Source: Pecten maximus (taxonomy: Eukaryota). Taken from it: a DNA stretch of 64,000 nucleotides. The notes below the pieces were generated by a model that saw only the letters and a program-made list of their open reading frames with translations, was not told the DNA's origin and did no database searches. Of the stretch, positions 1-64,000 are shown piece by piece (within the stretch, counting starts at the first letter, position 1; every line of letters starts with the position of its first letter). The DNA lies in the NCBI RefSeq assembly GCF_902652985.1, contig NC_047016.1, positions 17,608,001-17,672,000 of the forward strand, in the 5' to 3' direction. The position numbers and the translations under genes were made by a program.

Positions 1-2264
1 ACTTGTTATTGTATATAATTATCTTGTTGTCAATACAGGTTCATGATTGCACCAATATATTTTATGGCTTACACTATTTAATGTTTATCATACAATGTTG
101 TTGGACCATTCACAGTGAAATAATCAAGTAACTAGTAAAGTCGTAAGTGATTTGCGACCGCCTTTTGTTCGGCGTGGTAAATAATTTACATTTTCGACAT
201 ATAAACCAAGAAAGCCACAACAATCAGTGGTTTGGTTACCATTATTTTACAGTCACATTTGGCTTTTCATTTAGGGAAGTAATTACTACTTGATATACAT
301 TAATATTATTACAATTATATATTAACACAAATTACTTTTGTTAAACATAAACCACGATATTCAATATTTAGATGTGCCTGTGCAAATCAATATAGCAATA
401 TGCTTACGTTATTTTATTATATAAACCATTAATGAACACATGTATGATCATTAACCTATTCTGAAAAGGGGCCGAGGGTCTTGAAGAAGTTCTGTCTGCA
501 TCACCCAGGACAATATGTGCGGCGATATACTGAACACCTAATACGAAATTATATATTTGTATACATCTTGTACATGTTATATGTATTTTAAACTGATAAT
601 GGAGTTCTCCCATAAAAATCAACTTTATGAATTTTAATATATATCAAAGTTTGTTAAAAGCACATTTCATTTCAAATAGTTTATACCGGGTTTCTACAAG
701 TATCACAATTGCACGTACAAATACGTTCTAATATAAACCTACCTAAAATGAGTCTCAAAATGACCACGTCGACTGTGTGTAGGCAGTGGCCGTCTCAGCT
801 ATCCTCCCGTCGAATGCAGGACAGAGATAATGACCACAAGATCTAGACAATACCTGGACACATACAAAGTTGACGTCACACAGGTAAACTGGACATACGT
901 GCACAGCTATAACATGATATAATGAATGGCTCGCCATATCAAACAGAACCGACCGATTTCACACAATTTGTTATACTGTACTATATGCATATGTGTAACA
1001 GGGGCCGGACGCGATAAAAAAAGGTAGACGAACATACTTAAAACCCATTCCTTATCATAATTTAGAATATACTATTGCAAAAATGAAGGGTGAACCGGTA
1101 ATAAAATGTTCATATGATAAAAATCTAAGTAATAATAATACCATTTAACATGCAAAAATAATTTTAATGGCCACTTTAATTATAACCAGTATAATATTTG
1201 ATTGCATCCTGAATGCTAAGTCCGGACATGTGTATTGGTTATGTATTAGAAAACAGTTATAATGTTATTATGAGTTATAATAGCAAGCATAACATTTAAC
1301 GCCGACAACTCATTTGGAAGCGTTTTCCTCCTAGGGATATTCGGCGGTAAAAATGACCAGATAAAAAAACTGGCCGTAATATTTTTGTCAGTAGCATACC
1401 AGGATGAAGGGATACTAAGTTTTTTCAGATGAATGAATATTAAGGTCAAAAGGGTGATTTTTAACAGCTTCCCATTATCCAAAAGGTCAAGGGTCATGGC
1501 ATTAGTACTGTACCACCTTGACCTACTTTCTTGAAGACAGGTGTCAAATGTATTAATTCATTTTTCAAAACAAAATCATCAGTGTGGATTTCAGAACTCT
1601 GGGCCTGCTGACTGTCTAATTTCTTTGAGACTAATTATACATTGATAATCACATCTACCATTCTATAACCCGTCAAATTAATATGTATTCGTTCGTCCGT
1701 CCGTCGTTAACTTTCGTTTGTCTGGCAATTCCTTTCATTTTTCGACCGATCACTTAATTTTTTTTTATTTTTTTATTTTTTTTTTTTCAAATGTCTAGAC
1801 ATAATCTCAAAACAGTACAGGGACAGATAAATAAAATACATACACACACGTGATGGTGTATATACAACACATACACACCAACAGTGCATATGTGATCCGT
1901 GATATAAGTTTAACACAAATGCTTCTAGTTGTATTGTGCAAAATCTTACTGAAATTGGATAGCAATTATAGCGAAATCCCATAACACAAACACGCTTGAG
2001 CAATTGTGGCATGAAATATTTGTAGTAAGTTTCATAAAAATCCGTTGATAAATAAAGGCTAGAGAGTGCTAACAAGGAAAACAGGCACAGGCGGACGGAC
2101 AGCGCAGTGTATACCATAATAATAATAAGTATATATGATAAGAAATGCATGAGCGAGCATATATTTCCTTGAATGAGCAAGATAATATATTATTGTTACT
2201 GGTAGGTATCATGTACTATATACTTGCGGAAATTCTATTATTTGTTATTTTTTGGGGATACATC

Positions 2265-2660
2265 TTTAGTTCACCTAGTCCGAAGGACCGAGAAGCGCTT
2301 ATGCCATACCATGGCGTCCGTCGTCCGTCCGTCCGTCAACACAATTTAATTTTTCTTCTGAACCGATGATCATAATTTAACCAAATTTGGTAGAAAGTAT
2401 TTCTAGGTGGCTGGGATTCAAATTTATACATATGATGGGGCTTACCAACAGGGGCCCGAGGGGCGGGGCCAAAAGGTGTCCATTTGGCAATATTGATATA
2501 AACGACTTCATCTCTGGACCTAAGCAATGTATGAGATTGATATTTCAGTGGTAGCATCCCCAGGTGGCTGGGATTCAAATTTATACAAATGATTGGCTGA
2601 TCTCCCAGGGGCCTCAGGGGCGAGCGCAAAAGGGATCATTTTAACTATATTGCTATAAAG
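2265..2660 (+). mobile_element. Helentron-associated non-autonomous element (HINE-like), partial
   Basis: Starts tttagttcacct..., then a (GTCC)n microsatellite and ~160-bp internal repeats (ggtggctgggattcaaatttataca twice). Confidence 0.7.
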
Positions 2661-3425
2661 GACTTCTTGCATTTTTGATAAGATAAAGAGATGAACACAA
2701 TCCGGATGTATTACTGTACGTATACCTAATATTAATTAGGATTGTCACATGTATAGATGGAACCATGCTATCCCTCATTTTATTTTATACCGGGAATCTC
2801 ACAGGCTTTGTAAGAGGGATAATCGTGGCGGATGTTTTGTTTTTCAGATACAGGTGTTCATGTTTGAAATTCTAAATGATTTAGTCACCTTCCAATCATT
2901 CTAGGCCCGATCAGCTGTCAAGCTATCATAATACCATCTATTATTGTCAAAGTGAACTAAAGGTAGGTCCGAATCCCCTCCACTGTTACATCAATCAAAT
3001 CCATATTTCCACTGTCGTGTAGCCGTTAAGGAATGGTCTTTAAGGTGGCGGATTAAGATAATCACAAAAGATAATAGTGTATCAAAGCTACACAATGACT
3101 TGTTCATACGAATAATCTGAGACGAGTAAAAAGTCTAACTCATAAATATTGAAACTCTATATTACAACATTTATCGGATTTTTGTTTATGTATGGTAGTG
3201 AATTATTGTTAGCAGTGACTGTTTTGAAAAGTGACAGTTTGAAATGTCAAATATTACATGGGTAATGTTTACGAACGTGCAGGAAATATCAACAGTCTAA
3301 CAATAATATACCAACACCTGACATGTGTATAGCAGTACTGGTGATTCCAATTGTTCGCAAATAACTGATAGAAAGACTGTCATGGGAAAATCACAGTCAA
3401 CGGTGCACAACATCTTGCTGTCGTA

Positions 3426-3975
3426 CAAGGGCTGATTGATAAGTTATGAAGCTCGTATTGAAGGAGGTATTCAAGGATGTTCTTTTTAAGTCCTACTATT
3501 CTCTGACTATATAGGGCCGTGTAACCAAGGACTTGTCCCATTTGGTTGGTTATATCGACGAGGTAGAACTTTAAAGTAAACAAGATAAGCGGCTTTTTGC
3601 AAAATGAACAAAATCGGTTAGGATTAGTGTTAGGGTGAAAAAGTCTGTCATTGCCATGGTTGCCATTCACGATTGTGGCTTTAAATTCAGTGAGCATCCG
3701 CCTTTTCCACCCGATCTCGCTCCATGAGACTTTCATCTATTTCCAAAATTAAAAAGAGCTATTTCAGGCACTATAACCCTAAACCTAACCCTAGCATGCA
3801 GTGGATGACTTTCTGAACAGCTAAGAAAAGAAGTTCTATAAATGTGGTATCGATGTCCTTAAACACCGTTGGCAAAAGTGTAGATACGTAAGGGGATAAT
3901 GTTGAGAAAATAAAATATGCCAGTCAAAATTTAAATCGTTCAATACGAGGCTCACAACTTTTCAATCAGACCTCG
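3426..3975. mobile_element. Tc1/mariner-type MITE
   Basis: TIRs ta|caagggctgattgataagtt ... aacttttcaatcagacctcg|ta with TA flanks. An inverted sister copy lies at 38990-39501. Confidence 0.8.
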
Positions 3976-5279
3976 TAGCAGCTCCAATTCCATCCTTTGT
4001 AGACTGCGGGAACTCATTTTTCATGGACACTGTTCATGGTGATTCTTAATGTTTTCTGATAGCTGGTTTTTTTCTGTTTTAAAAATCTCGAAAATGGACA
4101 AAAAATCCACGGTAACTGGTCGCGACCCAGAAACCCTCGTCCTTTTTTTTTTTTTGAAGTTATCCCAAACTATCATACTACAGACTCTAAGAGGGAAGTT
4201 TCACACGGTCTTGCTATAATTCTCAACAGGTATTTCATTCATGATAACATGTAGTAAGTAATTGAACCTTTATTACATGTTACTTACTCATAGGAATGCG
4301 TCGATCCCATGTGGATACGATTGAAATAACTACTGAATGACAAAATATTGTATACATTGACCAACGGCTGCGCGCTTACACTGGCTTTGCCTAAAATATA
4401 TTGATAGCATGCCTCATAACACGTGCTTTTCCGATATCAGTTATTAGAAATAGAATTCTCTTTATGTCCATCAAGGAACTAAATCGCGATCTAACTATCT
4501 AAGTCCCTGTTTAATTGATCAAATATATAAATACAAACCAAATTTGTAAAAGTAAAAATTTAGAGTAACAATTGATTTTTGTGGGAAAAATCGTATCTAC
4601 CGTTTTCATTGAGAATGACGATAGTTAGTTGAAATGCTTAACGACACATCAACACTATAAAGGTCATAAGGGCCAAAACAAGTGATTGAAAATACAAGCA
4701 AAATGGACAAGACACAAAATCACAGAAAAAAAACGAAACATTTAAAAATGAAGATATATATATCGGTACCCTCATAATCAGTTAAAAATCAAAAAGTGGC
4801 TATTGTCACTCAAATCTTGTGCATCAGAACACTTACTTTTAGATCAAAAGTTTATATATACTAACAGACTCGAACAGAGTCTTCAGACTTGCCATGCTGT
4901 TGTTAAAACTCTTTTTGGTAAGTTGTAGATCAATGCAATCCAGTAGAAAGTGTTTAACGGTAAATGGTTCATTGCACCCGATGCACTGAGGCTTGTCCTC
5001 ACGCTTCAATAAGTAGGGATATGTTAAACCAGAGTTGTTCGTTTATGAAATAAGGACGCACGGAGCTGGTGATTTTTATGTAGTTTTCAGACGAGCATCA
5101 AAAATGACGTTTCAAAACATGTACTACTATTTTAACGATTTATGAAATATACAAGTATTTAATCAAAGTACATACAAAAAAAAACAATTTCTAGTATAGT
5201 AAAATGATAAGAGATTTGATTCAAGTACAGACATTTGAACTGAGATAACATGGCTATAAAATGACGGCTGAGTGCCGTT

Positions 5280-5825
5280 AATTTGGTTTGGTTTGGTTTA
5301 TTTTGTTTAACGTCCTATTAACAGCTAAGGTCATTTAAGGACGGCCTCCCGTGCGGTGCGTGCGACATGCATGCGTGTGACGAGTGCATATGTGTGTTTT
5401 GGGAGGCTGCGGTATGTTCGTGTTAAGTCTCCTTGTGATAGGCCGGAACTTTTGCCGATTTATAGTGCTACCTCACTGAAGCATACTGCCGAAGACACCC
5501 AGCAGCACACCCCACCCGGTCACATTATACTGACAACGGGCGAACCAGTCGTCCCACTCCTAATATGCTGAGCGCTAAGCAGGAGCAGCAACTACCATTT
5601 TTAAAGACTCTGGTATGTCTCGGCTAGGGGACAGAACCCAAAGCCTTCCTCACAGCGGCGAACGCTCAACTTAAGGCCAAAAGTGAGGCATTGTCAAGGG
5701 AGACATTAGGAAGAAGAAAGTTGTTCAGAAAGAAAAGAAAAGATAAGATCCCAAATTAAGCCGCCTATTACGATCATGCAATGGGGGCAGCAGGTACAAT
5801 TCTTACGCCCTACCTGCGGGGCAGA
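5280..5825 (-). mobile_element. Full-length tRNA-derived SINE (MetaSINE-like core, LINE-like tail) with structured 5' extension
   Basis: 10-bp TSD gagtgccgtt at 5270-5279 and 5826-5835. Has a degenerate tRNA-like head, a core gtcagtataatgtgaccgggtggggtg, and a tail atgaccttagctgttaataggacgttaaac + (AAACC)n. Further copies at 8138, 13359 and 35678. Confidence 0.85.
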
Positions 5826-5865
5826 GAGTGCCGTTTATGTCAAGTCTTAGATGCAATGATTTATA

Positions 5866-6363
5866 ACAAGAGGCCCATGGGGCCTGTATCGCTCACCTGG
5901 TTGGATTTGACCAAATGTCAAATTAATTCGATATGTCTGTCAACCTCAAACAATGCTATAGATGGTTATAGTGTGGGAATCCCAACTGTTTTTAAGAAAT
6001 AACGAAGTCCAGACACTCTAGGTTTACATCATGCAATCATAACTTTATGACTAGTAGCGATTTAAAGGAATTACAATTATTTCTTCTATGGGGTCCCGCC
6101 CCTTTGGTCCCTTTGGGGTCAAAGTCATCATTAATGCAAAATCTGTTTTGCTTTCTCCAAGGATGTTTCTGATCAAATTGGGTTCAAATCCATTCATACC
6201 TGAATGACTAGTAGCCATTTAAAGGCATAACCTCTATTTCCACTAGTGAGCCCCGCCCCTTTGGTCCCTTGGGGGAGTAACAATATGAAGTAAATGTTGA
6301 CGGACGACGGACGCCGCGCCATGACATAAGCTCACCGGACCTTCGATCCAGGTGAGATAAAAA
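5866..6363 (-). mobile_element. HINE-like element
   Basis: Terminal hairpin aggcccatggggcct, subterminal gctcacctgg/ccaggtgag inverted repeats, GGAC microsatellite and duplicated internal unit. Confidence 0.75.
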
Positions 6364-6689
6364 TGATAATTTTCTTTGTAAATACGGCAAATGCCATGTA
6401 CATGTATCAAGAATATTAGATGAACAATTCCAACCAACGTCGGTCAAATCATTTGAATATATAAGTTGGCCATTTCACTTTATTCGTAAAAGTTAAGACA
6501 TTAAAACGTATTCAATACATTATTTCCCCGTGGTAAAATCAATAGAAAACAAGCATTTCTTAAAATATCTTGATGACGGAATCACAATTAATAAATGTGG
6601 TCATTGTTGTACATGTTGTTTCTTATACCTTTTAATTTAGGCTATCTCATATATGAGTCTTTCTTATGTACATCCTCAAACGTTCCAAG

Positions 6690-7240
6690 CGTTCCTAACA
6701 AGGTCCTGTTGAATCGCTCACATACGGGGTTTTCCATTGGCTAGTATAGTCTTGTATGAGTCTTGCTTATGACAGTGGTGTTACACATCTCCGTGATGAT
6801 GTTCCTCCCTTGGTCCATATGGATCCGTTTTGAAATTCCGTCATGCGCGATGAAATGTTAGAAAAACGCATATATAGTAGCGATAGCTGTCTTATTCCTT
6901 GTTGGTACTGCTTCTACATAATGTGTTAAATGGTTATCACCAGAACATTCACATATCCTCATTTATATTTCTCCAGACTTCGATAATCAATACTTACTAA
7001 CTCATGATATAATTGGTACAAGCGGTGATCTGCCGTCAATAGCTTTTCACCGGATATAATGGTCACATTTCTTGACATATTCCTGAACATCCTTCGCCAT
7101 TACTGGCAAATAAACCATGTCTCGAGTCAAAGACATCCCCATATCCCTGGCTTGTCTGGTGACCCATCTCGTCCTGTAGCACTTTGAATACCGTCGATCT
7201 GTGGCTGCTTGATAAAACCACTCGATCTTTGACACATTCA
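6690..7240 (-). pseudogene. Degenerate Gypsy LTR-retrotransposon integrase fragment
   Basis: Minus-strand translation gives YLPVMAKDVQEYVKKCDH (zinc-finger region), AVPTRNKTA, RIHMDQG and PMENPVCERFNRTLL, broken by stops and frameshifts. Confidence 0.75.
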
Positions 7241-8137
7241 TCAGTGATGGTAACTTAACGTGGAGCTGCGCTCTTGTTTTGAAGAATACCCTCCTTCTGT
7301 GGCTTCTGGTTGATTTCTACGGTTTATCTACACCCGGAAAGGTCTTAATACAGTCTGACGTAGTCTTAGGAAGTTATCATTCTTTTTTTAATCTGCGATA
7401 TTCAACAGGTAATCAGTATATTTATATTGCTGAAGTTTTTTAAAAATCTGACAGAAGAAAAATTATCATATGTCGCTCTTCCTCACATATATCCTGACAC
7501 GCCCTCCCTTTTTGTCTTCTGCAGCATTCAAATTATAATCATAGAGGCTTCATGTTGTAAGAGGTATGAACCCTGAGTTCCACCTGGCATACCTCAACTT
7601 TGCTCGGTTCAATTCAATTTGAAAACAAAGACTAGTATATCGGATAAGAAACCAATCAACAAATTTAAATAACAACAAGAAATTTATTGTCAGTCAAGTA
7701 GTAATATCCTCAGTGTCAAGTATATATGATATGAAATATATAGCATACATATGAAAATACAGGTAAGTTACATGATATACGTTTACGCAGGGTTTAATAT
7801 CAAAACCAAATCAAATAACAAACTATTTCCTCAATCTATATGTTCACTAAGTAGCAACGTTCCGAATAACGTAAAACAAATATAGCGAACTTATTACATG
7901 TTTTTAAAGTAGCAGATTTCTACTTCAAAAGCATGTAATACGTTCCCTATATTTTTAAATAACCTTGATCAGTCTCCATTGTAGCAGAGAATATTTTGTT
8001 GATTAAATCATCAACAAACAATAAGAGTCCTTTCCAATTTATTGTGCGCAGTTCAAATTCCATTGAACGCGAATCAACTCTATTTGTGAAACAGCCATTT
8101 GAAGATGTACGAAATTATGCAAGGTTTTTTAAAGTAT

Positions 8138-8669
8138 GTAGGTAGGGCGAAAGAATTGTACCTGTTGCCCCCATTGCATGATCGTAAGAGGCGACTAAAC
8201 TTGGGATCTTATCTTTTCTCTTCTTTCTTGATAACTTTCTTCTTCCTAATGTCTCCCTTGACAATGCCTCACTTTTGGCCTTTAGTAGAGCGTTCGCCGC
8301 TGTGAGGAAGGTTTTGGGTTCTGTCCCCTGGCCGAGACATACCAGAGTCTTTAAAAATGGTAGTTGCTACTCCTGCTTAGCGCTCAGCATATTTGGATCG
8401 GGACGACTAGTTGGCCCGTTGTCAGTATAATGTGACCGGGTGGGGTGTGCTGCTGGGTGTCTTCGGCAGTATGCTTCAGTGAGATAGCACTTTAAATCGG
8501 CAAAAGTTCCGGCCTATCACAAGGAGACTTAACACGAACATACCGCAGCCTCCCAAAACACACATACGCACTCACCACACGCATACATGTCGCACGCACG
8601 GGAGGCCGTCCTTAAATGACCTTAGATGTTAATAGGACGTTAAACAAAATAAACCAAACCTAACCAAAA
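8138..8669 (+). mobile_element. MetaSINE-like element, near full-length, inverted relative to 5280-5825
   Basis: Aligns end-to-end with the reverse complement of 5280-5820, including the 5' structured module and the (AAACC)n tail. Confidence 0.85.
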
Positions 8670-8888
8670 TCGTGTCTGCCTCGCACAATAGCTTACCTCA
8701 TATTTTACCAGTTGTTATTCTTCAGATTTCAGTGAAATGATAAAGTTAAGTAAATTCCTTATAGTCAAATCCCTGGGCTTTGACAGCACTTGTAGTCATT
8801 ATAAACGGCCTTCAGTTTGAAAAGGTACGGGAAAAGCTGGTGTAAAAACAGGTGAACCTTTAAATATAACGTAAAATATACTATAGGC

Positions 8889-9390
8889 TGTAACGTCCCG
8901 TTACGTTACATATTTAAGAAAGGGGCTATCATTGTCTTTCAATAATTTATCAACCTCCTAGTATGTGGATTAATACCCGGCCCTGCTTCATAGCAAGGTT
9001 TATGTCCCCTTTCCAGACCGGGGATTAGTTATTGATTACCTCCCTTGTGGGGGAGGGGGTAAGAAAGTAGGTTTTTTGTTGAATAGTATGGAAGTTTATG
9101 TATAGACTAGGGTATGTAATTTTTACCCCTTTTTGCCTATGGGGTCATAATCATAGATTACCATTTCTTTCTCGGGGTTCTGTTTTCAATTTACTAGGTA
9201 TTTGATGTGAATTTACCGTTTGTGTTACTTGTTAAGTTTGGAGATTTAATACTTATAGCTATCATCCCGTGACTTTCCCCTTGTTTAGCTATTCCATTTA
9301 CACATGTTTTGTTAATAAATTATTAAACTCATTTTAAACTTTTTATTTCGCTTTCCAACGTAACCCGCCGGGATCTGAAAGAACATGACA
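8889..9390 (+). mobile_element. Possible solo LTR
   Basis: TGTAAC...ATGACA termini and an internal AATAAA at ~9314. No matching TSD was found. Confidence 0.3.
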
Positions 9391-10839
9391 GTGGGAAGTA
9401 ATGAAGAATGGGTGCAAAATCATATACCATCTTAAAAAACAACGCGAAGTACAATACTACTTAAAATAAGGCAATCATAATTTTGTAAAAGGAAAAGGAA
9501 ATTCCAATGAACTGTTTCCGCGATAAGAACCTTCAGCACAAATAAATTATTTCACTGTGATAGCAGCTCAGTCTCAACCAGAATAACCACTTGTACGTCT
9601 TAGGTGATTTTATCTGATATATTATAGTTATTTTCCAGTACAGGAACAGAACAAACTCATCTATACTGGACTCAATTAGTATTCTACAACTTGTGTTTAA
9701 AGTTCATTTCTAGTTATGGTTGCCTTATTATTATTTAAAATGTCCTGATTTTTCCCTTTTCCATGTAATCTATTTTTGTAAGTGTTTATATTTGTCATCG
9801 GGGCGTGGTACAAGAACTAAGTCTTTCGTTCTTTTGAATCGTTTTATTATATACGGGGCAAATAATGCAATAGACAAGACAAACATTCATACAACATAAT
9901 ATGTATTCACCAACGACGAACGCGAAAAATTCACACAACCACACTCACATCTCCCTCAATTTACTATGCCTCTGGCGACATACACTTGGTAAACTGTTGA
10001 AAGTATATCAAGCAAAGGTATTGTTGCTGGACCGCTCGCGAGTACGTCCTGCAATCAAAAGAGGGTTAAGTTTGGAGAGGGTAAGAGGAATGCTAAGGAA
10101 GTGACGTAGATGGGTGTTAGAATTGGAAAAGCATGCAATGCAGGTGCTTTGGTCAAGTGCTGAGTTCATCTTTCATGTCAAGTCGGACCGGTTTGTCCAC
10201 ATTCTACAGGACACGTACACTGTACAATTACGTAAACAAATCACACAAGTACATTACACAATATGTACTTGACATATACACGTAAAGGTATTGGGCCTAG
10301 GCCCTGGTCACATATTCTAAGCAGTTACATATTTTTAAAGTTCTTATGACGAAAGTTGTGCTTCTTAGCGTTGTCCTTCATTGTTGCGGAATTAACATCT
10401 TTGAGTTTCCTTGGCCGCTGTTCCGTTTCCAGACGTCTTTTCACAGTTTTATGGTTGCTCTTCATTGCACTGTCTCTTATCTATCAATATCGCTTGCCTT
10501 CAATGGAGCCCAAACCGATTAGCGAAATCCAGATGTGATCGTACTAACATTTTGTGAAGTAAAAGGTTTAATTATCCATGAAACGATATGTTCTTCTTAA
10601 AAGTCAAAAAAATGGTTATCTTTATTAACATTCTCAATAAAGTGGTTTTCAAAGGCAATTTCTGTATCTACCGTTACGCTAATATCATTTTCCTTACTGT
10701 TTTTTTTTCAAATTTTTTTCCTAGCATTTTTGTTCAGTTGTTCCTTCGATATCTTGTTGTATGCGTTCGATATGAATATGCATGCAGGTGTTGCTCCAGG
10801 TATTCATCGTGTCCAGATCCTGCTGTAAAGTGCGTCTGT

Positions 10840-11330
10840 CCTCTTGTTATGTAGTCGGCAAACATGTAAATATCGGAGTTTACTATTTCTTGCAGTTGGT
10901 TAATAAATATCACTAACAGCAGAGGGCCAAGCACTAATCCCTGACGTGATATCTGTCGGAATCCACAACTTGTATGATACGCGTTGCTTTGTTCCAATAT
11001 CCATTGTATAGTTTCATCCTAAATTCCATAAGCACATAGTTTGTCTGCAGAAATATATCAAGTGATCTCGAACTATTGTTTTCATCACATTACAGACGAC
11101 AGATGTCAAACTGAGAGGTCCATGGTTCCCTGCAACGTATTCGTCTCCCTCCTTGCATGTAGCACATACTATAGCTCCTTTATTAATGTTTGGTTGAAAA
11201 TTATAGTAGGAGGGCGGGAAAGAGCGGAGGAGGACATTTGTTTTTAATTTTGTGTGCATGTTGTCTGGTCCTGGAAATTTGTACAATGCAAATATTTCAG
11301 ATAAACTTTTCAGATTTTGCAATTCTAAAC
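10840..11330 (-). pseudogene. Degenerate CR1/L2-group LINE reverse transcriptase fragment
   Basis: PGPDNMH, GNHGPLSLTSVVCNVMKTIVRDHL, QGLVLGPLLLVIFIN and MFAD are RT motifs, with disablements. Confidence 0.75.
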
Positions 11331-11394
11331 ACATGTGTAACCCACAATAATCTCATCTAACATCAATTTATTTATCAACAGCTGCTCATTAATG

Positions 11395-11702
11395 AATATA
11401 ACATTTGATCTTACCTCAATAAATATGAAATTTGATTTGACATCAAGATTAATATTACATATGAGCTTAATAAATAATAATAATAATCACATATGACCTC
11501 AATGAAAACTATATATGACCTTAATAGATATCACATCTTACCTTACAAATATCACATCTGACCTCAACAAATATAACATTTGACCTCAATAAATATCACA
11601 TTTGACCTTAATAAACATCACATCTAACCTTAATAAACATAATATGTGACCTCAATTAATATCACATCTGACCTCAATAGATATCAAATTTGACCTTAAT
11701 GA
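11395..11702. repeat. ~21-bp diverged minisatellite (atatcacatttgacctcaata)
   Basis: About 13 imperfect tandem copies are visible. Confidence 0.85.
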
Positions 11703-12159
11703 ATATTGTAATAGATCTTTGAGCAACATTTGTTTGCAATAAATGACTACTCAAGAACATCTTTGCTACAAACAACCTCAAAATAGTGTAATAAATTATT
11801 AATAAAATGTTTTTAAAACTGCATGACCTCAAATATATTTAGAATGACATAATTTTTTCATCTCAAGAAATCTCAATAAATGAATGAAGACTCAGTTGAA
11901 ATTATCTTTTTTCATAATAATTTTGAGAATAAGTCACATAGGCATGTATGTATGTATGTAAAACATTGAATTTCGAACTATATTATAAGGAACATAGTCA
12001 CAGCCTATATTAACCTGTGAAAATGTGTACCCCTGTCTGGATATACTACACTGTATATTTTAATGAAGATCATATTTATCACAAACAGTACAGTTCGGTT
12101 CAGTAATTGTACATGTTCATAGTTGTACATGCATTTCATATAACTGTTCTGAAGAAAAT

Positions 12160-14400
12160 CAATATTGTCAAATGTCATGCGGGTCGGATAGCTGCTAGCA
12201 AAGACACTAGCAACAGCATCAATATTCACCTGGATTCCATAACGGATAGTCAATGATGCGAGTCCATTCAAATTGTCATTGTAGAGCGCAGATAGGACTT
12301 GCGTCTTCGGATAGTGCTGATTGTTCTTTCACATTCCGCTTTGGAGACTGGTACAGTGCAGAGTATCCGCATCAGCAGGTTGAGATTGAGATAAGACCTG
12401 CATGGCATCCCTGATGGTTGCTGGTGATGCTGTCTCGTCACACCATCTTCTCAACTATCTGGGATATTCACATTGCATGCTGTCTGTGGATGGTAAATTC
12501 CCACTGTACGATAAGGGACTCAATCCCAATATGTAGGGCTCCACTGGGCATTTCAGAGACAACAAATGGTGTTTAATTAGAGTCCATCAACTATAAGCTG
12601 GCTATGTCTTGAACGGCGAATTTCAAATTCACTTGTGACATGGTCCAAGAATGGTGCGTCTGTAGTATTGAGGTATGCTGGTTTATGGTGTGTTACTCCT
12701 CATAGTTTGTCACTTATACACTCTTTGACGCTTTGGCTCAATGTCCAAACGGTTTAAGATGTACATAGCCTCCTGATACCACACCTCAAAGTAGGACTCG
12801 ACTTCCTTCCTAACATCCTGGAGGCATTCCTTAACCTGAATGATCTCTTCGTGGCTTTGAATGATGTCCTTTGTACGTTACTGCTCATTAACAGTAGCAA
12901 GGTTCAGATAACGCAGACAGTTTTTCATAATGCTGAACGCAAAAAGGAACTCGAAGTTCAGAAAACAGGCTAAGAATCTTCTAGTCCTCACTTGGGTATC
13001 AGAGTCCCATATCTTGCCGGTTTCGACCATATCCTCTAAGCAACTCCCAATAACATGATAAAGTTCATGAGGTTTCCATCGCAATATGTCTCTCTATCCA
13101 CCGTGTTTTGCACAAGTCCACAAGTTTCTTTTTTTTCCAATGACGCCTTCATGTTGATAGTCTTCCCCAGGTGTCTCGGACGTTTTGGCGAAGCATCAAA
13201 GAAAAAACAAATCTTTTTAAAGTTCCCAGAATTTTTCTCATCACAGGGATATGGCGTGCCTTGATGATGCTAAGGTTCGGGCAGTGTGCTGCGCGGCCTT
13301 GTCGTTGATTGCTATGATTCATCCCTTTACACCCACCATCATATTCCTGTCCTCTCAAACATACCGCAGCCTCCCAAAACGCACATACGCACTCAACGCA
13401 TGCATGCATGTCGCACGTACGGGAGGCCGTCCTTAAATGACATACGCTGTTAATAGGACGTTAAACAAAATTAACCAAACCAAACCAAACCCTGTCGTCT
13501 CAAGTTCTCAATAGTGAGATCCTGCTCATATAGAGTGTCGCGTATTATGATTATCAAAGACTCTCTTGTCACAGACTCACAACTGAGGAAGCAGAGAAAC
13601 TGTTCCTTAATGGTATTTGCTGTGTCCACATACCGCACGATCAAGAAAAGTTGTTTCCATTTGGAAGAAACTGTAACATCGTCAGCAAGGATGGAGGAAA
13701 ACTTTGCCTTTCTTGCATCTTCTAAGTTGTGGTCACGAATCTGGTCACCATTAATGCCACTCAGCTGGTTCTGTATGGTCTTGGAGATATATTTTGCTCT
13801 ACTGATAGCTGTTGCAAATGATTCTCCAGTGTGGTGTCCCTGCATCAATGCGGAACTGCAATAGTTCATGAAAATTGCCGCGGTTGACAGCTTCGTCATT
13901 ACTTGTTCCATCGTCACGGTGGCCAGGTAGATCATTATTTTGTCTTCCACAAAACAGCACGGTGGAGGACTGGCCTCGTACATCTACAGCTGACGTCGGG
14001 TTTCTATAAGTCGACAGGAAATCCTCGCTCATCATTAACGCTGTCTGGCGTTGACTCATTCTGTCATGTGCTTTGCACTGACCTACTCCAATTAGTCAAA
14101 TTCATGACAGGCTTCTTGATGAATAATCCTATGGGTCATTTCAGTTTCGCGAAAAACGCACAATGTTTGCTAAAGATACCGTCGCATGATAGGGAATACA
14201 CAATCCATGGAAATGTTACCATCCAGCAAGGTTGAAAACTGCATACATTCCCATACATTTCAGTCTTTGGATAATCAAATCTGGTAAAGAGCGCGCTTAC
14301 CCTGGTCAACAGATTATAAATGTCATCTCTGCTCGCAGATGTATCAATGAATCTAAAGATGCCATGACCATTGATGTCTGAACAGGAAACATGTACACAT
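12160..14400 (-). pseudogene. Decayed hAT transposase (ZMYM1/P52rIPK-like, Zaphod-type)
   Basis: A TTF-zinc-finger-like WIVYSLSCDGIFSKHCAFF, then [43 protein letters not shown], and the hATC dimerisation segment CTVPVSKAECER...MNGLASLTI...IDAVASVFA. Many frameshifts. Confidence 0.85.
13359..13490 (+). mobile_element. 5'-truncated MetaSINE-like copy inserted in the hAT transposase
   Basis: SINE tail bounded by a 13-bp TSD cctgtc(c/g)tctcaa (13346-13358, 13491-13503) that duplicates the LR(G/R)Q codons. Confidence 0.85.
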
Positions 14401-14569
14401 GCAATAAAAAACTAGAATGAGTAAAGATAATGACTCGAGATGTCTTGAGAATGAATGAATCTTGAACGTTGGTCTTTTTACGTATATTTGATGTGTACAG
14501 TACAAATGTAGATATTGTTTTTACTCACATTACATTAATTGATATGGACTTTCAAACTGTTTTCAAACA

Positions 14570-15020
14570 GTGATTATTTGATATCTTCATAACAATTTCG
14601 CTAGTGATCGTGAGTTTTGACACGATGTTTCGGATTTCTTAAGGAGGTTTTAGATATAAATTGAGCCTTATTGCCTCGAAGAAAACAGATTGTTTGCCCA
14701 CATGAAATTTCCATTCCCTTACATACGACAGATGTCAAATTGAGAGGTATATAGTTCCCTGCAACACATTCGTCTCCCTTCTTGTATACAGCACATACTC
14801 GAACTCTTTTCCAATCTTTTCGTGTCCCTTTTTATTTTAGTGGTTAGATGTTATACCAAGAAGGAGGGGAAGAGCAGAGGAGGGCCTTTTAAAAAATATC
14901 CGGATGCATGTTGTCTAGTCTTGGAGATTTGTTTGGTTTCGGATTATTTAGTATCTTCATAACCATTTCGCCTGTGATTGTGAGTTCTGAAATGATGTTT
15001 CGGATTTATTTAGGTGGCAT
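14570..15020 (-). pseudogene. Second degenerate LINE RT fragment, paralogous to 11086-11280
   Basis: Shares cgacagatgtcaaa..gagagg..gttccctgcaac..attcgtctccct with ~11097-11150. Contains an internal duplication (14573-14645 vs 14950-15015). Confidence 0.6.
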
Positions 15021-15407
15021 GGTATAGGGGTCTCCCCGTTCTCTTATTTAACAAATACGCTTTGGAAGAAGTTAGCGAGTATACATGTATCTACTTTTTC
15101 TTTGTCAGTAGTTACTTTCCTGGACTTATTTTCGTTTGGATATTCGTACTATACTGTATAGATTTCCGATGTCCACATTTGTCTTTGATTTTGAGTTTAT
15201 ATAGATCTATTTCTATATCATTTTTATCCGTTTTTTTTTGTTTTTTTGTTGTTTTTTTTTGCCAATGTTTTTTTCTAATAATCATTGCGTAACTTCCGCG
15301 TCATCGTTTCGACTTTTTGACTATCATTTGTTTGATTTCTCACTTTGATGTATCTTCTTTTTACATCAGGGTCCGATGTTGGTAACACTTGTTTTTTAAA
15401 AGTCGGT

Positions 15408-16272
15408 TTTTAGGTTACCCGAGACGAAGTCTCAAGGTAAACTTAATTAACTATAGTTTATATAGAGAAATCACATTTTTCACTATAATTTGTTGGATTT
15501 CTATTGGAATTCGTTCTAACTTGGTTAACATTAACAGCATAGGATGACAGTTTGATGGTATGCACATGTTGGCCCTGACTGACCCCCAGAGGCTGATGGG
15601 CGGGGCTAAAAAGGGTCAAATTGACTGAAATTTCAAAAATCTTCCTTCTCAAGACCCAAATAAGGTACAATCAAAAACTCTTCATAGATGGAAGGGTCTT
15701 AACGTGCTTTACCAAAATTGTGAACTTCATGATCCTGGGGTCTCACTTTTGCCGCTGGGGAGGGGTATATAAACTTTACTGCAGTTTATATAGGGAAATC
15801 ATATTTTTGACTTATTTGTTGGATTTGTATTGGAATTCATTCTAATTTGGTTAACATTATCAGCGTGGGAGGACAATTTGCTGGTATGCACATGTTTGCC
15901 CTGACTGACCCCCGGGGCTGATGGGTCGGGCCAAAAAGGGTCAAATTTAATTGACTGAAATTTCAAAAATCTTTTTCTCAAGACACATATAAGGAAGAAT
16001 AAAATACTCCTCATAAATGGAAGGGTCTGGAGGTGCTTTACCAAAATTGTGAATTCGTGACCCAGAGGTATCACGTTTGCCCCTGGTGATGGGGTTAATT
16101 TTACTATAGTTTATAAAGGGAAATCACATTTTTGACTATCATTTGTTTGATTTCTATTGGAATTCATTCTAACTTTGTTAACATTATCAACATTGGATGA
16201 CAGCTTAATGGTATGCACATGGTGGCCCTGACTGAACCCTTGGACTGATGGTTGGGGCCAAAAAGTGTCAAT
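15408..16272 (+). mobile_element. HINE-like element with ~330-bp tandem internal units
   Basis: Start tttttaggttacccgagacgaagtctc, then about 2.5 copies of the unit ggaattcattctaacttggttaacatt...ggccctgactgacccc. Confidence 0.7.
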
Positions 16273-16532
16273 TAAATATAAATCAGGCCTACATGTACAT
16301 GTATATATTTCAAATGTTTGGTCCAAGGAAAATGTGTGTTTGTTATTTTGTCTTTTTGAAGAAGTACATTGTATGTTCAATCCTGTAGGAAATAAAATTA
16401 ACTTGTTCCTTTGACCACATCTCTAAACCGTTTTGTAACAATGCCTAGATAGTTTGAACTTTGGCCTAAAAAACGAAAGGCTCGTGATTTCAAGCATTTC
16501 TGTGACGTTGATTTATCAGCAGACGATCCAAA

Positions 16533-17431
16533 ATGGCGTCCATAGTAGCAGGGAGGGCATTGCAGAAGGTTTTGAGCAAAGACTGTTTAATAAGAACTTC
16601 TTTTCCAGCTGTCCATCACTTATCTCGGTACGCCAGACATATTTGTTTTTAGCTTTTTGTTCATGTTCGTGGCTGCAATGTCTGTATTGCCGTTGCCAAT
16701 TGCTTGGCTACTGTACAAACCCGGTTCAAAGTCCAAACCGAACTGCGGTCAGGTGGACTGAACTTGAAGGCAGTAAAACTTTCACAGTTTGCATGTAAGA
16801 TAAGCTATATTTTGGCAAAATGTTGTAACTGATTTTATTATGTGATTTAGCTCATGTCTACAAAAACGATAGTAAATTACCCGTGCTTACACTACAGTCA
16901 ACCTGCTACATGTTTAATATTTGAGCCAAAACTCTTATTCCACTGAAGCCTACTAGGCCTACTAGATGCATATAGTAAGCTAGGTAAAATAGTGCTGCAG
17001 GAACCGATATATATTAAAAACATGTATATGTGATCAATGATAATGAGATTTATTCGAACAAATATCTATCCAGTGGCGGATACAGGATTTTGGGAAGGGG
17101 GGGGGGGTTACGGTTTGTTGGGGTTTTTTTTGGGGGGGGGGGGGGGGGGGGGGGGGGGGTTGCGGTTTGTTGGGGGGGGGGGGGGGGGGGGGGTGCAGAA
17201 TGTGTACGGGTGTGCTCTCCTGAAAAAAATGAAATATATTGAAATATATAAAGCTATGTGGTGCATTCTAGTGCACCATAAACCTCCAAAATCAGAGATA
17301 AATTACAAACTAAAACCGTTTGAAGGTTTTTTTCCCTTAAAACCTTTTTATAAAAAAAAGAAATTGTTTTGATCCCCACCAGCTGAGTCTTGGATCAGGT
17401 AATGGACTGATGACATGTTGTTTTTTTTAAT

Positions 17432-17465
<34 letters not shown>

Positions 17466-20400
17466 GTTGCAGGTAACATATTTTATTAGGTCGTTGTGGT
17501 TTGCATAAAAATAAACAAATCTGGACTAAATATTGCCTGCAAAAAAATACCAGGTAGTAAATTTATTAGTTGAACAATAGGGCTAATGGGCTAATTTTAT
17601 TAAAAATGTACAAGTTTGTTCATTATCAACCAAAAGTATATTTATCAAGTGACGTGATTCTAACAAATAATAAGATAATAGACTAGTACAACAATGTAAT
17701 CACTTGCAAGTTGCAGGTTGTAAAATACTTATTTGACAAGGTATTAGAAATAGCCTGAGTTTGATTTTTTTTCTTTTATTTCCAAAATATCAAAGAGAAC
17801 GGATGCAGGATCCAAAGCCCTGTGAAAACTGTATGAATGTCATGCAAACGCCAATTACAATACCTTGATTTTCGGTTGAGGAATAGCTATACATAAATTA
17901 AAGTAGCCCAATTATTACACAATATTGTATGTGCGGGTATAATAAAAATAGTACATAAATTCTACAAACATAACTGTTGCAAATTAATTGAATAAAAAGC
18001 TGTTATCAATAAATTTGATAAGAGATAACTTAAGCCTCGGAGACAGTCTAGGTTCCCCATCCCAGCTGGTCGTAAAAAAGTACTATCATATGACCTGCTG
18101 CCAATGAATACTTTGTTATTGATAGCAGAGACATATGTAGAGAGATTGGCAGCTCTCTATTTGCCCTTATGTCTACGTGGTTACCCCTGACCTTCCCACA
18201 ATCCTTTGCGGTCGCTCAATTCAGTCTTCTCCTGACGCCTTATTGGAGAAAACTTGAAAACCAAACACATAATTATCGATAATTTCTATTTGAAATCAAC
18301 ACCAAGATCCAATGATGTGCTTTAATTTTATTAATATAAAAGTTCAGAAGTGTCATCAATATGAAATATATCACAATTTGCTGTCAAAGTGTTTGTATTT
18401 TGAGTATGAAAGTCAAGCACAGGGAAGATCCGCGGGAATCTCCAATTTTCGAAAAGTCCCTATGGGGTTTTCGAAAATACGGATAAATGACAACAATGTG
18501 CATGATAAACAAGACCATATCCCATAAGTATGATAGTTTTTGGATAATGTAGTAACTTTTGTAGTGGCCTAAATAAAACGATGTGCTTTTTGTGTGCGTT
18601 TAAAATTGACGATGTTTAGGTCTGACGTAATGGCGGGTTAATTACAAAACTAGGACATGTCGAATAGGACCCAATTGATGTTCGAAAATACAGATTAATG
18701 ACAACAGTGTGCATGATCAATAAGACTATATCCCATAAGTATGATAGTTTTTGGATAATGTAGTTATTGTAGTAACTTTTGTAGTGGCCTAAATAAAACG
18801 ATGTGCGTTTAAAATTGACAATGTTTTGGTCTGACGTTATGGCGGCGTAATTACAAAACTAGGTCATGTTGAATAGGACCCGATTGATTTTCGAAAACAC
18901 AGATAAATGACAACAGTGTGCATAATCATCAAGACTATATCCCATAAGTAATGATAGTTTTTGGATAATGTAGTAACTTTTGTAGTGGCCTAAATAAAAT
19001 GTGCTTTTTGTGTGTATTTAAAATTGACGATGTTTTGGTCTGACATAATGGCGGATTAACCAGAACATGTCGAATAAGTTCCAGTACATCGATACACACA
19101 TGCGCAAAGCCCGATTTACCTGTGCTTGCGTGTGTTTGATAGGGGACAAGGCGCTCTTGATAAGGGCTATGCTTGAGTGGTCACGAATAAAGGGAGCCAC
19201 CACTTGTATGGGAAAATAGCGATGTTACTTATCTCTCTATATATGTCTCTGTAGATAGGCTAAAAAATTCAATACATACTAGGATTATACTCAGTAGGAA
19301 CAGTTATCGATATAATACTACATGTACTTGCATACGATTTCAGCCAACAATTGATACACTGACAAATGAAACATTTCGTCACAGTATTCACGACAGAATA
19401 TTAAAGCATGAAAAACAGTATTACCATAAAGTAAGCGAATGATAATAAACCGGTACACGTAATTTCATATGTCTCTTTGTTAAACAGTATTTCATTTCTT
19501 AATTCATTTGCTTTGTAAATATACACAGCCGTTTTGAATGATGGTACAGTTCTCTGATGTCATAAAATATATAAATCTAAACATATTAGGTCTAACATAA
19601 TATTTCCTATACAAAAAAAAATCGACCCAATTTCTGAGTATAAGGGACATTCCATAATAAAATGATATTGGTTTTCAATTTGAGTACAAAAATTGCAATA
19701 ACGCATTTCCGGAGGTACATTTTATATTTTGTATTGGAATCGGGCTATGCCATCTTCCACTTCTATATTCAATCTATGAGAAGATACCCGGAACCTTGTT
19801 AATTGTTTTTTTTTGTTTTATATATATATTTACAATATCAAGATATCTCTTGTAACCAAATTCATTTAAGAAAAGTCTATAACATCTGGCTCGTGGTGAG
19901 TCTACAAGCTCTCTATGCCGGTATTGTATAAATATGTCTCGTACCCTTGATTGGAATAATGATATAAAATACATCAATATCTTCAACTCCTTGTTTAAGC
20001 CGAACATAACCAAAACCATGAGCACATAATATGTTCTTCACCCGTTTAGCCCAATCTATGGTGCGAGAAGTTTCCACTTGCATGTAAAGCTTGTTATATA
20101 TAGACTTAACCAGTACATTCTTTTGGTTATACCATATTTAATCATCTTGGTGTATCTGATAAATTTAAGTTTTATGCATGTAGAGGACTTACGTTGGAGA
20201 TAATTGGTCTGTTCCCAATGAATATAAGATATCAGTGCATATATGCCTTTTTTGAAGTTTTGAAAGGGGAGGTTGAAATTAAAATGTCTTATATTAACTT
20301 TAAGATAAAAATGCCTATAGCTTTAAGATTTGTGTGCGAGTCCTGATTTAATGATATTCATACATGCCATATTTTCAGGAGACCAATAATGGAGATTGAG

Positions 20401-23400
20401 GATTGTTTTAAGGGAGTTTTGCCTAAAATAAGGGAGATTTGTGCGTGACATGAATATCGACATTTTTACTCAATTTTAAAGCAATAAACTAATTTTGAAA
20501 GTGATAAAGAATATCTATATCTATTTGAGATATTAATCATACTACGTATATGAAAACAACAAAAAGTTGTATAGGGTAAAAATGCAATTAGTATACATTC
20601 TGATATTAAATATGAAATTATTTTTCATTTTTTAAGTAACAAAGTTTTCATAGTTTTATGCATATTACATAAAAGCATTTGAAAAGGGTATATTATAATT
20701 ACATGTAGCTAAAGATTAGACAAGCAGGTTAATCATTATATATCAGTTTGGATTTTCTTAAAATGAGAAAGCTTGATTCAATCTGAGGGAACACATCAGT
20801 TGTAAAAATCACCATGAATTGTCCTGTGGGATCCCTAATGTTGGACCATTTAGATATAAAAATATTCCAAGTGTTCAAGTGTAGTAAAGTCATGAGAACT
20901 GAAGACGTTTATAAATGGTAGCTAGGAGACTGCAGTAAATCTTATCATGAACATTCCAGATTTTGTATCTTGTCTCTGTCATGGACAGTGCAGTCATTGT
21001 AAACATCATGGTTGACCACTACGACCAACAGATGTGCTTATTTTGATAGTTTTATAAAAGAAAATACTGGATTTCATCATGCTATCACTGATCCACGATA
21101 CACATTTTATATGAAAATCATGTGTGATTTTGCGACTAGGCTCTGTATCAAAAAAGAATACTAAGAATAATTCCAGTCTGTTAGCAAAGAGGGTTAAAGT
21201 TGTTTATAAGCAACTTGCCTTTATTTCATGGTGCTAGATATTGTAGCGCAAACATTACACTAGTCAGAGCTGACATTATGTCAGGACTGCAATCACATGC
21301 CTGATGAAATATTTTGTGACATGGCAATCCTCATGCTGAAAATATTTTCGATATTTTGTAAAACATTGCATTGCTACAATGCAAACAGGATTACTCTATA
21401 TATGGCCTTCAGTATTTCTCCACCAGTTATACCGCCAAACTTGCTTATCGCCATGAATTTATTCAGAACAGATTTATGCCCATGCTAACGCACCCGTTTT
21501 ACCGCCATCCAACCTATTTCAAGAACAAATGGATAAATAACATCATCTTGATCTTGTAAATTGTAATATCGCCAAATTGAGCCAAGAAGGATGTGTGTTT
21601 AAATGTTATTGTTAGCGACTGACTGCTAACTGAATGGTAAACCCAATATACCGTCAAACTCTTTATATCGCCAAAATCATGTAGAACAGAAGGTGGCAAT
21701 ATAGCAAGGTTAAACTGTACTAGAATATTTATATCTAATGGATCTTTCTCTCTTTTTTCAGTCGTCATTATGCTGCTGAGACAAGTCGTCCAGGTGTTGC
21801 CCAGGTGGATAACATGATGGAAATTGGTGCCAGATCTTTGTTCAATGAGGAGCATGACATGTTTAGACAGAGTGTGAGGAGGTTCTTTCAGGAGGAAGTA
21901 GTTCCCAACCATGCTAAGTAGGCAAACCTGGATTTAAGTTTTTTGTTCGCAATGAGAAAAAACACAATGAAATTAATAGTTTCAATATTAAGAGTATAAT
22001 ACAGTAAATAATAACCAGTTTCGTTCTTAAATTGGTATTAACTCAAAGGAAATAATAGTTTCAATATTAAGAGTATAATACAGTAAATAATAACCTGTTT
22101 TGTTCATAAATTAAGAAATAATTAATGATGATTCGTGTATTATTGCAGGATATACAACGAGGACGAGGATATTTTGCAATTAAATTAATAACGAAGGCCG
22201 CAGACCTGAGTTATTGATTAAAATTGCAAAATATCCTCGTCCTCGTTGTATATCCTGCAACAATACACGAGTCAAAGTTGATTATTTCTATTCTACCATG
22301 TACTGTTTAGTTCTGAGATCGACCTCTTTCTAATAGAAAAACAGCAAAGAAACCCCAGAAAAACCTTGTAATTTATTTCTTGAGTATTGTATTATTTGTT
22401 GATGAAATATACAGGCAATACAGTACTACGATCAAGAGCATCTATCATATGGCATTGATTTTGAAAATTAAAAAAAAAGGATATAAAAAAAAAAGAAAAA
22501 AGGGGGCCTCTGTAGGATTCGAACTCGCGACGTGATAAAAATATATTGAAAGACTAACCGCTAACCCATTAGCCCACTCGGCTATAGTAACCTTTTATGA
22601 AACGGGTGAATATTAGATATTTAAAGTTGTAACAGCTGAGACTCACGACCGTGTATTATTGGCACGAGCGTGGGTTATTGGAAAATAATACATGGTTTTA
22701 AACCAATCAAAACTGGCGTTACATAGCAAACATGGTAGAATTGGTATTAATTAACTCAAAGGAAATTGAAACACGATTAGAAATTGATGACTTTACTTTG
22801 GTGGGAAATATAAAGATGTTATAGAAAGTAATAATGTTGTAATTGAAAGATAGGGAACCACTCTGTCATCTGTGAAAATTGTATTCATGTACTTTTTAAT
22901 AGTACATGGTTCTTTCCTTTCAGTTAACTTCTATGGTGATGTTTGAGAGGTTTACGTTTTTCCTTTTTAAATAAATAAATATGTTGTTATTCTAGGTGGG
23001 AACAGGATGGCAACGTCAGCAAAGAGGTATGCATAAATAACTTATTTCATAGAATGAACTAAAGAATTTTTTGTCATTTGAATTATAAATTCATTTCATA
23101 ATGTTGTCAAATGAGCAAACTACATTTATCTGTATGTATCTGTAATGACTGAAAATGTCTATTTTTTGGCATAGCCGTATAATATTTTTTTGACCCCGGA
23201 TATGACATGACAGGTGGCATTACTGGTCAAGATGCAGTATGAAATTGGTCAATGTAGTGGAAAATGCAAAATGCAGATAAGCAGTTAAAACCGAAACAAA
23301 GTTAAGATTGAATGCAAGCTGAATAAGTTGATGTATCTTTTCAAATGACACATTAATAAAATTATATTCCTGATTCAAATCCAGTCTTATTATCACCAAA

Positions 23401-26400
23401 AATAATTTCGAACCAATATAATTTTGTTTTCCGTGCTGAAATACATTAGTTCTTTAATTTATTTCACCAGCAGTTTTACATTGTAACCACCAGCATCAAA
23501 ACTATGCCATTTATCTTTTTTAAAGATATTTCTTGTTAGTTTTTGATGATTCTAATGAAGATTTAAAATATTATTTGCAAATAAATTATGTAAGTATTTA
23601 CTTTGATTGATATCCCAAAATGTACATTTACATTGCACCTATATGTTTAGTTCATCAGAAGGAAAGTCAGTTTTTCTATTGTTTTAGTTATGGGAAAAGG
23701 CTGGAGAAACTGGAATTCTTGGTGTTAATACACCTGACAAGTTTGGTGGCATTGGAGGAGATGTTCTTTCAGCAGCTATCACTTGGGAGGAACAGTAAAT
23801 GAACTTTTAAAATTATTTAACTTCAGATCCCTTGAACATTAAACTCAACTTTCTGCAGATTTTTTTATTGAAAGTGCTTGTTTGTGGTTGCTATTAATTT
23901 TCAAGTCTAATGAGGGGATTATCAAAATAAAATAATTTTATGCATGTTAAATTGACTTCACATTCATACCGTGCTCTTGTGAATATTCTTGCTTGGGGTT
24001 CCTTTTTATTGCTGAAGTTCAATAATCAAGGCTATCTTTACTTATACTTAACAAATTGTTTCCTGAAGTTAAATTGAGTTCATTGGGCCATTAAACAACT
24101 AAATACTTAACTTTGTTTTTATGGAATTATCTCATGTTTTGGATCTCTTCCTACTACATGTATTTCTTATGCAATAGAAAAAGTAAAAATGTAATGCCCT
24201 TGTTAATTTTTGAGATACAATTTATTTTTACTTTTTCCCTTATCATGATAAACTTGTGAAATTTTTTTGTTTGACATCTTTTTGCTCAAAAGTTTTTTAG
24301 TCCAACATCATCCGATGATAAACTATCCATTTTAAAAAATTGCCCTACGTCTGTGGTCCGTCTATAAACAGTCCTTGATATCACTATCCTTTGGGAGTGC
24401 AAGAGAAGGATTTTTTGAATGCGACATGTAGATTCCCTTGGACTTGGTCCTTTGTTATGCCCATTCAGTTTTGAAACTTATAAGGGAAAAAAATGGCTGA
24501 CAAGCGGCCATCTTGGATTTTTTGACAGTTGAAGGTTTATACCAAAATTTCTTGAAGTACCTGACGGATATTTCTCAAACTGAACATTTAGGCAACTCTT
24601 GGTCTCTATAGTTATTTCCATTCAATTTTAAAAAAATAGCCAACCATCTTAGATTTTAACAATTGAAGTTTGTTTTTGATATATTTCAGAAAGTTCTTCT
24701 TGGATCTTTCATAGACTTCTTAAATATTATGTAGATTTCCCATGTTATCAAATCAAATGATTAGAGGAAGAAGGGAAAAGTAGAGAAATTATTGGTCTTT
24801 CACAGTACTGAAAGAGATCATTCAGTGGTGGGTGCCAAGATGCTCTGGGATCTCTTGTTTATTAAATGCACTTATTGAACATGTATGTACATTTTCAATA
24901 ATGAGTATTTTGTTTTTTAAATCATGAACCTGTTTGCAGGAGTTACGCTAACTGCTCTGGGCCTGGCTTTGCCCTCCACTCAGACATTGTAATGCCCTAT
25001 ATCACACACTATGGTACACCAGAACAGATAGAGAAGTTTATTCCCAGAATGACAGCTGGGACATGTATCGGTGCGATTGCCATGACAGAGCCAGGTGCTG
25101 GAAGGTAATAAGCTCTCTTTTTTTTTTTTTTTTATAATGTGTTTAGATGAATAATGCATTATTTCCAGAGTCACTGAACCATATACTCTGGATAATATTC
25201 TATAATGAAGTGTGTGTTGTGAAGTTCACTATGTGATCTATCTACATAATATGTTTGGTCAAAGTATTTTGTTAAGCAACAGTTCTAAATGCAAAACTAT
25301 AAAGTGAAATGTCAAATACATGTACATCACTTTTGCCGCTTGAAAAAAAAAACTACAGTCTTGCTTTGATACTTTGTTTGCTGGAAAAATAAAAATGAAG
25401 ATTGCATCATTTAGGTATGTGAAATAAAAGTAATTTGCTGAAATAATGCATTATTCATCTGACCACATTTTTCAATTGAATAAATTTCTAGTAATATGTA
25501 CAATGTGTTGAGATGTCTATACAACAATGCAGTTATATTCATTTGGAAAAAATTTCAGATTGAGGTGAATTTTTAGAATTACTGAAAACTTTGCCAAATT
25601 TCATATTAGCTTTTCAATGCATCAATATTTAGACATGTTTATATAAAAGTTTACATTGAGCTTCCATGCTATCAAGTAGAGTTTGTTGGGTTTTTTTGGG
25701 AAAAAATACTGACATTGTAGTGAACTATCTATTTTACTACACTATACTGACTATTTAAGTGGGACCGACAAAACATATACTGATGTGTTATCCTGGTATC
25801 CTTTCGCAGATGTTGGGCCATTTAAATTGCCCTTCGTCCATGGTCTGTCTATAAACAATTCTTGTTACTGTTATTTCTAGGAAATTACCCTCTGCCTCTG
25901 AACCCCCTTTGTTCCTAGTTGTGCATGATCAATTTTGAGACTGATAGGAAAACAAAATCGCCCTTTTGGATTTTGAATTTGAAGATAGTTACTGCAATTT
26001 ATCAGAAAGTATTCAATGGGTCTTTCACAAATTTCATAATTTTGTTTCCTTCGTTGGTCACTAAGTATATTGTGCATCTTTAAATGTGAGACTGATTTTA
26101 AAATATTTTGATTGTTGAAGTTTGTTACTGCTATTTCTCCGAATGTACACTATGGACCTTTCACAAATTTCATTTGTATGTTCCCTTTGGGTCCTTAGTT
26201 ATGCCTGTTAAATTTTGAGACTGATCTGAAAACAAAATGGCCGTCTGGTGAACATTTGTGGATTGTGACAGTATAAGTGTTTTACCACTATTCTGCAGAA
26301 AGTCCTTTAATAATTTCTCAAATATTTTTGAATGTTCCCCATGATCCTATTTGTGGATGGTAAATTTTGAGACTGATAGGGAAACAAAATGGATGATACG

Positions 26401-29400
26401 TGTCAGTGTTGAATTTTGAAAGTTTAAGTTTGTTTTTGATATTCTCAGAAAGTGCTTTATGAATTTATATCTAACTTTACATGTAGGAACTCCTTGGTCC
26501 TTTGTATCATATAGTGTTAAGGCTGATTGGGGGAAAATGACAGATGAAGTTTATTATTCCTTGAGAATTGTATATTGGAAGGATCTTTCTCAAATCTCAT
26601 ACATGTATGTAAGTTATGGCTAAAAGTTGGCCATCTTGGATTATTTTCTACGCCAGATAAGTTTGCAATCACCTTTACTGAGAAAACAATTGATGAATAT
26701 TTCCAATATGTTGTGTAGCTTCTTTGTCGCTATTTGTACATTGTATAGGGACTGAATAATTTCAGTACAGTCAACTGTGAATTTGTATGAATATGTACAT
26801 TTTGTAAGTATATATATATATATACACATATATCAAATGGTAAATATGAGGAAAGAAGAGAAAATATCAATCTTACAAAAAACCACTCTAGGATCTCTTG
26901 TTAGTTCACTGGTTACGAGTAATCGTGAGCTAATGCTGTACCCCCGCGTCGACGTGCCTCCCCACTTTAAAGCTTTTTGGTTTAAATTTTTGGAAAGCTT
27001 GTAAGTCCAAACGTATATGCTTTGCACCCTTCTTATTTGGTTTATACATTCATTAGAGGTCTAGGAGTGATGTTATAGCAAAATCATGCCGCAAAAATTT
27101 ATGATTTTTTTTTGTATTTTACCATTTAGTGGACTTAATTTTTTTGGCTTTAAAAATTTTGTGTGTAAGTTTTGGAAAGCTTGTAAGTGCACACCCTTCT
27201 TATTTGGTTTATACAATTTTACATGCATTAGAGGTCTAGGAGCGATATTATGTGACGTACAATTTCAAAATGACATGCTTATACATACATAAAAAATGAA
27301 TGCATAGTGCTTATACATACATAAAAAATGAATGCATAGTGTGATTGCTGCCGCCGGTGAGCTTTCGCAATCATTGATTGCACTTGTTTTATTTTACTTT
27401 CTATGTTGATAGTGATTTGCAAGGAATCCGAACCACTGCTAAGAAAGATGGAGATGACTATATTCTCAATGGCAGTAAAGTTTTCATCACCAATGGTTAC
27501 ATGAGTGATGTTGTGATAGTTGTGGCCATCACCAATTCTGATGCCAAGTCAAAAGCTCATGGCATCAGTCTTTTCCTTGTAGAAGAAGGAATGCCTGGTT
27601 TCAAAAAAGGAAAAAAGTTGCACAAGATTGGCATGAAAGCACAGGTATATATATATCTGTGCCACCATTGCAATAAATGGTTGCATTTATGTGACTGTGA
27701 GCAAAGTGAGGTGTCATAGATTAGGAATTTATATTGTGAAATTTAGTTACAACATTTTGAACATGATATACAGCTTGAATTTGTTAACCAAGTGTTTTTG
27801 AAGGCATCCTGTTGAGTTAATATTATTTATTCTTACTTTGTGGTTTAATATTAAGCATAAGAATATTTTTATTCTGAAATTCATTGTTGCCCTGAAAAAA
27901 AGAAACTTCATTTAAAATTTAATTTCAGGTACAAATACTATTTTGATGGATTTTGAAATCTGTGTTAATGTTCACTTTTCAAAGACTTCAGTTTACCCTC
28001 TTCATGATTGCTGACTCACACATACAAGTAATGTCTTGAAGAAGTAATGTTTGGTACACATACATGTAATGTCTTGAAGAAGTAATGTTTGGTAAATAGT
28101 TGATATTCAAACAATTCTTTATTCGGTCAATTTTCAAGGGGCCAAAATCAACTAAACTAACCCTAACCCTCTTACAGGACACAGCCGAGCTTTTCTTTGA
28201 GGATGTTCGCCTGCCCAAATCTGCCTTGCTTGGAGGAGAAAACAAGGGATTCTACTTACTGATGAATGAGCTACCACAAGAGCGTCTTCTCATTGCTGCT
28301 ATGGCCATGGCTTCTTGTGAATGGATGTTTGAGGAGACACGCAACTATGTTCTTGAAAGAAAGGCTTTTGGAAAAACAATTTCAAACCTACAGGTATTAT
28401 TTGATGCTAAATTGTATTTGTCTATGTTTATCTAGGAAACTCAACTCCGCTTATCTTTTTTTTTTTCAAGAAATGTGATATAAAAATTGGTTTCCCATGT
28501 ACTTGTGGAAATAGTACTTAAAACAAATACAAAATACTATTTTTTAGTGCAATCAATCATACCTGGTAGGTATATGATGATGAATATGATACTGTTCAAA
28601 ATAAGTTTGTTTTACTATGAAAGCAGCTCAAAAAGTATTAATGGGATTATTATGTTGGATACCAATACTAGGGTAAGAAGGGAGATAACTCCCGAGATTG
28701 TGAAAGTTTATTCTGTTTTTTTCTGACAGCATATCCCATAATCTTTCCTGCACAGTGCACAGGTGCGTTTTTGAGTTTCATTTTCAGTTTTAAAAAAAAT
28801 GAAGAAAACATTTTTTTTTTCTATCTTTATGTTTAACTTCAACTGCAAGGTAGCTGGATACTACAGCATAAGTTGATATATGTCTGTAATTTATCAAAGC
28901 TACATTATAACATTTAATTGGAATCACTGGTCAGATTTGACACATTGAATTGATAGGTTGTTTACATTACACTGTGATAGGCCTAGCCAGCTTGCAAATT
29001 TGAGTTGTCTCATCCATGATGTTTGTACAAACAAAATATTTAATCTTACCCTAAATTAGCTTGTGATTTTCGCGCTAGTATGATCTTCTGTGGAATCTGT
29101 ACACAGATTTATATACATAGGTAATTACCTGTAAGCCCAACTATAACAAGATTGACTGGAAAGGTTAGTATAGACAAGCTACATAATGTAACACTGGCCG
29201 CCGATTTGTATACGGAAACAATTCTGCTGTCGGTGTATGTATTGGACATTACATTTATATCAATGAAATAAACATGTTGATATGAATCAGAGCAATTTTC
29301 ACAGTCAGGTCATAATTTATAGGGCCAGTTGGTCGGTGACTGCCTTTCTGGCAAAGGTCTAGATTTATAAGGTGATTTATTTAGAATTCTGAATGAACTA

Positions 29401-31397
29401 AGTACTGATATGTCATTTCAAGTTTTGTTTTATGTTAAATGAGCCGTTGTACATCGTATTGAACCTGAAAATGGCAACTTGCGAAAGTGAGATCATATGT
29501 ATGCGGAACATGTGTGGTTGGTGATCAGCAAAGATAGGCATAAACATCAAAATAACTATTTATTTTCTTGATTATTTGTTCAATATGTACTTAATAAATG
29601 CTTTATATATTTAAGTATTAAATCATAATCCTGTTGTCAAAGGAAACGACAATACTATATCTCAAATCACATTTGTGACATCCATGAATCTGACCGGCAA
29701 AGGCTTGTTTCTGCGTATAGTGTGCAGTGGATTTTTTCACTTGTCAATTTTTGAAAAAAAAAGTGTGCATTATACATGAATATTTACAGTAATGATCATT
29801 TAACAGAACTGATAATCAAATATGTTGGAGGTTTAAGATTTAGAATGTGAAGCTGACATATATCAAATGTTTTGGTAGCAAATTCTTCTCAAAACCGGGA
29901 GGCCCAGGGAGTCGATATTGGGACTATAACATGCTAGAGTGAAGGGATACCGAATTTGTTCGAAGAATGACCTCGAACTGGGTCACTGGGGTCAAAAAGG
30001 CTAAAATCTTTAAATAATGATTTTTTGATAGCCAAGAGACTCTTGATACCTGATATTAGGCCAATACTATGCTGAAATAAAGGACTAGAAAATGTATTGA
30101 AATGAATGAACCTAGCCTCCTCTGGTATTTAGATAAAGTAGTAATCATTGATTATCTGTAGAAATGACATAGATCAGCATCAAAGTTGCTGAAAAACCAG
30201 TTGAGTGATACAGGCCCATTGGGCTTGTTGTTACTAGTGTGCCATGTCATTTTAAAATTATTTTGTTGAATTCTTTTGTGCCAAGGTTAACAGTTATCTG
30301 TCATGTGTTCTATTGTTAATAAATGACTCCAGATTTTACAGTCATCTTCACTAGATTATAAATAATTTTCCTGTCCATTTCATGACAAAACAAAGTTTCT
30401 TTATTCATACAGACACACAAGAGGCAGAGTGATCCGTGCTGATAATTAGGCCCTTGCTTCATTACTGAAGCATGACTCTAAGGTCTTAGATTTTAACTAT
30501 TTTCTATGTTAAATGATATGCCTAATAAAGCAGTAATATTGAGATGGCTGAATAATGAAGTATTTTTAATCTTCCATTCCCCAGACAATACAGCACAAGC
30601 TTGCTGAGATCAAGACAGAATCAGCTGTTGGTCGTGCCTTTGTTGATCAGTGTCTTGATATCCACAACCAACGTGGACTTGACTCTACGATGGCATCCAT
30701 GGCCAAATACTGGTAATTTCTTCAGCTCTAAATACAAAAACATAAGTAAAATCACCATGCTGGATAATTTGTTTGCAGGTTATAAGGTAAAAGGCATGTT
30801 GATGGTAAATTTATAGTCTGGAAAAGATTGACACAGACGTTTTATACTAAATACAGGTCTTTCTTCAGGAAAGTAAATACATGTATAATGCTGTGAAATT
30901 GTTTTTGTGATACATTGTTGATATAGGAAATGATGTATAAATGCTTGTTGTGTGAAGTTTTATGTACGGTTTTCCCAGGAAATGTTTTCTACAGTGAACC
31001 TTTTTAGTTCCAGTAAGGAATTTGATTTATCATGACATGTCCACATCTTTGATGCATAGCATATACCTAAAAATCACATTTGAATTTTAGGGATGATAAG
31101 TGAACAATTTACTGGTTTCCCAGTATAGAATATCAGTTATTTGGTTTATCAAGTATCTTTAAAAGGACACATGGAATATATTTGTTTTATTGAATAATTT
31201 TCCCTCTGTTTTTCAGGTGCTCAGATCTTCAGAACTCCATTGCAACACGTTGTGTTCAGATGCATGGAGGATGGGGATATATGTGGGAATACCCAATTGC
31301 CAGAGCTTTTGTTGATGCTCGAGTACAGCCTATCTATGGAGGCAGTAATGAAATCATGAAAGAGCTCATTGCTAGGACTGTCATCACCAAAACTTAA
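16533..31397 (+). CDS. ACADL: Long-chain specific acyl-CoA dehydrogenase, mitochondrial (9 coding exons, 436 aa)
   Basis: Exons 16533-16627, 21762-21917, 22996-23026, 23688-23794, 24940-25104, 27413-27644, 28178-28393, 30585-30712, 31217-31397. All introns are GT-AG with consistent phases; 1311 nt total. The translation has a basic transit-peptide-like N-terminus, then FNEEHDMFRQSVRRFFQEEVVP, IAMTEPGAGSDLQG, LNGSKVFITNG, GMKAQDTAELFF, ELPQERLLIA (LCAD-type catalytic Glu in helix G), QMHGGWGYMWEYPIA and IYGGSNEIMK (Gly where MCAD has its catalytic Glu). Confidence 0.95.
17071..17300 (+). mobile_element. hAT-like MITE end with long poly-G tracts
   Basis: The cagtggcggatacaggatttt terminus is followed by G runs of up to ~28 nt. 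The other end was not identified. Confidence 0.45.
18126..19251. mobile_element. Non-autonomous TIR DNA transposon carrying three ~210-bp tandem units
   Basis: 21-bp TIRs cagagacatatgtagagagat / atctctctatatatgtctctg, with TAG on both flanks (3-bp TSD). Internal units start at ~18470, 18681 and 18890. Confidence 0.8.
22112..22742. mobile_element. Palindrome-bearing non-autonomous element (Crypton-like) in ACADL intron 2
   Basis: Long inverted repeat 22133-22190/22217-22270, plus a short attctaccatg/catggtagaat inverted pair. It interrupts the second copy of a local ~78-bp tandem duplication. The family assignment is tentative. Confidence 0.55.
24295..24860 (+). mobile_element. HINE-like element, diverged, same family as 48105-48955
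   Basis: Carries gccatcttggatttt...gaagttt units and the 3' hairpin ccaagatgctctgggatctcttgtt. Confidence 0.7.
25795..27375 (+). mobile_element. Two adjacent HINE-like elements in ACADL intron 5 (25795-26900 and 26900-27375)
   Basis: The first has ~155-bp degenerate units ending ggatctcttgtt. The second starts ttagttcactggttacgagtaatcgtgagctaa and matches the family at 58710 and 63697. Confidence 0.7.
29850..30232 (+). mobile_element. HINE-like fragment (3' end)
   Basis: Ends cagttgagtgatacaggcccattgggcttgttgtt; its units resemble 46400-47015. Confidence 0.55.
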
Positions 31398-32475
31398 CTT
31401 ACCGTATATAGAGAGATATTCTGACAGCAAATGTGTACCAACAAATATGTTTTTGTTTTTTTAAAGGAAATGCGATAAATATGCTTGTTGAAGTTGGTTC
31501 TGTGGGATATGATTTAAAGATGTTGTAAATTATCATTGAAGATCCAACTTATTTGATACAAAATCTGTGGTCAGTATCATTAAATAAACATAATTCATCT
31601 TTTGCATGAATATACATTTTACTTCATGCTTGATATTCACTACCTGCTGTATGAGAATAGAACACTACTTAATGATAATCTCAGGACTAGCTACCAGTAG
31701 TCATTGATCATTTTGATTTGTGATGATCAGAATCAAGTTTGAGTTTTTTTTATCACAAGTTGCCCTGTGTATTTTCTTTATGCAGTATGCTCATGCAGGG
31801 CTTTGTGTTGATATGACTGGACTTTGTATATATACTTTCTGGAGGAATTGTCCCAGTATGAGTTGATCACTGGATTTTCAATGTGATCATTGCCATTTCA
31901 TGTAATAATGTAACAATGAATTTTTATACATCATGTCAAACCCTGAAAGTGGTTTGATGTTTGTAGTGACACAAATTGGAAGTGTATTCAGTTATATATG
32001 TCATATTTAGTATTTCAACCATATCATCTGTATCAGTATGTGATTTGTGTGTTGATAAAAAGGCTGTGAATCACCAGTTGTGTGAATATTTGAGCAATTT
32101 GACATTTCTATATGTCCATTTTATGAACAAATTAATTTTATAGGGTTCATGTACAATTGTATGTTCTACTGTTTACATACATTTAATTAAATTGAATTTT
32201 GAAAGAACATTGTACTCATTTCATTTTGTACTTATTTCATTTGGTGAGAACTATGATTGCTTATAATTTTCATTGAAATCATATAATGATATATCAGTAA
32301 CTACATGTAGTAATATATATTATTGATGATCTGCATTGAGGACTCGATAACACTTGCTATTTACAGGTTTAGTACAGGATAACTATTTCTGTAACTGTCA
32401 GATTAAACCACTAAATGAAATATTTTCCTTTTAATGTATTATATGTACAAATGTTGATGTATTATATCAACTGTG

Positions 32476-33600
32476 TCAGAATGTATAACTGGTCAGACTT
32501 CTAGAGAACTGTAACAATGTATAACTGGTCAGACTTCTGGAGAACTGTAACATTGTATAGTCATCAATCTACATCAGAATGTATAACTGGTCAGACTTCT
32601 GGAGAACTAACATTGTATAGTCACCAATCTACATCAGAATGTATAACTGGTCAGACTTCTGGAGAACTGTAACATTGTATAGTCATCAATCTACATCAGA
32701 ATGTATAACTGGTCAGACTTATAGAAAAACTGTAACATTGTATAGTCATCAATCTACATCAGAATGTATAACTGGTCAGACTTCTGGAGAACTAACATTG
32801 TATAGTCATCAATCTACATCAGAATGTATAACTGGTCAGACTTATAGAGAACTGTAACAATGTATAACTGGTCAGACTTCTGGAGAACTGTAACATTGTA
32901 TAGTCATCAATCTACATCAGAATGTATAACTGGTCAGACTTCTGGAGAACTGTAACATTGTATAGTCATCAATCTACATCAGAATGTATAACTGGTCAGA
33001 CTTCTGGAGAACTAACATTGTATAGTCATCAATCTACATCAGAATGTATAATTGGTCAGACTTCTGGAGAACTAACATTGTATAGTCACCAATCTACATC
33101 AGAATGTATAACTGGTCAGACTTCTGGAGAACTATAACATTGTATAACTGGCCAGACTTCTGGAGAACTGTAACATAAAGTTACATTGTATAGTCACCAA
33201 TTTACATCAGAATGTATAACTGGTCAGACTTATAGAGAACTGTAACATTGTATAACTGCAGACTTCTGGAGAACTGTAACATTGTATAGTCACCAATCTA
33301 CATCAGAATGTATAACTGGTCAGACTTCTGGAGAACTAACATTGTATAGTCATCAATCAACATCAGAATGTATAACTGGTCAGACTTATAGAGAACTGTA
33401 ACATTGTATAGTCAACAATCTACATCAGAATGTATAACTGGTCAGACTTCTGGAGAACTAACATTGTATAGTCATCAATCAACATCAGAATGTATAACTG
33501 GTCAGACTTCTGGAGAACTGTAACAATGTATAGTCACCAATCTACATCAGAATGTATAACTGGTCAGACTTCTGGAGAACTGTAACATTGTATGTATAAC
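32476..33600. repeat. 60/62-bp minisatellite (cagaatgtataactggtcagacttctggagaactgtaacattgtatagtcatcaatctacat)
   Basis: About 19 highly similar tandem units, with occasional ~38-bp short units. Confidence 0.95.
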
Positions 33601-35677
33601 ATAGTATGTATACAGTATCCGGTTATTTTTACAAGGTGCAATTTGGATGAATAGAGAAAATCACCCCACAAAATGTACTGTTTTTAAATTTCACGACTTT
33701 TTGTGAATTCCTATGTTCAGAACCATCAATACGTTTTTCATCGTCACTTACTTAATTGGATAGAATAACTTTTTCTTGTACAGCAACACAAACCTAATCG
33801 CGATTTACAGACTTCGTGATTCCCGCTCGAATAAATTCATTATGTCAGATTGATTTTCAGCTTGATGATCATACTTTAGTTTTGTACAGTCCGTCTACTT
33901 TGTAACATTTCCCACACAGTCATCTATAGCGAACTGCTATGTAACCTGTCACGCGTACCATTTTGGCCGTACTGACTCAATATTTTTGTGGGGTGCATTC
34001 ACCGATTGATTGCGTCAAAATATCTTCGTCGCCTATATGAGACGAATTTTTAAGTATTTTTTGGGGTTTTTTAACCCATAAATCAACATTAAATATCGCT
34101 ACGCATGTGCTTTTTTTTAGCGACGGAATGAACGAAAATAAAAACAGGTTTTGAAATTATGATCGACTTGTGCCGTGCACCCCACAAGACACTGCACCCC
34201 ACTAGTCCACCATGGCCGTTCGTCCGGGAAATGATGTTGATGTCCGAAATGGGGGTACATTGACATACATGTATGTTTGTACAAGAAATAGAGAAGTGAC
34301 TAGCACAGAAAACCACAACTGGTATTTCTTTTTTTACGATACTATACATTATTATGTATATCCAAAACTGCTCGAAAACAATAATATCAACCTGGAACAA
34401 AACATGTAGCTGACCAATTGAGTTCTGAGTACATTATGTATACATGTTGATTGCAGTTTTTAAATTGTCATATTTCTACTACAATAAGTTTGCACCCATA
34501 AGTTTGCACTAACGACGCTCCATCTAAATTTTCCTAGAGTTACCCCCCTTACTATAAATAAACCTGTTTCTGTATCATGACTATAAATAGATTCGTGCGG
34601 TATTTGGACAAGGAAGTAAGTATTTTTAACCCTGGCATGTCGTATAGGTCTAGATATATCTCGATAATCTTTCGTAGTGAATAAAAAGGTACCAAGTGAA
34701 TATTTGTTTTAACAAAAATTGGGACCTCAATGTCTAAAATCCGGACTAAGGATTAGTGTTTATTACTAAGTTATCGGTACTCGGTCGATTGGCATTCGAG
34801 GGAGTTGATTTCCGAGAGTTGCCGGAAATTTCCCCGAGAAGTTGCGATTGACAGGAGCATGTCTAGTCTTATATTAAAAAATAGCCAGAAATATGTGCCC
34901 CTGTGGTTTACATACATATAGGTATCAATTTGATCCAATTGAATACATGCGATATGCTTATATAGCGAGTAGTTATGTTGTTATTGTGAAGTTTTCATCA
35001 TTATTTTTATACAGATATCAGGTATGGTGTCAGACCGATATATACAACGTGTAAAAAGTCACTAAAACGTTAGACTAATTCGTAGACTAATGCTGGCAAT
35101 TGCTCAAATGCCTTGGGTCATCACACACAATATGTCTTAGAATACTCATATGCATATTCTCGTTTAAATAGCGATATTGATAGTTAACGTCAGGAAGTTT
35201 TTTTCAGAAATAAAATGGTCCAGGATGACGTTTTATCAATTAATTATCAAGTGAGGAACGGGTGGTGTCTACATATGGGTTTCTTATGGCAAACAACGGT
35301 TGGAAAATTCCTATATTATGCTTGTATGCAAGAGGTATACGTGCATTACTCTCCTCCTTACCAAATGAAGCATCCAAACGGTTCAGATCAGGTGCTAATT
35401 AGGTCTTACGAGTCTGATTTCATCCTGTAAGATCTATCAGTTTTCACCTGTCGTCGAAATATTAATTAATACCGTTTAGGCACATCAGCCGCTTACACAG
35501 ATCGTTCACTTATGGTTTAACCGACATGTTGCTCTTAAACTGCAGCCTGATAATTTCAGTTTCACCAGTGAAAATTGCCTTTTCTAGATAGCAGCATCCT
35601 TGGTTCCCTAACATGTCGTGTTCACATGTTCTCTATGATTCGATATTAAAGGAATTCTCCCCCGTGTCATGAACAAC

Positions 35678-36080
35678 TTTCTTCTTCCTAATGCCTCCCT
35701 TGACAATGCCTCACTTTTGACCTTTTGTTGAGCGTTCGTACTGTGAGGAAGGCTTTGGGTTCTGTCCCCTTGCCGAGACTTACCAGAGTCTTTAAAAATG
35801 GTTGTTGCTACTCCTGCTTAGCGTTCAGTATAGTGGGAGTGGGACGATTGGTTCTGGTATGGTCTGGAACTTTGGCCAATTTATAGTGCTACTTCACTGA
35901 AGCATACTACCGAAGACAACCAGCAGGATATCCCACCCGGTCACATTATACTGACAATTGGAAAACCAGTCGTTCTACTTCCAAAATGATGAGCGCTAAG
36001 CAGGAGTAGCAACTACTATCTTTAAAGACTCTGGGAACAAAACCCTAAGCATTCCTCACAGAGATGAGGCATTGTCAAGT
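35678..36080. mobile_element. Two MetaSINE-like fragments in opposite orientation (foldback)
   Basis: 35678-35855 matches 8236-8415 in the forward sense; 35866-36080 matches 5445-5697 (reverse sense of the SINE). Confidence 0.8.
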
Positions 36081-36662
36081 GAGCCATAATGTATTAGTTC
36101 CATAGTTCTTCCATGGTATCATAACATCTGGTCACATTCTAGTGGTCATTGGTCATGGTCAAAGGGTCTAAGGTTCATCCTCTTACAATTTCTGTATGGG
36201 ATAATTTTTCGGAATCAATATCATATTTTGAGAACCGGGCATCACCTTATTAAATTCATATTTCTACATTTCCGAAAACACATTAAGTTCATGATTACAG
36301 TTGTATCATAACAATTTCTCTGCAGTGTAGCGGTCGCAATCATGTCTTCCAACACTTTTTTATTTTGAAGGTATTCGTGAAAATAATGTGGCCTCGTTTT
36401 ATCGACTTTGATAATAAATTCTATGTTAAAGTTGGTCTTTTGAACATGTACAACTTTGAGTTAAGTTGTTAAGCTATATAAAAGCAACAGTAATTGTTTT
36501 GGGGTAAACATCGGATGTTTATATATATCGGGATTATATAGTAAGCATTACATGTAATTCTGATCATGCAATATTTCACTTGTAGCTTTGTCCGACCTTC
36601 GATTTACCCATCGAATGAGACTGAAGCGTATATAGCTGTGTATGGAATGTTAAAATATCATC

Positions 36663-61800: not shown

Positions 61801-63685
61801 CCTTGCACTTGTGTTAGTATTATTGTTTAACTTATTATAGAGTTTATTAAAGTAATTACTTTTGGATTTACGAATAGCATTAACACATAGATTTCGGAGT
61901 TTTCTAAAATTAGCCCAATCGTCTTCATTTCCAGATCGTTTAGCTTTACGATGTAGGTATTTTCTTTTGCGTATCATTCTCCTTACCATGTTGGTTAACC
62001 ATGCAGGAGAATTATTTCTTACGGTTATAGTCTTGAATGGTATACATGTTTTGGCTGCACTGGGTATAATATCGGTAAATTGGTTTGTGCTTTTGTCAAT
62101 GTCAGCATAATCAAATATAGTGTCCCAGTCGATTTTAGAAAGTCTATCTTTATAATCATTATAGTCACCATGGTCGTATAGCCATATACTGCGTTTAAAA
62201 CATTTTTGGGTAGGTTTAGATATATTGATACTACCATAAATAGGACAGTGATATCTCAAAGGTTGGTCGAGCTTTCGCCAACATGACAAATGTTAACTAA
62301 TGGTGGATCGCTATCGCATACTATATCAAGGAGGGAGGAGGATGATTCAGTGATGAAGGTGGGGCTCGCGACGCTCTGCGTGAGATTTAAAGTAGTTTGT
62401 AAGTTACGAAGATGTGTGGAGCGGTTGTTATCGCTTAAGAGATTTGCATTGAAGTCGCCAGTTATTATAATATTGGAAATTCCAGTGTTAAATGCAAGTT
62501 CAATGGAATGGGCAATGTGATCCCAGCAAGAGACAGGGGCGTTTGGGGGTCTATAAAACGTTCCATATAAAGTAGGTTTTCCAGCTAAACTAAGTTCTAG
62601 CCATACACATTCAGTAGAGAGTAGTTCTAGATCGGGTCTACGTTTTGACGATAAGTTGTTACTGACATATACAGACACTCCCCCTCTTTGTCTATTTGGT
62701 CTACAGTAACAATAAGGAGAAGAGAACCCGGGAAAGTCGGAGTCTGAAGCAGTATCATCGGGAGTGAGCCAGGTTTCGGTAAACGATAAAATATCAAAAT
62801 TGTGTAGTTCGGTATTTATAGTATGTCGTATCTTTGCTTAATACTCTGTACGTTAAGGTGAACAAAAGTGTACATAGCTTCATTAAACAATGTTGTAAAA
62901 TTGGGACCCAGGATTACATTCAATATCGCCACAGAGAAGGAGCAGCAGCTTGATTAATAGAAAAGAGATACATAAGTTAGAAGAAGGAGATATAACATTC
63001 TTTACTACACTTAGAACATGTCTGAAACTGTAATAGAAGTAATGTTTCAGTTTATTTGCAACTCGTAGCGTGTGAATTAGGAATCGTAATACTTGTAACA
63101 TAACTAGTAGATATAAAATTGTCGATAATTACAGACCTGGTGATGTAAGTGGAAAAGCATGATGGGGAATAAGCGCGATTATAGAAAAGACCTATCCGGA
63201 CACAATACAAACTATGGCAAATAGGCATTCAGGTTACTGAGGATGGCCCTAAGAGAAGTATGAGTGTATTTAGTGTCTGGATAGGGATAAGAAATGTAGT
63301 AATCGGCACGATTAGTATTTATGAAGAATGCATAAACAGTTTCCGTGTTAGAAATGTGACAGGGGAGGTAATTATTGTGCAGGGAGAAGGTGGATACAGT
63401 TGGGAAGGAGGGTAAAATAATACGGAATACGTAAATGACGGAAATTGGTTCCATCATACGATTTGGAGAGGGGAGTTGCAGGTGCATGAGGGGGAATGAT
63501 ACATAATAAGATAATGTACGTTGTACATATAACTGTGCTAGGATATTACATTTACATTACTGGGTGGTTGAGCATTAATTTCCGAATTCTAGAGGTATGT
63601 ATGTCAAATTACAATCCATTTAGATTACCGCATAATTTAACTACAATGTATATTTCATTCAGTCAGTACTGAACGATATGCATAT
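58854..63685 (-). mobile_element. CR1/L2-group LINE (APE endonuclease + RT), rearranged and frameshifted
   Basis: 11-bp TSD gtttatacatt (58843-58853, 63686-63696). APE motifs HLNVQS, TETWL, YRPPN, GDFN. RT motifs QSGFR, CDISKAFDRVWH, VPQGSILGPLLF, FADDT, HLGITLS. C-terminal region at 59528-60019. Confidence 0.92.
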
Positions 63686-63696
63686 GTTTATACATT

Positions 63697-64000
63697 CATT
63701 AGAGGTCTAGGAGCAATTTTATGGAAAAATCATGCTGAAAAAAAAAGTTATTTTTTCGCATTTTACCATTTTGTGGACTTAGCTTTTTTAGCACCAAAAT
63801 CCACTTTAAAGTTTTTGGGATCAGTTTTTGGAAAGCTTCCAAGTCCAAAAGTATACACCTCACACCCTTCTAATTTGGTTTATACATTCATTAGAAGTCT
63901 AGAGGTGACGTTATAGCAAAATCATGCAGAAACAAATGTGATTTTTTTTTAGCATTTTACCATTTAGTGGACTTATTTTTTTTGGCACAAACACCCTCTT
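63697..64000 (+). mobile_element. Continuation of the HINE-like element (tandem units), runs off window
   Basis: cattagaggtctaggagc... units of the same type as 27050-27250. Confidence 0.75.

What the first reader, a model, noticed from the sequence alone, without database searches (positions are those of the whole stretch)
5745..5825. SINE carries a pseudoknot-forming module upstream of its tRNA head, inside the TSD: candidate self-cleaving RNA
Seen (minus strand): GCAGGUA-GGGCGUAAGAAUUG-UACCUGC-U-GCCC-CCAUUGCAUGAUCGUAAUAGGCGGCUUAAUUUGGGAUC. This is a 7-bp hairpin whose loop GGGC can pair with the adjacent GCCC (H-type pseudoknot), followed by a CCCA/UGGG-closed domain. The 10-bp TSD shows that this ~130-nt extension moved with the element. 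A Pol III SINE transcript should start at the tRNA head, and here the A/B boxes look decayed. Known: many non-LTR elements define their 5' end with a ribozyme (HDV-like, hammerhead, twister). The helix order here does not fit HDV-like, and I cannot match it to the other classes. Inference: a 5' processing ribozyme or promoter module borrowed from a LINE that frees the SINE from Pol III.
Basis: partly seen in the sequence, partly recalled or inferred. Interest (0 to 1): 0.7.

Follow-up and report, generated by a model that had tools for sequence, protein, structure and literature searches.

The report
Knotted RNA shared by retrotransposons, viruses
The front end of this scallop jumping element is predicted to fold into a compact double-knotted RNA that also sits at the tail end of six different RNA viruses, and it likely sets the element's start by blocking an RNA-degrading enzyme rather than by cutting itself.

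Summary
The sequence is real: it is the 5' end of a 544-nt scallop MESC/Meta SINE inside a target-site duplication. The module itself is published (the LINE-derived 'LP' head, PMC4758252), where it was proposed to be a promoter. Three things here were not found in my ten literature searches. (1) Across 19 divergent families it keeps a covarying fold: a 5' H-type pseudoknot in which loop GGGC pairs with the UPSTREAM GCCC (74/76 cells), plus a 3' pseudoknot with an inserted hairpin. (2) The same module lies sense in the 3' UTR of six RNA viruses, 6-123 nt after the last stop codon (clearly tandem in one, probably in a second), in one DNA virus, and at the 5' end of two I/Nimb-like LINEs. (3) Three unrelated repeat families begin exactly 2 nt before the first helix, with different bases. 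No Rfam family or HDV-like descriptor matches; the B box is dead (0/106). Best reading (0.5): a new exoribonuclease-blocking (xrRNA-like) fold that trims read-through transcripts to unit length. Ribozyme 0.17. No activity was tested, and this window copy carries three private mutations.

The parts
5826..5835 (-). 5' target-site duplication (10 bp; 13 bp with one mismatch)
5281..5824 (-). Full-length pectinoid MESC/Meta SINE (544 nt); family +1 is C5824, one extra T at 5825
5823..5824 (-). 2-nt single-stranded 5' leader before the first helix
   Evidence: C 86/119 and T 105/119, next base upstream random
5819..5822 (-). S1 5' strand (GCCC); pairs with 5810-5807
   Evidence: 74/76 cells, swaps G-C/C-G/A-U at pairs 1 and 4
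5818..5818 (-). L1, 1-nt loop (U in the family; C here, private mutation)
   Evidence: T 86/90
5811..5817 (-). S2 5' strand (7 bp with 5796-5790)
   Evidence: 120/133; 6 of 7 pairs with double changes
5807..5810 (-). S1 3' strand (GGGC)
5797..5806 (-). L3, A-rich loop with conserved AGAAU (T-loop-like, inferred)
5790..5796 (-). S2 3' strand
5777..5789 (-). P2 (5789-5787 with 5777-5779), stacked on S2; its loop holds the P3 5' strand (5785-5782)
   Evidence: 37/38, all four Watson-Crick types at the outer pair; found independently by RNAalifold
5760..5775 (-). P4 hairpin with 7-nt loop (family UAAGAGG; two private mutations here at 5767 and 5761)
   Evidence: invariant by selection, since the searches used it as the anchor
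5750..5759 (-). UAA joiner and P3 3' strand (5753-5750) closing the second pseudoknot
   Evidence: 74/80 in 16 families (registers optimised)
5690..5749 (-). CT-rich spacer
   Evidence: PMC4758252 section 9
5612..5689 (-). tRNA-derived head; A box about 5679-5667, B box 5638-5629, both decayed
5455..5600 (-). MESC/Meta central domain (approximate limits)
   Evidence: Fig. S2 alignment
5281..5340 (-). 3' tail with AATAAA and CCAAA repeats, 76% identical over 58 nt to the 3' end of an intact I/Nimb-like LINE family of this genome
5271..5280 (-). 3' target-site duplication
8140..8668 (+). Second copy, 94% identical, 5'-truncated inside S2 (lacks the S1 5' strand)

Best explanation
The first 75 nt of this SINE are a module shared with LINEs and RNA viruses that is predicted from covariation to fold into two stacked pseudoknots, and it likely works as a roadblock to 5'-to-3' exoribonucleases (Xrn1/Xrn2). 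In the SINE, whose Pol III boxes are dead, RNA would come from host Pol II read-through; nucleases would chew in from upstream and stop 1-2 nt before helix S1, leaving a stable unit-length RNA that a Nimb-like LINE copies through the shared 3' tail. In the viruses the same fold would protect the 3' end or produce a 3' subgenomic RNA. Shown: sequence, TSD, fixed 5' boundary, covariation, viral and LINE contexts, tail homology. Inferred: the 3D fold, nuclease blocking, read-through origin, the LINE partnership.
For: Fold: S1 74/76, S2 120/133, P2 37/38, P3 74/80 cells paired; none of 20,000 partner swaps reaches these. On a sequence-only MAFFT alignment 15 of 22 pairs show double changes, covariation score 0.398 against 0.156 shuffled and at most 0.140 slid. 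Out of sample: L522 S1 4/4, S2 7/7, P2 3/3; L517 3/4, 7/7, 3/3; second copy of L438 4/4 and 7/7 with a compensated change. RNA-level function: sense 3' UTR of 7 RNA-virus contigs (6 viruses; RdRp or capsid by Pfam for 5), 6-123 nt after the last stop, tandem in L438 and by eye in L532. Flavivirus xrRNAs lie in 3' UTRs, often in tandem (PMC8374639), and the Xrn1 stop is independent of flanks (PMC12397905). Boundary: own SINE (119 copies), family A (16) and family B (21) all start 2 nt before S1, with CU, GC and AC, while the distance to the conserved AGAAU differs (positions 21, 36, 23). B box canonical in 0/106. At most 1 of 40 TSD-bounded copies could carry an untemplated G.
Against: No activity measured and no RNA 5' ends seen. 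It is not a member of any described xrRNA class, and no ring around the 5' end could be shown. From recall, Xrn1 stops several nt upstream of known xrRNA folds, not 1-2 nt. Registers were placed by hand (S1 3' strand within 1 nt; P3 optimised, which the null does not correct), families share ancestry, and on the unadjusted alignment P3 pairs in only 42-61% of cells. P3 is absent or rearranged in L218, L439, L438 and L517 (three viral rows were left out of the P3 count). The Chlamys family keeps only 3 of 4 S1 pairs and starts 1 nt later with ragged ends; family F4 (8 copies) also starts 1 nt later. A fixed start could equally be measured from the conserved 5' sequence by a promoter, or be a cleavage site. 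The tail-matching LINE family shows no module of its own in 12 loci (5' ends not mapped). s2m has the same viral distribution with no known function.
Confidence: 0.5

Rival explanations
1. A self-cleaving ribozyme of an undescribed class that cuts 2 nt upstream of S1 and releases the element from longer transcripts.
For: Base-precise, flank-independent 5' end with any base; compact double pseudoknot with invariant unpaired bases; ribozymes at LINE 5' ends are well known (PMC5786205; PMC3383444).
Against: No Rfam match; 0 hits with a loose HDV-like descriptor, and +1 is not G. In six linear RNA viruses it lies sense between the last ORF and the 3' end, where cleavage would cut off the 3' terminus; tandem copies would add nothing.
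Confidence: 0.17
2. A translation or ribosome/protein-recruiting element (3'-CITE-like in the viruses, cap-independent leader in LINEs, ribosome tether in SINEs); the 5' end is set by something else.
For: Position just after the last stop codon in viruses with tombus-like RdRp, where 3' CITEs occur (plant viruses, PMC12397905 introduction); 356-481 nt upstream of the ORF1 frame in LINEs and about 150 nt upstream of an ORF in the DNA virus; two T-loop-like loops could bind partners (inferred).
Against: Does not explain why three families begin at one structural position; it is kept in non-coding SINEs.
Confidence: 0.16
3. An internal Pol II promoter ('LINE promoter', PMC4758252), with the RNA fold serving a second role.
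For: 5'-terminal position; replaces tRNA heads in other SINEs; AATAAA before the tail; Pr77 of L1Tc is both promoter and structured RNA.
Against: A DNA promoter needs no compensated helices and has no role in RNA viruses; starts are C, G or A and not at a fixed distance from the most conserved motifs; almost no untemplated G (weak, since cap copying by this RT clade is unknown).
Confidence: 0.12

Closest known systems
LP (LINE-promoter) head of pectinoid MESC SINEs, Nimb-17_LMi, I-3_DR, RTE-9_CPB (PMC4758252)
   Same: Same element architecture and near-identical sequence: 68-bp LINE-derived head, CT-rich spacer, tRNA-derived region, MESC domain.
   Different: The sections read propose a promoter and name Pr77's ribozyme only as an analogy; they give no fold for this head, no covariation and no viral occurrence.
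Viral xrRNAs, classes 1-3 (PMC12397905, PMC8374639, PMC7527734)
   Same: Compact pseudoknotted fold in 3' UTRs of +ssRNA viruses, tandem copies, flank-independent boundary; a pseudoknot strand followed by a U-U-R-G-A-A-N-A loop segment recalls the L2B T-loop of class 3.
   Different: No three-way junction; the apical loop pairs with the 5' leader, not the 3' end; no AGY joiner; extra 3' pseudoknot; found in host retroelements; resistance untested.
Pr77/L1TcRz and other HDV-like ribozymes of LINEs (PMC3383444, PMC5786205)
   Same: About 75-nt 5'-terminal module shared by otherwise unrelated LINEs and their non-autonomous partners, defining +1.
   Different: Different helix order, no P3/L3 core, no G at +1, no descriptor or Rfam match.
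s2m (PMC8515862)
   Same: Mobile structured element near the 3' end of unrelated +ssRNA viruses, sometimes back-to-back, with counterparts in animal genomes.
   Different: s2m is a 41-43-nt hairpin; this is a 75-nt double pseudoknot at retroelement 5' ends, with no Rfam match to s2m.

Membership tests
Pectinoid MESC SINE with LP head | 5' 68-bp Nimb-17-homologous domain | tested here: met
   Near-identical to the Chlamys rows of Fig. S2
Pectinoid MESC SINE with LP head | CT-rich spacer, tRNA-derived region and MESC domain in that order | tested here: met
Pectinoid MESC SINE with LP head | TSD, poly(A) signal, short-repeat tail of Nimb type | tested here: met
   TSD called in 40 of 52 full-length copies; tail 76% identical over 58 nt to an I/Nimb-like LINE
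Canonical Pol III tRNA-SINE | Intact B box and start at the tRNA head | tested here: not met
   GTTCRA in 0/106; 2 of 60 copies start near the head without the module
HDV-like ribozyme | Nested double pseudoknot P1-P2-P3/L3-P1.1-P4, G at +1 | tested here: not met
   0 descriptor hits (2 of 30 shuffles had hits); +1 is C, G or A
Hammerhead, twister, twister-sister, pistol, hatchet ribozymes | Match to the class model | tested here: not met
   No Rfam hit over the module at E up to 10, 1 and 5 or at gathering score; that Rfam 15 holds these classes is recalled
Any self-cleaving ribozyme | Site-specific self-cleavage | not testable with these tools
   Needs an in vitro assay
Class 1/2 xrRNA | Three-way junction with double pseudoknot | tested here: not met
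   Helix order has no three-way junction; definition
Class 3 xrRNA | Apical loop pairs with the 3' end after an AGY joiner | tested here: not met
   Loop pairs with the 5' leader (74/76), downstream pairing at chance
Class 3 xrRNA | L2B T-loop (U24, U25, G26, G27, A28, A29, A31) just 3' of the pseudoknot strand | tested here: inconclusive
   AGAAU in the same place; U before it in 11 of 19 families, A after it in 15 of 19
xrRNA (functional class) | Protein-independent block of Xrn1; ring around the 5' end | not testable with these tools
   Needs Xrn1 assay and a structure
s2m | 41-43-nt conserved hairpin | tested here: not met
   Different size and fold; no Rfam hit

The most novel reading that the evidence does not exclude
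A new class of exoribonuclease-resistant RNA, exchanged between animal retrotransposons and unrelated RNA viruses, gives LINEs and SINEs a third way to make their 5' end: neither promoter nor ribozyme, but programmed decay of host read-through transcripts. It would be an xrRNA at work in host genomes, present in thousands of copies.
Probability: 0.45. Interest if true: 0.92.

Novelty: new variant of a known kind. Interest (0 to 1): 0.8.

Why it matters
How promoter-less non-LTR elements obtain exact 5' ends is explained so far by internal promoters or ribozymes. A 2021 review states that xrRNAs had been characterised only in viruses and asks whether eukaryotic genomes hold them (PMC8374639). 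This module gives a 75-nt, structure-mapped candidate that one Xrn1 gel and one cleavage gel can decide. Whatever its function, it is a structured RNA absent from Rfam that is shared by molluscan and other repeats, Nimb-like LINEs, six RNA viruses and a DNA virus, which points to traffic of a functional RNA module between retroelements and viruses.

Tried and rejected
Single-sequence folding: not significant. RNAalifold on A1 found P2 and P4 but not S2 or S1. ARAGORN found no tRNA. Rfam: nothing over the module. Viral pattern scans were mostly chance: 115 of 120 hits, all new hits, 66 of 69 (3 already known, 63 chance), and L586/L589, which lack the 5' domain; L473 and L485 were dropped. 5 of 9 prokaryote-collection hits were chance. 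RNA evidence: no RNA holder listed and contigs only, so starts, strand and level cannot be read. 40 of the 100 listed MESC hits were in three tandem arrays and were dropped before the count of 60. Two TSD calls are spurious by eye (second L014 copy, L337). No TSD was found for the L449/L621 LINE. Pfam did not classify the ORF1-like frames or the two L438 ORFs. Ruminski 2011 and the Xrn1 structure paper were not held. Literature searches that found no description of the fold or of viral copies; Repbase, Dfam and most subscription journals were not searchable, and supplement file 1 of PMC4758252 could not be searched.

Full report
What is there. The quoted sequence lies on the minus strand at 5747-5817. 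It is the 5' end of a 544-nt repeat (5824-5281) bounded by a 10-bp duplication (5835-5826 and 5280-5271). A second copy at 8140-8668 is 94% identical and truncated inside the module, and there are fragments near 13358-13489 and 35670-36034. A 17-mer from the 5' end has 2,685 exact matches in G000 and one from the centre 7,182, the latter inflated by tandem arrays; reversed controls gave 0. This copy differs from the family at three otherwise conserved module positions (5818, 5767, 5761; family base in 86, 83 and 87 of 90 copies), so it may itself be inactive.

What is already known. PMC4758252 (sections 9 and 10 read whole or nearly, passages, supplement 4 part 1) describes scallop MESC SINEs with a 68-bp head homologous to the 5' ends of Nimb-17_LMi, I-3_DR and RTE-9_CPB, then a CT-rich spacer, a tRNA-derived region and the MESC domain. 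Its Chlamys rows are near-identical to this module. The authors call it LP, propose a Pol II promoter, say experiments are needed, and cite the L1Tc Pr77 promoter-ribozyme as an analogy. PMC11481361 (passages) links Meta SINE tails to Nimb LINEs and has no 'ribozyme'; PMC4824008 (passages) has no 'Nimb' or 'ribozyme'; PMC5786205 (passages) discusses ribozymes at LINE 5' ends.

Does the module travel with the SINE? Of the first 100 listed central-motif hits, 40 in tandem arrays were dropped. Of the 60 dispersed copies, 35 start in the first 15 nt (31 in the first 4), 8 inside the module, 5 at 81-140, 5 at 141-200 and 7 further in. The tRNA head begins near position 135; three copies start at 128-141, and one of these carries the module inverted. 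The canonical B box is absent from 106 of 106 copies. In 52 full-length copies, C and T precede the GCCC in 43 and 49, the next base is random, a TSD was called in 40, and at most one could hold an untemplated G. The tail is 76% identical over 58 nt to the 3' end of an intact LINE family here (endonuclease, RT, RNase H). That family showed no module of its own in 12 loci: all six model hits were SINE insertions.

Relatives. In the prokaryote collection 4 of 9 hits are real and look like host DNA in bacterial bins (inferred); two of them are LINEs with endonuclease and RT domains 356-481 nt downstream, one intact. L101 has an ORF1-like zinc-knuckle frame downstream (not classified by Pfam). Seven viral scans gave 8 real contigs. 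Seven are RNA-virus-like (L438, L218 and its near-twin L440, L439, L441, L522, L532): RdRp or capsid by Pfam for five viruses, and for L438 only a coat-protein similarity to L532 (E 7e-10). The best pairwise protein identities are 26-28%. In all seven the module is sense and 6-123 nt after the last stop codon. L438 has a second copy cut by the contig end (model E 2e-4); L532 has a more diverged copy upstream, seen by eye and not scored by the model. The eighth, L517, is an intergenic site in a 212-kb DNA virus beside a DNA ligase gene.

The fold. One representative was taken from each of 19 families (15 repeats and LINEs, 4 viruses). With strands placed by offsets, S1 (5' leader with the loop's GGGC-type strand) pairs in 74 of 76 cells, S2 in 120 of 133, P2 in 37 of 38 and P3 in 74 of 80 (16 families; three viral rows left out); null means from 20,000 partner swaps were 61.4, 83.3, 19.4 and 44.0, and none reached the observed value. 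S1 swaps G-C, C-G and A-U at two pairs; the outer P2 pair shows U-A, C-G, G-C and A-U, and both P2 strands lengthen together in four families. On the untouched MAFFT alignment the structure pairs 81% of cells with 15 of 22 pairs doubly changed, above shuffled and slid controls, although P3 is out of register there, and RNAalifold finds P2 and P4 unaided but not S1 or S2. Three instances found later fit the fixed rule. These counts are sequences, not independent events; R-scape was not available. P4 and its loop are invariant partly because they were the search anchor; looser scans found loop variants at single positions. The 5' half has the geometry of a classical H-type pseudoknot (4-bp S1, 1-nt L1, 7-bp S2, A-rich L3; geometry recalled from established knowledge). 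The 3' half is a pseudoknot with an inserted hairpin whose 7-nt loop has tRNA T-loop spacing (inferred).

The 5' boundary. Conservation ends 2 nt before S1 in the own SINE (C 86, T 105 of 119), family A (G 14, C 14 of 16) and family B (A 18, C 18 of 21), although AGAAU sits at positions 21, 36 and 23. F4 (8 copies) and the Chlamys family start about 1 nt later.

Mechanism. An RNA-only life cycle makes a DNA promoter an insufficient explanation. Two readings explain a boundary fixed to the fold: self-cleavage or an exonuclease stop. No ribozyme model fits, and a cut 5' of the module would remove the 3' end of a linear viral genome. A position after the stop codon, tandem copies and a flank-independent boundary are features of xrRNAs (PMC8374639 passages; PMC12397905 introduction, sections 20 and 27 and passages; PMC7527734 passages). 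I therefore put 0.5 on an xrRNA-like block, 0.17 on a new ribozyme, 0.16 on a translation or binding element and 0.12 on a promoter. The module fails membership of xrRNA classes 1-3, which lowers 'it is one of them' but not 'it works like one'. s2m (PMC8515862, abstract and opening text) shows that such a distribution can exist with the function unknown.

Novelty. The SINE and its LINE-derived head are known. The double-pseudoknot fold, its presence in viruses and the structure-fixed boundary were not found in ten searches of the held library or in this scan's earlier notes. Repbase, Dfam, subscription journals and one supplement file were out of reach. Verdict: real, structurally new variant, function untested; interest 0.8.

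Noticed in passing
L517:1981-2053 (212-kb DNA virus contig): Intact module (S2 7/7, P2 3/3, weak P3) in an AT-rich intergenic stretch upstream of a long ORF.
   Followed up: partly
L591-L620 and L034, L047 (G000): Older, diverged repeat families in this genome carry the same module, some apparently with a second degenerate copy about 60-100 nt downstream (49 matches with up to 1 mismatch).
   Followed up: partly
L621:900-7100 (G001:C4) and L445: An intact I/Nimb-like animal LINE sits in a bacterial symbiont assembly, and another LINE in a MAG; likely host DNA in these bins.
   Followed up: partly
L218:1797-1885 and L440: Viral variant in which the P3 pseudoknot is replaced by a tetraloop on P2 and a separate hairpin after P4.
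   Followed up: no
G000:C1:6144440-6145904, 14169742-14170332, 21525051-21525951: Minisatellite arrays (26-38-nt period) built from a piece of the MESC domain.
   Followed up: no
window 35670-36087: Two rearranged SINE fragments in opposite orientation forming an 85-nt inverted repeat.
   Followed up: no
window 5864-6340: The SINE lies just beside the end of another abundant repeat whose terminus recurs at 30195-30233 and 46979-47017 in inverted orientation.
   Followed up: no
window 49099-50951 and 53741-54306; 40502-41473; 32394-33641: Long tandem arrays (25-, 28- and about 61-nt periods); the first is flanked by 300-nt repeats 99% identical.
   Followed up: no
L438:252-3905 minus: 1,217-aa ORF of an RNA-virus-like contig with a polymerase-like SDD motif but no Pfam match.
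   Followed up: no
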